NCBI GenBank assembly: GCA_035653395.1
Contig: DASRBX010000009.1
Span: 3,692-67,691 of the forward strand
Reading direction: 5' to 3'
DNA: 64,000 nucleotides
Source: Gaiellaceae bacterium
Lineage (GTDB): Bacteria > Actinomycetota > Thermoleophilia > Gaiellales > Gaiellaceae
Positions 1-64,000 of this stretch are shown here, piece after piece. The notes below the pieces were generated by a model, which had not been told where the DNA came from, ran no database searches, and saw only the letters and a program-made list of their open reading frames with translations. The translations under genes and the position numbers were made by a program. Every line of letters begins with the position of its first letter. The first letter of the stretch is position 1.

Positions 1-607
1 GGACACCTACCGGCAGCGGCTGGAGGAGGTGCTGACCCGTCTGACCGCGCTCGAGTTCCAGAACGCGGTCGTGCTCGACGACGTCCTCGTCGTCCTGCAG
101 CGGGCGGAGATGACCTCGCGGATGGCGCGGCGGATCACGCGCGACTGCGTCGAGCTCGGCAGCGAGGGACGCCTGATCAGGCTCCAGCTCGAGGAGCTCG
201 TCGGCGACGTGCCGGCCGAGCGGGACGCGATCGTCCGCGACTATCACCTGCTCGGCGCCGGCGACGAGGCCACGGCGGCGCTCGAGGGCCTCGCGAACCT
301 CTCGTACCAGGACCTGCTCGAGTTCGCACGTCTCGCCGAGGTGCTCGGCTACGACCGCGCCATCAATCCGCTCGACCACTCGGTCGCGCCCCGCGGCTAC
401 CGCATTCTCTCGCACATCCCGCGCGTCCCCGAGCCTCTCGTCCGGCGGGTCGTGGCCGATCTCGGCAGCCTCGACGCGGTCGTCCGCGCCTCGCAGCGCG
501 AGCTCGAATCGGTGGAGGGAGTCGGCGCGGTACGCGCCCGCGAGATCCGCGAGGGCCTGCGCCGCCTGCAGGAGCACAACCTCGTGGACCGCTACCTCCA
601 GCTCTAG
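1..607 (+). CDS. disA: DNA integrity scanning protein DisA, C-terminal part (5' end lies outside the window)
   Basis: ORF is open to the window edge. The C-terminal linker plus HhH region reads ...ELESVEGVGAVRAREIREGLRRL.... It sits upstream of carD-ispD, as in Gram-positives. Confidence 0.8.
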   Translation, partial: DTYRQRLEEVLTRLTALEFQNAVVLDDVLVVLQRAEMTSRMARRITRDCVELGSEGRLIRLQLEELVGDVPAERDAIVRDYHLLGAGDEATAALEGLANLSYQDLLEFARLAEVLGYDRAINPLDHSVAPRGYRILSHIPRVPEPLVRRVVADLGSLDAVVRASQRELESVEGVGAVRAREIREGLRRLQEHNLVDRYLQL

Positions 608-715
608 GTTCGACCCCGAGACCTCAGATTTGGCTTATCCAGGCGGTTTCTGCTACACTCGCAGCCTGTGGCCGGCGCAGAAGGGCGTGCCGGCTTTCTC
701 AACGAAAGAGCGGCT

Positions 716-1276
716 ATGGGCCAGGGGAGGTCGGACTTGTACGACGTCGGCGACAAGGTGGTCTATCCCCACCACGGGGCGGGAACGGTCGTCAAGAAGG
801 AGAAGCGCGAGGTTCTCGGACAGCAGCGCGAGTACCTGACGATCAAGATCCTGCACAACGACATGACCGTGCAGGTCCCGTCCGAGAATGCCGAGAAGGT
901 CGGTCTGCGGCGCGTGATCGGCGAGAAGGAGGTCGGGGTCGTCCTCAAGGCGCTGACGGGCGTCTCGACGGAGATGCCGAAGAACTGGAACCGGCGCTTC
1001 AAGCACAACCGCGACAAGATGAAGACCGGCGACATCCTCGAGCTCGCCGAGGTCGTGCGCAACCTCGCCCTCCGCGACCGCGAGAAGGGCCTTTCCACGG
1101 GCGAGAAGCAGATGTTCGTGAAGGCGAAGAAGATCCTCGCCTCCGAGCTCATGTACGCGAAGGACATGGACGAGGAGACCTGCGCGGACTGGCTCGAGGA
1201 GGTCCTCGCCTCCGACAGCCCGCCCAAGAAGAAGCCGGCGGCCAAGAAGAAGGCCGCGGCGACCGCAGCGGCCTAG
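716..1276 (+). CDS. carD: CarD-family RNA-polymerase-binding regulator
   Basis: N-terminus YDVGDKVVYPHHGAGTV is typical of CarD. ATG 716 is preceded by GAAAGAG. The tail is Lys/Ala-rich. Confidence 0.9.
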   Translation: MGQGRSDLYDVGDKVVYPHHGAGTVVKKEKREVLGQQREYLTIKILHNDMTVQVPSENAEKVGLRRVIGEKEVGVVLKALTGVSTEMPKNWNRRFKHNRDKMKTGDILELAEVVRNLALRDREKGLSTGEKQMFVKAKKILASELMYAKDMDEETCADWLEEVLASDSPPKKKPAAKKKAAATAAA

Positions 1277-1294
1277 CCCGGGCCAGACCCCGGC

Positions 1295-1969
1295 ATGTCC
1301 GTCTGGGCCATCCTCGTCGCCGCGGGACGGGGGGAGCGGCTCGGGCTGGACCGGCCCAAGGCGTTCGCCAAGCTCGGAGAAGAACCGCTCCTCGCGGAGC
1401 CGCTGCGCCGGCTCGAGGCCTGTCCGTGGGTGGACGGGATCGTGCTGGTCGCGCCGCCCGGCTGGGAGGAACCTGCGATCCTCGTGGCCGAAGAGGAGGG
1501 CTGCGGCAAGGTGCATGCGTGCGTGGCGGGCGGCGAGACGAGAAGCGACTCCGTGCGGGCGGGCCTCGCCGAGGTCCCCGGCGACGCCCTCGTCGTGCTC
1601 GTGCACGACGCGGCAAGGCCGCTCCTGTCGGACGAGGTCGTCGAGCGTGTGCTCGCCCCGCTCTCCGAGGGCTGGGACGGCGCCGTGCCGGGCCTCCCGG
1701 TCGGCGACACGCTGAAGCGGGTCGGCGCCGACGGCGGCGTGGCGGAAACGGTGGCGCGCGACCGTCTCTGGGCCGTGCAGACACCTCAGGCGTTCGCCGC
1801 CGAGGCGCTGCGGGGAGCCCATTCGCCAAGTAACAGCCTGTTACAAGCGACGGACTGTGCCGGCCTCGTTGAGGCGGCGGGCGGACGAATCAAGGTCGTC
1901 GAGGGCGATCCGCGCCTGCTCAAGGTGACCTCCGCCGCGGATCTCGACACGGTGGCGGCATGGCGGTGA
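1295..1969 (+). CDS. ispD: 2-C-methyl-D-erythritol 4-phosphate cytidylyltransferase
   Basis: N-terminal motif AILVAAGRGERLG and the later VQTPQAF motif. Conserved position after carD. Confidence 0.9.
   Translation: MSVWAILVAAGRGERLGLDRPKAFAKLGEEPLLAEPLRRLEACPWVDGIVLVAPPGWEEPAILVAEEEGCGKVHACVAGGETRSDSVRAGLAEVPGDALVVLVHDAARPLLSDEVVERVLAPLSEGWDGAVPGLPVGDTLKRVGADGGVAETVARDRLWAVQTPQAFAAEALRGAHSPSNSLLQATDCAGLVEAAGGRIKVVEGDPRLLKVTSAADLDTVAAWR
1827..1847 (+). repeat. Copy 1 of the 21-bp quasi-palindromic element (CAAGTAACAGCCTGTTACAAG)
   Basis: Perfect 7+1+7 inverted repeat GTAACAG-C-CTGTTAC. It is AT-rich in a GC-rich background. It lies inside ispD, read as S-N-S-L-L-Q. Confidence 0.9.
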
Positions 1970-2448
1970 GCGTCGTCGTCTTCGACGTCGGCGAGACGCT
2001 CGTCGACGAGGCGGCCGCCCACGGGCGGTGGAAGGCGGAAGGTGCGGCGGAGCTCGTGTTCGCCGAGCGGGACCTCCACGCCGACGCGCTTCCGTGCCTC
2101 CGGGCCTTGCGGGCGCGCGGCCTCCGACTGGGCGCAGCGGGAAACATGTACGCCCATCACGAGACGTTCCTGCGTCCCCACCTCGACTTCGTGGGCTCGT
2201 CCGAGCGGTGGGGGGTGGAGAAACCGGACGCCGGCTTCTTCGCGCACATCGTCGAGGAGGCGCGTGTGCCGGCCGAGCAGATCCTCTACGTCGGCGACCG
2301 CGTCGACAACGACGTCGCCCCGGCGCTGGCCGCAGGGATGCACGCCGTACGCGTCCGCCGGGGAGCTCATGCGGGCGTCGACTCGCCCGCCGGTGTCGTC
2401 ACGATCGACTCCCTCGCGGAGCTGCCGGAGGCGGTCGACCGTGGCTGA
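1960..2448 (+). CDS. HAD-superfamily hydrolase
   Basis: Motif I VVVFDVGETL and motif IV YVGDRVDNDV. It overlaps the ispD stop by 10 nt and the ispF start by 8 nt. Confidence 0.75.
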   Translation: MAVSVVVFDVGETLVDEAAAHGRWKAEGAAELVFAERDLHADALPCLRALRARGLRLGAAGNMYAHHETFLRPHLDFVGSSERWGVEKPDAGFFAHIVEEARVPAEQILYVGDRVDNDVAPALAAGMHAVRVRRGAHAGVDSPAGVVTIDSLAELPEAVDRG

Positions 2449-2917
2449 GTACAGGATCGGCACGGGCTTCGACGCGCACGCGCTCGAGGAGGGCGTGCCC
2501 CTGGTGCTCGGCGGGATGCCCTTCCCTTCTCCGCGCGGCCTCGCCGGCCACTCCGACGGCGACGTGATCGCGCACGCGCTGATCGACGCGATCCTCGGCC
2601 CGGTCGGCCTCGGCGACATCGGCACCCTCTTCCCCTCCGACGAGACGACTCCCGAGGGCGTCTCGTCCCTCGAGCTGCTCGCCGGCGCGTACGCCGACGT
2701 CCGCGGTCAGGGCTGGAAGCTCGTGAACGCCGACGTCGTCTTCATCGGAAACGAGCCCCGGATCGGCCCTGTCCGCCGCGAGATGGAGGGGATTCTCGGG
2801 TCGGCTCTCGGCGGAGACGGCATCGTCAGCGTGCGGGCCACGACGACCGACGGGCTCGGCTTCACCGGCCGCGGCGAAGGCCTCGCTGCGCAGGCCGTGG
2901 CCCTTCTCGTGCGATGA
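2441..2917 (+). CDS. ispF: 2-C-methyl-D-erythritol 2,4-cyclodiphosphate synthase
   Basis: RIGTGFDAHAL...GHSDGDVIAHALIDAILG signature. GTG at 2441 is in frame with the 2042..2917 ORF. Confidence 0.9.
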   Translation: MAEYRIGTGFDAHALEEGVPLVLGGMPFPSPRGLAGHSDGDVIAHALIDAILGPVGLGDIGTLFPSDETTPEGVSSLELLAGAYADVRGQGWKLVNADVVFIGNEPRIGPVRREMEGILGSALGGDGIVSVRATTTDGLGFTGRGEGLAAQAVALLVR

Positions 2918-3627
2918 AGCTCGCTCTCGTCACCCACGCGGAGCATCCGAAGCTGCGGGGGACGCTGCCGAGCGTCTGGCCCGAGTTCATGTCGCACGAC
3001 TCGGTCGTGCAGTCGTTCTGGCCCCGCCTCTACGACGAGTACCCGGACTTCCAGCTCTGGGTCGTCGACCGCGACGGCGGGCGAGGCCGGACGGTCGGCT
3101 ACGCGTGCAGCGTGCCGGTCGGATGGAACGGCGCCCCATCGCCTCGAGGCATCGACTGGGCGCTCACGGACGGGGTGGAGGGGACGCCGACCACGCTCTG
3201 CGCCATCGTCGCCGGAGTCGTCCCCGAGTACCGGGGTCTCGGCATCGCCGAGACGATCCTGCGCCGCCTGGCCGCGATCGGCTCGGGCCACGGGCTCGAC
3301 GCGCTGGTCGCGCCGGTCCGCCCGACGTGGAAGGACCGCTACCCGCTCGTCTCGCTCGACAGCTACGCGGGCTGGCGGCGGGCCGACGGCCTCCCGTACG
3401 ACCCCTGGCTCCGCACCCACGAGCGGCTCGGCGGCGAGCTGCTGGCGACCGCGCCCCGCTCGATGACGATCTCGGGAACCCGGGCCGAGTGGGAGGAGTG
3501 GACGGGGCTCGTGTTCCCCGAGGACGGCAACTACGTCGTCCCGGGCGCGCTCGTCCCGGTCCACTTCAAGAACGGCCGCGGCGTCTACGTCGAGCCCAAC
3601 GTCTGGGTCCGACACGCGTTCCAGTAG
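2914..3627 (+). CDS. GNAT-type N-acetyltransferase-like protein
   Basis: The segment VPEYRGLGIAETILRRL resembles the GNAT acetyl-CoA motif. ATGA overlap with the ispF stop. Confidence 0.55.
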   Translation: MKLALVTHAEHPKLRGTLPSVWPEFMSHDSVVQSFWPRLYDEYPDFQLWVVDRDGGRGRTVGYACSVPVGWNGAPSPRGIDWALTDGVEGTPTTLCAIVAGVVPEYRGLGIAETILRRLAAIGSGHGLDALVAPVRPTWKDRYPLVSLDSYAGWRRADGLPYDPWLRTHERLGGELLATAPRSMTISGTRAEWEEWTGLVFPEDGNYVVPGALVPVHFKNGRGVYVEPNVWVRHAFQ

Positions 3628-3629
3628 GG

Positions 3630-4040
3630 CTAGCGGCCGCGCTTTCGCTGTTTCTCGAGCTGCCGGCGCATCTGACGGTTCGTCGCTTCGAGCTCGGGCC
3701 CGCCCTGCTGCTCCTGCATCTCCAGCAGCGCCGCGCGCTCCTCGCGTGTCAGGCGCGACATGACCTTCTGCGCGTGCTGCGGGTTGTGGAGCTGCTTCGA
3801 ATGCGGCTCGAGCTTGCGCATGGCACTTGCGAGCTCGGGATTCGTGCGCTCGATCGCCGCCCGTGACGCCTTCTCGAGCTGGCGCCGCAGGAACGGCACC
3901 TTGGACATGAGCGCGAAGAGCGGCTTGAGATAGCGGCCTCCCTGGATGCGCCCCAGCAGGCCGAGCACGCCGAGCAGGACCAGCAGCCCGAGCAGGATCC
4001 AGAGGGGGATCAGCAGCGTGACGATGGAGGTGGCGAGCAT
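3630..4040 (-). CDS. Hypothetical membrane-anchored protein
   Basis: One N-terminal TM helix (IVTLLIPLWILLGLLVLLGVLGLL) followed by a charged coiled tail. Confidence 0.5.
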   Translation of the reverse strand: MLATSIVTLLIPLWILLGLLVLLGVLGLLGRIQGGRYLKPLFALMSKVPFLRRQLEKASRAAIERTNPELASAMRKLEPHSKQLHNPQHAQKVMSRLTREERAALLEMQEQQGGPELEATNRQMRRQLEKQRKRGR

Positions 4041-4058
4041 CGGCCGGATGGTACCCGC

Positions 4059-4793
4059 CTACTCAGGCAGAGACACGGCGTCTCCGTGCAGGCGCACGAG
4101 CCCGTCGCGGGCGAGCGACGCCACCGCTTCCGTGTCCTGTGGCTGCGCGCCCGCGAGAACGGTGCGAAGTGCCTCCGCCCGCCGCTGGCGGAACGAGCCC
4201 TCGAACGGCCCCTGCCTGCGTCCCGGCTCGAAGCGGCGGCCTCGCGACGGGCAGGCCGCGGCGAGCGGGCAGGCGCCGCAGCGCGGGACACGTGAGAGGC
4301 AGACGGTCTTGCCGAGATCCATCAGAGCCTGTGCGGTCGCGGGCGAGAACGAGTGGCCCGTGCGCTCGGAGACGCGCTGCACGTTGACGTCGATGGGCAG
4401 CACCGCCCGGCCGAAGGCGAAGCACGCGACGGCGTCGGCCGTGTAGCGGCCGACGCCGGGCAGCTCGGTCAGGTCGTCAGGCCAGCCGTGAGCCGCGACG
4501 TGCTGCGCCGCGCGGTGGAGCGCGAGCGCGCGCCGGTTGTAGCCGAGCCCCTGCCATTCGCGGATCACGTCCGCAGCGCCGGCCGCAGCCAGTGCCTCGA
4601 CGGTCGGCCAGCGCTCGAGCCAGCGGAGCCAGCGCGGCACGACGCGCTCGGCCTGGGTCTGCTGCGACATGATTTCGCTGACGAGGATCGCGTACGGGTC
4701 GCGGGTCCGCCGCCAGGGCAGGTCGCGGCCGTGCTCGGCGAACCAGGCCAGGAGCAGGTCTTCCACGGGACGACCGTACCGTGCAGGCATCAT
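4059..4793 (-). CDS. HhH-GPD base-excision glycosylase, MutY/Nth family (short, no NUDIX-like C-domain)
   Basis: DPYAILVSEIMSQQTQ, LPGVGRYTADAV, and an Fe-S motif C-x7-C-x2-C-x5-C. Start taken at the MMPARYG Met pair and is uncertain. Confidence 0.75.
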   Translation of the reverse strand: MMPARYGRPVEDLLLAWFAEHGRDLPWRRTRDPYAILVSEIMSQQTQAERVVPRWLRWLERWPTVEALAAAGAADVIREWQGLGYNRRALALHRAAQHVAAHGWPDDLTELPGVGRYTADAVACFAFGRAVLPIDVNVQRVSERTGHSFSPATAQALMDLGKTVCLSRVPRCGACPLAAACPSRGRRFEPGRRQGPFEGSFRQRRAEALRTVLAGAQPQDTEAVASLARDGLVRLHGDAVSLPE

Positions 4794-4800
4794 CCGGCGG

Positions 4801-6081
4801 ATGCGCCGCCTCGCTCTCGTCGCCGCCATCCTGATCGTCCTCGGCGGCGCCATCGGGGCGGCCTACTACGAGTCGACGCACCGCTTCGGCGGCAGTGTCA
4901 GGGGAACGACCACCGAGTTCGACCCGACGGAGACCGTCGCCGTGCCGCAGCCGAGCGCCGGGTCGCTCCTCTCGCCGATGTTCGCCGGCGTGCCCCAGCA
5001 TCTCCACGTCGGCGCCGGCCGGGTGCGCCCGCCGTTCCGCCTCGACTGGGTCACGGGCGGCACGTCGCTGATCGAGTTCCCGCCCGCGATCGGCTTCCAC
5101 TACCTCTACTACGCGAGCCTGAACGGGAACCTGATCGCGGTCTCGAGCCGCAACGGCCGCCGCCTCTGGACGGACCACGTGGGACGCTGCGAGGCGGCGG
5201 GCCCCGCGCTGAGTCGCCTCGGCCGCGGCACCGTCTTCGAGACGTTCCTCAATCCGGTGCCGTGCGGCAGAGGCACCGCGAAAGGCGAGGGCGAGATCAT
5301 CGCCGTCGCGGCCGGCCCCGGACACGCGCTCCGCTGGCGCAAGACCCTCGGCGTCACCGAGACGTCGCCGGTGCTGGTGGGGAACCGGATCTACGTCGCC
5401 GACTACGGAGGCCGGGTCTACTGCCTGCGCGCCGTCGACGGGCGGACACTGTGGACGTACCAGGCCGGCGGAGCGGTCAAGGGAGCGATCACCTACGACC
5501 GCGGCCGCGTCTTCTTCGGCTCCTACGACGGCCGCCTGTACGCGCTGCGGGCGAGCGACGGCAAGCTGATCTGGCGGGCGCAGTCGAACCGGGACTGGCT
5601 CGGCGGCCACGGCCAGTTCTACTCGACCCCGTCCGTCGCCTACTCCCGCGTCTACCTCGGCTCGACCGACGGCCACGTCTACTCCTTCGGCGAGCGAAGC
5701 GGGAAGCTGCGCTGGTCCTACCGCACCGGCGGTTTCGTCTACGGCTCGCCGGCCATCTGGCGACACCGCGTCCTGGTCGGCTCGTACGACCACTACTTCT
5801 ACGCCCTCGACGCCGCGACCGGCACGCTGTTGTGGAGGTTCCACGCGAACGGGGAGATCTCGGGCTCGGCGACCGTCGTCGACGGGATCGTCTACTTCTC
5901 GACCCTCGAGCGGCGCACGTACGGCCTCGACGCACGGACGGGGAAGCAGGTGTGGACCTTCCCGGACGGCGCGTTCACCCCCGTCGTGACCGACGGGAAG
6001 CGGATCTACGTCATCGGCTGGGCAAAGCTCTACGCGTTCAGTCCCCGCCGGGGGTTGCAGGGGTCGAGCTCGGGGCCATAG
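4801..6081 (+). CDS. PQQ-like beta-propeller repeat protein with N-terminal TM/signal anchor
   Basis: Repeated blocks ...G.VY..DY.G.VYALDA.TG...W... (BamB/PQQ-type). The start MRRLALVAAILIVLGG is an anchor. Confidence 0.7.
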   Translation: MRRLALVAAILIVLGGAIGAAYYESTHRFGGSVRGTTTEFDPTETVAVPQPSAGSLLSPMFAGVPQHLHVGAGRVRPPFRLDWVTGGTSLIEFPPAIGFHYLYYASLNGNLIAVSSRNGRRLWTDHVGRCEAAGPALSRLGRGTVFETFLNPVPCGRGTAKGEGEIIAVAAGPGHALRWRKTLGVTETSPVLVGNRIYVADYGGRVYCLRAVDGRTLWTYQAGGAVKGAITYDRGRVFFGSYDGRLYALRASDGKLIWRAQSNRDWLGGHGQFYSTPSVAYSRVYLGSTDGHVYSFGERSGKLRWSYRTGGFVYGSPAIWRHRVLVGSYDHYFYALDAATGTLLWRFHANGEISGSATVVDGIVYFSTLERRTYGLDARTGKQVWTFPDGAFTPVVTDGKRIYVIGWAKLYAFSPRRGLQGSSSGP

Positions 6082-6090
6082 AAAAGGATC

Positions 6091-6363
6091 ATGGTGCAGG
6101 AGGATCTGATCGAGATCGATCTCGACGGCAAGATCGTCCCGGTCCCGCGGGACGTCGTCGGCGCGCTCGCCGCGGCGGCCGCAGCCCGCGCGGGCGTCTC
6201 CGGGCAGCATCGCGACCTCTCCCTGCAGCTGAACCGCGGGCTCGAGCGGGGGCGCGCGACCCTCGGGCGCGCGCAGATCCGTGCGCTGTGCGCCGTGCTC
6301 GAGGAGGAGCATCCCGACCGCTTCGGCCCCGCCGGGACCGAGCTGAGGCGCGCGGCCCCCTAG
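6091..6363 (+). CDS. Hypothetical protein
   Basis: 90-aa ORF directly downstream of the propeller gene. No recognisable motif. Confidence 0.35.
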   Translation: MVQEDLIEIDLDGKIVPVPRDVVGALAAAAAARAGVSGQHRDLSLQLNRGLERGRATLGRAQIRALCAVLEEEHPDRFGPAGTELRRAAP

Positions 6364-7361
6364 CGCTTCCGCAGAAGCGTGGCTCCCGCAGCTGCCGCCG
6401 CGCCGACGCCGGCGGCGAGCGAGCCCGCGAGCCGCCGGTGCTTCGTGAGCGTCGTCTGGAAGCTGTGCGCGTGTGCCTCGTCGTCGAACGGCCCGTGCGA
6501 GCCGCGGTCCTCGCCGCCGTCCACCGGCTCGTACAGGTTGTCGTGGTCAGGACCGCCGTTCAGCGGCTGCTTGGTCATCTGCGACCCGTAGCCCGTCTTC
6601 GCGAGATACCAGTCGAGGAACCACGGTGCCACGCGCTCGCCGAGGACGTTGAGCACGGTCGGCCACCCGACGTAGACCTGGCGCCGCCGCTGGTAGGCGG
6701 CCCAGTGGATCGCGTCTGCGGCGATCTCCGGCTGGTAGATCGGCGGCACCGGCTGTGTCTGCTTGGGCAGCTTCGTCCTGCCCCAGGTGAACTGGGTCGT
6801 GTTGAAGCCGGCGAGGTGAACCATCGTCACGTGGACGTCCCAGCCGTGGTGCTTGATCTCGGTGATGACCGACTCCGTGAACCCCTTGCACGCGTGCTTC
6901 GCGCCGCAGTACGGCGCCTGGAGCGGGATGCCGCGGAACGCGAGCGCCGACCCGACCTGGACGATCGTCCCGCGGTTGCGCTGCGACATCCGTCTCAGCG
7001 CGGCCCGAGTCCCCCAGACCATGCCGTGGTAGGTGACGTCGGTGGCGCGCCTGTACTCGTCCGGCTCGACGTCGAGGAACTCGGAGTAGATCGTCGCCAT
7101 CGCGTCGTTGATCCAGATGTCGATCGGCCCGAGCCCATCCTCCGCCGCCTGCGCCGCGGCCTCGACCTGCCCGGCGTCGGCGACGTCGGTCGGGAGGACG
7201 AGAGCCTTGCCGCCGCGTTCCTCGACCTCCTTGGCCGTGGCCTCGAGCCCGGCCCGGCCGCGCGCGAGGAGCGCGATCTTGGCGCCGTCGTCCGCGAACC
7301 GGCGGGCGGTCGCGCGGCCGATGCCGCCCGAGGCCCCGGTGATGACGACGACGTCGCTCAT
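6360..7361 (-). CDS. Short-chain dehydrogenase/reductase (SDR) family oxidoreductase
   Basis: ITGASGGIGRA Rossmann motif and YCGAKHA catalytic motif. ATG at 7361 (MSDVVVITG). The upstream part of the 600-aa ORF is Arg-rich shadow. Confidence 0.85.
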   Translation of the reverse strand: MSDVVVITGASGGIGRATARRFADDGAKIALLARGRAGLEATAKEVEERGGKALVLPTDVADAGQVEAAAQAAEDGLGPIDIWINDAMATIYSEFLDVEPDEYRRATDVTYHGMVWGTRAALRRMSQRNRGTIVQVGSALAFRGIPLQAPYCGAKHACKGFTESVITEIKHHGWDVHVTMVHLAGFNTTQFTWGRTKLPKQTQPVPPIYQPEIAADAIHWAAYQRRRQVYVGWPTVLNVLGERVAPWFLDWYLAKTGYGSQMTKQPLNGGPDHDNLYEPVDGGEDRGSHGPFDDEAHAHSFQTTLTKHRRLAGSLAAGVGAAAAAGATLLRKR

Positions 7362-7405
7362 CCCCTCGATCTTCCGACCGCCCGGAGAAGCCAAACCTCG
7401 GGCCG

Positions 7406-8317
7406 CTAACGGTCGAGGACCTCCACGGTGTCCCCGTCGCTCAGCTCGTACGCACGACCCACCTGCTGGCCCGGGAACCGAGCCGACGGGCCCCAGACAC
7501 GTGCGCCGGTGCAGCGTTCCCGCAGCTCGTGGTGGATCGTGTCGGCGACGTCGAGGATGGTCGCCGGCGGCGGCAGCGCGACCGGGTCGCCGCCGTCCCG
7601 CAGATGGATGCGGACCAGCCCGGTGAGCGCCCAAAGCTCCTCCCGGAGGCGGTCGAGGCTCGCGTCGTCGAGAATCGACACGGGAATCACCGGCAGCTTC
7701 GGATGCTCGGGCGGCGCCGCCTCGTCGCACTTCGTCGCCGCGAGGACGCCGGGCAGCTCGATCCCGGCGGCGGCGACCTCGGCCCGGATACTCTCGAGCT
7801 CCTCGAGCGGACGGTCGCAGGCATGGCACCACAGCACGGCGTCGGCGTTGCGCAGGGCGCCGAGCAGTGCGCGCCCGCCGCCACGGTCCTCTGCGGCGCC
7901 CTCGATCAGGCCGGGGATCTCCACGAGCTGGACGAGCACGCCGCCGAGGCGGGTCGTCGCGGCGACGGGGCGCGTCGTGGTGAAGGCATAGTCGCCCGTC
8001 CGGATCTGGATCGCCGACAGCGCCTGCAGGAGCGACGACTTGCCGGCGTTCGGCGGACCTACGAGCGCGATCTGCGCGGCTCCCTCGCGGCGCACGCCGA
8101 TCGAGTCCCGGTTCACGACCTTCTTCCGCGTGCGTGCCGACGCGAGCTCGCCTTCGACCCACTTGCGCAGGTCGGCGTACGGCCCGTTCCGGTAGCCGGG
8201 CAGCTCGGCGAGGATCGCACGAAGCTCGCGGATCCGCTCAGCGCCCTCCTTGCCCGCGAGACGGCGCTTGATCAGTTGCTGCTGGGTGCGATGTGGCATC
8301 GGCATCGCGACGTACAC
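7406..8317 (-). CDS. OBG/DRG-type GTPase with C-terminal TGS domain
   Basis: G1 motif GPPNAGKSS, G3 region EIPGLIEGA, and a TGS-like C-terminal end. The start among the Met 1/5/7 candidates is uncertain. Confidence 0.75.
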   Translation of the reverse strand: MYVAMPMPHRTQQQLIKRRLAGKEGAERIRELRAILAELPGYRNGPYADLRKWVEGELASARTRKKVVNRDSIGVRREGAAQIALVGPPNAGKSSLLQALSAIQIRTGDYAFTTTRPVAATTRLGGVLVQLVEIPGLIEGAAEDRGGGRALLGALRNADAVLWCHACDRPLEELESIRAEVAAAGIELPGVLAATKCDEAAPPEHPKLPVIPVSILDDASLDRLREELWALTGLVRIHLRDGGDPVALPPPATILDVADTIHHELRERCTGARVWGPSARFPGQQVGRAYELSDGDTVEVLDR

Positions 8318-8459
8318 CTCCGTGTCGGGGCGGGATCGCGTCGCGTCCCGCCGCTTCCCTAGGACGCTCGAACGGGAAGCGGCGGACTAGCCGTTTTGGC
8401 GGAGAACCGTTGCGCGCCAGGACTCCATCGCCGCCGGAGCTTAGCCCTAGACTCGCTCG

Positions 8460-9431
8460 ATGGTCAAAGTCCGCTTCGCGCCGAGCCCGACGGGGTCGCT
8501 TCACCTCGGCAATGCCCTGAGCGCGGTCGCGAACCGGGGGCTGGGCGACTGGATGCTCCTCCGCATCGACGACACCGATCCCGCGCGGAACGTCCCGGGC
8601 GGCGAGGAGGCGATCCTGCGGGACCTCGAGTGGCTCGGGATCGCCTGGGACGAGGGGCCGGTCCGGCAGAGCGACCGTGCGGAGCGCCACCGCGAGGCGG
8701 CCGCGCCTTTCGGCGAGCGTTTCGACGGGCTGACGCTGCTGCGCGAGGACGGCTCGCCGACGTACCACCTCGCGTCGGTCGTGGACGACATCGACTTCGG
8801 CATCACCCACGTCGTGCGCGGCAACGACCACCGGCCCAACGAGACGGTGCACCGGCGCCTGTTCGAGGCGCTCGGCGCGCCGCCGCCCGAGTTCGTCCAC
8901 CACGGGCTGATCCTCGGTCCGGACGGGCGCAAGCTCGCGAAGCGGGCTCCGGGCGGGAGCGTGGCGTCGCTGCGCGAGGAGGGAATCCCGGCCGAGGCGG
9001 TGCGGGCGTACCTGGAGGAGCTCGGGCTCCCGCGCCACGACGTCCACCTCGACCTCGCGCGGCTGCGCCGGCTCTCCACCGAGGCACTCGCGGCGCTGAG
9101 CGACGACGAGCTCGCGGCCCGCGTGGGCGTTCCCGTCTCGGTCGCGCCGGTGCTGCGGGGCGCCCGCGACCTCGCCGAGGCACGGGACTACGCCACCCTC
9201 GTCTTGGAGCCCGCGGTCATCGAGGTCGACGCCCCGGAGACGTTCGCGCGCTTCCGGGAGCTCGTGGAAGCGGGGACGGAGCCGCGCTCGGTCGTGCGGG
9301 AGCTGAAGGCCGTCGGCGGCGACCTCAAGGCGCTCAGGCTCGCGCTCACCGGGCGCGACCGCGGGCCCGAGCTCGCTTCCGTCATCGCCGCGCTCCCGCG
9401 CGAGGAGCTCCTCTCTAGGCTGGAGAGGTGA
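8460..9431 (+). CDS. Glutamyl-tRNA synthetase-like protein, atypically short (323 aa)
   Basis: HIGH-like SPTGSLHLGN, DGSPTYHLASVVDD, KMSKS-like KLAKR, and a GluRS-type C-terminal LRLALTGR. About 100 aa of the catalytic-domain insertion are absent. Confidence 0.7.
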   Translation: MVKVRFAPSPTGSLHLGNALSAVANRGLGDWMLLRIDDTDPARNVPGGEEAILRDLEWLGIAWDEGPVRQSDRAERHREAAAPFGERFDGLTLLREDGSPTYHLASVVDDIDFGITHVVRGNDHRPNETVHRRLFEALGAPPPEFVHHGLILGPDGRKLAKRAPGGSVASLREEGIPAEAVRAYLEELGLPRHDVHLDLARLRRLSTEALAALSDDELAARVGVPVSVAPVLRGARDLAEARDYATLVLEPAVIEVDAPETFARFRELVEAGTEPRSVVRELKAVGGDLKALRLALTGRDRGPELASVIAALPREELLSRLER

Positions 9432-10699
9432 GGCTCTACGACACGCTGTCGCGGCGGCTCGAGGAGCTGCCTTCTCCGCCGGGACCGATCCGGATGTACT
9501 TCTGCGGCCCGACCGTGTACCAGCGGGCGCACATCGGGAACGCGCGTCCCTTCGCCCTCGGCATGTGGCTGCGGACGTGGCTGCGCCACCGCGGCTACGA
9601 CGCGACGCTCGTCCACAACATCACTGACATCAACGACAAGATCTATGACGCGGCGCCGGGCGCGAGCGCGGAGCTGGCCGAGCGGGCGACGCGCTGGTAT
9701 CTCGAGGACACCGGTGATCTCGGCCTCGGGATGCCAGACGTGCTGCCGAAGGCGACGGAGGCCATCCCCTCGATCGTGGCCTCTATCGAGAAGCTCGTCG
9801 ACTCGGGGCATGCCTACGAGGCGGGCGGGGACGTCTACTTCAGCGTCGCGACCGACGCCGGCTACGGCCGCCTGTCGCGCCAGAAGGTCGAGCACATGGA
9901 GCCGGAGGAGGTCAGCCCGCTCAAGCGCGCGCCCCAGGACTTCGCGCTCTGGAAGGCGACGAAGCCCGGCGAGGACACGTCGTGGGGTTCGCCGTGGGGG
10001 AAGGGGCGACCGGGCTGGCACATCGAGTGCTCCGTCATGGCGGAGGAGGCGTTCGGCCCCGTCTTCGAGATCCACGGCGGCGGCCTGGATCTCGTCTTCC
10101 CGCACCACGAGAACGAGCTTGCGCAGTCGCTCGCGCTCGGGCACGAGTTCGCGCGCATCTGGATGCACAACGGGATGCTCACGCGTGCCGGGGAGAAGAT
10201 GTCGAAGTCGCTCGGCAACGACATGACGATCCGCGGAGTCATCGACGACTGGGGCCGCGAGGTCGGTCTGACGCTTCTCCTCTCCGGCCAGTGGCGCAAG
10301 CCGCTCGACTTCAACCGGGACACCCTCGAGCAGTCGGCGGCTCAGCTCGAGACCTTCCGCAACGTCTTCCGTTCGCCGAGCGAGCCGGTAGGTGACTGGG
10401 CCGAGCTCGAAGCGGCGCTCGACGACGACTTCAACACCCCGCAGGCGCTCGCCGTGATGCACGGCTGGCGCGACCACGAGCTGCTGCGCCGCGCACTCGG
10501 GATCTTCGGGCTCGAGTCGATCGCGCACGTGGAGGAGGCACCGGCCGAGGTCGTCGACCTGGCGGAGCGGCGGCGGGAGGCGCGCGAGGCCAAGGACTTC
10601 TCCGCCGCCGACCGCCTGCGCGACGAGATCGGCGCCGCCGGCTGGGAGGTGCGCGACGTCGCGGAGCCCCCCGGCTACCGGCTCGTCCGCCGCTCGTGA
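9428..10699 (+). CDS. cysS: Cysteine--tRNA ligase
   Basis: CGPTVYQRAHIGNAR (HIGH) and KMSKSLGN. GTGA overlap with the upstream stop. Confidence 0.9.
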   Translation: MRLYDTLSRRLEELPSPPGPIRMYFCGPTVYQRAHIGNARPFALGMWLRTWLRHRGYDATLVHNITDINDKIYDAAPGASAELAERATRWYLEDTGDLGLGMPDVLPKATEAIPSIVASIEKLVDSGHAYEAGGDVYFSVATDAGYGRLSRQKVEHMEPEEVSPLKRAPQDFALWKATKPGEDTSWGSPWGKGRPGWHIECSVMAEEAFGPVFEIHGGGLDLVFPHHENELAQSLALGHEFARIWMHNGMLTRAGEKMSKSLGNDMTIRGVIDDWGREVGLTLLLSGQWRKPLDFNRDTLEQSAAQLETFRNVFRSPSEPVGDWAELEAALDDDFNTPQALAVMHGWRDHELLRRALGIFGLESIAHVEEAPAEVVDLAERRREAREAKDFSAADRLRDEIGAAGWEVRDVAEPPGYRLVRRS

Positions 10700-11406
10700 C
10701 CCGCGATCTGGTCTACGGGAGGCGCCCGGTGCGCGAGGCGGTGCGCGGGCCGCGGGAGGTGCTCGAGCTGTGGGCGAGCGAGAGGGCTATTCGCAGCGAG
10801 GCCTGGCTGAGCGAGCTCGAGCGCCCGCGGGTGCAGACGAAGCTCGAGCGGGACCTCTCGGAGGCGGCCGGCACGCGCGACCACCAGGGAATCGTCGCCT
10901 GGTGCGAGCCGTTCCGCTACGCCGAGGCGACCGAGCTCGTCGCCGGTGCGGTACCGCTCATCGCGTGCCTCGACCAGGTCAGCGATCCGCGGAACCTCGG
11001 CGCGGTGATCCGCAGCGCGGAGGGCGCCGGGGCGAGCGGCGTCGTGGTACCCGCGCGCGGCTCGGCGCGCGTGACCGCGGCGGTCTGCCGGGCCTCGGCG
11101 GGAGCGGCCGAGCACCTGCCGGTGGCCGTCGTGCCCAACCTCGCCCGGTACCTCGCGGAGCTCAAGAGAGGCGATCTCTGGGTCGTGGCGGCGACGGGCG
11201 GTTCGGGGACGCCGCTGTGGCAGGCCGACCTGTCCGGCGGCATCGCCTTCGTCCTCGGCGCGGAGGGCAAGGGCCTGCGTCCGCTCGTTCGCCGGACGTG
11301 CGACCTGGAGGTCTCGATCCCGCAGCTCGGGCGGGTCGAGTCGCTGAACGTCAGCGTCGCCGCCGCCCTCCTGCTCTACGAGGCGCGGAGGCAGCGCGGT
11401 GGCTGA
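10696..11406 (+). CDS. rlmB: SpoU/TrmH-family 23S rRNA 2'-O-methyltransferase (RlmB/YacO-like)
   Basis: DQVSDPRNLGAVIRSAEGAG and LGAEGKGL...ESLNVSVAA motifs. Conserved position after cysS. Confidence 0.85.
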   Translation: MTRDLVYGRRPVREAVRGPREVLELWASERAIRSEAWLSELERPRVQTKLERDLSEAAGTRDHQGIVAWCEPFRYAEATELVAGAVPLIACLDQVSDPRNLGAVIRSAEGAGASGVVVPARGSARVTAAVCRASAGAAEHLPVAVVPNLARYLAELKRGDLWVVAATGGSGTPLWQADLSGGIAFVLGAEGKGLRPLVRRTCDLEVSIPQLGRVESLNVSVAAALLLYEARRQRGG

Positions 11407-11833
11407 GCCCACCCTGTACCTCTTCGACGGGTTCAACCTGCTGCACGCGGGCGGCTTCGGCTCGCCCGAGGAGCTGCGCGACCTGCTCGCCGGCTGGGTC
11501 GCGGCGCAGGGGGCGCGCGGAGTGCTCGTCTTCGACGGACACGGGACGAACCAGCGGCTCGGCCCCCTCGAGGTGCGATGGGCGGCCGACGCCGACGCGC
11601 TGCTCGAGCGGCTCGCGGCCGAGAATCGGGACAGGGAGCAGGTCGCGATCGTCTCGTCCGACGCGGCTGTTCGCGGGACGACCGGCATCGAGGTGCGGAA
11701 GCTCGCGTCGCAGGCCTTTCTCGCCGGGCTTTCGCGGCCGAGCCGTCCGCCCTCGCCCCGAGGCGACCTTCGGGACCGCCTCGATCCGGACACGCTCGCT
11801 CCGCTGGAGCGGTTACGTCGCGGCGAACGCTAG
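11399..11833 (+). CDS. YacP/Rae1-like NYN-domain ribonuclease
   Basis: LYLFDGFNLLH N-terminus and VSSD motif. Conserved yacO-yacP-sigH order. GTG start. Confidence 0.7.
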   Translation: MAEPTLYLFDGFNLLHAGGFGSPEELRDLLAGWVAAQGARGVLVFDGHGTNQRLGPLEVRWAADADALLERLAAENRDREQVAIVSSDAAVRGTTGIEVRKLASQAFLAGLSRPSRPPSPRGDLRDRLDPDTLAPLERLRRGER

Positions 11834-11848
11834 AGCGCGCTAGCTTCT

Positions 11849-11901
11849 TGGGTCCACGACAAGCTGGGTCCAGAGCAATTGCACTTGTAAAACCTTGGAC
11901 C
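11849..11901 (+). promoter_or_regulatory. TGGGTCCA direct repeat (x2, 16-bp register) plus an inverted TTGGACC upstream of sigH
   Basis: TGGGTCCA occurs at 11849-11856 and 11865-11872. TTGGACC at 11895-11901 lies inside the spacer of the putative promoter. Confidence 0.3.
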
Positions 11902-11913
11902 GCTTGCTATCTT
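11885..11913 (+). promoter_or_regulatory. Putative sigma-70-type promoter of sigH (TTGTAA-17 nt-TATCTT)
   Basis: Hexamers read by eye in the only AT-rich stretch upstream of sigH. Confidence 0.35.
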
Positions 11914-11924
11914 CGCCTCGACCA

Positions 11925-11944
11925 CAGGGTGAGACTTCACCCTG
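11925..11944 (+). promoter_or_regulatory. 8-bp stem / 4-nt loop hairpin in the sigH 5' leader
   Basis: Sequence CAGGGTGA-GACT-TCACCCTG, followed by RBS GGGAGG and ATG 11963. Confidence 0.4.
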
Positions 11945-11962
11945 GCGACGCCGGGAGGCGCC

Positions 11963-12625
11963 ATGGCTGCTCGCACCGCGACGGCACGCTCGCCGCAAAA
12001 AGCTCAACGAGAGCTGGAGGATCTGCAGCTCGTGATCAAGGCGCGGAACGGCGACACGGCCGCGCTGGACGCGCTCATCCGCCGCTACACCGGCTTCGTC
12101 CGCCTCAAGGCGAGCTCGTACTTCCTCGCGGGCGGGGACAACGACGATCTTCTGCAGGAAGGGCTGATCGGCCTCTACAAGGCCGTGCGCGACTTCCGCC
12201 CGGACAAGGAGACCTCCTTCCGCAGCTTTGCGGAGCTCTGCGTCACGCGCCAGATCATCACGGCGATCAAGACGGCGACGCGCTTCAAGCACGCGCCGCT
12301 CAACACGTACGTCTCCTTCAGCCACACGCCGGCCGGTCAGGACGGCGACGGGGAATGCACGCTCGGCGATGCGCTGCCCGGCCCGGCGGTGCACGAGCCT
12401 CCACTCGTCGTGATCTCGACCGAGGAGCTGCAGAGCCTCGTGTTCAGCCTCGGCACCGGCCTCTCCCCGCTCGAGGCAGATGCCCTGCGCCTCTACCTCG
12501 AGGGCTCGTCCTACGAGGACATGGCCGACGAGCTCGGCTGCGACACGAAGACGATCGACAACGCCCTCCAGCGCGTCAAGCGCAAGATCCTCTCGCACCA
12601 GAAAGGGCGGGAGGTCCTGCTCTGA
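11963..12625 (+). CDS. sigH: Sigma-H (Spo0H)-type group-3 sigma factor
   Basis: Long identity runs with B. subtilis SigH as I recall it: FAELCVTRQIITAIKTATRFKH.PLN.Y and KTIDNALQRVKRK. Conserved position after yacP. Confidence 0.8.
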   Translation: MAARTATARSPQKAQRELEDLQLVIKARNGDTAALDALIRRYTGFVRLKASSYFLAGGDNDDLLQEGLIGLYKAVRDFRPDKETSFRSFAELCVTRQIITAIKTATRFKHAPLNTYVSFSHTPAGQDGDGECTLGDALPGPAVHEPPLVVISTEELQSLVFSLGTGLSPLEADALRLYLEGSSYEDMADELGCDTKTIDNALQRVKRKILSHQKGREVLL

Positions 12626-12647
12626 GGGTCGCTACGCTGGTCTCCGC

Positions 12648-12720
12648 GCCGGAGTAGCTCAGCTGGTAGAGCAACGCTCTTGTAAAGCGTAGGCCGTCGG
12701 TTCGAGTCCGACCTCCGGCT
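12648..12720 (+). tRNA. tRNA-Thr (anticodon UGU)
   Basis: Cloverleaf folded by hand. Acceptor GCCGGAG/CTCCGGC, anticodon loop CTTGTAA, T-loop GGTTCGAGTCC. No encoded CCA. Confidence 0.9.
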
Positions 12721-12930
12721 CTTCTGCATGCCCGCGGGCGCCGCGCAGATGAGGGCGAAGTGTCCATCGCCGTGGTGGCCGTCCCAGACGTCGCGAACGA
12801 GCGCCTGCTGCGGACGAAGAACGTCGGCTCGCCGTGCGAGGGGCGCTCGCTCGTCTCGGGGAGCGCGAGGCAGATCCCGCGGACGGCCCGAGAATTTCCG
12901 AGTTCGTCACGAACGAGATCTTGCCCTGCG
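12721..12930 (-). pseudogene. MmcQ/YjbR-like gene remnant (one frameshift, C-terminal half missing)
   Basis: One frame gives ICLALPETSERPSHGEPTFFVRSRRSFAT. The +1 frame continues WDGHHGDGHFALICAAPAGMQK and then runs into the tRNA-Thr gene. Confidence 0.5.
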
Positions 12931-13308
12931 GGGTGCGGCGCCGAGCAACCCCGCCAGCACGCGCGGCAGCTCGTCCGCGATCCGCGCCTTGCGGACGTAG
13001 TCGTCGGCACCCGCCTGCCGGATCTCGAGCACGCGCTCCTCGTAGTCGTGACCGCTGACGGCGACGATGGGAAGCTCCGGCGCCCCGGCCCGCAGGTGCG
13101 TGGTGGCCTCGACGCCGTCGACGACGGGCATCTCGATGTCGATCACGACCGCGTCGGGGGAGATCCTGCCGGCGAGCTCGATCGCCTCCCGGCCGTTGCG
13201 CGCATGTCCCGCGACCGTGAACCGCCTGTCCTGCTCCAGCAGCTGGGTGATGACGCCGAGGAACGACTCGTCGTCCTCGGCGACGAGAATCCGGAACGGT
13301 CGCGCCAG
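12907..13308 (-). CDS. Stand-alone CheY-like response-regulator receiver, probable CTG start
   Basis: (M)ARPFRILVAEDDESF...VVIDIEMPVVDG...PIVAVSG. An in-frame TAA lies 9 codons upstream. AGGAGG sits 9 nt before the CTG. No ATG/GTG/TTG occurs before the DIEMP region. Confidence 0.6.
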   Translation of the reverse strand: MARPFRILVAEDDESFLGVITQLLEQDRRFTVAGHARNGREAIELAGRISPDAVVIDIEMPVVDGVEATTHLRAGAPELPIVAVSGHDYEERVLEIRQAGADDYVRKARIADELPRVLAGLLGAAPRRARSRS

Positions 13309-13351
13309 TTTCGATCGCCTCCTGGGCGAGGGTTACCCGTGGCAACTGTCC

Positions 13352-14317
13352 TTAGGCCTCGAGCGCCGGCTCGAGGTCGGCCCAGAGCGTCTCGGGATCC
13401 TCGAGCCCGGCGCTGAGCCGGAGCAGGCCCGGCGGCACGCGGTCGCCCTCCCAGCGCCTGCGGCTCTCGATCGACGTCGTCACGCCGCCGAGCGAGCTCG
13501 CGTTGACGATCACGTGCGTCGAGGTCTCGACCTTCCGTGCCGTCTCGGCGTCCGCGACGTCGAAGGAGAGCAGGCCGCCCAGGCCGGGATAACGGACGGT
13601 CTCGACCGCCGGATGGTCCCGCAGCCGCTCCGCGAAGAGGCCGGCGGTCTCGGTCTGCCGGCGCACCCGAAGCTCGAGCGTCTTCAGGCCGCGCAGCAGG
13701 AGCCACGCGGCGTCGGGCGCGGCCACGCTGCCGGTGATTCCGCGGAACGTCCTCAGCTTCTCGGCGGCTTGCTCCTCGCGGCAGACCAGGGCGCCGAGCA
13801 GCGCGTCGTCGTGGCCCGCGAGGTACTTCGTCGCGCTGTGGAGGACGAAGTCCGCGCCGTGCTCGAGCGGTCGCAGATGGACGGGCGTGGCCACCGTCGA
13901 GTCGACGGCCACGGGTGCCGGACGGGCGGCGGCCGCCTCGAGGTCCGGCATGCTCAGGTACGGGTTCGAGGGGGCCTCCAGCCACACGAGCTGGACGCCG
14001 TCCGGGGGCGGTCCGGTCTGGTCGAACTCGACCACCTGCAGCCCCCAGCGTGCGAGCGCTGCGAACGTGAGGCCGGTGCCGTAATAGCAGCCGGCGGCGA
14101 GCGCGACGGTGTCGCGGGGCCCGAGCAGCGAGAGGGCAAGGGCCGTCGTCGCCGCGGATCCCGACGGGAAGAGGAGCGCGGTTCCGCCGTCGAGGCCGCC
14201 GACCGCGGCCTCGGCCGCGGCGACAGTCGGACTGCCGAAGCGCTGGTAGTAGAAGTCCCGCGGCTCCCCGTCCGCGTCGTACGGCCAGATGGTCGAGCGG
14301 TCGAGCGGCTCGGGCAC
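13352..14317 (-). CDS. Cys/Met-metabolism PLP-dependent enzyme (cystathionine gamma-synthase/lyase family)
   Basis: FPSGSAA, SNPYL, and HSATKYLAGHDD (PLP lysine) motifs. Confidence 0.8.
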   Translation of the reverse strand: MPEPLDRSTIWPYDADGEPRDFYYQRFGSPTVAAAEAAVGGLDGGTALLFPSGSAATTALALSLLGPRDTVALAAGCYYGTGLTFAALARWGLQVVEFDQTGPPPDGVQLVWLEAPSNPYLSMPDLEAAAARPAPVAVDSTVATPVHLRPLEHGADFVLHSATKYLAGHDDALLGALVCREEQAAEKLRTFRGITGSVAAPDAAWLLLRGLKTLELRVRRQTETAGLFAERLRDHPAVETVRYPGLGGLLSFDVADAETARKVETSTHVIVNASSLGGVTTSIESRRRWEGDRVPPGLLRLSAGLEDPETLWADLEPALEA

Positions 14318-14326
14318 GAGGCGACC

Positions 14327-15559
14327 CTATACGGGCTCCGGCTCGAGCTCGTCGAGCCGCCCCATCCGGGCGAGTGGAGGGAAGAGGCGGCGCCAGGAGG
14401 CGGCGACGCCGATCATCACCGCGCCGCCGGCGACGACCGCGGCCGTCGTTCCGACGAGCGACGCGACGAGCCCCGACTCGAAGGCGCCGAGCTCGTTCGA
14501 GGCGCTGATGAAGACCCACTCCACCGCGCTGACGCGGCCCTGCAGCTCGGGGGGCGTCACGAGCAGGACCGTGGTCGCACGGATGTTCATGCTGATCATG
14601 TCCACGAAACCGCTGACGGCGAGCGCCGCGAGCGAGAGCGGCAGCGAGCGCGACAGCCCGAACACGATCATCGTCGCGCCGAACGCGGCCACGACCGTGA
14701 GCAGGGTCGGCCCGGCGCGATAGGGGAGCGGCCTCCTCGCGAGGAGCAGCCCCGCGAGGAGCGCGCCGACGGACGGTGCCGCCCGCAGGGCGCCGAGACC
14801 GATCGGGCCGACGCCGAGGATCGTGCGGGCGAACACCGGAGCCAGCGCGATCGAGTCCCCGAGCAGGACGGCGACGAGGTCGAGCGAGATCGCCCCGAGC
14901 AGCATCCGGGTGCGCACGATGAAGCCGATTCCGGCCGAGAGGCTCCGCCAGTCGAGCTCCGTCGCAGGCGCGACGGCGACGCGGTGCGTGACGCCCAGGA
15001 TCGCGACGCACGCGAGCAGCGACAGCGCCGCGGCCGTGAGATAGAGGGCGACCGGCTCGACCGCGAAGATCACGCCGCCGATCGCCGGCCCGACGACGAT
15101 CCCGATCTGGTTCGCGACGCTGCGCAGCGCGATCGCCCCCGGCAGGAGATCCGGCGGCACGATCTCGGGCGTGAGCGCGCGGCCGGCGGGATTCGAGACC
15201 GCGGAGGCGATTCCCGCGCTCGCCGCAACGACGAGGAAGGGCCACAGCCTGTGCGCGCCCTCCAGCGTGATCACGGCGAGCACCGCCGCGATCCCCACCT
15301 GGAGCGCGAGCCCCACCGCGACGACCAGGCGCCGCTCGACCCGGTCGGCGAGCTGGCCCATCGGCAGGGCGAGGACCGGCAGCGGGAGGAACTCCGCCAG
15401 CCCGACCAGGCCGAGATCGAGCGGGTTCCGGTGGATGGAATACACCTGCCAGCCGATTGCGACGACGAGCATCTGCAGCGCGAGCCCGTTCGCGAGCGAG
15501 GAGGTCCAGAGCAGCGCGAAGTCGCGCAGCCGCAGCGCTGGCGGAAGGCGATCCCTCAC
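14327..15559 (-). CDS. MFS transporter
   Basis: About 12 hydrophobic segments and a [10 protein letters not shown] loop motif. Start is uncertain (GTG 15559, or up to 15652). Confidence 0.7.
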
Positions 15560-15585
15560 GAGCGCGAACGTTAGGCTCCGCCACG

Positions 15586-17133
15586 GTGGCCGAGAGACAC
15601 GAGACGACCGCGGGGAAGCTCGAGTGGCTCCAGGAGCTGCGGGGCCAGGCACTCCATGCCGGCAGCGAGAAGGCGGTCGCGCGGCGCCGCGAGGAGGGCA
15701 GGCTCCTCGCCCGCGAGCGGGCCGAGAAGCTGTGCGACGAGGGCTCCTTCGTCGAGTTCGACCGCTACGTCCGCCACCGCGAGTCGAACTTCGGGATGAT
15801 GGAGCGCCGCCCGTACGGGGATGCGGTCGTCACCGGCTACGGCATGATCTTCGGCCGCCGCGTCTTCCTCTTCTCCCAGGACTTCACCGTCTTCGGCGGC
15901 TCGCTGAGCGAGGTCTTCGCCGAGAAGATCTGCAAGGTGATGGACCTGGCCCTCAAGTACGGCTGCCCGGTGATCGGGATCAACGACTCCGGCGGCGCGC
16001 GCATCCAGGAGGGCGTCGTCTCGCTCGCCGGCTACGCGGAGATCTTCTGGCGCAACGTGCAGGCCTCGGGCGTCATCCCGCAGATCTCCCTCGTGATGGG
16101 GCCGTGCGCCGGCGGCGCCGTCTACTCGCCGGCGATGACCGACTTCATCTTCATGGTCGAGGGCACGTCGTACATGTTCATCACCGGTCCCGACGTCGTG
16201 AAGACGGTGACCGGGGAGGAGGTGACCTTCGAGGAGCTCGGCGGCGCGGCGACGCATGCGTCGAAGTCGGGAGTCGCCCAGTTCACGGCGCCGGACGAGG
16301 AGTCGTGCCTCGAGGACGCGCGCTACCTCCTCTCTTTCCTGCCGCAGTCGAACGCGGAGCGGCCGGAGTGGAGCCCGCCGACGGACCGGCCGGACCGCGA
16401 GGACGCCGAGCTCGACACGCTCGTCCCCGACAACCCGAACAAGCCGTACGACATGCACGAGGTGATCCGGCGCGTCGTCGACGACGGCGAGTTCCTCGAG
16501 GTGAGCGAGCGCTGGGCGGAGAACATCGTCTGCGGCTTCGCGCGGCTCGGCGGGCACCCGGTCGGTGTCGTGGGCAACCAGCCGCGGTCGCTCGCGGGCG
16601 TGCTCGACATCGACGCCTCGAACAAGGCGGCGCGGTTTGTCCGCACCTGCGACGCCTTCAACGTCCCGCTCGTGACGTTCGTCGACGTGCCCGGCTTCCT
16701 GCCGGGGACGGCGCAGGAGTGGGGCGGGATCATCCGCCACGGCGCGAAGCTCCTCTACGCCTACTGCGAGGCGACGGTGCCGAAGCTGACCGTGATCACG
16801 CGCAAGGCGTACGGGGGCGCGTACGACGTCATGAGCTCGAAGCACATCCGTGCCGACTTCAACTTCGCCTGGCCGACGGCGGAGGTCGCCGTCATGGGGC
16901 CGGAGGGCGCGGTCAACATCATCTACCGCGACCGGCCGGAGGAGGAGCGCGCCGAGCTGATCGCCGACTACAAGGAGAAGTTCGCGAACCCGTACAGCGC
17001 CGCCGAGCGCGGCTACGTGGACGACGTGATCGAGCCGCGCCGGACGCGCCCGGTGCTGATCGACGCGCTCGAGGCCTCGCTCACGAAGGCGGAGCCGAGA
17101 CCCCGCCGCAAGCACGGCAACATCCCGCTCTAG
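15586..17133 (+). CDS. pccB: Acyl-CoA carboxylase carboxyltransferase (beta) subunit, PccB/AccD-like
   Basis: [30 protein letters not shown], and [11 protein letters not shown] motifs. GTG 15586 is in frame. Confidence 0.88.
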
Positions 17134-17573
17134 CGGTAGCGCAGCAGCCCACTGACCTCGACCACGGGACGGGTTGTCTCCGCGCAGCCAGGCACGGACG
17201 GGACGCCCTCGGGGGTGACCTCCTGCGCTGCGATCTGTGGCCCGTGGTGGAAGCGAAGAAGAATCGTCACTCGCCCGCTCTGCGGTGCCACGGTCATGTT
17301 CGAGCACCAGCCGCGCCACCCGAGTTCGACATAGGCCTACCTTCCCGCGGCGAGCCCGGGCCCCGCCGGCTTGCCAAACTTATCGTTCGGCGACCAGGAT
17401 CTCTCGACGACCGGTACGACCCTGCCGCGGAACTGACTTGACGACGGGTCGGCCCGCCGGAAGGGCGCATGCACGGCTGCCGGTGTTCGTGAGCTGCGTC
17501 GCTGCCGCTCGCGTGCCTCCTCCATGAGCGCCTCGGGCTCGTCCTGCGGTGGCGGCTTCGGCGGCGCAAGCAT
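17130..17573 (-). pseudogene. Decayed tandem paralogue of the 17579..18235 gene (in-frame TAG at 17337-17339, TM and half the domain lost)
   Basis: N-terminus MLAPPKPPPQDEPEALMEEARERQRR matches MIAPPTPPSHDELEALIKEARARQLRR. The C-terminus VELGWRGWC...LRF...PGC matches VEMQWLNWC...LRF...PPC. Confidence 0.55.
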
Positions 17574-17578
17574 CTCCG

Positions 17579-18235
17579 CTAATGATCGGCTCGCGCGCGG
17601 TCGACGACGAGCGCCGACGGACGACTCGGTGCAAGGCAGGGCGGTGTGCCCGTGGACTCCGCCGTGACGACGAGCCGGGCTCCGAAGCGAAGAGCGAAGC
17701 TCACGTCGAGCGCTCGGAGCGGCTCGCCACCGTTCCTGACCGGCTGATGCGGGCTGCCACACCAGTTCAGCCATTGCATCTCCACGACGGCGCGTTGCCC
17801 GGGAGCCAGCACGCGAGCCGCCGGCTCGGGCGGGGCGCCGCTGCGCAGCGGTCGCCGCTGCTGCACGGAAAGCGTGTGGCCGTTCGAGGAGAGTCGGACG
17901 CGCGGCCATCCGCCCGGGAGTGAGCAGGTACCGTCGCCGACGTTCTTGATCTCCGCACCGCCGACGTCTGTTTGAGTCGCGCCTTGGAAACCGACTGTCG
18001 TCGAGAGTTGCGTCGCGCGACAGGTCGGGCCGGTCGCGCGTCCGCCGCTCGCCGGCGGCTGAGCGACGTTCGCCGGGCTTCCGCCGGCGACGAACGCGTA
18101 GATGCCGAGGCCGAGCGCCGCGGCGACCGCGACCCCTGCCGCGCCGAGCAACCTTCGCCGTAGCTGGCGCGCCCGTGCCTCCTTGATCAGAGCCTCGAGC
18201 TCGTCGTGCGAGGGCGGCGTTGGCGGCGCGATCAT
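17579..18235 (-). CDS. Membrane-anchored DUF4232-like protein
   Basis: One TM helix (LLGAAGVAVAAALGLGIYAFV) and a 4-Cys extracytoplasmic domain of the actinobacterial DUF4232 pattern. Confidence 0.6.
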   Translation of the reverse strand: MIAPPTPPSHDELEALIKEARARQLRRRLLGAAGVAVAAALGLGIYAFVAGGSPANVAQPPASGGRATGPTCRATQLSTTVGFQGATQTDVGGAEIKNVGDGTCSLPGGWPRVRLSSNGHTLSVQQRRPLRSGAPPEPAARVLAPGQRAVVEMQWLNWCGSPHQPVRNGGEPLRALDVSFALRFGARLVVTAESTGTPPCLAPSRPSALVVDRARADH

Positions 18236-18258
18236 CTAGTGCTAGTATGACTGGCACG

Positions 18259-18606
18259 ATGCTGAAGGTCAAGATCGACAGACAGGAACCGACCGAGCTC
18301 TTCGAGCAGGTGGCGGCGGCGATCCGGCGAGCGATCGCCGACGGCGAGGCGAAGCCCGGCGAGCGGCTACCTCCTGCGCGCGACCTCGCTGCCGTCCTCG
18401 GCGTCAACACGAACACCGTGCTGCGCTCGCTTCGTCTCCTGCGCGACGAGGGGCTGCTCGAGTTCCGGCGCGGGCGCGGCGTCACGGTCGCCGGGACGCC
18501 GGAGAAGGGCGCCGTGATCGCGCGGGCGCGCGAGCTCGTCCGGTTCGCGCGGCAGCAGGGCTACCGCCGCGACGAGCTGATCCGGCTCATCGAAGAGATC
18601 GCGTGA
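18259..18606 (+). CDS. GntR-family (YtrA-like, short) transcriptional regulator
   Basis: GERLPPARDLAAVLGVNTNTVLRSLRLLRDEGLLEFRRGRGVTV winged-HTH. An alternative ATG lies at 18247. Confidence 0.8.
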   Translation: MLKVKIDRQEPTELFEQVAAAIRRAIADGEAKPGERLPPARDLAAVLGVNTNTVLRSLRLLRDEGLLEFRRGRGVTVAGTPEKGAVIARARELVRFARQQGYRRDELIRLIEEIA

Positions 18607-18610
18607 CCGG

Positions 18611-18814
18611 CTACTGATTCCAGTTTTCGGCGGTCTTCTTCTTGTGGCCGCTGTTCTTCGCGCGCGGGCTGCCGACGTCCTGAGGGCCGTGGAGGTCCGG
18701 CTCGGGGACGTCCCGCGAGAGCCGCTCGTCCTCGAGCTTCCCCGGGTGCCGCCGCTGCTGCCGGTTCGGCTTCGCCTCGCGCATCTCGGGCACGCGTGGT
18801 TGCTTCTTCGCCAT
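18611..18814 (-). CDS. Small basic hydrophilic protein (67 aa), hypothetical
   Basis: MAKKQPRVPEMREAKPNRQQRR...KKKTAENWNQ. It begins 30 nt downstream of the GGDEF gene stop. The rest of the 531-aa track ORF is shadow. Confidence 0.4.
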   Translation of the reverse strand: MAKKQPRVPEMREAKPNRQQRRHPGKLEDERLSRDVPEPDLHGPQDVGSPRAKNSGHKKKTAENWNQ

Positions 18815-18843
18815 ACCGCGGTCGTGCGCGGCCGCGGCCGGTT

Positions 18844-20673
18844 CTAAACGGCGACGGCCTCGTCGCCCGCCGGCAGCAGCTCGTCGGACAGGGCTTTGAC
18901 CACGGCGGGATCGAACTGCGTGCCGGCGCAGCGCTCGAGCTCGGCGAGCGCGTCGCGCTGCGGCATGGCCTGCCGATAGGCGCGGTCCGAGGTCATCGCG
19001 TCGTACGCGTCGGCGACGAAGATGATCCGCGCGCCGAGCGGGATCTGGTCGCCGGCGAGGCGGTTCGGGTAGCCCGCGCCGTCCCACCGCTCGTGGTGGT
19101 GCAGCACCCATTCGGCGACGGGCTGGACGCCGAGGCTCTCGAGCATCCGGAAGCCGATCTCGGGATGCCGCTCGAGCAACACCCGCTCGGGCTTGGTCAG
19201 GGCCTCCGGCTTGCGCAGCACCTCCTCGGGAATCGCGAGCTTGCCGAGGTCGTGCAGGCTCCCCGCGAGCCTCGTCAGCTCGACGGCCGGCTCGTCGGCG
19301 CCCAGGCGTCGCGCGATCCGTGCGGAGTAGTCGGCCACACGCTGCGAGTGGCTGCCCGTGTACGCGTCGCGCTCGTCGACGGCCTTCGCGAGGCTCTCCG
19401 CCGCCCGGTACTGCGCATCGCGGCTCGGCGTGTGGACGGACTGCTCGAAATCGACGCGGAGGATCGACTCGGCCGCATACGCACGCACCCGGTTCTTGCC
19501 GTCCTTCTTCGCGCGGTACAGAGCGCTGTCGGCGAGCCGGATCAGCTCGTCCCGTCCGCTGCCGTGGGTGGGGTACGTCGCCACGCCCGCGCTCACGGTC
19601 ACCGGCCCGACGCCCTCGACGTCGAGAGCCGCCACGCGCTCGACGATCGAGCGCGCGACCGCGGTCGCCCGGCGCTCGTCCTGCCCGGGGAGGAGCACCG
19701 CGAACTCGTCGCCGCCGAGCCGGAACGCCTCGCCGCCCTGCCGCAGGCGCGCCGCCACCTGCCCGAGCACGAGGTCTCCGACCGGATGCCCGAACCGGTC
19801 GTTCACGCTCTTCAGGTCGTCGAAGTCGACGAGGCAGAGCGCGAGCGGCGAGCCCTGCTCCTCCGCCGCCACCAGCTCTCGCTGGAGCCGCTCGTGGAAG
19901 CTCCGGTGGTTGCCGAGGCCCGTGAGCGGATCGGTCAGGGCCAGGCGCATCGCCTTGATCGCCCTGAACGTCGAGCGCTGGTAGAGGGCGATCGCGAGCA
20001 GCGGGCCGACGAGCGCGATCGAGAGCGCGGGCTCGCGCTGCCAGAGCACGATCAGTGTCAGCGCCGCCGAGGCCATGAAGGCGAACGGCGCCGTCGTCTG
20101 CGCGATGTTCTCCCGCGCGATCGTGAAGAAGGAGCGCCCCGAGTCCGCGGAGAGGACGGCGCTGATCAGGACGAGGTTGACGACCCAGTAGTAGACGAAC
20201 CCGCACAGCACGACGCGCGCGACGAGGCTCCCGACCGAGCCGCCGCCGACCCGCTCGACCACGACCCCGGCGGCGAGGGCCGAGAGCGCGAACATCGCGC
20301 CGTTGTAGGCGACGCGGAGAAGCGGACGGCGTTGCAGGAGATGCGTGAACGTGGGACCCCCCGCCGCGACGATGACGCCGGCGGGCCAGCCGAGCAGGAC
20401 GATCGCCGAGACGGAGAAGACGAACCCGAGCGTGACGCCGCCCGCGCCCATTCCCTCGACCGGGACCGGGAAACGCTCCGCCAGCGCCATGCTGGCGAGC
20501 AGGCCGAAGAGCGCGGCGATGTCGGACGCCGAGCGCGGGGCGTCGGCGTAGCGAACGATGGCGAGACCGACGGCGAACGCGCCCGCGAGGATCACGGGCG
20601 TCACCACCGCCAAGACCTTTGCGGGTACCCGGGCTGCGGCCGTCTCGGCGTCGGCCTGCTCGTCAGCCGCCAC
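18844..20673 (-). CDS. Polytopic membrane sensor with GGDEF and HD-GYP domains (c-di-GMP synthesis and hydrolysis)
   Basis: About 7 N-terminal TM segments. LTGLGNHR...RLGGDEFAV (GGDEF). HSQRV...HDLGK...HHERWDGAGYP (HD-GYP). Confidence 0.88.
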   Translation of the reverse strand: MAADEQADAETAAARVPAKVLAVVTPVILAGAFAVGLAIVRYADAPRSASDIAALFGLLASMALAERFPVPVEGMGAGGVTLGFVFSVSAIVLLGWPAGVIVAAGGPTFTHLLQRRPLLRVAYNGAMFALSALAAGVVVERVGGGSVGSLVARVVLCGFVYYWVVNLVLISAVLSADSGRSFFTIARENIAQTTAPFAFMASAALTLIVLWQREPALSIALVGPLLAIALYQRSTFRAIKAMRLALTDPLTGLGNHRSFHERLQRELVAAEEQGSPLALCLVDFDDLKSVNDRFGHPVGDLVLGQVAARLRQGGEAFRLGGDEFAVLLPGQDERRATAVARSIVERVAALDVEGVGPVTVSAGVATYPTHGSGRDELIRLADSALYRAKKDGKNRVRAYAAESILRVDFEQSVHTPSRDAQYRAAESLAKAVDERDAYTGSHSQRVADYSARIARRLGADEPAVELTRLAGSLHDLGKLAIPEEVLRKPEALTKPERVLLERHPEIGFRMLESLGVQPVAEWVLHHHERWDGAGYPNRLAGDQIPLGARIIFVADAYDAMTSDRAYRQAMPQRDALAELERCAGTQFDPAVVKALSDELLPAGDEAVAV

Positions 20674-20706
20674 CGAAGCCTCCCCTACGAGGCGGGGAAC
20701 CGGGAC

Positions 20707-20811
20707 TTACCAGCCGTAGTTGTGGAGCCCGAGGAAACTCCCGCCGAGCGCCGCAGCGAGCATGGCCGCGACGGCCAGGAGAATCACGAGGCGAGACTTC
20801 CACTCAAGCAT
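20707..20811 (-). CDS. 34-aa single-TM peptide
   Basis: MLEWKSRLVILLAVAAMLAAALGGSFLGLHNYGW. GGAGG lies 5 nt upstream of the ATG. It ends 33 nt before the GGDEF gene. Confidence 0.5.
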   Translation of the reverse strand: MLEWKSRLVILLAVAAMLAAALGGSFLGLHNYGW

Positions 20812-20826
20812 TGTGCCTCCAGGGAG

Positions 20827-20869
20827 AAAAAAGTCGAAGGACGCCAGACGGGGGAATTGTGGGTTCGAC
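20827..20869 (-). promoter_or_regulatory. Hairpin (GTCGAA...TTCGAC) plus a U6 tract immediately 5' of the peptide RBS
   Basis: On the minus strand: GGTCGAA-N25-TTCGAC-TTTTTT-CTCCCTGGAGG. The stem is weak, and it may act as terminator, attenuator, or neither. Confidence 0.3.
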
Positions 20870-20944
20870 CTCGCCGAACGAAAATCACCCGAACGGGTTA
20901 GCGGCGTCACTAGAACGGGGGAAGTGCGCCGCCGGAATGCGCTC

Positions 20945-22123
20945 TCAGGGCTGGAGGCCCGCCTCCTGCAACGGCCGGCGGCCCCAGGCGAAGCGCTTCT
21001 TGTACCAGCCGGCCAGCTGGGCGAGCGCGACCCCCTCGTCGGAGGACTGGATGAACCAGCCATTCCCGACGTAGATCCCCGTGTGGAACACCTGCGGGCC
21101 GCGCGAGCGCGGGCCCTTGGTGCCGAAGAAGATCACGTCCGCCGGCTGGAGCTTCTGGAAGGAGATCCGTTTCGAGCGGGGGACCTCGACGCTCATCGTG
21201 TACGTCGTCCGGCCCTGAATCGTCGAGGCGAGCGTGCCCTCGCCGGGGTAGCTCTGCAGCTTGTACACGCGCCACACGAAGCCCGAGCAGTCGTAGCCGC
21301 CTCGGGCGGTGACGCCGAAGTCGACCTCCGTGCCGTCGCTCGTTCCGCCCCAGACGTACGGCATCCCGATCTTCGAGAACGCGACGGTGAGGATCTGGCG
21401 CTGCCAGTCGGTGAGCTGGGGAAGCTCGAACGTCGCGGCCAGCTCCTTCACCTGGGCGATCTGCCAGCTGTCGGCGAAGAGGCCGAGACCGAGGATCTGC
21501 GCCGCCGAGTACGCGGCTTCTGCGCGAGTCGCCTGGTCCTGCGGCCGCAGCTCGAGGAAGTCCTGGGCCGCGGGATGGTTCAGCCGCAGCCCGAGCAGCC
21601 GAGCGACGACCTCGTAGCCGAATCGCCCGGGGACGGCGAGACCCGCGGCGCGGGCGCCCTGCGCGAACTCCTTCGCAGCCTTCCCGAGGCCCATCGCCTG
21701 GACGAGGCTGCGGTCGAGCTGCGCCATCGTCTCGGGCGCCGTAGGGTTCGAGACGACCGGCGTCGTCGTGGTCCCGCCCGTGGTCGTCGTCGTGGTCGTC
21801 GTGGTGGTGGTGCTCGTGACGGTCGAGCCGGAGCCCGGGCCCGGCGGGGGCGACACCGCTCCGAGCTGCGCCTTGAGGTCGGCGGCGAGGGTCGCGAGCG
21901 TCTGGTGCGTGAGGGCCGCGTTGGGCCGGAACTTGCGCACGCTCCTCGCGCCCATCAGCTTGTGCGCCACGACGGTGGCGATCTGCGGAGCCGCCCAGTT
22001 CGGGAGGCTCTTGCCGGAGCCCGCCGCGGCCCCCGTCAGGACGACGGCTACGCCGCATGCGGCTGCGAGCGTTGCGAGACGCTGACCCACGACCCCTCCA
22101 TCGACCATGACCCTGCGGAGCAT
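20945..22123 (-). CDS. Secreted NlpC/P60 cell-wall hydrolase with poly-Thr linker
   Basis: The C-terminal YVWGG...DCSGFVWRVY...H.GIYVGNGWFI is the NlpC/P60 Cys-His core. Signal-like LATLAAACGVAVVLTG. Start is 22123, 22108 or 22090. Confidence 0.85.
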   Translation of the reverse strand: MLRRVMVDGGVVGQRLATLAAACGVAVVLTGAAAGSGKSLPNWAAPQIATVVAHKLMGARSVRKFRPNAALTHQTLATLAADLKAQLGAVSPPPGPGSGSTVTSTTTTTTTTTTTGGTTTTPVVSNPTAPETMAQLDRSLVQAMGLGKAAKEFAQGARAAGLAVPGRFGYEVVARLLGLRLNHPAAQDFLELRPQDQATRAEAAYSAAQILGLGLFADSWQIAQVKELAATFELPQLTDWQRQILTVAFSKIGMPYVWGGTSDGTEVDFGVTARGGYDCSGFVWRVYKLQSYPGEGTLASTIQGRTTYTMSVEVPRSKRISFQKLQPADVIFFGTKGPRSRGPQVFHTGIYVGNGWFIQSSDEGVALAQLAGWYKKRFAWGRRPLQEAGLQP

Positions 22124-22138
22124 TAGCCTGTTCGGGTG

Positions 22139-22282
22139 ATGTCGCTGGACATTACGCCCGAGCCGGACGAGGCGGAGCGGCAGGCGATCGTCGAGGCGCT
22201 CGCGGCGGAGCAGGCCGAGCACGCGACTGCGTCGGCCTGGGCCGACGCGCTCCTGCCGTCCCGCGAGGAGGGCGAGCCGTAA
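22139..22282 (+). CDS. 47-aa acidic mini-protein, hypothetical (loosely acyl-CoA carboxylase epsilon-like)
   Basis: MSLDITPEPDEAERQAIVEALAAEQAEHATASAWADALLPSREEGEP. Third-position GC is strongly high. It falls below the ORF-track size cut-off. Confidence 0.35.
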   Translation: MSLDITPEPDEAERQAIVEALAAEQAEHATASAWADALLPSREEGEP

Positions 22283-22312
22283 CCGGCCCCTGGCGAGCCG
22301 CGTTCCCTCCAC

Positions 22313-22492
22313 ATGTGGGAGGAGTGCATCCGCTGCAACGAGGCTCCCGCCGTCGACGATCAGGGCTACTGCGGCCACTGCCACTGGGCCGTCCGGGCGG
22401 AGGTCGAGGAAGGCTTCTACGCCCTCCGCGAGTATCTGCGCGCGTGGGCCCGTTTCGACGAGTGGTGCGAGGACCGCGGCATCGCGGCCTGA
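22313..22492 (+). CDS. 59-aa zinc-ribbon mini-protein, hypothetical
   Basis: MWEECIRCNEAP...GYCGHCHW... carries two CxxC pairs. GC3 is high. Just below the ORF-track cut-off. Confidence 0.45.
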   Translation: MWEECIRCNEAPAVDDQGYCGHCHWAVRAEVEEGFYALREYLRAWARFDEWCEDRGIAA

Positions 22493-22501
22493 GCGCCGCC
22501 G

Positions 22502-23050
22502 CTATTCCGGCTGGGCTCTACTGAGCAGCCTCGGCGCGCTGCGGGCGTAGTCGAGCCCGGACACCCACGTCAGGATCACCGCCACGAGCAGCGTCCACCA
22601 CGCGGCGCGCTGCGTCCACGCGCCGGCCGCCGCAAAGCCGGCGACCGCCGCGGCCACCGCCTGCGCCCACGTCTTCAGCTTGCCGAGGTCGCGCGCCGCG
22701 AGGACGACGCCGCGCTCGACCGCCGCCTGCCGCAGGCCGGTGACCAGCACCTCGCGCACGACGATCGCCGCGACCATCCAGGCCGGGACGACTCCCTGGC
22801 CCACGAGCATCACGAGCGCGGCCAGCACCAGCACCTTGTCGGCGATCGGATCGAGGAGGGTGCCGATGGACGACGTACGCCCCTGCCGGCGCGCGAGCCT
22901 CCCGTCGAGCCAGTCGGTCGTCATCGCGACGCAGAAGACCGCCGTCGCCCAGTAGTCGTGGCCCGGGAAGCTCCAGGCGTAGAGCACGACCACGACCGGG
23001 ACCGCTGCGGCGCGCGCGACGGTGAGCTGGTCGGCCGCCGTCAGGTCCAC
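22502..23050 (-). CDS. pgsA: CDP-diacylglycerol--glycerol-3-phosphate 3-phosphatidyltransferase
   Basis: The CDP-alcohol phosphatidyltransferase motif is present: D-W-L-D-G-R-L-A-R...G...D-P-I-A-D-K. Confidence 0.85.
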   Translation of the reverse strand: MDLTAADQLTVARAAAVPVVVVLYAWSFPGHDYWATAVFCVAMTTDWLDGRLARRQGRTSSIGTLLDPIADKVLVLAALVMLVGQGVVPAWMVAAIVVREVLVTGLRQAAVERGVVLAARDLGKLKTWAQAVAAAVAGFAAAGAWTQRAAWWTLLVAVILTWVSGLDYARSAPRLLSRAQPE

Positions 23051-23073
23051 GACGTGGAGAATACGGCCCGCTC

Positions 23074-24855
23074 ATGTTCGAGAAGGTTCTCGTCGCCAAC
23101 CGGGGAGAGATCGCGATCCGCGTCTTCAGGACGCTCCGCGAGCTCGGCATCGGCGCGGTCGCCGTCTACTCGGAAGGCGACCGCGGAGCGCTCCACGTCG
23201 CCTACGCCGACGAGGCGTTCCTCCTCGGGCCGACGCCCGCTCACGAGAGCTACCTCGCGATCGACCGGATCCTCGACGCCGCGCAGCGCTCGGGTGCGCA
23301 GGCCGTCCATCCCGGCTACGGCTTCCTCGCCGAGAATGCCGCCTTCGCGCGCGCCGTCGAGGAGGCTGGGCTAGTCTGGATCGGCCCGCCGCCGGCCGCG
23401 ATCGAGCTCATGGGCTCGAAGACGGCGGCGCGCACGGCGATGCAGAGAGCCGGAGTCCCGATCATCCCGGGCACGACCGAGCCGGTCGGCTCGGTGGACG
23501 AGCTGCATGCGCTCGGCGAGGAGATCGGCTATCCGCTTTTGCTCAAGGCGGCCGCCGGCGGCGGCGGCAAGGGCATGGAGGTCGTGGAGGGACCCGGCGA
23601 CGCGGAGCAGGCCTTCGAACGCGCGCGGCGGCAGGGACAGTCGTACTTCGCCGATCCGAACGTCTACGTCGAGAAGCTCATCGTCGATCCGCGCCACGTG
23701 GAGGTGCAGGTGCTCGCGGACGCGCACGGCAACGTCGTCCATCTCGGGGAGCGCGACTGCACGATCCAGCGCCGGCACCAGAAGCTCGTCGAGGAGACGC
23801 CTTCCCCCGCGGTCGACGCCGCGTTGCGCAACCGGATCGGCGCGATCGGCGTCGAGGCCGCGCGGGCGTGCGGCTACCGCTCGGCCGGGACGATCGAGGG
23901 CCTGCTCAAGCGCGACGGCGACTACTTCTTCATGGAGATGAACACGCGCATCCAGGTCGAGCACACCGTGACCGAGATGGTCACGGGCCTCGACCTCGTG
24001 CGCGAGCAGATCCTGGTGGCGCTCGGCGAGCCTCTCTCCGTGCGGCAGGAGGACGTCGAGCTGCGCGGGCACGCGATCGAGTGCCGCATCAACGCCGAGG
24101 ACGCGGCCCGCGGCTTTCTCCCCGCGCCCGCGCCGGTCACCGACTACCGCGAGCCGGCCGGGCCGGGGGTGCGGGTCGACTCCGGCGTCGCCGCCGGCTA
24201 CGAGGTCTCGGGCGCGTACGACCCGATGGTGGCCAAGCTGATCGTGCACGGCGTCGACCGCGAGCACGCACGGCGGCGGATGCTCCGGGCCCTCGACGAG
24301 TTCTGGATCGAGGGCCCGACGACGCTCGTCCCGTTCCACAAGGCCCTCCTCTCGCATCCCTGCTTCGTCGCGGGTGAGACCTGCCACGGCGTGGTCGAGT
24401 CGGAGGAGCTCGCCGCGATGGTCGCCGAGCTCTCGGCGGCGGCGCCCGTCCCGCCACCAAGTAACAGTCTGTTACAAGGAAGGGCAGGTCCGGGTCGGGC
24501 GGTGGAGCGCGTCCGCGCCGTCGAGGTCGACGGCCGGCGGTTCGAGGTGCGGCTCTCGGAGCCCGAGCCGGCGTGGCGGGCCCTCGCGCTCCGCCGCCGC
24601 GAGCGTGCGCGGCAGGGCGGCGCCGGCGCCGGCGGGCGAGACGCGGTCGTCTCGCCGATGCAGGGCACCGTCCTCGCAGTGCCGGTGGCCGAGGGGGACG
24701 AGGTCGAGTCCGGCCAGGTGATCTGCGTGGTCGAGGCGATGAAGATGGAGAACGAGGTGCACGCCCATCGCGCCGGGACCGTCCGGAGCCTCACGGTCGA
24801 ACCGGGTCAGCCCGTCGCGACCGGCCAGGTGATCTGCATCGTCGAACCCACCTGA
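23074..24855 (+). CDS. accA: Acyl-CoA carboxylase alpha subunit (biotin carboxylase + BCCP)
   Basis: MFEKVLVANRGEIAIRV, GGGGKGM, and the C-terminal biotinyl motif EAMKMENEV. Confidence 0.92.
   Translation: MFEKVLVANRGEIAIRVFRTLRELGIGAVAVYSEGDRGALHVAYADEAFLLGPTPAHESYLAIDRILDAAQRSGAQAVHPGYGFLAENAAFARAVEEAGLVWIGPPPAAIELMGSKTAARTAMQRAGVPIIPGTTEPVGSVDELHALGEEIGYPLLLKAAAGGGGKGMEVVEGPGDAEQAFERARRQGQSYFADPNVYVEKLIVDPRHVEVQVLADAHGNVVHLGERDCTIQRRHQKLVEETPSPAVDAALRNRIGAIGVEAARACGYRSAGTIEGLLKRDGDYFFMEMNTRIQVEHTVTEMVTGLDLVREQILVALGEPLSVRQEDVELRGHAIECRINAEDAARGFLPAPAPVTDYREPAGPGVRVDSGVAAGYEVSGAYDPMVAKLIVHGVDREHARRRMLRALDEFWIEGPTTLVPFHKALLSHPCFVAGETCHGVVESEELAAMVAELSAAAPVPPPSNSLLQGRAGPGRAVERVRAVEVDGRRFEVRLSEPEPAWRALALRRRERARQGGAGAGGRDAVVSPMQGTVLAVPVAEGDEVESGQVICVVEAMKMENEVHAHRAGTVRSLTVEPGQPVATGQVICIVEPT
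24458..24478 (+). repeat. Copy 2 of the 21-bp quasi-palindromic element (CAAGTAACAGTCTGTTACAAG)
   Basis: Differs from copy 1 only at the central base. It lies in the BC-BCCP linker of accA, read as S-N-S-L-L-Q. Confidence 0.9.
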
Positions 24856-24921
24856 GGGCGCGCGCAATCCGGCGTCCGCCGAGCGGCGTAGACACCGGAG
24901 ACCCGAGTAAGAGGAGGAACG

Positions 24922-25476
24922 TTGAAGCGAATCGTCTCAGCAGCTGCGCTCGCGGTCGCACTCGCCGCAGCAGGAGTGAGCGCAGCCGCTGCCATCACGA
25001 ATCCGAGCAGCATGCGCCTGCTCGCGGCTAGTCACTCGAGCTCTTCGCGCGGCACGAAGATCACGCTCCACAAGACGGCGGTCGGCAAGGTCCTCGCCAC
25101 GAGCTCCGGCAGGACGATCTATCTCTTCATGGCCGACCGAAAGGGCAAGAGCGTCTGTTACGGCCAGTGCGCCACCTTCTGGCCCCCGGTCCTGCAGAAG
25201 GGGAAGCTCAGGGCGGGCGCGGGCGTCAAGGCGGGCCTGCTCGGCACGACCAGGCGCAAGAACGGCACGCGGCAGGTGACGTACAAGGGTCACCCGCTCT
25301 ACCTGTTCAAGCTCGACAGGCGCGCCGGCCAGATCAAGGGCCAGAACCAGGACTTCTTCGGAGGCGAGTGGTTCGTGGTCTCCGCCTCCGGCAGGGCAAA
25401 CAAGAAGACGCCGTCGCCCTCGACCACGACGGGGACGACGACCACCACTCCCTACAGCACCACCAGTCACTACTAG
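24922..25476 (+). CDS. Secreted protein with lipoprotein_15-type repeats (COG4315-like)
   Basis: TTG start with GAGGAGG 4 nt upstream. Signal peptide present. G.TIYLF..D....S.CYGQCA.FWPP and GHPLYLF repeats. Thr-rich tail. Confidence 0.7.
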   Translation: MKRIVSAAALAVALAAAGVSAAAAITNPSSMRLLAASHSSSSRGTKITLHKTAVGKVLATSSGRTIYLFMADRKGKSVCYGQCATFWPPVLQKGKLRAGAGVKAGLLGTTRRKNGTRQVTYKGHPLYLFKLDRRAGQIKGQNQDFFGGEWFVVSASGRANKKTPSPSTTTGTTTTTPYSTTSHY

Positions 25477-25501
25477 ACAGCCGGCGCAGAGCGAACTGCG
25501 C

Positions 25502-25544
25502 GGTCCACCGGCGTCGCGTCGTTAGTGTCCGGCGCCGGTGGACC
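25502..25544 (+). promoter_or_regulatory. 12-bp perfect inverted repeat enclosing the sucC start codon
   Basis: GGTCCACCGGCG-N19-CGCCGGTGGACC. The right arm contains the sucC GTG (25538-25540). Confidence 0.5.
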
Positions 25545-26683
25545 TGTACGAGTACCAGGGCAAGGATCTCTTCCGGCGCGTGGGGATCGCCGTCTCCCAA
25601 GGGCGTCTCGCCACGACACCGGAGGAGGCGCGCGCCGCGGCGGAGGAGCTCGGCGGCCCGGTCGTCGTCAAGGCCCAGGTGCTGACCGGCGGCCGCGGCA
25701 AGGCCGGCGGCGTCAAGCTCGCGGACGATCCCGCCGACGCCGAGGCGAAGGCCCGAGACATCCTCGGACTCGACATCCGCGGCCACGTCGTCCGCACCCT
25801 CTGGGTCGAGAAGGCCTCGGACATCGAGCGCGAGTACTACCTCTCGGTCACGTTCGACCGCGGCGCGAAGCAGCCGCTCTTCATGTTCACCACGCAGGGG
25901 GGCGTCGAGATCGAGCAGGTGGCGGAGGAGAACCCGGATGCGCTCGTGCGCCTGCACGTCGACCCGCTTCAGGGCTTCCAGCCCTGGGTCGCGCGCCGGC
26001 TCGTGTACGGGGGCGGGGTCGGCGATCCGTCCGAGCAGAAGCAGATCGCCGCGATCGTCGAGAAGCTGTACCGCGCCTTCGTCGAGTTCGACGCGATGCT
26101 CTGCGAGATCAACCCGCTCATCGTCACGCCCGAGGGCGAGGTGAAGGCGCTCGACTCGAAGTTCACGGTCGACGACAGCGCACTGCCGCGGCACCCGGAC
26201 ATCGCGGAGTGGCGCGATCCGACGGCGGCCGACCCGATCGAGACCTTCGCCCGCGAGAAGGCCGTCACCTACGTCAAGCTCGACGGGAACGTCGGCGTGC
26301 TGGCCAACGGCGCGGGCCTGGGCATGTCCACGGTGGACGTGGTCGCACACGCCGGCGGACGGCCGGCGAACTTCTGCGACCTCGGCGGCGGCGGCAGCGC
26401 GGAAGGCGTCGTCGACGCGCTCGAGGTGATCACCCGCGACGAGCAGGTGCGCTCGATCTTCTTCAACATCTTCGGCGGCATCACCCGCTGCGACGAGGTC
26501 GCCCGGGGGATCCTCGCGGCGCTCGAGCGGCTCGACATGTCGCGCTACCCGATCGTCGTGCGGCTCGACGGGACGAATGCGGAGGAGGGCAGGCAGATCC
26601 TCGCCGACGCCGGCCGCGAGAACATCCATCCCGAGGCGACGATGCTCGACGGCGCCCGGCGCGCGGTGGAGCTGGCGGCTTGA
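25538..26683 (+). CDS. sucC: Succinate--CoA ligase beta subunit
   Basis: (M)DLYEYQGKDLF, VVKAQVLTGGRGKAGGVK, and GNVGVLANGAGL motifs. Confidence 0.92.
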   Translation: MDLYEYQGKDLFRRVGIAVSQGRLATTPEEARAAAEELGGPVVVKAQVLTGGRGKAGGVKLADDPADAEAKARDILGLDIRGHVVRTLWVEKASDIEREYYLSVTFDRGAKQPLFMFTTQGGVEIEQVAEENPDALVRLHVDPLQGFQPWVARRLVYGGGVGDPSEQKQIAAIVEKLYRAFVEFDAMLCEINPLIVTPEGEVKALDSKFTVDDSALPRHPDIAEWRDPTAADPIETFAREKAVTYVKLDGNVGVLANGAGLGMSTVDVVAHAGGRPANFCDLGGGGSAEGVVDALEVITRDEQVRSIFFNIFGGITRCDEVARGILAALERLDMSRYPIVVRLDGTNAEEGRQILADAGRENIHPEATMLDGARRAVELAA

Positions 26684-27327
26684 CGGATCTGTGGAGCGAG
26701 CGCGCCGACGCGTACCGCGAGAGCGCGACGCACACAGTCGGCGAGGATCTCGATCTCGTCGTCGACTGGTGCGAGCCCGCGCCGGGCGTGACGGTCCTCG
26801 ACGTCGCCACCGGCGGCGGCCATGTCGCGCGGCGGCTCAGGGGGGCCGGGGCGCAGGTGGTCACGGTCGACGCCGCGCCGGGGATGGAGCCGGACGTGCT
26901 CGCGCCGGCCGACCATCTCCCGTTCGCCGACGCGAGCTTCGACGCGGTCGCCTGCCGCATCGCGGCCCACCACTTCCCCGACGTGCTCGCGGCGGTGAAG
27001 GAGATGGCGCGAGTCGCCCGTCACCGGGTCGTGGTCTGCGACAACACGTTCACGAGCGAGAGCGCCGAGGAGGCCGACCGGCTCCGCGACCCGAGCCACG
27101 TGCGCAACTACGGCGTCCCCGAGTGGCACAGCTTCTTCGAGCTCGCCGGGCTCGAGCTCGCGGACGAGGCCGTTCTCGTGCGCGACACGGACTTCGAGGA
27201 CTGGCTCGCGCGCACGGAGACGCCCGAGGGGGACCGACCGCGGATCCGCGAGCTCCTGGACAGCCGCCTCCGCGACAGCCGGCTCGAGCTGCCGACCGTA
27301 GTGCTGAAGGGGGTCAAGGCGGCGTAG
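26680..27327 (+). CDS. Class I SAM-dependent methyltransferase
   Basis: Motif I VLDVATGGGHVA and FDAVACRIAAHHF. TTG start overlaps the sucC stop (cTTGA), with GGAG 8 nt upstream. The stop abuts the sucD ATG. Confidence 0.7.
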   Translation: MTDLWSERADAYRESATHTVGEDLDLVVDWCEPAPGVTVLDVATGGGHVARRLRGAGAQVVTVDAAPGMEPDVLAPADHLPFADASFDAVACRIAAHHFPDVLAAVKEMARVARHRVVVCDNTFTSESAEEADRLRDPSHVRNYGVPEWHSFFELAGLELADEAVLVRDTDFEDWLARTETPEGDRPRIRELLDSRLRDSRLELPTVVLKGVKAA

Positions 27328-28197
27328 ATGGCGATCATCGTCGACAACGACACGCGGCTCGTCGTCGCCGGGCTGACGGGCTCGGAGGGCCGCTTCCACG
27401 GCCTCCGCAACCGGGCGTACGGCACGAACCTCGTCGCCGGCGTCACGCCCGGCAAGGGAGGCCAAGACGTGGAGGGGGTGCCGGTCTTCGACACCGTCGC
27501 CGACGCGGTCGAGAAGGAAGGCGCGAACACGTCGCTCATCTTCGTCCCGGCCCGCTTCGCCGTCGACGCGATCTACGAGGCGGTGGACGCGGGAATCGGC
27601 ACGGTGATCTGCATCACCGAGCACATCCCCGCGCACGACATGCTGCGCGCGTACACGTACTTCCGGGGCCGGGGCACGACGATGATCGGCCCGAACTGCC
27701 CCGGCGTCCTCTCCCCGGGCAAGGCGAACGCGGGGATCATCCCGGCCGAGATCTTCAGGGAGGGGAGCGTCGGGCTCGTCTCCCGCTCGGGAACCCTCAC
27801 CTACCAGATCGGCCACGAGCTCACGCAGCTCGGCCTCGGCAACTCGACGATCGTCGGTATCGGCGGCGACCCGGTCGTCGGCTCGTCCTTCGTCGACGTG
27901 CTCGAGCGCTTCGAGGCCGACGACCAGACCGAGCTCATCGTGCTCGTGGGCGAGATCGGCGGCGACGAGGAGGAGAAGGCAGCCGCGTACGTCGCCGAGC
28001 ACGTGACGAAGCCCGTTCTCGCCTACATCGCAGGCTTCTCGGCGCCGCCCGGCAAGACCATGGGACACGCGGGCGCGATCATCTCCGGCTCCTCCGGCAC
28101 CGCCCAAGGGAAGAAGGAAGCGCTCGAGGCCCGCGGGATCGCGGTCGGCACGACGCCGACCAAGGTCGCGCAAATGGTGGCCGAGCGGATGAAGTAG
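27328..28197 (+). CDS. sucD: Succinate--CoA ligase alpha subunit
   Basis: VAGLTGSEGRFH, GPNCPGV, and SRSGTLTYQ, with the phosphohistidine region MGHAGAII. Confidence 0.92.
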   Translation: MAIIVDNDTRLVVAGLTGSEGRFHGLRNRAYGTNLVAGVTPGKGGQDVEGVPVFDTVADAVEKEGANTSLIFVPARFAVDAIYEAVDAGIGTVICITEHIPAHDMLRAYTYFRGRGTTMIGPNCPGVLSPGKANAGIIPAEIFREGSVGLVSRSGTLTYQIGHELTQLGLGNSTIVGIGGDPVVGSSFVDVLERFEADDQTELIVLVGEIGGDEEEKAAAYVAEHVTKPVLAYIAGFSAPPGKTMGHAGAIISGSSGTAQGKKEALEARGIAVGTTPTKVAQMVAERMK

Positions 28198-28212
28198 CAG
28201 TAGCCTCGGCGC

Positions 28213-28821
28213 GTGAGCGAGTTGTCTCCGCGTGCCTCCGACGCCGACCGCGAGCGCGCCGTACAAATCTTGCGGGAGCATCTCGTCGAGGGCCGGCTCA
28301 CCCTGGAGGAGTTCTCGCAGAGGGTCGAGGCGGCTTTGGGGGCAGGCACGGTCGGCGAGCTGGCCACGACCGCGGAGACGCTCCCCGCGGTTCGCGCGCC
28401 GAGTGGTCGGCGTCGCCCCTCCCGCGTCACGGCCGGGCTGTTCGCGCACGTCGTTCGGCGTGGCCGGCTCCGGCTGCCGAAGCGCGCAATCGTCCTCTCG
28501 GGCCTCTCGGACATCGACCTCGACCTGCGCGACGCGGAGATCACGAGCGGCCGGATGTCCATCACCGCCTGCTTGCTCTTCGGCAACGTCGACGTCTACG
28601 TCCCGGAGGGGATCGCGGTCGACGTCACCGGCCTGACCGTGTTCGGGCACCGGCGCGAATGGGGCCGGGACGCCGTGCAGCCCGACGCGCCGGTGTTGCG
28701 GGTACGCGTCGCCGCGCTGTTCGGCACGGTCGACGTGTGGCGTGTCCCGACGGAGCTCAGAGGCAGCTACGGCGAGATCATCCGCTCGGTGCGCGCGGCC
28801 CAGCGCGAGCTGCCCGGCTAG
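28213..28821 (+). CDS. DUF1707 N-terminal domain protein with LiaF-like C-terminal domain
   Basis: The N-terminal ASDADRERAVQILREHLVEGRLTLEEFSQRVEAAL is a DUF1707 signature. GTG start. Confidence 0.6.
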   Translation: MSELSPRASDADRERAVQILREHLVEGRLTLEEFSQRVEAALGAGTVGELATTAETLPAVRAPSGRRRPSRVTAGLFAHVVRRGRLRLPKRAIVLSGLSDIDLDLRDAEITSGRMSITACLLFGNVDVYVPEGIAVDVTGLTVFGHRREWGRDAVQPDAPVLRVRVAALFGTVDVWRVPTELRGSYGEIIRSVRAAQRELPG

Positions 28822-28846
28822 CCGGAGGCCCGGTTACGCTCCTCAG

Positions 28847-29944
28847 GTGATCTCCTTCGCCCGCGGCGTCCCGGCGCCTGAGTGTCTCGCCGTCGAGGAG
28901 CTGGCCGATTGCGCGCGCGCGGCGCTGGAGCGCGACGGCCGCACGATCCTCAGCTACGGGCCGGGCGGCGGCTACGGCCCGCTGCGCGAATGGCTCGCCG
29001 AGCGGCACGGCGTCGAGCCGTCGCGCGTCGTGATCACGAGCGGCTCGCTCCAGGGTTTCGTCTTCCTCGCCGAGCGACTCGTCCGGCCCGGCACGCGCGT
29101 ACTCGTCGAGGCGCCGACCTACGACCGGCCGCTCAAGATCCTCGCCCGGCTCGGCGCCGAGATCGTCCCGCTCGCGATGGACGAGGATGGTCTCGTGCCG
29201 GAGGCGGTCGAGGAGGCGCTCGCCGCGGGCGAGGCGCCCGCGTTCCTCTACACGATCCCGACCTTCCAGAACCCGAGCGGGCGCACCCTGCCCGCCGAGC
29301 GGCGGCTGCGGCTCGCCGAGCTCGCACGCGAACGCGGGCTGCTCGTGCTCGAGGACGATCCGTACGGCCTCGTCCGCTACGACGGCGAGCCGGTGCCGAG
29401 CATCTTCGAGCTCGCGCAAGGCGACGGGATCGCGTACTGCTCCTCGTTCTCCAAGACCGTCGCTCCCGGCGTACGCGTCGGCTGGTTCGTCCTGCCGCCG
29501 CAGCTCGCGGCCGACATCGAGGCGCTCGCGGTCTCCACCTACATCTCGCCGCCGTACCTCTCGCAGGCGACCGTGCTCGAGTTCCTGCGGCGGGGCAGCT
29601 TCGCGCCGAATCTGCAGCGGGTGAACGCCCTCCTGCGCGAGCGGCGCGACGCGATGCTCGAGGCGCTCGCCTCCGAGCTGCCGGGCGACGCGAGCTGGAC
29701 ACGGCCGGAGGGCGGCTACTTCGTCTGGGTCGAGCTTCCGTCCGGGCCTCCGAGCGGCGAGCTCGTCGCCGAGGCGGAAGAGGCGGGCGTCACATTCGTC
29801 AAGGGAGCCGACTTCTTCCCCGGCGGGCGAGGCGGGGAGCACGCCTTGCGGCTCGCCTTCAGCTTCGTCTCGCCGGACGAGATCGCCGAGGGCGTCTCAG
29901 TGCTCGGCGGGCTCGTGCGAGCGACGGCGCCGGCGGCGCTCTAG
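28847..29944 (+). CDS. Class I/II PLP-dependent aminotransferase (2-aminoadipate/MtnE-like)
   Basis: YGPGGGYGPLREWLA, FQNPSG, and SSFSKTVAPGVRVGW (PLP lysine). GTG 28847 is in frame. Confidence 0.8.
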   Translation: MISFARGVPAPECLAVEELADCARAALERDGRTILSYGPGGGYGPLREWLAERHGVEPSRVVITSGSLQGFVFLAERLVRPGTRVLVEAPTYDRPLKILARLGAEIVPLAMDEDGLVPEAVEEALAAGEAPAFLYTIPTFQNPSGRTLPAERRLRLAELARERGLLVLEDDPYGLVRYDGEPVPSIFELAQGDGIAYCSSFSKTVAPGVRVGWFVLPPQLAADIEALAVSTYISPPYLSQATVLEFLRRGSFAPNLQRVNALLRERRDAMLEALASELPGDASWTRPEGGYFVWVELPSGPPSGELVAEAEEAGVTFVKGADFFPGGRGGEHALRLAFSFVSPDEIAEGVSVLGGLVRATAPAAL

Positions 29945-30184
29945 CTGCGCGAGCAGGATCCCGCCCAGCAGGCCGACGCCGAGGGCAAGCAGGATCAGCC
30001 AGACGAGCGACACCCGCGCCGTCGCGAGCACGAAGTGGATGCTCACCTGCTTGCGGTTCTCGAGCACGAAGGCGATCGCGTAGGCGACGAGCAGGCCGAG
30101 CGCGATCAGGCGCAGGTAGAGCCGCGGCTGCCAGCGGTCGGCGACCTCGTCGGTATCGATCCGGGGGCGGCGCGGCACGCGCAC
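29897..30184 (-). CDS. DUF1049/LapA-like small membrane protein
   Basis: Two TM helices flank NRKQVSIHF. The tail is Arg-rich. It overlaps the aminotransferase 3' end convergently by 48 nt. Confidence 0.55.
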   Translation of the reverse strand: MRVPRRPRIDTDEVADRWQPRLYLRLIALGLLVAYAIAFVLENRKQVSIHFVLATARVSLVWLILLALGVGLLGGILLAQLERRRRRRSHEPAEH

Positions 30185-30200
30185 GCCCGCATCCTACGAG

Positions 30201-30377
30201 CTACGCCGCCGCGTGGACGGCGAGCGTCCGCGGCACGAGCCGCGGCTGAGGTGGCGGAGCGAGCCTCCCGACGGCCTGGGCGCGAAAGGTCGGGCAGATC
30301 GCCTCGCCGGGGAGGGCGCACAGTCCGGCGCGCCGGAAATAGCAATCGTTGCAGGTCGGAGTGGATCGTTTGCTCAT
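30201..30377 (-). CDS. 58-aa Cys-rich mini-protein, hypothetical
   Basis: MSKRSTPTCNDCYFRRAGLCALPGEAICPTF... has four Cys. A putative promoter of its own lies upstream. Below the ORF-track cut-off. Confidence 0.4.
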   Translation of the reverse strand: MSKRSTPTCNDCYFRRAGLCALPGEAICPTFRAQAVGRLAPPPQPRLVPRTLAVHAAA

Positions 30378-30420
30378 CTTCGAGTGTGTTCGAGTAAGGG
30401 GACGCCGCTCTCGAGGTGCG

Positions 30421-30448
30421 ATGATAAGGGCGCGAGCCGCGGAAGCAA
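30421..30448 (-). promoter_or_regulatory. Putative promoter TTGCTT-16 nt-TATCAT for the Cys-rich mini-ORF
   Basis: Read by eye on the minus strand of the 137-bp AT-rich spacer. Confidence 0.3.
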
Positions 30449-30514
30449 GCGTTGCCGTCGACGAATACTGACGAATTTCCGGCAGTTTCGCGGGAGGGAA
30501 GATGGCGAGCTCGC

Positions 30515-31519
30515 TCAGTCTCGTGGGAGCGTTGCCAGGGCGCGCAACGCTTGCCCTAACGTGCGGACCGGGATGACGCGGAGACCTTTGGGCGCGTAGC
30601 GTCGCGCGTCGCGCGTGTTGTTCCCGGCGGGCACGAGCAGGACCTGGACGCCGGCCCTGTGAGCGTCGACGACCTTTTGCCGCACCCCGCCGATCGGGGC
30701 CACCGCGCCGTTCAGCTCCATCTCGCCGGTGGCCGCCACCCGGTGTCCATGCGTCACGTTGCGTCCGAGCTGTTGCATCACCTCGAGAGCGAACGCCAGG
30801 CCGGCCGACGGCCCGCCGACGTTCCCCGCGTCGATGGAGACGCGGAACGGCAGCTTGAACGTCGCCGACTGATTGGGCACGAAGCCCACCAGCGCACGCC
30901 CGCGGTCGTCGACCGTCCGGAGCCGGAGCGTCATGAGCTTGCCCGCGCGGCGGATGCGCAGCGTGACGTCGTCGCCGGGCGTGACCCGGCCGAGCGCCTT
31001 GTGGAGCGAGGCCTCGGTCGGGGTCGGCGTTCCGTCGACCGAGACGACGACGTCCATGGGCTGGAGGTTGCAGGGAGCGTGCGTCCCTCCGATGAGCTGC
31101 GAGACCATCACGCCCGTCGGTCGGACGACGACGTGGTAGCCGAGTCGGCGAAGGGCGACCGTGGCGGCGACACGCTGGGAGAAGGCCATTTCCTGCAGCT
31201 GGGCCCGCTCGGCCTCGCCGGCCGTCGAGCAAGGCGGCAGGATGTCGGCCGCGGGCACGAGTGTCCCGTCCGGATGGATCCAGGGGAACAGCGCCTCGAG
31301 CTCGCTCGCCTTCCGTTCGATGACGTCGAGGAAGTAGATCGCTCCCGCGCCGCTGGGGGTATGCGCTCCTTCGACCTTCACCAGCGGTGCGACCGGGTGG
31401 GCGATGTCGGGCAGCAGGAGGTACTTGTCCGAGGGGACGACGTAGAGGATCAGAAGGGTCGCGAGGAAGACGGCGACGCCCCCTCCGGCGATCCGCAGCG
31501 GTGTGACGCGCCGCCTCAA
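30515..31519 (-). CDS. PDZ + Lon-protease-C-terminal (S16) domain protein, YlbL/SepM-like
   Basis: TM anchor and a PDZ segment (DVVVSVDG...GDDVTLRIRR). The Lon-C motif is GGPSAGLAFALEV. TTG start overlaps the upstream stop (TTGA). Confidence 0.8.
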   Translation of the reverse strand: MRRRVTPLRIAGGGVAVFLATLLILYVVPSDKYLLLPDIAHPVAPLVKVEGAHTPSGAGAIYFLDVIERKASELEALFPWIHPDGTLVPAADILPPCSTAGEAERAQLQEMAFSQRVAATVALRRLGYHVVVRPTGVMVSQLIGGTHAPCNLQPMDVVVSVDGTPTPTEASLHKALGRVTPGDDVTLRIRRAGKLMTLRLRTVDDRGRALVGFVPNQSATFKLPFRVSIDAGNVGGPSAGLAFALEVMQQLGRNVTHGHRVAATGEMELNGAVAPIGGVRQKVVDAHRAGVQVLLVPAGNNTRDARRYAPKGLRVIPVRTLGQALRALATLPRD

Positions 31520-32259
31520 AACAGAAACCGCTTCAACCCGCCGTCGACGACGAGCGTCTGGCCGGTGACGTACGCCGCGCGCTCCGAGGCGAGGAAGCAC
31601 ACCACGTCCCCGAACTCCCGCGGGGTTCCCCAGCGGCGCAGGCCGATCTCCTCCAGCTGCTCGTCGGTCGGCCCTCCCGGGTAGAGCTCGTCGAGCCTCG
31701 GGGTCGCGATCCGGCCGGGCGCGACGCAGTTGACGGTGATGCCCTTCGGTCCGACCTCGCGGCTGAGGGTCTTCAGCCAGGCCGTCAGCGCCGGCCGGAA
31801 CGTGTTCGAGAGCGCGAGATGGGTCGTCGGCTCCTGGGCCGCGAGCGACGTGATCGCGACGATCCGGCCCGCCGGGCTCCGCTCCAGGTGCTCGAGACAG
31901 AGCCGCACGAGCCTCACCGCGGGGCGGAGCAGCAGCCCGTAGGCGGACTCGAGCGAGCGCTCGTCGGCGTCGCGCGCGGACCCCGGCGGTGGCCCGCCGC
32001 CGTTCCAGACGAGGACGTCGAGGCCCCGGAAGCGCTCGACCGCGGTCGTCACCGCCCGCTCGAGATCGGCGTCCTCGCGGACGTCGCCGGCGACCGCCAC
32101 GCCACCGAGCCTCGAGGCGTGCTCCTCGATCCGCTCGGCGCGTCGTGCGAACAGGACGACATTGGCCCCCTCCTCGGCGAGCGCCTCGGCGCTCGCGAGG
32201 CCGAGCCCCGACGACGCGCCGCAGACGAGCGCGGTGCGGCCGCTCAGCCCGAGATCCAC
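31516..32259 (-). CDS. SDR-family oxidoreductase (FabG-like)
   Basis: VCGASSGLGLA Rossmann motif. NCVAPGRIATP. Confidence 0.8.
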   Translation of the reverse strand: MDLGLSGRTALVCGASSGLGLASAEALAEEGANVVLFARRAERIEEHASRLGGVAVAGDVREDADLERAVTTAVERFRGLDVLVWNGGGPPPGSARDADERSLESAYGLLLRPAVRLVRLCLEHLERSPAGRIVAITSLAAQEPTTHLALSNTFRPALTAWLKTLSREVGPKGITVNCVAPGRIATPRLDELYPGGPTDEQLEEIGLRRWGTPREFGDVVCFLASERAAYVTGQTLVVDGGLKRFLF

Positions 32260-32600
32260 GCCTGCCGCAGCTCCCCGGAGCGCGCCACGACCCGGGTCGT
32301 CATGCCGCCGCGGGCGGCGAACTCACCCTCGACCTCGACGAAGCGCGGCGCCCCGTCGGCCACGAGCCGCTCGAGCACCTCGTTCACGACCTCCTCCTGG
32401 AGAATCCTCCGCTCGCGGAACGAGGTCAGATAGTCGCGGAGCGACTTGAGCTCGTAGAGCTTCCCGTCGGGGACGTAGCGAATGGTCAGCTCGCCGAAAT
32501 CGGGCGCGTCGGTGAGCGGGCAGATCGAGGTGAACTCCGGCGCTCCGAGCTCGACGAGGTAGTCGCGGCCCCGGAACCGGTTCTCGACCGTCTCGATCAA
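32244..32600 (-). CDS. queF: NADPH-dependent 7-cyano-7-deazaguanine reductase (type I QueF)
   Basis: EFTSICPLTDAPDFGELTIRYVP and SLRDYLTSFR motifs. TTG start abuts the mdh stop. Confidence 0.85.
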   Translation of the reverse strand: MIETVENRFRGRDYLVELGAPEFTSICPLTDAPDFGELTIRYVPDGKLYELKSLRDYLTSFRERRILQEEVVNEVLERLVADGAPRFVEVEGEFAARGGMTTRVVARSGELRQAWISG

Positions 32601-33524
32601 CTACGTGCCGAGGACGCCGACCACGTCGCGCACGGCGTCGGCGCTGCGCTCGAGCGCCTCGCGCTCGTCGTCGGAGAGGTCGAGCTCGACGATCTCCTCG
32701 ATGCCGCCCGCGCCGAGCTTGACTGGCACGCCGATGTAGAGGCCGTCGATCCCGTACTCGCCCTCGAGGAGGGCGGTGCAGGGGAGGACGCGTTTCTGGT
32801 CGAGGAGGATCGCGTCGACCATCTCCGCGATCGCCGCCCCCGGCGCGTACCAGGCCGAGGTGCCGAGCAGCTGCACGATCTCGCCGCCGCCCTTGGCGGT
32901 GCGCTCGACCATGGCCTGGATCCGCTCCTCGGAGACGAGCCTGCGCAGCGGCACGCCGCCGACGGTCGCGGCCGAGACGACCGGGACCATCTGGTCGCCG
33001 TGGCCGCCGAGCACGAGCGCCTGCACGTCCCGGACGGAGGCTCCCGTCTCCCACGCGATGAAGGTGCGGAAACGCGCGGTGTCGAGGATCCCCGCCTGGC
33101 CGAAGACACGCTCCTTGGCAAAGCCGGAGACGCTCTTCGCCACGTGGCACATCGCGTCGAGCGGGTTCGAGAGGACGACGATGATGCAGTCGGGGCTCCC
33201 GGCGACGATCTGCTCGGTGACGGAGCCGACGATCTTCTCGTTCGTCGTCACGAGGTCGTCGCGGGACATCCCGGGCGAACGCGGCAGGCCGGCCGTGATC
33301 ACGACGACGTCGGAGCCGGCCGTCTCCTCGTAGGAGTTCGTGCCGGTGATCCGCGGCTCGAAGCCGAGCACGGGGCCCATCTGGTTCAGGTCGAGGGCCT
33401 TCCCCTGCGGCAGCCCTTCCTTGATGTCGGTCAGGACGACGTCCGCGTAGTCGCGCGCCGCGAGGATGTGCGCCGCGGTCGCGCCCGTGGCGCCGGCGCC
33501 GACGATCGTGATCTTCCTTCTCAT
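32601..33524 (-). CDS. mdh: Malate dehydrogenase (LDH-like family)
   Basis: [31 protein letters not shown], and VLGGHGD motifs. Confidence 0.9.
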
Positions 33525-34618
33525 ACGGGTACCTCGGCTTCCAGCTTCTCGATGACTGCGTCCGCGACCTCGCTCGTCCCTACGGCGGTGGGGTCGTCGC
33601 GGTTCGGCTTCATGTCGTAGGTGACGCTCTCTCCCTCGGCGATCACCGCGGCGATCGCGTGCTCGAGGCGGTCGGCCGCGTCGCGCTCGTCGAGATGGCG
33701 GAGCATGAGGACGCCCGACAGCATCTGAGCGATCGGGTTGACCTTGTTCAGGCCGGCGTACTTCGGCGCCGAGCCGTGCGTCGGCTCGAAGACCGCTACG
33801 GTCTCGCCGTAGTTCGCGCCGGGAGCGACGCCGAGCCCCCCGATCATCCCGGCGGCGAGGTCGGAGAGGACGTCGCCGTACAGGTTGGGCAGGACGAGGA
33901 CGTCGTACTCCTCCGGCCGCTGCACGAGCTGCATGCACATGTTGTCCACGATCCGGTCGTCGAACTCGAGGTCCGCGTTCTCGGCCGCGACCTCGCGGGC
34001 GACATGCAGCCAGAGCCCGTCGGTGAACTTCATGATGTTCGCCTTGTGCACGGCCGTGACCTTGCGCCGGCCGTTGCCGCGCGCGTAATCGAACGCGAAC
34101 TCGAAGATGCGGCGCGTGCCGGTCACGGAGATCGGCTTGATCGAGATGCCGGCGTCGGCGTGGCGGAGCCGCCCGCCGCGTCTCTCGATCCACTCGATCA
34201 GCTCGGCGGCCTCCGGCGTGCCGTGCTCGTACTCGATGCCGGCGTAGAGGTCCTCGGTGTTCTCGCGCACGATGACGAGGTCGACGTCGTCGAAGCGGCT
34301 GCGCACGCCGGCGTAGCTCTTGCACGGGCGGACCTGCGCGTACAGGTCGAGCTCCTTGCGCAGGGCGACGTTGACCGAGCGGAAGCCGCCGCCGACGGGC
34401 GTCGTGATCGGCCCCTTGAGGGCGACGCCGGTCTCGCGGATCGCGTCGAGGACGTCCGGAGGGAGCGGATTGCCGCCGTGGCGTTCCATCACGTCCGCGC
34501 CGGCCTCCCGCACGTCCCACTCGAGCTCGGCGCCGGTCGCCTCGAGGACGCGGCGCGTCGCCTCCGTCAGCTCGGGCCCCGTGCCGTCGCCGGGGATGAG
34601 GACGACCCTGTGCGCCAC
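33521..34618 (-). CDS. icd: Isocitrate/isopropylmalate dehydrogenase-family enzyme (isocitrate dehydrogenase-like)
   Basis: [41 protein letters not shown], and NLYGDVLSD motifs. Confidence 0.85.
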
Positions 34619-34656
34619 GAGGCTGAATGTAACTGCGGAAGGCTAGAGTCGGAGCG

Positions 34657-36030
34657 GTGAACGAGCGCGAGCTGTTCCGGCAGGTTGCCGACTACGCGGG
34701 GGATTTCGTCGAGGCGCTCGAGACGCGGCCGATCCGGGCGGAGCAGGACGTGGCCGAGCTCACGGCGGCGCTCGGCGGCCCTCTGCCCGAGCATCCCGCC
34801 GATCCGCGTGGCGTGCTCGCCGCGCTCGTGGAGGCCGCCGAGCCCGGCCTCGTCGCGATGCCCTCGGGCCGGTACTTCGGCTTCGTCATCGGCGGCGGCG
34901 TGCCGGCCGCCGTCGCGGCCGACATGCTCGTTTCGGTCTGGGACCAGAACGCGGGCCTCTACGTCGGCGGCCCGGCGGCTTCGGTCGTGGAGGAGGTCTG
35001 CCGGGTCTGGATCGCGGAGCTGCTCGGCCTTCCGTCGCACGTCTCCGTCGCGTTCGTCACGGGGACGCAGATGGCGCACGTGACCGCGCTCGCCGCCGCA
35101 CGCCACCACGTCCTTGCGCAGGCCGGCTGGGACGTCGCCGCGGAGGGGCTCGTCGGCGCGCCGGCGATCCGAGTCGTCGTGGGCGAGAAGCGGCACGTGA
35201 CCGTCGACCGCGCGCTGCGCCTGCTCGGCATCGGCGCGTCCGCGCTCGAGGTCGTGCCGGCGGACGACCAGGGGCGGATGCTCGCCGACCGCCTGCCCGA
35301 CCTTGGAGGCCGGCCGACGATCGTCTGCGGCCAGGCGGGCGAGGTCAACACAGGGGCCTGCGACGACCTGGAGGCGATCGACGCCGCGGCGTCGGAAGCG
35401 GGCGCCTGGTTCCACGTCGACGGCGCCTTCGGGCTCTGGGCGGCCGCGTCGCCGCAGCTCCGCCACCTGGTGCGCGGCGCCGGGCGTGCCGACTCGTGGA
35501 CGACGGACGCGCACAAGTGGCTGAACGTGGCCTACGACTCCGGCTTCGCGTTCTGCGCCCATCCGGAGGCGCATCGCGCCGCCGTCGGAGTCACCGCCTC
35601 CTACCTCGTCCACGCCGAGGACGGGCGGGAGCGCGATCAGATGGACTGGACGCCGGAGTTCTCGCGGCGCGCCCGCGGCTTCGCCGTCTACGCCGCGATC
35701 CGGTCTCTCGGCCGCAGCGGGATCGCGGAGCTCGTCGAGCGGTCCTGCGCGCACGCGCGACGGTTCGCGCAGCTCCTCGAGGCGGGCGGCGCGACGATCC
35801 TCAACGACGTCGTCCTGAACCAGGTGCTCGTCCGCTTCGGGGACGGCGAGCAGACGCGCGAGGTGATCCGCAGGGTGCAGGAGGACTGGACGTGCTGGCT
35901 GTCCGGCACGGACTGGCAGGGCGAGCACGCGATGCGGATCTCGGTCTCGAACTGGCGCACGACGCGGGAGGACGTCGAGCGCTCGGCCGCCGCGATCCTC
36001 GCCGCGGCGCGTCTACATTCCGGGGTGTGA
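34657..36030 (+). CDS. Group II pyridoxal-dependent decarboxylase-family protein
   Basis: HVDGAFG and SWTTDAHKWLNV (PLP lysine). GTG start. Confidence 0.75.
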   Translation: MNERELFRQVADYAGDFVEALETRPIRAEQDVAELTAALGGPLPEHPADPRGVLAALVEAAEPGLVAMPSGRYFGFVIGGGVPAAVAADMLVSVWDQNAGLYVGGPAASVVEEVCRVWIAELLGLPSHVSVAFVTGTQMAHVTALAAARHHVLAQAGWDVAAEGLVGAPAIRVVVGEKRHVTVDRALRLLGIGASALEVVPADDQGRMLADRLPDLGGRPTIVCGQAGEVNTGACDDLEAIDAAASEAGAWFHVDGAFGLWAAASPQLRHLVRGAGRADSWTTDAHKWLNVAYDSGFAFCAHPEAHRAAVGVTASYLVHAEDGRERDQMDWTPEFSRRARGFAVYAAIRSLGRSGIAELVERSCAHARRFAQLLEAGGATILNDVVLNQVLVRFGDGEQTREVIRRVQEDWTCWLSGTDWQGEHAMRISVSNWRTTREDVERSAAAILAAARLHSGV

Positions 36031-36527
36031 CTCTCGCCGAGGCAGCGGCGCGCGCCGAGGAGCTCGCCGCGAGCGGGTCGGCGCAGGAGCTCGCGAGCCT
36101 CCGCGGCGAGTGGGACGACGAGCTCGAGGCGGCCGCGCGCAGCTCGGACTTCCGCGAGCGGGCGCTCGCTTTCCGTGCGGTCGGGATGTTCCGGTGGCGC
36201 GCGAAGGAGGAGCTGCTGCGCCGTGGTCTCGACGACGCCAGTCCGGCTGCCCGCGGGTCGGCGCTCCTCTCGCTCGAGCTCCTTTCCCGCGACCACCCGA
36301 GCACCGTCAACTCGGTGCGGCCGCTCCTGCACAAGATGCTGTCCGACGACGACGAGAACCCTGCCGTGCGCAGGCTGGCGGTCCTGGCGCTGAAGAACGG
36401 CTCCGCGCAGCGCGACTCGATCGTCCTGCTCGAGGGGCTCGCGGGCGACGCCGCCGACGGCGACCTGAGGCGCGCAGCAGCCGGCGTCGCTCAGAGCCTG
36501 AAGCGGAAGGCTCAGGAAAAGCGCTAG
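36027..36527 (+). CDS. HEAT-repeat protein
   Basis: Repeated ...R..A..AL motifs (DASPAARGSALLSL, ENPAVRRLAVLAL). GTG overlaps the upstream TGA. Confidence 0.5.
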   Translation: MTLAEAAARAEELAASGSAQELASLRGEWDDELEAAARSSDFRERALAFRAVGMFRWRAKEELLRRGLDDASPAARGSALLSLELLSRDHPSTVNSVRPLLHKMLSDDDENPAVRRLAVLALKNGSAQRDSIVLLEGLAGDAADGDLRRAAAGVAQSLKRKAQEKR

Positions 36528-36697
36528 CCCGCGCAGCTGGTGCAGACGCGAGCCTGGATCTCGCGACCGCAGGACGGGCAGACGCGGCGGCGCCGTCTGC
36601 GTTCCAGAGCGCTCTTCTGGAGCCCGGCGGTGATCATGAGCCACGCCGCCGCGAGGGTGGAGACGGCGGCGATTGCGACATGTGGATCGAGATGCAT
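36524..36697 (-). CDS. 57-aa TM + zinc-ribbon mini-protein, hypothetical
   Basis: MHLDPHVAIAAVSTLAAAWLMITAGL...VCPSCGREIQARVCTSCAG. AGGAAG RBS is present. It starts 2 nt after the xerD-like stop. Confidence 0.45.
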   Translation of the reverse strand: MHLDPHVAIAAVSTLAAAWLMITAGLQKSALERRRRRRVCPSCGREIQARVCTSCAG

Positions 36698-36699
36698 CG

Positions 36700-37620
36700 T
36701 TACTTCCTGGTCGGCGTTGCGGAACTCTTGCGGCGCGCATGCGGGTGCGCCTGGAAGTACAACTCGCGCCGCCTGCGATCGGATACGTGGGTGTACAGCT
36801 CCGTGGTGGCGAGGTCGGCGTGCCCGAGCATCTCCTGAACCGCGCGCAGGTCGGCTCCTCCCTCCAGCAGATGCGTCGCGAACGAGTGGCGGAGGAGATG
36901 GGGGTGGATCCGTTCCGGCTCGAGCCCCGCCTTTCCGGCCAGGCGGCGCAGGACGAGGAAGACGCCCGCGCGGGTGAGCGGGCCGCCGTGCGCGTTGAGG
37001 AACAGCTCCTGCCGGCGGCGGCGGTCGAGGAAGGGGCGACCGCGGGAGAGGTAGCGGCGGAGCGCGTCCGCGGCCTCCCGCCCGACCGGGACGACCCGCT
37101 CCTTGCCTCCCTTGCCGAAGGCCCGCACGAGTCGGTTCTCGAGATCGACGGACTGCCGGTCGAGCGCGACCGCCTCGCTCACCCGCAGGCCCGCGCCGTA
37201 GAGCAGCTCGCCGAGAGCGCGGTTGCGCAGGTCGAGCGGCGTCGTCCCGGTCGCCGCGTCGAGAAGGCGCTCGACCTCGGCGGGTGACAACGTCCGCGGC
37301 AGCTTCCTCCGACGCTTCGGCAGCTCGACGTTCGCCGCCGGGTTGTCCCCGCGGGCGCCGAGCAGCACCTGGTGGCGGAAGAAGGAGCGGACGGCGGCAA
37401 GCCGCCTCGCGACCGTGGTGGACGCGAGCCCGTCGGCCCGGAGCTGAGCGACGTAGGACGCGAGGTCCTCGGCCGTCGCCTCCGCGGGCGAGCGGCCGAG
37501 CCACTCGGCCAGGTGTGAGAGGTCGCGTCGGTAGGCCTCGACCGTGCGCGGCGCGAGTCGCGCGGACGCGAGGGCGAGGAAGCCTTCGACGGCCGGATCG
37601 GGGTGCTCCCGTGACGTCAC
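36700..37620 (-). CDS. xerD: Tyrosine recombinase, XerC/XerD family (XerD-like)
   Basis: RNRALGELLYGAGLRVSEAV, HLLRHSFATHLLEGGADLRAVQEMLGHADLATTELYTHV. Start set at GTG 37620 to avoid running into acyP. Confidence 0.75.
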   Translation of the reverse strand: MTSREHPDPAVEGFLALASARLAPRTVEAYRRDLSHLAEWLGRSPAEATAEDLASYVAQLRADGLASTTVARRLAAVRSFFRHQVLLGARGDNPAANVELPKRRRKLPRTLSPAEVERLLDAATGTTPLDLRNRALGELLYGAGLRVSEAVALDRQSVDLENRLVRAFGKGGKERVVPVGREAADALRRYLSRGRPFLDRRRRQELFLNAHGGPLTRAGVFLVLRRLAGKAGLEPERIHPHLLRHSFATHLLEGGADLRAVQEMLGHADLATTELYTHVSDRRRRELYFQAHPHARRKSSATPTRK

Positions 37621-37668
37621 GCGCGCTGACTTCGCGCCGCGGCGCGCGACGCCTGCTCGAATGTACGC

Positions 37669-37944
37669 GTGGAGCGGGAGCGCAGGCATGTCGTCGTCCA
37701 CGGGCTCGTGCAGGGAGTCGGATTCCGCTTCGCGGTCGAGAGGGCTGCCCTGTCGCGCGGGGTTGCGGGCTGGGTGCGGAACCGTGCGGAGGGGACGGCC
37801 GAGGCGGTTTTCGAGGGGACCGCGGAGGACGTCGAGGCGCTCGTCGAGTACTGCCGGCACGGCCCGCGTGGTGCCGAGGTCGGGCGCGTCGAGGTGGAGG
37901 CGGAATCAGCCGAGGGCCTGGCCGGCTTCCGCGTCCTGGGCTGA
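37669..37944 (+). CDS. acyP: Acylphosphatase
   Basis: [13 protein letters not shown] and GWVRN..G.VEAVFEG motifs. GTG start. Confidence 0.85.
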
Positions 37945-38895
37945 GGCGAAGCCCACGAGCGGCTCGGCGCTCGCCCAGACGATCTCGCCGCGGTCGAGCT
38001 CGAGCTCCTCGAGCTGCTCGCGCCGCAGCCGCGCTGCGAAACGCTCGCCGCTCCCGTCCGCGAGATCGACGCGGACGTCGGCTCCGAGCACGGCGATCCG
38101 CTCGACCTCGACCTCCACCGCACCGTCGCTCGGCCACCGCCGCAGCACGATCTCGTGCGGGCGCACGAGGCGCGAGCCCAGGCGAACCGCGTCGCCGACG
38201 AAGCGGAGGACGAACTCCGACGCCGGGGCGTCGTAGAGCTCGGCCGGCGCGCCCACCTGCTCGAGGCGGCCGTGGTCGAAGACGGCGACGCGGTCGGCGA
38301 CCTCCATCGCCTCCTCCTGGTCGTGCGTGACGAAGACCGTGGTCACCCGCACCTCCTCGTGGAGGCGACGCAGCCAGTCGCGCAGCTCGGCCCGGACCCG
38401 CGCGTCGAGCGCTCCGAAGGGCTCGTCGAGCAGCAGCACGCGCGGCTTCGCGGCGAGGGCCCGGGCGAGCGCCATCCGCTGCCGCTGCCCACCCGAGAGC
38501 CGCGACGGATAGCGGTCCGCGAACCCCTGCAGCTGGACGAGCTCGAGCAGCTCGTCGACGCGCTCCCGGATCTCCCGCTTCGGGCGCTTGCGGATCGTGA
38601 GCGCGAACGCGACGTTGTCGCGGACGGTCATGTGCTTGAAGGCCGCGTAGTGCTGGAAGACGAAGCCGACGTCGCGCCGCTGCGGCGCGAGCCGGGTCGC
38701 GTCCTCCCCCGACAGCAGGACCTCGCCGGCGTCGGGCCGCTCGAGACCGGCGACGATGCGCAGCAGGGTCGACTTGCCGGAGCCGCTCGGGCCGAGCACC
38801 GCCGTGAGCGAGCCGTCCGGGATCGCGAGCGAGACGTCGTCGAGGGCGGTGAACGCGCCGAAGCGCTTGGTGACGTTGCGGATCTCGATGGACAT
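37906..38895 (-). CDS. cysA: Sulfate/thiosulfate ABC transporter ATP-binding protein
   Basis: Walker [10 protein letters not shown], signature LSGGQRQR, and Walker [20 protein letters not shown] is typical of CysA. Confidence 0.88.
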
Positions 38896-39693
38896 CTAGT
38901 ACGCGGACTCCTTCGGCTTCGTGAGCATCATCAGGACGAGCACGAGGATGGCGATCGCCGCCAGGACGACCGCCATGGCGTACGCGCCCCCTTCCTGGAA
39001 GTTCTGGATCAGGTCGTCGATGCGGGTCGTGGCGGTCTCGGTCCTGCCTTCGATCCGCCCCGAGACGACGGCGACGGCGCCGTACTCCCCGAGGCAGCGC
39101 GCGGTCGTGAGGATGACGCCGTAGATCACGGCCCAGCGGATCGAGGGCAGCGTGATGCGCCAGAACCGCTGCCAGCGCGTCGCGCCGAGCGTCGCGGCGG
39201 CCTGCTCCTGCTCGTTGCCCAGCTCCCGCAGCGTCGGGATGACCTCCCGCGCGACGAAGGGCACGGAGACGAAGATCGTCGCGAGCACGATCGCCGGCAG
39301 CGCGAAGAGGACCTGGAACCCGTGCTGTGACAGCCAGCTGCCGAACCAGCCTCCGCGCGGCGCGTAGAGCAGGTAGAGGGAGAGGCCGATGACGACCGGC
39401 GAGACCGCGAGCGGCAGGTCGATGAAGGCATTGAGCAGACCCTTTCCGCGGAAGCGGCGGCGCACGATCGCGAGCGCGCAGAGCACGCCGAAGAGCGTGT
39501 TGAGCGGGACGGCTATCGCCGTCGCGAGCAGCGTCATCTCGAAGGCGTGCACGGTGAACGGGTCCGACAGCGCCTGCCAGACCGGGTGCAGGCCGTGCTG
39601 GAAGGTGCGGTAGAAGACCATCCCGAGCGGCGCGAGCAGGAGGACGAGGAGGTATACGAGCGCCACCCCGCGCAGGGCCAGCCGCCTAGGCAC
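38896..39693 (-). CDS. cysW: Sulfate ABC transporter permease CysW
   Basis: Six-TM permease with the EAA-loop-like segment EQEQAAATLGATRWQRFWRITLP. Confidence 0.85.
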   Translation of the reverse strand: MPRRLALRGVALVYLLVLLLAPLGMVFYRTFQHGLHPVWQALSDPFTVHAFEMTLLATAIAVPLNTLFGVLCALAIVRRRFRGKGLLNAFIDLPLAVSPVVIGLSLYLLYAPRGGWFGSWLSQHGFQVLFALPAIVLATIFVSVPFVAREVIPTLRELGNEQEQAAATLGATRWQRFWRITLPSIRWAVIYGVILTTARCLGEYGAVAVVSGRIEGRTETATTRIDDLIQNFQEGGAYAMAVVLAAIAILVLVLMMLTKPKESAY

Positions 39694-40522
39694 GCTCGTA
39701 CCTCGTGACCCAGAAGCGCAGCGCGCCGACGACGAGCAGCAGGACGAAGGCGGCGCCGAGCAGCACGATCGCGACGGCCGCCGCCTGCGGCGCCTGGCCG
39801 TCCTGGATCACGTTGAAGATGAAGACGGAGACGACCTCGGTGTGGAGCGTGCTTCCCGCGACGAGGACGACCGAGCCGATCTCGCCGAGCGCGCGGGCGA
39901 AGGCGAGGACGGAGCCGGAGAGGATCCCGGGCAGGATGTTCGGCAGCACGATCCGCCGGAAGACGGTGAGCTGACCCGCCCCGAGCGAACGGGCCGCCTC
40001 TTCCATCTCCACGTCGAGCTCGAGCAGCACGGGCTGCACCGTCCGGATGACGAACGGCAGCGTGACGAAGCAGAGGGCTAAGACGATCGCCGTGCGGGTG
40101 AAGGCGACGTCGATCCCCACCGGGGAATGGGGGCCGTAAAGCGTGAGCAGGGTCAGCCCTGCCACGATCGTCGGCAGCGCGAACGGCAGGTCGATGACCG
40201 CGTTGACGAGCCCCTTGCCGTGGAAGTCGTCCCGGACGAGGACCCAGGCAGTGACCGTGCCGAGCACGGCATTGACGAGGACGACGACGAAGGCGGCGCC
40301 GAACGTGAGCTTCAGGGCGCCGACGGCCTCGGGGCTCGAGACGATCTGCCAGAACGCGTGCGTGCCGTCGCGCTTCGACTCCCACACGAGGGCCGCGAGC
40401 GGCAGGACGACGACGATGATGAGGAACGTCGAGATGACGCCGACGGACAGGGCGGTGCTGCCCCGTCCGCCGGCGCGGATCCTGCGCGACGGCGCCGCCG
40501 CCGGCGCCGCGACCGTGCTAAT
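39686..40522 (-). CDS. cysT: Sulfate ABC transporter permease CysT, probable ATT start
   Basis: EEAARSLGAGQLTVFRRIVLP loop. The first canonical start (GTG 40387) would delete TM1. GGAGG lies 8 nt before ATT 40522. The resulting 278 aa is the usual CysT size. Confidence 0.75.
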   Translation of the reverse strand: MSTVAAPAAAPSRRIRAGGRGSTALSVGVISTFLIIVVVLPLAALVWESKRDGTHAFWQIVSSPEAVGALKLTFGAAFVVVLVNAVLGTVTAWVLVRDDFHGKGLVNAVIDLPFALPTIVAGLTLLTLYGPHSPVGIDVAFTRTAIVLALCFVTLPFVIRTVQPVLLELDVEMEEAARSLGAGQLTVFRRIVLPNILPGILSGSVLAFARALGEIGSVVLVAGSTLHTEVVSVFIFNVIQDGQAPQAAAVAIVLLGAAFVLLLVVGALRFWVTRYERA

Positions 40523-41528
40523 GGGTCGGGCCTCCGACCGCCCGTTCGATCGAGAGCATCCGGCCCTTGATCGGGTCGAACCAGACGCGATTCGCCTTGA
40601 TCCAGCCGCCGAACAGGCGGTCCGAGATCTTGAAGGCCGGGCCCGTGTCGAACCGCTTGCGCCAGACGGCGAGGTCCGGGCGCTTCAGGACCGACTTGAC
40701 GACCGGGCGATAGCCGTTGGCCGCGAAGATCCTCTGCTGCTTCGGCGCGTGGGCGTACTTGATGAACGCCTTCGCCGCCGGGGGCGCGTTCTTCGCCGCC
40801 ACCATCGGAAGCTGGATCAGCATCGTCGGCTTCGGCACGACGAGCTTGCCCTGCTGGCCCGCGGCGAACGCGGCGTAGGCCTCGCTCTCGTAGGTGATGA
40901 GGACGTCGCCCTTCCCTGCGAAGAACGTCCTGGCGGCGTTGGAGCCGGACGAGTCCTGCGAGACGACGTGCTTGAACAGCTTCGTCAGGAACTGAACGGC
41001 CTGCTTGTTGCTCATTCCCGACTTGCGCATCGCACCGTAGGCGGCGAGGACGTTCCACTTCGCCGACCCGGACGGGAACGGATCGGGCGTCACGACCTGC
41101 ACTCCCGGCTTGACCAGGTCGTTCCAGGAGTGAATGTGCTTCGGGTTCCCCGGCCGCACGACGAAGGCGACGACCGAGTCTGCGGCGATCCCTCCGAGCG
41201 GCGCCCTGGTCCAGCTCTTGGAGACGAGGCCCGCGGCGGCGAGCGTGTCGATGTCGAGGCCGGTGGAGAGGAAGGCGATGTCCGCAGGCTGGCCGGCGAC
41301 GATCGCCCGTGCCTGCGCCCCCGAGGGGCCGTACGACTGCGTGAAGGTGACGCCCTGGCCGGCGGGCTGGTGGGCGAAGCGTGAGATCAGCTTCTGCATG
41401 ACCGGCTTCGGCGTCGAGTAGGCGACGAGGTTCAGGGTCGTCCCCGACCGGCGTGCCTGGGCCACGCTGCTCGCGCAGCCGAAGAGCACAGGGACGAGGA
41501 TCAGGGCGGGGAGCAGGAAACGGCGCAT
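40518..41528 (-). CDS. cysP: Sulfate/thiosulfate-binding lipoprotein (Sbp/CysP)
   Basis: Lipobox LFGC. LNLVAYSTPK...SGSAKWN... is the Sbp family pattern. Confidence 0.85.
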   Translation of the reverse strand: MRRFLLPALILVPVLFGCASSVAQARRSGTTLNLVAYSTPKPVMQKLISRFAHQPAGQGVTFTQSYGPSGAQARAIVAGQPADIAFLSTGLDIDTLAAAGLVSKSWTRAPLGGIAADSVVAFVVRPGNPKHIHSWNDLVKPGVQVVTPDPFPSGSAKWNVLAAYGAMRKSGMSNKQAVQFLTKLFKHVVSQDSSGSNAARTFFAGKGDVLITYESEAYAAFAAGQQGKLVVPKPTMLIQLPMVAAKNAPPAAKAFIKYAHAPKQQRIFAANGYRPVVKSVLKRPDLAVWRKRFDTGPAFKISDRLFGGWIKANRVWFDPIKGRMLSIERAVGGPTH

Positions 41529-41550
41529 CGCGTTACGGTCCTTTCTCGGG

Positions 41551-41596
41551 ATTACCTACCGTCTTACTAGGTATTGGCGATGCTCATATCTAGCAT
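41551..41596 (-). promoter_or_regulatory. Two inverted repeats in the AT-rich cysP promoter region (candidate Rrf2 operator)
   Basis: The first is TACCTA-N9-TAGGTA (41553-41573). The second is ATGCT-N7-AGCAT (41580-41596). Confidence 0.35.
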
Positions 41597-41637
41597 AAGG
41601 TCGTTCGGGGGGCAAACCCAAACGAAATCCGAACGGT

Positions 41638-42048
41638 TCAGGCCCGGCGCTGCGCGGCCGCGATATCCGCGAGCGTGGTCTGCTCCAGCACCCCGCGGAT
41701 CTGCAGTCGCAGCTCGAGCCAGACCTCGCGCAGGCCCACGGCCGCGCCCTCGTACGCCAGCTCGTCGGGCCGCACGCCCCGCACGGTGGCTATCGGCCCC
41801 TCGAGCTCGCGGATCACCTCCGCGATCGAGATGTCCTCGGCCGGGCGCGCGAGCTGGTAGCCGCCCTCGGCGCCGCGCTGGCTCGTAACGAGGCCCGCGG
41901 TGCGGAGCTGGGAGAGGATGCTCTCGAGGAACTTCGGCGGGATGCCCTGGGCGGAGGCGAGCTGCTCGGCGGTCGTCAGGCCGGGAGGGGCCGCGGCGAG
42001 CTCCGCCATCGCCCGCAGGGCATAGTCCACCTTCGCCGAGACGCGCAT
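41638..42048 (-). CDS. Rrf2-family transcriptional regulator (CymR-like, no Fe-S Cys triad)
   Basis: MRVSAKVDYALRAMAELA...GIPPKFLESILSQLRTAGLV..SQRGAEGGYQLARP. Confidence 0.85.
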   Translation of the reverse strand: MRVSAKVDYALRAMAELAAAPPGLTTAEQLASAQGIPPKFLESILSQLRTAGLVTSQRGAEGGYQLARPAEDISIAEVIRELEGPIATVRGVRPDELAYEGAAVGLREVWLELRLQIRGVLEQTTLADIAAAQRRA

Positions 42049-42069
42049 CCGGGCATTCTCGCGGTCGGG

Positions 42070-42912
42070 TCAGGAACGCGGGTGGGAGCGGTCGTACACG
42101 CGGCGCAGATGGCGCGGGTCGACGTGGCTGTAGACCTGCGTCGTGGAGAGGGAGCTGTGGCCGAGCAGCTCCTGGATCGTGCGGAGGTCGGCGCCGCCGT
42201 CGAGCAGGTGCGTTGCGAAGGCGTGCCGCAGGCGGTGGGGGTGGGGCACGATCCGGCGGAGCGCGCTCGTGTCGAGGCGGCGGCCGCGCGCGGACAGGAA
42301 CAGCGCGTCCTCGGCGCCGCGGGCAAGGGTCGGCCGTGCGTCACGCAGGTAGCGGGCGAGCCAGAGCGCGGCCTCCTCGCCGAGCGGCACGACGCGCTCC
42401 TTGCCGCCCTTGCCGCGCCGGACATGGACGAGCTCCTGCTCGAAGTCGACGTCGGCGAGGTCGAGGCCGACGGCCTCCGCGCTCCGCAGGCCGGCGGAGT
42501 AGACGAGCTCGACGAGCGCGCGGTTCCGCAGCGCGACCGGGCCGTCGCCCTCGAGCGCCTCCAGCAGCTGCTCGATCTCCCCGGCCGCGGGGGCGTCGGG
42601 GAGGCGGCGCGCACGGCGCGGCCCGAGCCGGGCCTCCGGGACACGTTCCGGCCCGAGCGCGTGGCGGAGGAAGGCGCGCACCGCGGCGAGCTTGCGGCTG
42701 ATCGTCGCGGGCGCGAGCTTCCTGCCGCGCCGGGCGCCGCCGAGCCAGGCGACGTACTCCGCGAGGACGCGGACATCGACCGCGTCGAGGCCGGTGTCGC
42801 GCTCCTCGAGCCAGCCGCAGAACTCCCGCACGTCGCCGCCGTAGGCGCGCCGCGTCGCCTCTCCGAGTGCCGGCGAGGCGAGGAAGCGGTCGGCTGCGAC
42901 GCGTGCCTGCAT
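42070..42912 (-). CDS. xerC: Tyrosine recombinase XerC-like
   Basis: RNRALVELVYSAGLRSAEAV, HRLRHAFATHLLDGGADLRTIQELLGHSSLSTTQVYSHV...VYDRSHPR. Confidence 0.75.
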   Translation of the reverse strand: MQARVAADRFLASPALGEATRRAYGGDVREFCGWLEERDTGLDAVDVRVLAEYVAWLGGARRGRKLAPATISRKLAAVRAFLRHALGPERVPEARLGPRRARRLPDAPAAGEIEQLLEALEGDGPVALRNRALVELVYSAGLRSAEAVGLDLADVDFEQELVHVRRGKGGKERVVPLGEEAALWLARYLRDARPTLARGAEDALFLSARGRRLDTSALRRIVPHPHRLRHAFATHLLDGGADLRTIQELLGHSSLSTTQVYSHVDPRHLRRVYDRSHPRS

Positions 42913-42955
42913 TCCGGACGGTTCGGCGGGCCTCGGCCTCTTCCCTTCCGTTAGC

Positions 42956-44647
42956 GTGACTTACGTGATCGCGAAGCACGACGTGCTCGTCGTCGGCGCG
43001 GGTTGCGCTGGCATGCGCGCCGCGATCGAGGCCTTCGACGCCGGCGCGGACGTCGCGATGATCTCGAAGCTCCACCCGACCCGCTCGCACTCGGGCGCCG
43101 CCGAGGGAGGCATCAACGCGGCGCTCGGGAACGCCGCCGAGGACAACGCCGAGATCCACGCCTACGACACCGTCAAGGGCTCCGACTACCTCGGCGACCA
43201 GGACGCGATCGAGATCTTCGCGGAGGAGGCGCCGGGCGACATCGTCCAGCTCGAGAACTGGGGCGCCGTCTTCTCCCGCCGCGAGGACGGGAAGCTCGCG
43301 CAGCGCCCCTTCGGCGCCGCCGGATCGCCGCGCACGGTCTACGCGGCCGACATCACCGGCCACGTCCTGATCCAGGTGCTGTGGGAGCAGGTCTGCAAGC
43401 GCGACATCCCGGTCTACGAGGAGTTCTTCGCGTGGCAGCTCGTCGAGAACGAGGGGCGGTGCCAGGGCGTCGTGTGCTGGGACCTCTTGCACGGCGGGCT
43501 CAAGACCGTCGGCGGCAAGACGGTCGTCCTCGCCACCGGCGGCGCCGGTCGCCAGTACCGCGTGACGACGAACGCGTACGCCTGCACCGGCGACGGCATG
43601 GCGATGGCGCTCCACGCCGGCCTGCCCCTCAAGGACATGGAGTTCATGCAGTTCCACCCGACGACCCTGTACCCGACCGGGATCCTCCTCACCGAAGGCA
43701 TCCGCGGCGAAGGGGGCTATCTCATCAACAAGGACGGCGAGCGCTTCATGAAGCGGTACGCGCCGAACGCGCTCGAGCTCGCCTCCCGCGACGTCGTCTC
43801 CCGTTCGGAGCAGACGGAGATCGACGAGGGCCGGGGCGTCGACGGCAGCGTCCTCCTCGACATGCGCCACCTCGGCGCGGAGCGGATCCTCGAACGGCTG
43901 CCGGGCTCGCGCGAGCTCGCGATGACGTACGCCGGCATCGACCCGATCTACGACCCGGTGCCGGTGCGGCCCGGCGCCCACTACCACATGGGCGGCATCG
44001 AGACCGACAACGACGGTGCGACCGAGATGACCGGCCTCTACGCGGCCGGCGAGTGCGCCTGCGTCTCGATCCACGGCGCGAACCGGCTCGGCGGCAACTC
44101 CCTCATGGAGACGATCACATTCGGTCGCCGTGCGGGACGCTCGGCGGCGGAGTGGGCGCTCTCCCACACGACCGTGACGGTGCCGGAGTCGGTGGAGCGC
44201 GACGCCGAGGCCCGGCTGCGGGAGCTGCTCGACCGCGAGGACGGCGAGCGGCCGTGGAAGCTGCGCGAGGAGCTCGGCAACTCCATGCTCGAGAACTTCG
44301 CCGTCTTCCGCACGGAAGAGGGCATGGCCCGCCAGATCGAGATCCTCGAGGGCCTGCGCGAGCGCTATCCGAACGTCGTCGTCGAGGACAAGGGAGAGGT
44401 CTTCAACAGCGACCTCACGCAGGCGATCGAGCTCGGCAACATGCTCGACACGGCGCTCTGCATGGTCAGCGCCGGGATCGTCCGCAAGGAGAGCCGCGGC
44501 GCCCACGCGCGGCCGCACGACTACCCGAACCGCGACGACGAGAACTTCCTCCACCACTCGATCACGCGCTGGGAGGACGGCGGTGTCGAGCTGTCGACGT
44601 CCGAGGTGCGGTTCACGAAGTGGGAACCGCAGGAGCGCAGATACTGA
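42956..44647 (+). CDS. sdhA: Succinate dehydrogenase/fumarate reductase flavoprotein subunit
   Basis: VVGAGCAGMRAA, HPTRSHSGAAEGGINA (covalent-FAD His), and HYHMGGI motifs. Confidence 0.92.
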   Translation: MTYVIAKHDVLVVGAGCAGMRAAIEAFDAGADVAMISKLHPTRSHSGAAEGGINAALGNAAEDNAEIHAYDTVKGSDYLGDQDAIEIFAEEAPGDIVQLENWGAVFSRREDGKLAQRPFGAAGSPRTVYAADITGHVLIQVLWEQVCKRDIPVYEEFFAWQLVENEGRCQGVVCWDLLHGGLKTVGGKTVVLATGGAGRQYRVTTNAYACTGDGMAMALHAGLPLKDMEFMQFHPTTLYPTGILLTEGIRGEGGYLINKDGERFMKRYAPNALELASRDVVSRSEQTEIDEGRGVDGSVLLDMRHLGAERILERLPGSRELAMTYAGIDPIYDPVPVRPGAHYHMGGIETDNDGATEMTGLYAAGECACVSIHGANRLGGNSLMETITFGRRAGRSAAEWALSHTTVTVPESVERDAEARLRELLDREDGERPWKLREELGNSMLENFAVFRTEEGMARQIEILEGLRERYPNVVVEDKGEVFNSDLTQAIELGNMLDTALCMVSAGIVRKESRGAHARPHDYPNRDDENFLHHSITRWEDGGVELSTSEVRFTKWEPQERRY

Positions 44648-45876
44648 TGCAGGTCGCGCTCAAGATCTGGCGCTACGACTCCGCGACGGGCGAGCGGGCG
44701 CTCCGCGAGTACGAGATCGAGGCACCCGACGAGGCGACGCTCCTCGACTGCCTCGACATCGTCAAGGACCGCCACGACGGCACGCTCGCGTACCGCAAGA
44801 GCTGCCGCATGATGATCTGCGGCTCGTGCGGGATGCGGATGGACGGCGCCGCGGTGCTCGCCTGCAAGACGCGCATGTACGACATCGCACAGGAGGGCCG
44901 CGTGCCCGTCATCTCCGCGATGGGGAACCTGCCGATCGTCAAGGACCTCGTCGTCGACATGGATCCCTTCTGGAGCAAGTTCAAGGCGATGTGGCCCTGG
45001 CTCGAGCCCGGCTACGACCGCCCCGAGGACGGCCGCGAGTACCGGATCTCGCAGGAACGGATGAACGTCATCCACAAGGAGTCGCTCTGCATCAACTGCG
45101 GCTGCTGCGTCTCGGAGTGCAACGCGATGGAGTCCGACCCCGAGTTCCTGGGCCCGCAGGCGCTCGCCAAGGGAATGCGGTTCGTCGGCGACCCGCGTGA
45201 CGGCGCGACCGTCGAGCGGCTCGAGCGCTACAGCGGCGAGCACGGCATCTGGGAGTGCACGCGCTGCTTCTTCTGCAACGAGCGCTGCCCCAAGGGGGTC
45301 GACCCCCGCGACGCGATCGCCAAGCTGGGCGCCGAGGCCGTCTCGCGCGGCATCGACCGCGACATGGGTGCGAAGCACGCGAAGTGGTTCGTCAAGTCGG
45401 CCGAGACGACGGGCTGGCTCCGGGAGACGGAGCTCGTGCCGAAGACGCAGGGCGTCGTGACGGCGATCAAGCAGACGAAGTTCGCGCTCAACCTCGCCAA
45501 GCACGGCAAGGTGCCGCCGCCGGTGCCGCCGCACGTCGCCCGCGACGTCAACGAGGCGCGCAACCTCCGCAAGCTCGTCCGCGAGCAGGATCGCGGCGGC
45601 GCGCTCGGCCACGTGCAGGGCGAGCGTGCGCTGGCGCGGCTCGCGCACGGGAACGCCGGCGAGTCGCTCGAGGAGATCTACGCGCGGCCGGGCGCCGCGC
45701 CGCGGCCGTTCCTTCCGGAGCTGGAAACGCCGGCGGCCGAGGCGCCGGCGTCCGTCCGGAAGACCCCGGCGCCCTCGGCGCCGGCCGGTGAGGGCTCGGC
45801 GCAGGGCCAGGGATCCCTGACGCAGGCGGACGTGACGCCGGGCAAGGAACCGACGAGGAAGCGAGGAGAAGCTTGA
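44647..45876 (+). CDS. sdhB: Succinate dehydrogenase Fe-S subunit with a ~190-aa C-terminal extension
   Basis: CRMMICGSCGM, CINCGCCVSEC, and CTRCFFCNERCP clusters, then a Lys-rich helix region and a Pro/Ala-rich tail. ATG overlaps the sdhA stop. Confidence 0.85.
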   Translation: MQVALKIWRYDSATGERALREYEIEAPDEATLLDCLDIVKDRHDGTLAYRKSCRMMICGSCGMRMDGAAVLACKTRMYDIAQEGRVPVISAMGNLPIVKDLVVDMDPFWSKFKAMWPWLEPGYDRPEDGREYRISQERMNVIHKESLCINCGCCVSECNAMESDPEFLGPQALAKGMRFVGDPRDGATVERLERYSGEHGIWECTRCFFCNERCPKGVDPRDAIAKLGAEAVSRGIDRDMGAKHAKWFVKSAETTGWLRETELVPKTQGVVTAIKQTKFALNLAKHGKVPPPVPPHVARDVNEARNLRKLVREQDRGGALGHVQGERALARLAHGNAGESLEEIYARPGAAPRPFLPELETPAAEAPASVRKTPAPSAPAGEGSAQGQGSLTQADVTPGKEPTRKRGEA

Positions 45877-46778
45877 GCACGACCGAGGCCCCCCTGAAGA
45901 GAGTCGCGTACTACAAGGGCTGCCTCGCCGCGCTCTCGGCGAAGGAGCTCGACACGGCGACACAGGCGCTCGCGCCGCAGGTCGGGCTCGAGCTGATCGA
46001 GCTCGAGTCGGTCACCTGCTGCGGCGCCGGCGACATCCACGAGGCCGAGCCGGACTACTACCTCCACCTCAACGCGCGGATCCTCGCCTATGCCGAGGCG
46101 ACCGGCGCGGACATGCTCCTGACCGTCTGCAACGTCTGCACGCTCAACCTCCGCCAGGCGAACCACATGCTGCAGGGCGACTCGGACCTGCTCGCCCGAG
46201 TCAACGAGAACCTCGAGACCGTGGGCGTGCCGCCGTACTCCGGGCAGGTCGAGGTGCGCCACCTCCTGTGGGAGATCGCCGAGGGCGAGGGCTACGAGCG
46301 GCTGAAGGAGGTCGCGCACCGCGGCCTCAAGGGGCTGAAGGTCGCGCCGTTCTACGGCTGCCAGATCCTGCGCCCGTCGAAGATCCTCGGCTTCGAGGAT
46401 CCCGACCGCCCGTGGTCGCTCGAGCGGATCATCCAGGCGTGCGGCGGCGAGGCGATCGACTATCCGGCGAAGATCAAGTGCTGCGGCTTCCCGATCATCC
46501 AGGCGCGGGAGGAGACGGCGATGGGCGAGCTCATCCAGCCGGTCGAGCAGGCGCTCGAGGCTGGCGCGGACGTGATGGTCACGCCCTGCCCGCTCTGCCA
46601 CCTCTCGCTCGATGCGTGGCAGTCGAAGCTCGAGGCCGCGACGGGACGCACGTTCAACCTGCCGATCCTCCACCTCGCGCAGCTCGTCGGCGTCGCCGCG
46701 GGCCTCGAGGAGTCGGAGCTCAAGTTCAAGCGACACATCGTCGACCCGCGTCCGGCGCTCGAGCGACTGGAAGTCTGA
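45873..46778 (+). CDS. HdrB-like subunit with two CCG domains (type-E SdhC/SdhE-like)
   Basis: The two Cys-rich motifs are YYKGC...CCGAG and FYGCQ...KCCGF...PCPLCH. TTG start overlaps the sdhB stop (cTTGA), with a GAGGAG RBS. Confidence 0.8.
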   Translation: MSTTEAPLKRVAYYKGCLAALSAKELDTATQALAPQVGLELIELESVTCCGAGDIHEAEPDYYLHLNARILAYAEATGADMLLTVCNVCTLNLRQANHMLQGDSDLLARVNENLETVGVPPYSGQVEVRHLLWEIAEGEGYERLKEVAHRGLKGLKVAPFYGCQILRPSKILGFEDPDRPWSLERIIQACGGEAIDYPAKIKCCGFPIIQAREETAMGELIQPVEQALEAGADVMVTPCPLCHLSLDAWQSKLEAATGRTFNLPILHLAQLVGVAAGLEESELKFKRHIVDPRPALERLEV

Positions 46779-47578
46779 AGGGGCTCGGCGCTCTCGCGGG
46801 CGCCGCCCTCGGCTGGGGCCTGCTCGAAGCGGGCTGGGTGCGGCTGCGCGAGCTGGAGCTCGAGCTGCCCGGCCTGCCTCCCGAGCTCGACGGGCTGCGG
46901 ATCGCGCACCTCTCCGACTTCCACTTCGGCGTCCCCTCGCCGGGGATCGGCGCCGCCTGGCAGGCGGCCGGCTGGGCCCGTAGACGGCGTCCGGACCTCG
47001 TCGCGATCACGGGCGACCTGCTCACGCATCCACGGGGCGAGCCGATGCTGCGGGAGCTCGTCCGGATCCTGCCGCAGCCGACGCTCGCGGTGCTCGGCAA
47101 CCACGACATCGCGCTCAGCCGCGACCCGCAGGCGCGCGCGTCCGGCCTGCGCGAGCTGGCGCCCGCGACGCTGCTGCGCGACGACGGCCGGTTGCTCGAG
47201 CTGCGCGGCCGCCGCGTCTGGGTGGCCGGCGTCGATCCGCGCCTCATCGTGCGCAGCCGCAGCCGCCTCGACCCCAACGAGCTGGCGCGCGACGCCGACC
47301 TCTCGATCCTGCTCTGCCACTACCCGCGCGTGCTCGACCAGCTCGAGCCCGGCCGGTTCGACCTCGTCCTCTCCGGCCACATGCACGACGGCCAGATCGC
47401 GCTCCCGTTCCCCGGCGGCAAGCTCCGCTTCGCCCACCTCGACGCGCGCTACAACGCGGGTGTCTACCGGAGCGCCGCGGGAGCGATGCACGTCTCGGCC
47501 GGCCTCGGCACGACCTTCGTGCCGCTTCGATTCGGGGCGCGGCCCGAGGCGACGGAGCTCACGCTGAGACGGGGCTAA
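46775..47578 (+). CDS. Calcineurin-like metallophosphoesterase (YaeI-like)
   Basis: AHLSDFHFG, ITGDL, GNHD, and LSGHMHDGQ motifs. Start is unresolved: CTG 46775 keeps the N-terminal TM, and GTG 46838 is the first canonical start. Confidence 0.7.
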   Translation: MKGLGALAGAALGWGLLEAGWVRLRELELELPGLPPELDGLRIAHLSDFHFGVPSPGIGAAWQAAGWARRRRPDLVAITGDLLTHPRGEPMLRELVRILPQPTLAVLGNHDIALSRDPQARASGLRELAPATLLRDDGRLLELRGRRVWVAGVDPRLIVRSRSRLDPNELARDADLSILLCHYPRVLDQLEPGRFDLVLSGHMHDGQIALPFPGGKLRFAHLDARYNAGVYRSAAGAMHVSAGLGTTFVPLRFGARPEATELTLRRG

Positions 47579-47587
47579 CCTGACTGC

Positions 47588-47890
47588 ATGGCCGGTCAGG
47601 CGTCGATCTCGACGGAGATCCTCGCCCGCTACGCCGCGGACGCGGCGCGGGAGGTCGAGGGAGTGCACGGGCTCGCGGACAGCCCGCTGCCGCGGCGCCA
47701 TGCCGTACGCGTCTCCGGCGGCGAGGGGGCGGTGCGGGTCGAGCTGCACCTCGTCACCGAGTGGGGTGCGTCGATCCCGGCGGTCGGCAGGCGCGTGCAG
47801 GAGCGCGTGCGCGAGTGCCTCCGCACGATGGCCGACGTCGAGCCGGCCGCGGTGGAGGTCGTCGTCGACGGGGTAGGGAGCGAACGGTGA
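47588..47890 (+). CDS. Asp23/Gls24-family envelope stress protein
   Basis: ISTEILARYAADAAREVEGVHGL and the whole-length pattern match Asp23. Confidence 0.75.
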   Translation: MAGQASISTEILARYAADAAREVEGVHGLADSPLPRRHAVRVSGGEGAVRVELHLVTEWGASIPAVGRRVQERVRECLRTMADVEPAAVEVVVDGVGSER

Positions 47891-48504
47891 CCACTCGTAT
47901 CGCCGGGCTGACCGGCGCGACGCTCGAGACGGCGCCGACCGTGTGCCACGAGTGCATCTGGTGGCAGACGCGGAACGGGCGCTCGACCGACAAGCGGAAG
48001 TGGATCCGCGAGACCGAGGACCGCTGGGGCGCGTGGGGGACGGTCTACCACGACGACGACGGGCGGCTGCTCGGGTCGATGCAGTACGGCCCGGCCGAGC
48101 TCTTCCCGCGTGCGCGAGAGCTGCCAGCCGGACCCGTGAGCGACGACGCCGTCCTCGTGACGTGCGCCTATCTGACGGACCCGTCGCGTCCCTGGGTCAT
48201 GCAGTCGCTCTTCCTGACCGCGATCGGCGACGCGCGCGAGCGGGGCGCGCGGGCGCTGGAGGCGTTCTCGTACCGCTACCCGGAAGGCGAGACGAACTTC
48301 GAGCGCTTCCACGTGCACCGCACCATCTTCCCGGCCGACTTCCTCGCCGACTTCGGCTTTCTCCCCGTGCGCTCCAAGGGGCGCGTCGAGCTCGCACGGC
48401 TCGAGCTCGGCGGCCTGCAGCCGGTGGAGGAGGGCAAGCGCGAGAAGGTGCTCGCGGTGGTGCGCGAGGCGTTCCTCCCCGCGCCCGAGCCCCAGCGTCC
48501 CTAG
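47887..48504 (+). CDS. Hypothetical protein (possible GNAT fold)
   Basis: GTGA-coupled to the upstream gene. CHECIWWQ motif. No firm family recognised. Confidence 0.45.
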   Translation: MTTRIAGLTGATLETAPTVCHECIWWQTRNGRSTDKRKWIRETEDRWGAWGTVYHDDDGRLLGSMQYGPAELFPRARELPAGPVSDDAVLVTCAYLTDPSRPWVMQSLFLTAIGDARERGARALEAFSYRYPEGETNFERFHVHRTIFPADFLADFGFLPVRSKGRVELARLELGGLQPVEEGKREKVLAVVREAFLPAPEPQRP

Positions 48505-48505
48505 G

Positions 48506-49462
48506 CTAGGCCGCGGCGCGCGCGGGCTCGAGGAGGAGCTCCGCGATCTGGATCGCGTTGAGCGCGGCGCCCTTGACGAGGTTGTCGCAAGCGAGGAAGA
48601 GAACGAGGCCGTTGCCCTCCGCGGCGCGGTCCGGGCGGATGCGGCCGACGAGCACGTCCTCGGTCCGGGCCGCGGCGCGCGGGGTCGGCGTCTCGACCAG
48701 TCGCACGCCGGGAGCGGCGGCCAGGAGCGACTCTGCCTGCTCCGGCGCGAGCGGCTCCTCGGTCTCGACCCAGACCGACTGCGCGTGCCCGACGAGCACG
48801 GGCACGCGCACGGTCGTCGCGCTGAGCGGCAGCTCGGGCAGCTCGAGGATCTTGCGCGTCTCGGCGCGGATCTTCGCCTCCTCCTCGGTCTCGTCTCCCT
48901 CCCAGCCCCAGTCGAACTCGAGGTCGTGCTCCTCGGGCGGCTCGGCGCGGAGCCGCTCCATGCGCCGAGCGCCGGCGCCCGACACGGCCTGGTAGGTCGA
49001 GAGCCGAACCCGTCGCAGTCCGGCCGCCTCGTGCAGCGGCTCGAGGACGCACGTGAGCGGGATGGTGGAGCAGTTCGGGTTGGCCACGACCCGCGTCGTC
49101 TCGAGCGCGTCGCGTGCGCGGTCGCCGTTAACCTCGGGAACGACGAGGGGATAGCGCTCGACGAGCCGGTATGCGCTGGACTTGTCCACGGCGAGCGCTC
49201 CGCCTTCGACGGCGTGCGGGACGAGCTCGCGCGAGGCGCTCGTGCCGCACGAGAAGAGGACGAGGTCGAGGCCGCCTGCGGCGAGCGCTTCCCCCGTGGC
49301 CGCCTCGACGACGATCCCTCCCCCGAGCTCCCGGCCCGCCGAGCGCGCCGACGCGAAAGCGCGCACCTTCCCGTAGCCGCGCTCGCGCAGGAGGCGGAGC
49401 GTGACGGTGCCGGCGGCTCCGGTCGCGCCGACGACGCCGATGCGGGCATCCTGCGCGCTCAC
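48506..49462 (-). CDS. asd: Aspartate-semialdehyde dehydrogenase
   Basis: [18 protein letters not shown] (active-site Cys), and [10 protein letters not shown] motifs. GTG overlaps the ask stop. Confidence 0.9.
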
Positions 49463-50700
49463 GCCCCTCCGAGATTGAAGGCGTCGTGCAGCGCGGCGAC
49501 CGCCTTCGGCACGTCCTCGCTGCGGACGTGGCACGCGATCTTGATCGGGGAGGTGGAGATGACCTCGGGCTCGACGCCGATGCCGCCGAGCGTGGCGAAC
49601 GCCTGGGCGGCGATGCCCGGATGGCTCTTCATACCGGCGCCGACGAGGCTCACCTTGCCGAGGTCGTCGCGCATCGACCACTCGACGCCGAGCGCGCCGA
49701 GCAGCTCCTCGCACACACGCCGGTCCTCGAGCGGGGCGCTGAACACGATCTCGTCGCTCGAGACCTGGAGGATCGTGTCGACGTTGACGTTCGCCTCGGC
49801 GAGCCGCTCGAACAGCCCGGCTGCGCCGACCCGGCGGACGCGATAGAGAGGCTCGCAGTCGGTGTGCGCGACTCCGCTGATGATCGCCTTCTCGAGCACG
49901 GGATCCTCCTCGTCGACGATCCACGTTCCCTCTGCCTCGGAGAACGTGGAGCGCACCTGCAGGCGCACGTCGTGGTTGCGCGCGAACTCGACCGAGCGTA
50001 GCTGGAGCACCTTCGCGCCGCTCGCCGACAGCTCGAGCATCTCCTCGTACGTGACCGCCGGCAGGCGGCGGGCGTGGGGGACGAGGCGCGGGTCGGCGGT
50101 GAAGACGCCTTCGACGTCGGTGTACATCTCGCACGAGCCTGCGCCGAGTGCGGCCGCGAGCGCGACCGCCGTGAGGTTCGAGCCCCCGCGGCCGAGCGTC
50201 GTCACGTCGTGGGAGTCGGCGGAGACGCCCTGGAAGCCGGCGACGAGCACGATCTTCCCGGCGTCGAGCGCGTCGTTGATCCGCGTCGCGCGTACCTCGG
50301 CGATCTTCGCCTTGCCGTGGACGGTGTCGGTGACGATGCCGGCCTGCGAGCCGGTGAGCGAGATCGCCTCGTGGCCGAGGTCGTGGACGGCCATGGCGCA
50401 GAGCGCGTTGGAGATCCGCTCGCCGACAGAGATGAGCATGTCGTACTCGCGCGGATGTGGGCGCGGCGAGATCTCGTGCGCGAGGCGGATCAGCTCGTCC
50501 GTCGTGTCTCCCATCGCCGAGAGGACGCCGACGACGCGCCTGCCCTCCTCCCGCGCGCGGACGAGACGGCGCGCGACCTCCTTGATCTTCTCCGTGTCCG
50601 CGACCGACGAGCCGCCGAACTTCATCACGACGAGGTCGGGCCCGCGGGCGGCGACGTCGGCCGCGACCTCGGGCACCGACTCGTAGTGCGTCGTCGCCAC
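49459..50700 (-). CDS. lysC: Aspartate kinase
   Basis: [32 protein letters not shown], and C-terminal ACT domains. Start is either GTG 50700 (GGGAG RBS) or ATG 50625. Confidence 0.88.
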
Positions 50701-50702
50701 GG

Positions 50703-51293
50703 CTACATCTCCCGGCGGCCGGCGAGCGCGCGGCCGAGCGTCACCTCGTCGGCGTACTCGAGGTCGCCGCCGACGGGCAGCCCGCTGGCGAGGCGCGTCA
50801 CGCGGACGCGTTCGCGGAGGCGGCCGGCGAGATACGAGGCCGTGGCCTCTCCCGTCGCGTTCGGGTTCGTGGCGAGGACGACCTCGACCACGCCGTCGGT
50901 CTGGACGCGGTGCATGAGCTCGTCGATCCGCAGGTGCTCGGGCTCGACCCCGTCGAGCGGCGACAGCGCACCGCCGAGGACGTGGTAGAGGCCGCGGTAC
51001 TCCGCCGTCCGTTCGAGCGAGACGAGGTCGACCGGCTGCTCGACGACGCAGATCGTCGTGCGGTCGCGACGCGCGTCGAGGCAGATCGCACAGAGCTCGT
51101 CCTCGGTCAGGTTGCCGCACTCCCGGCAGAAGCGGACGCGCTCCTTCACCTCCTCGATCGCCCCGGCGAGCGCGAGCGCCTCCTCCTTCTGCGCCTGCAG
51201 GAGATGGAACGCGAGCCGCTGGGCCGTGCGGCTGCCGATCCCGGGCAGGCGTGTCAGCTGCGCGACGAGGTTCTCGACGGAGGGGCTCAGCAT
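50703..51293 (-). CDS. recR: Recombination protein RecR
   Basis: [17 protein letters not shown], the zinc finger [16 protein letters not shown], and a Toprim region. Confidence 0.92.
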
Positions 51294-51332
51294 GCGCCCT
51301 GAGGGTACTCGCCGGGTTCGGACATGCCTTTC

Positions 51333-51353
51333 CTCGTAACAGTCTGTTACTTG
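51333..51353 (-). repeat. Copy 3 of the 21-bp quasi-palindromic element (minus strand CAAGTAACAGACTGTTACGAG)
   Basis: The only intergenic copy. It lies in the 63-bp spacer upstream of recR and is co-oriented with the operon. Confidence 0.9.
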
Positions 51354-51356
51354 GAG

Positions 51357-51488
51357 CTAGTGGGTGGTGAAGTCGAAGGCCCAGCCCCAGATCACGACGC
51401 CGATCAGCGCGAGGACGAAGAGGGCCCAGAGCCAGTTCGAGAAGAGGTAGGGACCGCGCACGCTCCGCCGGGGCGGCGGCTTGCTCAC
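51357..51488 (-). CDS. 43-aa single-TM peptide between ybaB and recR
   Basis: (M)[45 protein letters not shown] overlaps the ybaB stop (GTGA). Confidence 0.45.
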
Positions 51489-51835
51489 TCGCCGAGGCCG
51501 GGGAGCCCCAGCCCACCGGGGCCCAGTCCGCCGAGGCCCATGTCGCCGAGCATCTGCTGCGCCTTCGCCTCCACGCCGGCCCGCGCCGAGCGGAGCGCTT
51601 CGTTCACGCCGGCGAGGACGAGGTCGGCGAGCGCCTCCGGATCCTCCGGGTCGATCGCCTCGGGCGAGATCTCGATCGCGACGACGTCGCCGGCGCCGTT
51701 CGCGGTCACCTTGACGAGACCGCCGCCGACCGACGACTGCGCGGTCTCCTGCGCCGCCTCGTCCTGCATCCGCTGCATCTGCTCCTGCATCTGCGCGGCC
51801 TGCTGCATCAGCTTGTCCATGTCGAAGGAAGACAT
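51485..51835 (-). CDS. ybaB: Nucleoid-associated protein YbaB/EbfC
   Basis: [17 protein letters not shown]...[11 protein letters not shown]...[18 protein letters not shown]. Confidence 0.9.
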
Positions 51836-51840
51836 GCTTC

Positions 51841-53457
51841 TCAGCTTTCCCGCTCGCGCGCATCGAATGTCTCCGTCAGGAGCTCCAGAATCCGTTCCTC
51901 GCCGGCGGGCTCCTCCTCGGCGGCCGGCGTCTCGCGCGCCTCGCCGAGCTCGAAGACGAGCTCGAGCCGCCGCCCCGTGACGTCGTACAGCGCGTCGGCG
52001 AGGAGGCCCGCGTTCTTCGGGTCGCGGGCGAGGTCGAGGTGGAACTGCGCGCTCGGCGGGAACTCGAGCGTGAGCGTGTCGCCGCTGAGCTCCGCCGGAT
52101 GCGCTTCGCGCAGGAGCGAGGCCGTCGGGATGCCGCCCCGCTCCTCGACCGCCGGAAGCACCGTCCGGGCCCACGCCTCCTGGAGCTGCGTCAGCTCGAG
52201 AGCCGGAGCCGCGGCGCCGACCGGCACGGGGACGGGCTCGGGCTCCGCCTCCGGCTCGGCGGGCGCCTCCTCGGCTTGTGACAGCCTGTCACTTGCAGGC
52301 TGTCGGGCCCCCGGAGCCGCGGCTCCCTGCTCGAGCCGCTCGAGGCGGAAGGCGATCGACTCGCGGGAGAGGTCGCTCGCCGGTCGCGTCACCTTGACGA
52401 GCGCGAGCTCGAGCGGCAGGCGCGGGTCGCCGCCCTGGCGCATGTCGTCGACCGCCACCGCGAGGAGGTCGACGAGGCGCAGCACCGTCGCCTCCCCGAG
52501 CTGGCCCGCCTGCGCCCGCAGCCGCTCGCGGGCCTCCTCGCTCGTCGCGGCTCCCTCGGGCACGTCGCCGAGATGCTGGGCGAGCATGAGCTGCCGCAGG
52601 TGCTCGATCAGGTCGAGCACGAGGCGGCCGAGATCGTGCCCGCGCTCGGACAGCTCCTCGACGTACGTGAGCGCGCCCGCGGTGTCGCGGTCGATCACGA
52701 GGTCGCAGAGCCGGAAGAGCGCTTCCTCCTCGACCGTCCCCAGCAGCTCGAGCACCGCCGGCACCGTCACCTTGTTCCCGGTCGCCGAGCCGAGCTGGTC
52801 GAGTGTCGAGACCGCGTCGCGATAGGCGCCGCGTCCGCTCCGCGCGATGAGCGCGAGGGCCGGCTCGGGTGCGTCGATCCCCTCGGCGTCCGCGATCTGG
52901 CGCAGCACCTGGACGAGATCCTGCAGCCGGGGGCGCTGGAAGACGAACGTCTGGCAGCGCGAGCGGACGGTCGGCAGCACCTTCGAGAGGTCGGTCGTGC
53001 AGAACACGAAGACGAGGTGCGGCGGCGGCTCCTCGATCAGCTTGAGGAGCGCGTTCCAGGCCGCATCCGTGAGCTGATGCGCCTCGTCGAGGATGTAGAC
53101 CTTGTAGCGCCCCTCGACCGGCTGCAGGACGACCCGGTCGCGGATCTCGCGGATGTCGTCGATGCCGCGCTGGGAGGCGGCGTCCATCTCGATCACGTCG
53201 AGAGACGTGCCGGCGCCGATCGCGCGGCACGCGTGGCATGTGCCGTCGGGTGTCGTCGTCGGGCCCTGCGCGCAGTTGAGGCACTTGGCGAGGATGCGCG
53301 CCATCGAGGTCTTGCCGGTGCCGCGCGGGCCCGCGAAGAGATAGGCCTGGCGCACCGCCTCGGTCGCGATCGCGTTCGACAGCGTCCGGACGACCGGCTC
53401 CTGCCCGACGACCTCCTCGAAGCTCTGAGGACGGTATTTCCGGTAGAGCGCGGGCAC
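51841..53457 (-). CDS. dnaX: DNA polymerase III subunit gamma/tau
   Basis: (M)PALYRKYRPQSFEEVVGQE, GPRGTGKTS, and the zinc module CNCAQGPTTTPDGTCHAC. Start moved to GTG 53457 because the track's start lies inside the SRP RNA. Confidence 0.9.
   Translation of the reverse strand: MPALYRKYRPQSFEEVVGQEPVVRTLSNAIATEAVRQAYLFAGPRGTGKTSMARILAKCLNCAQGPTTTPDGTCHACRAIGAGTSLDVIEMDAASQRGIDDIREIRDRVVLQPVEGRYKVYILDEAHQLTDAAWNALLKLIEEPPPHLVFVFCTTDLSKVLPTVRSRCQTFVFQRPRLQDLVQVLRQIADAEGIDAPEPALALIARSGRGAYRDAVSTLDQLGSATGNKVTVPAVLELLGTVEEEALFRLCDLVIDRDTAGALTYVEELSERGHDLGRLVLDLIEHLRQLMLAQHLGDVPEGAATSEEARERLRAQAGQLGEATVLRLVDLLAVAVDDMRQGGDPRLPLELALVKVTRPASDLSRESIAFRLERLEQGAAAPGARQPASDRLSQAEEAPAEPEAEPEPVPVPVGAAAPALELTQLQEAWARTVLPAVEERGGIPTASLLREAHPAELSGDTLTLEFPPSAQFHLDLARDPKNAGLLADALYDVTGRRLELVFELGEARETPAAEEEPAGEERILELLTETFDARERES
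52275..52295 (-). repeat. Copy 4 (variant) of the 21-bp element (minus strand CAAGTGACAGGCTGTCACAAG)
   Basis: Perfect 7+1+7 inverted repeat GTGACAG-G-CTGTCAC with the same CAAG flanks. It lies in the dnaX linker, read as S-D-R-L-S-Q in the same phase as copies 1 and 2. Confidence 0.75.
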
Positions 53458-53474
53458 GTGCCGATTCAAGCAGA

Positions 53475-53571
53475 GGGCCAGGCGCACCGCACACCTGGGA
53501 GTGACCACTTAGCGCTGCTTCCTCCCGGATCTGACGCGGTTCGCAGGCTCCCACTGCACGGCGCCTGGCCC
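53475..53571 (-). ncRNA. ffs: Small (4.5S-type) signal recognition particle RNA
   Basis: The minus strand contains GUCAGAUCCGGGAGGAAGCAGCG, the domain IV consensus. Terminal helix GGGCCAGGCGC/GCGCCUGGCCC. Classic position upstream of dnaX. Confidence 0.8.
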
Positions 53572-53596
53572 GGGCCGAGTGTAGCCTCCGCCGTCG

Positions 53597-54250
53597 ATGC
53601 CCGACGACGCCCGCCGCGCCCTGCTGACGAGGTTCTTCGACCACGCGCCGATGTTCCCGCCGGCGAGCCTGCCGCCCGAGGAGGCGCTCGCCGAGGACCG
53701 CCGCGCGCGGGAGAGCGAGCACGCGTGGATGCTCGGCCGGCTCGTCTGGCCCGCGGCGCGGCTCTCGGAGCTGCCGCAGGACGAGGGCCGCGCGCTCGCG
53801 GTCGTCGACGCCGGAAGCGAGCGCCAGGACGAGGCCGTCTATCTCGAGGGCGTCCCGCTCGACGAGATCGCGGCCCGCGGACTGCGCGCGAAGATCCGCT
53901 GCGGCGGGGAGCGCGTCCCGACGGTCGAGGAGCTCGCGGAGCTCGTCCGCGGCTGCCGGTCGCGGGGCCTCGTCTTCAAAGCGACCGCGGGGCTCCACCA
54001 CGCCTACCCGACCGAGCAGGGAGGGCACGGCTTCCTCAACCTGCTCGCGGCCGCGGTCTTCGGCGACGAGGAGGAGGCGCTGCGCGAGAGGCCGCCCGCG
54101 TTCGCCCTCGACGCGACGTCGTTCCGCTGGCAGGACCAGGAGGCGTTGCCGGCCCGCATCGCCGACGTTCGCGCCTCGCTCTTCCACTCGATCGGCACCT
54201 GCTCGTTCTTCGAGCCGCTCGAGGAGCTCGAACGGCTGGGGATCCTGTGA
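53597..54250 (+). CDS. Hypothetical conserved protein
   Basis: 217-aa ORF with good codon bias, GTGA-coupled to the fumarylacetoacetase gene. No family recognised. Confidence 0.5.
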   Translation: MPDDARRALLTRFFDHAPMFPPASLPPEEALAEDRRARESEHAWMLGRLVWPAARLSELPQDEGRALAVVDAGSERQDEAVYLEGVPLDEIAARGLRAKIRCGGERVPTVEELAELVRGCRSRGLVFKATAGLHHAYPTEQGGHGFLNLLAAAVFGDEEEALRERPPAFALDATSFRWQDQEALPARIADVRASLFHSIGTCSFFEPLEELERLGIL

Positions 54251-55302
54251 GCTTCGGCGCCGGCGCGAGCGGGTTGCTGTGGCGGGAGGGGGAGGAGGCC
54301 GTCGACCTCTCGGGGCTGGGGGACGTCTTCGCGAGACCGACGCTGAACGAGCTGCTCGCCGCCGGTCCGTCGGCGTGGCGGGAGGCGATCGCCGCAGCCC
54401 GCTCCCACGACGGGCCGCGCGTCGCCCTCGTCGAGGCCCCCCTGCGCCTCCCGTTCGACGTCGCGGACTACGTCGACTTCTACTCCTCGCTCGAGCATGC
54501 GACGAACCTCGGCCGCATGTTCCGCCCCGATCAGGAGCCGCTGCTGCCGAACTGGCGCTGGCTGCCCGTCGCCTACCACGGCCGCGCCGGCAGCGTCGTC
54601 GTCAGCGGCACGGACGTCGTGCGGCCGAAGGGTCAGCGCAAGGCGCCCGACGAGGAGGCGCCGACCTTCGGGCCGACGCGCCGCCTCGACTTCGAGCTCG
54701 AGCTCGGCTTCGTCGTGGGCGTCGGCACGGAGCTCGGGCAGACGGTCGCGGTGGAGGCATTCGCCGAGCACGTCTTCGGCGTCGTCCTCGTCGACGACTG
54801 GAGCGCGCGCGACATCCAGGCGTGGGAGTACGTGCCGCTCGGCCCCAATCTCGGCAAGTCGTTCCAGACCTCGATCTCGGCCTGGGTGACGCCGCTGGCG
54901 CTGCTCGACGACGCGCGGGTCGAGGCGCCGCCCCAGGAGCCGCCGCCGCTGCCACACCTCGCGGGCGGCCGCGACTGGGGGCTCGACGTCGCGCTCGAGG
55001 TGGAGCTGAACGGCGAGACGATCTCGCGCGGCAACGCGCGGACCCTCTACTGGACGCTGCCGCAGCAGCTTGCGCACGCGACCTCGAACGGCGCGCCGCT
55101 TCGCAGCGGCGACCTGATGGCGTCGGGAACGATTTCCGGACCCGAGCCCGGCTCCGAGGGCTCGATGATCGAGCTCTTCCACGGCGAGCGCTTCCTCGAG
55201 GACGGCGACGAGGTCGTCCTGCGCGGACGCGCGGCGAACGGCCTGGAGCTCGGCGAGGTGCGCGGACGCGTCCTCCCCGCGCGTCCGGTCCCTCGCGATT
55301 GA
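54247..55302 (+). CDS. Fumarylacetoacetase (FAH) family hydrolase
   Basis: DYVDFYSS.EHATN, LDFELELG, and WSARDIQAWEYVPLGP..GKSF motifs. GTG 54247 is in frame. Confidence 0.85.
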   Translation: MSFGAGASGLLWREGEEAVDLSGLGDVFARPTLNELLAAGPSAWREAIAAARSHDGPRVALVEAPLRLPFDVADYVDFYSSLEHATNLGRMFRPDQEPLLPNWRWLPVAYHGRAGSVVVSGTDVVRPKGQRKAPDEEAPTFGPTRRLDFELELGFVVGVGTELGQTVAVEAFAEHVFGVVLVDDWSARDIQAWEYVPLGPNLGKSFQTSISAWVTPLALLDDARVEAPPQEPPPLPHLAGGRDWGLDVALEVELNGETISRGNARTLYWTLPQQLAHATSNGAPLRSGDLMASGTISGPEPGSEGSMIELFHGERFLEDGDEVVLRGRAANGLELGEVRGRVLPARPVPRD

Positions 55303-55433
55303 GCGCCTGTCGCCCGGTCAGGAGCCTCCGGAACCCAGCTGATGCTTCGTGGTCCTCTGCTTGACACACGGCCCGGTTGCCGCTTGAGTCGGGAGCATCC
55401 CCCGACGTCGCAGGGGGGCACCCAGGAGGGACG

Positions 55434-55913
55434 ATGAAACGGTTTCTGATGCTGGTCGCGGTGGCGGTGGTGGCCGCGAGCATGTACGTCGCGGCCTCGC
55501 CGGCGGGCCCGCAGGCGAGCGGGCCGACGGCGAGGCAGTTCAAGGCGCTCCAGAAGCAGGTGAAGACCCTGAGCAAGGACCTGAAGAAGCTCAAGACGGA
55601 CGAGAGCCAGGTGAAGAAGGCGGCGAACGCGGCCGTCCTCTACATCGGGGCGTGCTTCTTCGTCCCCAACACGAGCACGATCGCCTCGCTCCCGGTGAGC
55701 CAGTTCGGCAGCGCGAGCGCCGGCTTCCTGTTCGGAACGAGCGCGGCCGCCGCGACTCCGCGCACCGCGCTCGACGTCAACACGAGCACTCCGTCGGCGC
55801 ACCTCCAGGAAGTCAACGCCGCCTGCGTCAGCGGCAGCTCGACCGCGCTGCGGCACGACACCGGTCGCGTGGCGGGCACCCGCCTGCGGCTCTGGGCACA
55901 GCGCGGTCGGTGA
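55434..55913 (+). CDS. Secreted hypothetical protein
   Basis: AGGAGG RBS, signal peptide MKRFLMLVAVAVVAASMYVAA, and a Lys-rich coiled segment. Confidence 0.55.
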   Translation: MKRFLMLVAVAVVAASMYVAASPAGPQASGPTARQFKALQKQVKTLSKDLKKLKTDESQVKKAANAAVLYIGACFFVPNTSTIASLPVSQFGSASAGFLFGTSAAAATPRTALDVNTSTPSAHLQEVNAACVSGSSTALRHDTGRVAGTRLRLWAQRGR

Positions 55914-55923
55914 GACAGCGAAA

Positions 55924-55961
55924 GGGGAGGACGGTCGCGTCGCCGGCCGCCCTCCCCGTTT
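55924..55961 (+). terminator. Rho-independent terminator candidate
   Basis: GGGGAGGaCGG-N12-CCGcCCTCCCC followed by GTTT. It lies between the secreted-protein gene and tRNA-Val. Confidence 0.5.
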
Positions 55962-55978
55962 CCACGTGTTCGGGGGAG

Positions 55979-56050
55979 TGGGCGCGGCTGGGATCGAACC
56001 AGCGACCCCTCGCGTGTGAAGCGAGTGCTCTCCCGCTGAGCTACGCGCCC
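55979..56050 (-). tRNA. tRNA-Val (anticodon CAC)
   Basis: Hand-folded cloverleaf. Acceptor GGGCGCG/CGCGCCC, anticodon loop TTCACAC, T-loop GGTTCGATCC. Confidence 0.9.
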
Positions 56051-56111
56051 TTCGGGGGCGGATTGTAGCCCCGTTCCGATTGCGAATCGGAGGCCGGGGC
56101 ATCACGCGCCC

Positions 56112-56753
56112 ATGCCCTCCGTTCCCGCGTTTCTCTCCGCGCGCGCGATGCGGCGGCTCAACGTCGGCCTCGCGCTCTGGGCCGCGTTCTGGATCGGGAT
56201 CGCGGCATACACCGCCTACGAGGTGGCGGCGCTGCGGGCGCTCAGCCACACCGTCGTCAAGGCGGGCGCCGCGACGGAGTCGACCGGCCACGCGCTCGCG
56301 ACGGTCGGGAACCTCCCGTTCGTCGGCGGCCGGATCTCGCACCTCGCGGCGCAGGCGGTCGCCGCCGGCGCCAGCGCCCGGACGAGCGGCGCCTCGACGG
56401 CCACGACCATCGACCGGCTCGCGATCCTGCTCGGGATCGCGATCGCGCTCATCCCGACCGTGCCTCTCCTCGCGCTCTACCTCCCGCTCCTCTTGAGCTG
56501 GCGCCGCGACCGCAACGCCGTCCGCAGCGCGGTCGCGACCTGGGACGGCGAGCCCGAGCTCGAGGCGTTCCTCGCACGCCGGGCGCTCGCGCACCTGCGG
56601 TTCGACGAGCTCCGCGCGCTCGGCTACGACGGCACCGACTCCTCGCCGCCGAAAGCCGAGCTGGCCGCGGCGGAGCTGCGGCGCCTCGGCCTCGACAGGC
56701 CGGCGCGTCGGGTCTCCGCGCGCCGCGGGCCGCGGCAACCGGTGGCACGGTGA
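56112..56753 (+). CDS. Hypothetical membrane protein
   Basis: Two TM segments. Its stop overlaps the MMPL gene start. Confidence 0.5.
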   Translation: MPSVPAFLSARAMRRLNVGLALWAAFWIGIAAYTAYEVAALRALSHTVVKAGAATESTGHALATVGNLPFVGGRISHLAAQAVAAGASARTSGASTATTIDRLAILLGIAIALIPTVPLLALYLPLLLSWRRDRNAVRSAVATWDGEPELEAFLARRALAHLRFDELRALGYDGTDSSPPKAELAAAELRRLGLDRPARRVSARRGPRQPVAR

Positions 56754-59050
56754 TCGAGCAGAAACCGCGTCGCCCGCCCGGGCGGCCGGAGAGCGGCGCG
56801 GCAGAACCATCCGGGCCGCCGCCGGCGGGACGCCTCGCGCGCGGCTACGCCGCCGTAGTGGTCTGGCTCGCACCCCTCCTCGTGCTCGCGGTGGCGGCGG
56901 CCGCGTACGGCGCCTATCGCCACCTGCCGTCCATCGCCTCCGCACCCACGGCGACGAGCGACGCGCTCCTCCCCAGGCACCCCGAGGCACTCGCGGTGGA
57001 GCGTGAGTCGGCACGGCTCTTCGGAGCCCCCGTGGCGACCCCGTACGTGGTCGTCCAGCGCAATCCCCACGGGCTCTCTCCGCGCGTGCAGCGCGCGAGC
57101 ATCGCCAAGGCGGTCGCCGTGGACAGGGGGCAAGTGCCCTCGCTGCGAGGGATCGTCGCCGTGCCGGTGCTGAACACGCTGGGGATCGTCCCCTCGTCGC
57201 GCGAGCACGGCACGACGATCGTCACGTTCCTCTACTTCCCGCACACGACGCCCGGCGGCCTCGGCTTCAGCGACTCGCAGCGCTACGCGCGGTACCTCGG
57301 CCCGCAGCTCGACGCCGTCGGGGCGACCGGCGCCGAAGGAGCCCGGATCGAGCAGTTCGACCTGCTCGCGAGCCGGATCCACTGGGTGGAGGGAGCGACC
57401 GTCCTGCTGATCGTGCTCATCGTGGGCCTCGCGCTGCGGGCGGTGCTGGCACCGATCGTGACGGTGCTCTGCGCCGGAGTCGCCTTCCTGATCTCGCAAC
57501 ACCTCCTCGGCTGGCTGGAGGCGAACTCGAACCTGACGATGCCGAACGAGCTGCAAGGAGTTGCCGTCGCCCTGATGCTCGGCATCGTCACCGACTATTC
57601 GGTCTTCTACTTCACGAGCGCGCGCGAGGCGCTGCGGGACGGGATGCCGACCCGCGAGGCCGTCCGCATCTCGACGTTCGTCAACACGCCGATCGTGTTC
57701 ACCGCCGGGGCCGTCGTCTCGTTCGGCGTCGCCTCGCTCATGCTCGGGACGCTCGCCTTCTTCCGCTCCTTCGGCCCGGGAATGGCGATCACGGTGGCGA
57801 CGGGGCTCCTCGTCTCGGTGCTGCTCGTGCCCGCCATGCTGCGGCTGCTCGGTCCTGCGCTCTTCTGGCCGGGGCTCCGGCAAGGACCGCCGCCGGTGCG
57901 GGAATGGCGGAGGAAGGTGACGCGCTTCGCGACCACCAAGCCGGTGGCGCTCGTGCTCGCGCTCGCCGTCTTCGCCGCGCTCGCGGCGGCGGCGTCCGGC
58001 CTGCGCAACGGTCTGCCGCTCGGGCTCCAGCTCGTCCAGGGCCTTCCGTCGGACAACCCGGTCGCCGTGGCGGCCGGCGCCGCCGGGAAGGGCTTCGCGC
58101 CGGGGGTCGTGTCGCCCACCGAGCTGCTGCTCAAGGCCTCGGGCATCCAGAACCGGCGTGCGGCGCTCGACCGGCTCGAGGCGGCGCTCGAGCGGCAGCC
58201 GCACGTCGCGGGGGTCGTCGGCGCGGGCGACCAGCCGACCGGCCGGCGGTTCGGCGGCGCGTTCGCGCCGCGAGGAGGTGCCGCGCGTTACGCGATCATC
58301 TTCGACGGAGACCCCACGGAGGCGCCGGCGATCCGCCACCTCGAGCGGCTCCAGAAGACGCTGCCCGTCCTGCTCCGGCGCTACGGGCTCGGCGGGGCGA
58401 GCGTCGGGTGGGGCGGCGAGACGGCCCTCGGCGTCGAGACCGTGCGGGCGACCGACACCTCCCTCTGGCGTGTGATCGCCGTGGCGTTCGCGGTCAACTT
58501 CGTGTTCCTCGTGCTCTTCCTGCGCTCGCTCTTCGCGCCGCTCTATCTCCTCGTCGCGAGCGCGGCCGCGCTGGCGGCGACGTTCGGCCTCACGATCTAC
58601 TTCTTCACGAACGTCCTCGGCGACAGCGGGCTCCCGTACTACATCCCGGTCGCGTTCTCGGTGCTGCTGCTCTCGCTCGGCTCCGACTACAACATCTTCG
58701 TCGTCGGGCGGGTCTGGGCGGAGGCCGACCGCCGGTCGCTGCGGGACGCCGTCGCGGCGGCCGCGCCGCGCGCCGGCCGCGCGATCACCGTCGCGGGCGT
58801 GGCGCTCGCGCTGAGCTTCGCCATGCTCGCGATCATCCCGATCACGCCGTTCGCCGTGATGGCGTTCGCGATGGCGGCCGGCATCCTGCTCGACACGTTC
58901 CTCGTGCGCTCGGTGCTCGTGCCCGCGCTCGTCGTGGTCTTCGGCCGCGCCGGCCGCTGGCCGCGCCGCAGCCCCGTGGCCGAGCCGGAGTACGTAACCG
59001 AAGCCCCGAGTGGGTCGTTCCAGCCTCAAACCCACGGGAGGCGAACATGA
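56750..59050 (+). CDS. MMPL-family (RND superfamily) transporter
   Basis: Two 6-TM bundles separated by soluble domains. LGIVTDYSVFY and LSLGSDYNIFVV motifs. Confidence 0.85.
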   Translation: MIEQKPRRPPGRPESGAAEPSGPPPAGRLARGYAAVVVWLAPLLVLAVAAAAYGAYRHLPSIASAPTATSDALLPRHPEALAVERESARLFGAPVATPYVVVQRNPHGLSPRVQRASIAKAVAVDRGQVPSLRGIVAVPVLNTLGIVPSSREHGTTIVTFLYFPHTTPGGLGFSDSQRYARYLGPQLDAVGATGAEGARIEQFDLLASRIHWVEGATVLLIVLIVGLALRAVLAPIVTVLCAGVAFLISQHLLGWLEANSNLTMPNELQGVAVALMLGIVTDYSVFYFTSAREALRDGMPTREAVRISTFVNTPIVFTAGAVVSFGVASLMLGTLAFFRSFGPGMAITVATGLLVSVLLVPAMLRLLGPALFWPGLRQGPPPVREWRRKVTRFATTKPVALVLALAVFAALAAAASGLRNGLPLGLQLVQGLPSDNPVAVAAGAAGKGFAPGVVSPTELLLKASGIQNRRAALDRLEAALERQPHVAGVVGAGDQPTGRRFGGAFAPRGGAARYAIIFDGDPTEAPAIRHLERLQKTLPVLLRRYGLGGASVGWGGETALGVETVRATDTSLWRVIAVAFAVNFVFLVLFLRSLFAPLYLLVASAAALAATFGLTIYFFTNVLGDSGLPYYIPVAFSVLLLSLGSDYNIFVVGRVWAEADRRSLRDAVAAAAPRAGRAITVAGVALALSFAMLAIIPITPFAVMAFAMAAGILLDTFLVRSVLVPALVVVFGRAGRWPRRSPVAEPEYVTEAPSGSFQPQTHGRRT

Positions 59051-60792
59051 ACCCAACGGCGTCCGAGACTGCACTAGCCCGGCGCCCGACCGGCGCCCCG
59101 GCTGCCCGACGTACCGGCCTCCGCCGCGAGATCGGCTTCATCGGCCTGCTCTGGGCTTCTGCCGGCTCGATCATCGGCTCCGGCTGGCTGTTCGGCGCGC
59201 AGAAGGCGCTCATCGCGGCCGGCCCGGCGGCGATCGTGTCGTGGGGGATCGGCGCGCTCGCCATCTTCTTGCTCGCGCTGACCCACGCGGAGCTCGGCGG
59301 GATGTGGCCCGTCGCCGGCGGCACGGCGCGCTTCCCGCACTACGCCTTCGGAGGCGGCGCCGGCGCGTCGTTCGGCTGGTTCTCGTGGCTGCAGGCGGCA
59401 ACGGTCGCGCCGATCGAGGTGCTGGCGATGATCACCTACGGCCAGCACTACTCGTTCGCCCGGCACTGGATGAAGACGAGCACCGGCGGCACGAGCGTGC
59501 TCACCGCGCAGGGGATCGTGGCCGCGGTCGTCCTGATGGCGATCTTCACGTCGATCAACTTCCTCGGGATCCGCAAGCTCGCGCACACGAACAGCGCGGC
59601 GACGTGGTGGAAGGTCGGCGTGCCGCTGCTGACGATCTTCGTGCTCGGCATCGTCAACTTCCACACGAGCAACTTCACGGCGGCCAACGGGTTCAGCCCG
59701 TTCGGCGCCAAGGGCGTGCTCGCCGCCGTCTCGACGAGCGGCATCATCTTCGCGCTGCTCGGCTTCGAGCAGGCCGACCAGCTCGCCGGCGAGAGCGCCA
59801 GGCCGAAGCGCGACATCCCGCGGGCCGTGATCCTCTCGGTCGTCATCGGCGCGGTCATCTACATCGCGCTGCAGGTGATCTTCCTCGGCGCGCTGCCCGG
59901 CTCGCAGATCGGGCACAGCTGGGCGAAGGGCGCCTACACGACGATGACCGGCCCGTTCGCGCAGATCGCCACGCTCGTGGGCGTCGGCTGGCTCGCGACG
60001 ATCCTCTACGTCGACGCGATCATCTCGCCGGGAGGCACCGGCCTGATCTACACGACGTCGAGCTCGCGCGTCTCGTACGGCCTGAGCCGCAACGGCTACT
60101 TCCCGACGATCTACGAGGCGACCGACCGGCGCGGCGTGCCGTGGTTCGGCCTCATCACCGCGTTCGTCGTGGGCTGCGTCTGCTTCCTGCCGTTCCCGAG
60201 CTGGACGTCGCTCGTCGGGCTCATCACCGCGGCGAGCGTGCTCATGTACGCGGGCGCCCCGCTCGCCTTCGGCGTCTTCCGCAGGCGGCTGCCGAACGCC
60301 GAGCGGCCGTGGCGCGCGCCGTTCGGGCCCGTGCTCGCGCCGCTCGCGTTCGTCGTGGCGAACCTGCTCATCCTCTGGTCGGGCTGGAACACCGACTGGC
60401 GCCTCGGCGTCGCGATCTCGATCGGCTACTTCATCCTCGTCGCGACGCGCGTGCTGAACCTCAACGCGAAGTCGCCCCAGCTCGACCTCAAGGCTGCGAG
60501 CTGGCTCCCGTTCTACCTCGTCGGGATGGGCGTGATCGTCTACCTCAGCGACTTCGGGCCGATGAAGAGCCCGATCTTCCCGCTCTGGTGGGACATCGTG
60601 GCCGTCGCGATCTTCAGCGTGATCATCTACTACTGGGCGATGGCCGTCGCCCTGCCGGCCGAGCGGATCGAGGAGATGATCGGCGACGTCGTCCTGCCCG
60701 AGGAGGAAGGCATCGGCGCGGCCGACGAGCCGATGGCCCGCGAGGGCGAGCCGCTGCGGCGCGAGGACGAGCCGCTCACGCGGGACGTCTGA
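59047..60792 (+). CDS. APC-superfamily amino acid permease
   Basis: GLLWASAGSIIGSGWLFG and about 12 TM segments. ATGA overlap with the MMPL stop. Confidence 0.8.
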   Translation: MNPTASETALARRPTGAPAARRTGLRREIGFIGLLWASAGSIIGSGWLFGAQKALIAAGPAAIVSWGIGALAIFLLALTHAELGGMWPVAGGTARFPHYAFGGGAGASFGWFSWLQAATVAPIEVLAMITYGQHYSFARHWMKTSTGGTSVLTAQGIVAAVVLMAIFTSINFLGIRKLAHTNSAATWWKVGVPLLTIFVLGIVNFHTSNFTAANGFSPFGAKGVLAAVSTSGIIFALLGFEQADQLAGESARPKRDIPRAVILSVVIGAVIYIALQVIFLGALPGSQIGHSWAKGAYTTMTGPFAQIATLVGVGWLATILYVDAIISPGGTGLIYTTSSSRVSYGLSRNGYFPTIYEATDRRGVPWFGLITAFVVGCVCFLPFPSWTSLVGLITAASVLMYAGAPLAFGVFRRRLPNAERPWRAPFGPVLAPLAFVVANLLILWSGWNTDWRLGVAISIGYFILVATRVLNLNAKSPQLDLKAASWLPFYLVGMGVIVYLSDFGPMKSPIFPLWWDIVAVAIFSVIIYYWAMAVALPAERIEEMIGDVVLPEEEGIGAADEPMAREGEPLRREDEPLTRDV

Positions 60793-61941
60793 TCACTCGA
60801 CGGCGACGGCGGCGGTGCGGTGCCTCGCGCGCCGCGCCGCCGCCAGCCCCGTCGCGCAGAGCCCGGCCGAGACGAGGAAGGGAACGACGTCGCCCGACGC
60901 GGCGGCGACCGCGCCTCCGGCGGCCGGTCCGAGCAGCGCCCCGCTCGCCCAGGCCGCGTTCATGAGGCCGAAGGCCATCCCCTGCGGCAGGCCGCTCCGC
61001 TCCGCGCCCTCCGCGATGAGCGCGAAGGCCGGTGTGAAGAGGACGCCGTACGAGCCGCCGGCGACGACCACGAGCGGCACGTAGACGAAAGGCCGTGGGC
61101 CGAGCGCGAGGCCGACCGAGACGGCGACCGCTGCGGCGAGCGCCACCTGGACCGGCAGGAGCACGCCGCGGCGGTCGAGCACGCGGCCCGCGACCGGCGA
61201 GAGGACGGTCTCGAAGCTCGCCCCGACGAGCCAGACGGCGCCGATCGCGACCGCTCCCCAGCCGGCTGCGGCGAGACGGAGAGGCGCGAGCGTCGAGAGG
61301 ACGCCGAACAGGAACGAGGGCAGCGCCATCAGGGCGAGCCCGCCGAGGAAGTGGGAGTCGCGCATCGCCCGGCCCATCGCAGACACGGACGGCGCCTCCG
61401 GCGGGATCGACTCGATTCTCAGCGTCCAGGCGCCCAGCACCACCGCGAGGGCCGCGAGCGCGCTGAAGACGACGCCTCGTCCGAGGAGCGCCGCCGCGCC
61501 GCCGACGACCGGCCCGAACAGCGCGCCGAACACGGCGGCGCCGAGCGCCGTCCCGATCAGCTCGCCGCGGCGGTCGCGCGGCGCGGCCGCCAGGAGCCAG
61601 GCGAACGCTCCCGCCCACGTGAAGCCGCTGGCGCATCCCTGCAGGAAACGGGCGACGGCGAGCGGCCAGAAGCCGTGGGCGAAGGCGAACCCGAGGCTCG
61701 CGAGGCCCATCAGCGCCAGGCCGCCGAGGACGGCCCGCCGCGCGCCGAAGCGGGCTGCGGCCGCCCCTCCGGGCAGCCCGCCCACGAGGGCTCCGGCCCC
61801 GTCGGCGGCGACGAGCACGCCGGCCCCCGCCTTCGAGAGATGGAGCGCGTGGGTGAAGTCGGGCAGGAGCGGCGTGAGCGCCGCGTAGAGCATGGTGTCC
61901 ACCCACACCACCGCGGACACGAGGATGAGAAGGCGGCGCAT
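60793..61941 (-). CDS. MFS transporter
   Basis: 12 hydrophobic segments, and Gly/Ala-rich. Confidence 0.75.
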   Translation of the reverse strand: MRRLLILVSAVVWVDTMLYAALTPLLPDFTHALHLSKAGAGVLVAADGAGALVGGLPGGAAAARFGARRAVLGGLALMGLASLGFAFAHGFWPLAVARFLQGCASGFTWAGAFAWLLAAAPRDRRGELIGTALGAAVFGALFGPVVGGAAALLGRGVVFSALAALAVVLGAWTLRIESIPPEAPSVSAMGRAMRDSHFLGGLALMALPSFLFGVLSTLAPLRLAAAGWGAVAIGAVWLVGASFETVLSPVAGRVLDRRGVLLPVQVALAAAVAVSVGLALGPRPFVYVPLVVVAGGSYGVLFTPAFALIAEGAERSGLPQGMAFGLMNAAWASGALLGPAAGGAVAAASGDVVPFLVSAGLCATGLAAARRARHRTAAVAVE

Positions 61942-62002
61942 TCGCCTTCAGCGTATTTCCGTCCTACCGTTCAGGTGTGACAGTTCGAGGCCCCGGCGCC
62001 GT

Positions 62003-62545
62003 ATGAGCGACGTGAACGCGCTGCCGGCAGCCGTCCGACCGCCCGGCCGGGTCGGCGCACCGCTCTTCGCGGACGTCGTCGCCGAGCATCTCGACGCCGT
62101 CTACCGCTACCTCGTCTACCTCACGGGAGACCGCGCGGCGGCCGAGGACCTCGTAGCGGAGACGTTCGAGCGCGCCTTCCGCAGCTGGCGCCGCTTCGAT
62201 CCGCGCCGCGGCGCGCCCCGCACCTGGCTCTGCCGGATCGCGCACTCGGCCGCCGTGGACTGGTTCCGGGCTGAGGCCCGGCGGCAGCGGCGCGAGGAGA
62301 CCTACAGCCGCCACGAGGCGCTGCTCGAGGAGTCCGTCTTCGCCGAGGGCCTGTCGCCGGAGCTCGAACGGGCCCTGCGCCGCCTGACCCCGGCAGAGCG
62401 CGAGGTGGTGGCGCTGCGCGTCCTGCTCGAGCTCGACGGCCCGAGCGCCGCGCGTGTGCTGGGAATCAGTGACACCGCTTGCTCGACCCGGCTCAGCCGG
62501 GCGCTGAAACGACTGGAGGAGGAGATGTCGGATGTCCGCAATTGA
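62003..62545 (+). CDS. ECF (group 4) sigma factor
   Basis: Region 2 AEDLVAETFERAF...WL..IA.....D..R. Region 4 LTPAEREVVALRVLLELDGPSAARVLGIS. Confidence 0.85.
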   Translation: MSDVNALPAAVRPPGRVGAPLFADVVAEHLDAVYRYLVYLTGDRAAAEDLVAETFERAFRSWRRFDPRRGAPRTWLCRIAHSAAVDWFRAEARRQRREETYSRHEALLEESVFAEGLSPELERALRRLTPAEREVVALRVLLELDGPSAARVLGISDTACSTRLSRALKRLEEEMSDVRN

Positions 62546-63683
62546 CCGGAGCGAACTGGACGCGTACGAGACGCTCGTCTCCGCGTTGCGGGCAAGCGCG
62601 CCCGTAGCGCCGGAGCGCCTGCGGCAGCGGATCGTGGAGAGCGCGCCGGCTCCCCGCCGCCGCAGGTCGCGGAAGCAGCGGCTGCTCTTCGTGGTCGTGC
62701 CGGCGGCCGTCGTGCTCGCCGTCGGCGCCGCCCTCGTGCACGGCTTCGTGAGCTCTCGCTCCTCCCGAAACGCCGACGTAGCGTCACTCGCGGCCGGAAG
62801 GGCAACATCCTCGTACCCCTCGGCGCGTCCGTCCTCGACCACAGGGGCGCAGAAGGCGGCGAGGCTTTCGGCTCATTCCTTCTCTAAGGGCAAGAACGAC
62901 AACCTGGGAGCGGCGCTAGCGCCTTACGCCATGGGCAAAGCCCCCGTGAAGGTGCTCCACGGCTCGGCGGAGCGGGCGATCACGATCCCGAGGCACCGCC
63001 TCGTGCACGCAGTCGCCTCCCTCGAGGTGGGCGTGAAGCGCTCGAAGCTCTCGGAGGCGACGAACGCGGCCTCGCAGATCGTCGGCTCGTTCGGCGGCTA
63101 CGCGCAGTCGGTCCGCTTCGAGAGCTCGCGCCAGGGCTACGGCAGCGCCTTCCTGGCGCTCCGCGTGCCCGTGCAGAAGGCACAGGCCGCGATCGCGAAG
63201 CTCTCCACGCTCGGCAGGCTCCTCTCCCAGCAGGTCTCGACGCAGGACCTGCAGACGAAGCTTACGCACGAGAACAGCGGCATCGGTTCGCTGCGGAGCG
63301 CGATCGCCGTCTATGAGCAGGCGCTGCAGAGCGGGACGCTGTCCGCGACGGAGCGGGTGACCATCGAGATCCGGCTCAACAACGCCCGCCGCGCGCTGGC
63401 GCAGCTGCGGCACGCCCGCAACGGCACCCTCGCGGCCGGCGAGACCGCCGACATCTCGCTCGTCCTGACGACCCAGAGCCACGCCGTGGTCGTACCGCAC
63501 CATCACGGGCGCTCGCGCTTCGGCCGGCTGCTCGGCTCCGCCGCGCACTACCTCGCGTGGGAGGGGATCATCGTCCTCTACGCGCTCGTCGTGATCAGCC
63601 CGCTCATCGTGCTCGGCGGCCTCGCGTGGCTCCTCCTGCGCGAGCGGCGCCGGCGCGAGGAGCGGCTGCTCGCATCCGCCTAG
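62532..63683 (+). CDS. Membrane protein with anti-sigma-like N-terminus and DUF4349-like domain
   Basis: It overlaps the sigma gene stop by 14 nt. One TM lies after the N-terminal segment, followed by a coiled DUF4349-like region and a C-terminal TM. Confidence 0.6.
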   Translation: MSAIDRSELDAYETLVSALRASAPVAPERLRQRIVESAPAPRRRRSRKQRLLFVVVPAAVVLAVGAALVHGFVSSRSSRNADVASLAAGRATSSYPSARPSSTTGAQKAARLSAHSFSKGKNDNLGAALAPYAMGKAPVKVLHGSAERAITIPRHRLVHAVASLEVGVKRSKLSEATNAASQIVGSFGGYAQSVRFESSRQGYGSAFLALRVPVQKAQAAIAKLSTLGRLLSQQVSTQDLQTKLTHENSGIGSLRSAIAVYEQALQSGTLSATERVTIEIRLNNARRALAQLRHARNGTLAAGETADISLVLTTQSHAVVVPHHHGRSRFGRLLGSAAHYLAWEGIIVLYALVVISPLIVLGGLAWLLLRERRRREERLLASA

Positions 63684-63704
63684 GGGATCTGGTGAAATAC
63701 GGCC

Positions 63705-63908
63705 GTGCTCGGGGCAGAGCTCTCGACCGGCCACGAGATCGGCCTCATCGTCGTCGCGGCAGTGTTCATCGCATTTGCGCTCGCGTCGTCGTTCCTCGTG
63801 CCGCGCTACAAGCCGGACTTCCCGGGGCCCGCGGGGCTCAGCGTGTTCGCCATCGCGTCGATCGTGCTCTTCGGGCTGATGATCGCGGCCGTGAACTTCT
63901 TCGGCTAG
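63705..63908 (+). CDS. 67-aa two-TM membrane protein, hypothetical
   Basis: Two hydrophobic helices. GTG start. Confidence 0.4.
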   Translation: MLGAELSTGHEIGLIVVAAVFIAFALASSFLVPRYKPDFPGPAGLSVFAIASIVLFGLMIAAVNFFG

Positions 63909-63929
63909 CCGGTACGCTGTTCGCACTCC

Positions 63930-64000
63930 GGAGAAGTGGCCGAGTGGCTGAAGGCGGCGCCCTGCTAAGGCGTTATGGGGCTGAATGGCTCCATCGAGGG
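63930..64000 (+). tRNA. tRNA-Ser (anticodon GCU), 3' end cut by the window edge
   Basis: GGAGAAGTGGCCGAGTGGCTGAAGGCG D-arm, anticodon loop CTGCTAA, and the start of a long variable arm. Confidence 0.8.

Follow-up and report, generated by a model that had tools for sequence, protein, structure and literature searches.

A 23-nt palindromic repeat in Gaiellaceae with similarities to REP elements, found in spacers and in place of codons inside genes

The stretch of Gaiellaceae DNA analysed here (the window, 64 kb, nearly the whole of a 67-kb contig) carries four copies of a short palindrome, three of them inside genes, whose products Pfam identifies as IspD, a biotin carboxylase-BCCP fusion and DnaX. 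The 21-mers at 1827-1847 (+), 24458-24478 (+), 51333-51353 (-) and 52275-52295 (-) are, letter for letter and strand for strand, those of the original prediction; the coordinates that follow include one further base at each end. Copy 1 (1826-1848, +) lies inside ispD, where its canonical core (GTAACAG-C-CTGTTAC) with CAAG...CAAG flanks encodes SNSLLQ (aa 179-184). Copy 2 (24457-24479, +) has the same core and also encodes SNSLLQ (aa 463-468), in the linker between biotin carboxylase and BCCP of a 593-aa acyl-CoA carboxylase (ACCase) subunit; it is flanked by Biotin_carb_C, which ends at aa 440, and Biotin_lipoyl, which starts at aa 525. Copy 4 (52274-52296, -) has a different core (V2, GTGACAG-G-CTGTCAC) and encodes SDRLSQ (aa 389-394) in the DnaX linker, past domain III (ending at aa 366) and before DnaX_C (starting at aa 416). 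The linker positions proposed for the ACCase and DnaX copies were borne out, both falling between Pfam domains, as was the single codon phase shared by the three coding copies.

Copy 3 (51332-51354, -; canonical core, CAAG...CGAG flanks) is intergenic, as predicted for the ybaB/recR spacer, but the spacer is not a simple one: the copy lies 4 nt past the stop of a conserved, membrane-type 43-aa ORF (51357-51488, -) and 39 nt before recR. Its 3' extension (GAAAGGCATGTCCG, 51319-51332, -) is Shine-Dalgarno-like, and that of copy 2 (GAAGGGCAGGTCCG, 24479-24492, +) matches a subfamily consensus, ...ACRAG-GAAAGRCNNGTCC. The extension of copy 2 recurs behind copies at roughly a dozen sites that are unrelated. 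The core had been described as AT-rich, with ~40% GC against a background of ~70%; the contrast holds, the computed values being 38-52% for the four 21-mers and 72% for the whole window. One hundred dinucleotide-preserving shuffles gave an expectation of 0 copies against the 4 observed, in keeping with the earlier statement that these copies are not due to chance. Relaxing the search criteria brought up no further, degenerate copies in the window. Matches to GGTGTCAGACACC within ispD correspond to the PVSDT catalytic motif and were set aside as coincidental.

Across the family, the consensus is S-CAAGTAACAG-W-CTGTTACAAG-S', a 23-nt palindrome whose sole interruption is an AA/AA mismatch. The element is 23 nt long, not the 21 bp first given, since positions -1 and +21 show complementary covariation (Fisher p = 3e-5). 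Sequence variants retain the palindrome through compensatory changes: in the covariation tally, the pair at stem position 3 is A.T in 83 cases, G.C in 6 and G.T in 4, the innermost stem pair is G.C in 81, C.G in 4 and A.T in 3, and the covariation score of the observed palindrome was matched in none of 500 shuffles (0/500). V2 is one compensated variant and V1 (GTAACAC-A-GTGTTAC) another. Canonical and V2 cores occur side by side in one genome, both in the window and in locus L060, which argues for a constraint on pairing and not on base identity.

The element's edges are sharp, with conservation ending outside them, and a palindromic partner stands beside AGTAACAG in 204/204 occurrences; isolated half-sites, possible marks of a larger transposon, were looked for with this same sequence and numbered 0/204. 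Every copy has at least one CAAGTAACAG half-site, and the flank combination CAAG..CTTG was counted 18 times and CTTG..CAAG not once (n=0). Core variants with one or two mismatches are few; the 21-23 nt are near-invariant and lack a cloud of weaker sites. Like a REP, the element is a short palindromic unit able to form a stem-loop (23 nt, with a core stem of 7 bp). Folding predicts a weak hairpin of 6 bp (-6 to -8 kcal/mol; z roughly -1.4 to -2.9), identical whichever orientation the palindrome takes. An Rfam scan at gathering thresholds matched no family at the copies.

The repeat was found in at least 119 genome blocks, nearly all of them Gaiellaceae/Gaiellales MAGs, with 82 syntenic site groups among 119 loci, and a scan of viral contigs gave 0 matches. 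The element is restricted to a sub-lineage of Gaiellaceae/Gaiellales. As the GTDB loci were picked by exact match to the element, the divergence of 4% in the element vs 19% in the flanks among them is ascertainment-biased, and we replaced this comparison with homologues of ispD, cofD and dnaX sampled without bias. Density in the window is 4 copies in 64 kb, about 1 per 16 kb; in 904 kb of other carrier loci, which are partial genome blocks, 4 further clusters were counted, or roughly 1 per 226 kb. We rejected the idea that the window region is a general hotspot with parS-like clustering, as only 5/119 loci map there and extra copies near the seeds are rare.

When genic or intergenic status was assigned with a codon-likelihood gene caller, 88 of 137 copies (64%) proved intergenic, in DNA of which a fraction of 0.90 is coding (p about 1e-53). 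Spacer copies abut the 3' ends of genes, in spacers that are convergent or unidirectional; convergent spacers hold 33 copies vs 11-15 expected, and divergent spacers are depleted 4-6-fold, with 3 copies observed vs 11-19 expected. The element's internal TAA is the stop codon of 30 genes, 18 on the same strand and 12 on the opposite one. About half of the copies are paired (51 pairs within 200 bp), with spacings of 47-56, 62-67, 79-84 or 96-103 bp, and locus L056 has a tandem array with a 100-bp period. Between paired copies, the spacers show no excess of structure over shuffled controls (mean z = -0.22). A 104-aa ORF, for which no family was matched, lies between two opposed copies in three loci (L021, L070, L109).

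Such placement bears on the earlier suggestion of BldD-type operators, based on the half-site pattern TNAC-N5-GTNA, which fits all four window copies. The only matches to this pattern in the window are the four copies themselves, where 3.05 are expected by chance. Copies are also scarce in divergent promoter spacers and dense at gene 3' ends and inside ORFs, and an operator family would not be expected to be invariant over 21 nt; we therefore regard BldD binding as highly improbable.

Inside genes, 47 copies are in sense and 2 in antisense orientation. The sense copies use two frames, encoding SNSLLQ in 37 cases and QVTxCYK in 10, and one and the same 21-mer uses either frame, depending on the protein. 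Over all four frames in use, the counts are 37:10:1:1. Intergenic orientation is random with respect both to neighbouring gene direction (44/87) and to GC skew (42/87), which excludes replication or transcription as the factor that sets it for these copies. The original prediction that copies are always co-oriented with transcription thus holds for the four in the window but not for the family as a whole. Co-orientation is best read as a translational filter, the polarity of the element mirroring which of its peptides a host protein can tolerate and being no strand-specific signal.

Could the motif then simply be a conserved SNSLLQ-like peptide, or chance? Similar peptides do occur in relatives at the ispD, dnaX and cofD sites, some of them in other codons (SNTVLQ, SNNLLQ and others), which had been put forward as a sign of simple protein conservation. 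Their nucleotide sequences, however, show compensated versions of the element or eroding remnants of it, the latter with rare codons that end in A or T where GC3 is about 0.9, and not independent protein conservation. The two frames of one 21-mer also speak against a conserved peptide. The intergenic copies and the codon evidence refute both explanations, which we consider to have next to no probability.

New copies arise as discrete events, namely as insertions of ~23-29 nt in spacers and as same-length or nearly same-length overwrites in ORFs. At the rlmB/yacP junction, the window has an empty site (GTGGCTGA, 11388-11407, +) at which stop and start overlap. Loci L008, L035 and L064 have the element with its extension, about 29 nt, inserted there, and the insert provides a TAA stop, a Shine-Dalgarno-like GGAAAG and an ATG. 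A further presence/absence polymorphism (L090 vs L021) amounts to +23 nt. Comparisons of filled and empty sites revealed no target-site duplication, nor was one seen in the sequence beyond -1/+21. The CAAG flanks belong to the element itself and are constant, and the repeat does not classify as a MITE, a class marked by terminal inverted repeats plus a variable target-site duplication.

The rlmB/yacP insert would suit a role at the RNA level, in which short hairpins transcribed at mRNA 3' ends or within operons serve to stabilise the transcript, to mark it for processing or to couple translation. The position of copies just past stop codons in convergent and unidirectional spacers, as reported for transcribed REPs, points the same way, as do the pairing preserved by covariation and a hairpin that forms from either orientation. 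Yet that hairpin is weak and matches nothing in Rfam, the flanks are polar while intergenic orientation is random, and G.T is not clearly favoured over A.C variants (4 vs 2 distinct sequences). Nor is there conservation of the mini-ORF that precedes recR, whose ATG is CTG in L210. An RNA role also leaves the origin and rewriting of identical copies unexplained, and we think it improbable as the main account of the family.

Within ORFs, overwrites fall where the native peptide already resembled the encoded one. The CofD copy replaces GVAEYYQ with QVTDCYK at equal length, retaining V and Y, in a segment that aligns ungapped to PDB 3C3D, and the MetH copy likewise replaces native codons at equal length; the native sequence at these two sites was already ~10/21 nt identical to the element. 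Alignment with relatives makes the IspD copy a net gain of +2 or +3 codons, not +7. The ispD site is also occupied in the close relatives L030, L120 and L124 and is empty in all deeper ispD lineages; absence of the element is the ancestral state there. An orthologue of the ACCase copy is present in L081, and most DnaX relatives have an unrelated Pro/Ala-rich linker in place of the element. Contrary to one possibility raised at first, the coding copies are not clean in-frame insertions of 7 codons.

The same results divide the earlier comparison with Rickettsia palindromic elements (RPEs), which are about 100-150 bp long and add residues to their host protein (PMC3733652). A dispersed palindromic repeat tolerated in frame is an apt description, and the element shares with RPEs its in-frame persistence inside genes at surface or linker positions alongside copies in spacers. 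It is not, however, an insertion that adds residues: at 21-23 bp it replaces seven native codons in CofD and MetH and adds nothing.

Unchanged length and preferred frames in ORFs, together with pairs of copies after genes, are also features of the short conserved motifs known as USS/DUS, and the genome-maintenance hosts (dnaX, upstream of recR) would agree with a DNA uptake signal accumulating through biased uptake and recombination. Known uptake signals have a density of about 1 per kb, however, whereas this element is 100-fold sparser in carrier DNA (~1/16 kb in the window, ~1/226 kb in other carrier loci). It is also more than twice as long, its spacer copies are discrete insertions, and one- and two-mismatch core variants are few. 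Uptake is accordingly a very unlikely explanation.

After arrival, copies either remain intact or, in other lineages, erode toward GC-rich codons; at ispD and CofD, erosion is free in many lineages. Intact orthologous copies are found in species whose flanks are just 70-86% identical, where a purely selfish, non-functional repeat should have eroded, and this weighs against a REP-like reading. Orthologous copies can also differ in core. The dnaX linker site has the canonical core in L210 (SNSLLQ), V1 in L209 (SNTVLQ) and V2 in the window, and the site upstream of recR has a canonical core in L210 and two V1 copies in L209. V1 also occupies the CofD site in L204, and canonical cores are found at these V1-type sites in L210, the window and L004. 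The same V1 at several orthologous sites of one lineage means that the family evolves in concert. Half-converted intermediates exist as well (GTAACAC-T-CTGTTAC in L082 and L117, GTAACAG-A-GTGTTAC in L157); they fit stepwise evolution in situ as well as partial rewriting, and stand as an observation against a REP-like reading.

Concerted change of this kind could come from sites recognised by a symmetric host protein that is conserved and binds double-stranded DNA, such as a nucleoid, transcription-roadblock, termination or topology factor. Selection would maintain the sites, which would co-evolve with the specificity of the protein, and coding copies would arise by point substitution where the peptide allows. 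The half-converted intermediates, V1 that is concordant genome-wide and the symmetric change of both half-sites are all in line with such sites, as are the CofD and MetH replacements where ~10/21 nt already matched, the low copy number, the long-lasting intact orthologues and the half-site present in every copy. However, clean insertions of 23-29 nt into spacers are hard to achieve by point mutation, binding-site families are not usually near-invariant and free of weaker sites, and canonical and V2 cores together in one genome favour a pairing constraint. Turnover between species is high (82 syntenic groups in 119 loci), the ispD and CofD copies erode freely, and no candidate protein was found. 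We hold this explanation to be possible, if rather unlikely.

Equal-length overwriting and the concerted variant switch, both of which go beyond textbook REPs, imply that some agent acting in trans reads the hairpin and rewrites it. One form this might take is sequence-templated overwriting in trans, by which the 21-23-nt palindrome would be written onto partly similar DNA, conserved protein motifs among it, with length kept, and all resident copies would be rewritten when the template changes, giving the switch from canonical to V1. We consider this unlikely, but if true, it would be a mode of propagation distinct from insertion and from ordinary gene conversion.

The explanation that we favour, with moderate confidence, is a REP-like family, that is, a lineage-restricted hairpin repeat recognised in trans. 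An agent in trans, most likely a Y1 (HUH) transposase of RAYT type that works on single-stranded DNA, would read, write and rewrite the copies in hairpin form, and the frame and strand bias inside genes would reflect purifying selection on the encoded peptide. REPs occur as singletons, as dimers with 20-100 bp spacers and in occasional arrays, within about 20 bp of 3' ends in convergent or unidirectional spacers (PMC3733652). The Gaiellaceae repeat likewise has a palindromic unit in the 20-40 bp range and occurs as singletons, as pairs 47-103 bp apart and in one tandem array, near 3' ends between convergent or unidirectional ORFs and rarely between divergent ones. Its termini donate stop codons and some copies lie wholly inside ORFs, as with REPs; it also shares lineage-specific sequence classes, with stems that differ between related strains, and a RAYT-like gene in one carrier genome (L069).

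Differences from REPs are also evident. Known REP/REPIN families are palindromes tagged with GTAG or CGTC and accompanied by RAYT transposases, and a published survey found no REPs in Actinobacteria (PMC3733652, PMC3116915, PMC3686654). No GTAG or CGTC tag is conserved at the ends of this element, which read S-CAAG...CAAG-S', and this absence counts against a REP-like reading. The repeat is AT-rich within an actinobacterial genome of 70-72% GC, and 36% of its copies are intragenic, the coding ones overwriting codons at equal length. Apparently there are just tens of copies per genome; this seems low for a REP family and also weighs against a REP-like reading, with ~1 extra site per 226 kb of carrier loci. 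So does the CofD copy, as no known peel-and-paste or cut-and-paste mechanism yields same-length overwrites of conserved protein motifs.

The RAYT-like gene (L069, 2871-3584) scores 30 bits with Pfam Y1_Tnp and 51 bits with NCBIfam REP_Tyr_transpos. It is flanked by a different repeat, GGTGTC-W-GACACC palindromes, and is the only such gene in the 1.58 Mb of DNA examined, in which no cognate RAYT flanked by the present element was found; that this sole gene adjoins another palindrome is a further point against a REP-like reading. No transposase family recurs beside the copies.

Among other actinobacterial repeats, mycobacterial MIRUs are reportedly tandem units of 46-100 bp, non-palindromic and without same-length overwrites inside ORFs. 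The Gaiellaceae repeat resembles them in that it can lie between the genes of an operon and provide a stop and a start that overlap, but it is palindromic, shorter and present inside ORFs as a same-length overwrite.

REP-type repeats are known mainly from Proteobacteria and a few other phyla, and here an untagged, AT-rich family is found in abundant, uncultured, high-GC soil Actinomycetota. The identity of the trans-acting agent would reveal how short repeats persist and spread in essential genes. In practical terms, the element can serve as a lineage marker and is a source of stop codons and Shine-Dalgarno-like sequences. It is also the likely cause of odd low-GC 'islands' and of rare TTA, GTA and TGT codons in Gaiellaceae annotations.

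A pattern search of the 64-kb window for CAAGTRACAGNCTGTYACAAG, allowing up to two mismatches, recovered four sites and no others. Dinucleotide-preserving shuffles give an expectation of zero chance matches, confirming that the repeat noticed in the original prediction is real. Copy 1 (1827-1847, +) lies inside IspD and is read as SNSLLQ at aa 179; copy 2 (24458-24478, +) is also read as SNSLLQ, at aa 463 of a 593-aa biotin carboxylase-BCCP fusion, between Biotin_carb_C and Biotin_lipoyl. Copy 3 (51333-51353, -) is intergenic, 4 nt past the stop of a 43-aa ORF and 39 nt before recR, and copy 4 (52275-52295, -) encodes SDRLSQ at aa 389 of DnaX, between domain III and DnaX_C. No degenerate copies were found in the window by a relaxed search with the 15-nt core, and no Rfam family matched at any of the four sites. 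The copies had also been proposed to resemble a BldD operator, a reading that is unsupported; TNAC-N5-GTNA matches only the four copies in the window, where 3.05 matches are expected by chance.

With one genome sampled for each GTDB species, an exact search for the pattern matched at least 119 8-kb blocks. Among the matches listed, almost all came from Gaiellaceae, Gaiellales, Thermoleophilia or unresolved Actinomycetota MAGs (66-74% GC), and viral contigs gave zero matches. One locus with an in-frame copy in an acyl-CoA synthetase-like gene is binned as Burkholderiales (L016, JAICUZ010000028.1; 70% GC); the contig probably belongs to Gaiellales and was mis-binned. A 526-kb sample of ispD-anchored metagenome DNA, picked irrespective of the element, had the canonical core at the ispD site in the closest relatives and nowhere else, indicating that the family is confined to a sub-lineage. 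In two of these metagenome loci (L138:8220 and L144:9856), positions that look orthologous hold another perfect palindrome of 15 nt, TCTCTAGGCTAGAGA, which is unrelated to the element and has the same flanks (CTGC...GGTG) in both.

The 137 copies among the matches listed have the consensus CAAGTAACAG-[A/T]-CTGTTAC-[A>G]AG, with no conservation outside positions -1 and +21. These two positions show complementary covariation (C.G 54 and G.C 26 vs C.C 9 and G.G 24; Fisher p = 3e-5), and hence the unit is a 23-nt palindrome whose symmetry is broken at just two places, an AA/AA mismatch and the centre base. About 139 copies have CAAG..CAAG flanks and 18 the fully symmetric CAAG..CTTG; none has CTTG..CAAG. 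A subfamily, including window copies 2 and 3, extends as ...ACRAG-GAAAGRCNNGTCC. As the palindromic partner was present at all 204 occurrences of AGTAACAG, there is no sign of a larger transposon with such ends.

Genes were called with a purpose-built codon-likelihood caller, which reproduced the expected window genes and gave a coding fraction of 0.90. Against this fraction, 88 of 137 copies were intergenic (p about 1e-53; among the matches listed). The element was found in 33 convergent spacers (11-15 expected), 40 unidirectional spacers (42-54 expected) and only 3 divergent spacers (11-19 expected). Its internal TAA forms the end of 18 same-strand and 12 opposite-strand genes, the two stop-containing frames thus serving about equally. 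Roughly half of the copies are paired, at spacings of 47-56, 62-67, 79-84 and 96-103 bp; the spacers of these pairs were not conserved between loci, and their structure did not exceed that of shuffled sequence. REP elements are 20-40 bp palindromes occurring as singletons and as dimers with 20-100 bp spacers, placed in convergent or unidirectional positions within 20 bp of ORF ends, donating stop codons and sometimes lying within genes (PMC3733652). In placement, dimers, stop-codon donation and intragenic copies, the element is very close to them (PMC3733652).

Two arrangements stood out among the comparison loci. At L056:179-600, about five units, each with one element copy (CTAGTAACAGACTGTTACAAG) and a similar GC-rich spacer, form a tandem array with a 100-bp period. 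In three others (L021:566-984, L070:5186-5603 and L109:2266-2680), two opposed copies flank a conserved 104-aa ORF (MLSFAPRIP.RLL.EIERQSRR...DRAPPK) that stops at the element's TAA, is located between the genes for an OpcA-like protein and an amidase, and matches nothing in Pfam or NCBIfam.

The element was originally described as always co-oriented with transcription. This holds for coding copies, 47/49 of which are in sense orientation (among the matches listed), but not for intergenic copies, whose orientation is unbiased with respect to both neighbouring genes (44/87) and GC skew (42/87). The sense coding copies are read as SNSLLQ (37) or QVTxCYK (10), departing from equal use of the four stop-free frames (chi-square p = 2.5e-15). 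We infer that the strand and frame bias reflects a translational filter, coding copies being co-oriented because only some encoded peptides are tolerated. The biotin carboxylase loop between GEPL and GHAVE is a recurrent permissive site: depending on the genome, it holds one sense copy, two copies in frame separated by 33-34 nt, or one antisense copy (LVTDCYL) (L043:1703-1780, L048:2224-2302 and L075; also L045:4422, L114:5198 and L110:5609).

Spacer copies are discrete insertions. The window, L141 and L125 lack the element at the rlmB/yacP junction; in L008, L035 and L064 the junction holds about 29 nt made up of the element and its extension, and these provide a stop codon (TAA), a Shine-Dalgarno-like GGAAAG and a start codon (ATG). 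Comparison of L090 with L021 likewise shows an insertion of ~23 nt. Copies within ORFs (ispD, MetH, CofD) are not clean insertions. The ispD loop is 2-3 codons shorter in all deep lineages (..RRAVxxGGD/E-ATD), and element-bearing alleles occur only in the crown group, with a linked flank signature in common. In MetH, VRDGSLQ became ASDSLLQ with length unchanged. In CofD, QVTDCYK aligns without gaps to GVAEYYQ of the M. mazei structure 3C3D, keeping V and Y, and length is identical across 120/120 of the closest homologues.

Divergence of 4% in the element vs 19% in its flanks was a biased comparison, since the loci had been picked by exact match; homologues taken irrespective of the element replaced this sample. 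In these, the CofD site forms a graded series, from 0 mismatches (CAA GTA ACA GAC TGT TAC AAG; L004 and others) through 1 (L208), 3 (CAA GTA GCA GGT TGT TAC AAA; L207), 4 (L206) and 5 (L205) to 6 (CAC GTC ACG CGG TGT TAC CAG; L203). The variants keep rare A/T-ending codons where flank GC3 is about 0.9, and are eroding element relics rather than independent peptide conservation. The exact peptide is still encoded by ~28% of CofD and ~25% of IspD homologues, and a SNSLLQ-like segment by only ~22/120 DnaX homologues. Carrier DNA showed no cloud of 5-7-mismatch relics above control. At the CofD site, copies stay intact across species with flanks only 70-86% identical, indicating that the sequence is maintained in some lineages.

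Five perfect-palindrome variants of the core were seen: the canonical V0 (GTAACAG.CTGTTAC) in most copies, V1 (GTAACAC.GTGTTAC; L209, L204), V2 (GTGACAG.CTGTCAC; the window dnaX copy and L060), V3 (GTGACAA.TTGTCAC; ispD in L141, L142, L144 and L198) and V4 (GTAACAA.TTGTTAC; L165). Across 95 distinct 23-mers, stem position 3 is A.T in 83, G.C in 6, G.T in 4 and unpaired in 2, while the innermost pair is G.C in 81, C.G in 4, A.T in 3 and unpaired in 7; this covariation was reached by 0/500 shuffles. One genome can carry the canonical core together with V2, as the window and L060 do, which points to constraint on pairing rather than on the bases themselves. All three L209 copies are V1, the one in the dnaX linker as well as the two upstream of recR; L210 has the canonical core at the orthologous sites, as does the window upstream of recR, its dnaX copy being V2. 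The family therefore evolves in concert. V1 also occurs at the CofD site in L204, and no variant peptides are commoner at ispD, dnaX and cofD than those it encodes (SNTVLQ, QVTQCYK). Half-converted cores are present in L082, L117 and L157. Most interesting among the unexplained features are the concerted switch of orthologous copies and the way conserved coding motifs are overwritten without a change in length. They leave room for two further models, a co-evolving DNA-binding protein and, more novel, templated rewriting.

The best description of the element is that of a REP-like family of Gaiellaceae that is new, AT-rich and untagged. It shares with REP elements their anatomy, their distribution in the genome, the formation of dimers, the donation of stop codons and the presence of compensated classes specific to lineages, but lacks their defining GTAG/CGTC tag and, in the 1.58 Mb scanned, the defining cognate flanking RAYT. 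No protein family recurs next to copies, and the motif scan of this DNA linked no transposase to the element. The one RAYT-like gene in this DNA lies in carrier locus L069 (2871-3584), from a Gaiellaceae-type MAG. Its Pfam Y1_Tnp score is 30 bits, and its best NCBIfam model, REP_Tyr_transpos, gives 51 bits, under the model cutoff of 80. On both sides of this gene (2924-2946, 3576-3593) is a near-palindrome of 23 nt that differs from the element and has GGTGTC-W-GACACC at its centre, so the lineage does have REPtron-like units with tiny W-centred palindromes. The GGTGTC-W-GACACC palindrome also occurs twice in L196, 100 bp apart (12645, 12745).

Within the window, the neighbourhood of copies 3 and 4 has the order ffs-dnaX-ybaB-recR, with a bacterial small SRP RNA (53473-53570, -) directly upstream of dnaX. 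Between ybaB and recR, the 43-aa ORF (51357-51488, -) appears unannotated and membrane-type, with one predicted transmembrane stretch and a GTG start overlapping the ybaB stop; gene calls in L209 and L210 include it as a conserved gene, and Pfam has no family for it. A 12-codon mini-ORF (51294-51332, -) lies 3' of copy 3, preceded by GAGGAAAGG and overlapping the recR start (ATGCTGA); a conserved leader peptide here is unsupported, as L210 has CTG for its ATG. The window also encodes tRNA-Thr (12648-12721, +) and tRNA-Val (55978-56050, -), and contains a perfect 16-bp palindrome, TCGAGATCGATCTCGA, as a single occurrence at 6110-6125.
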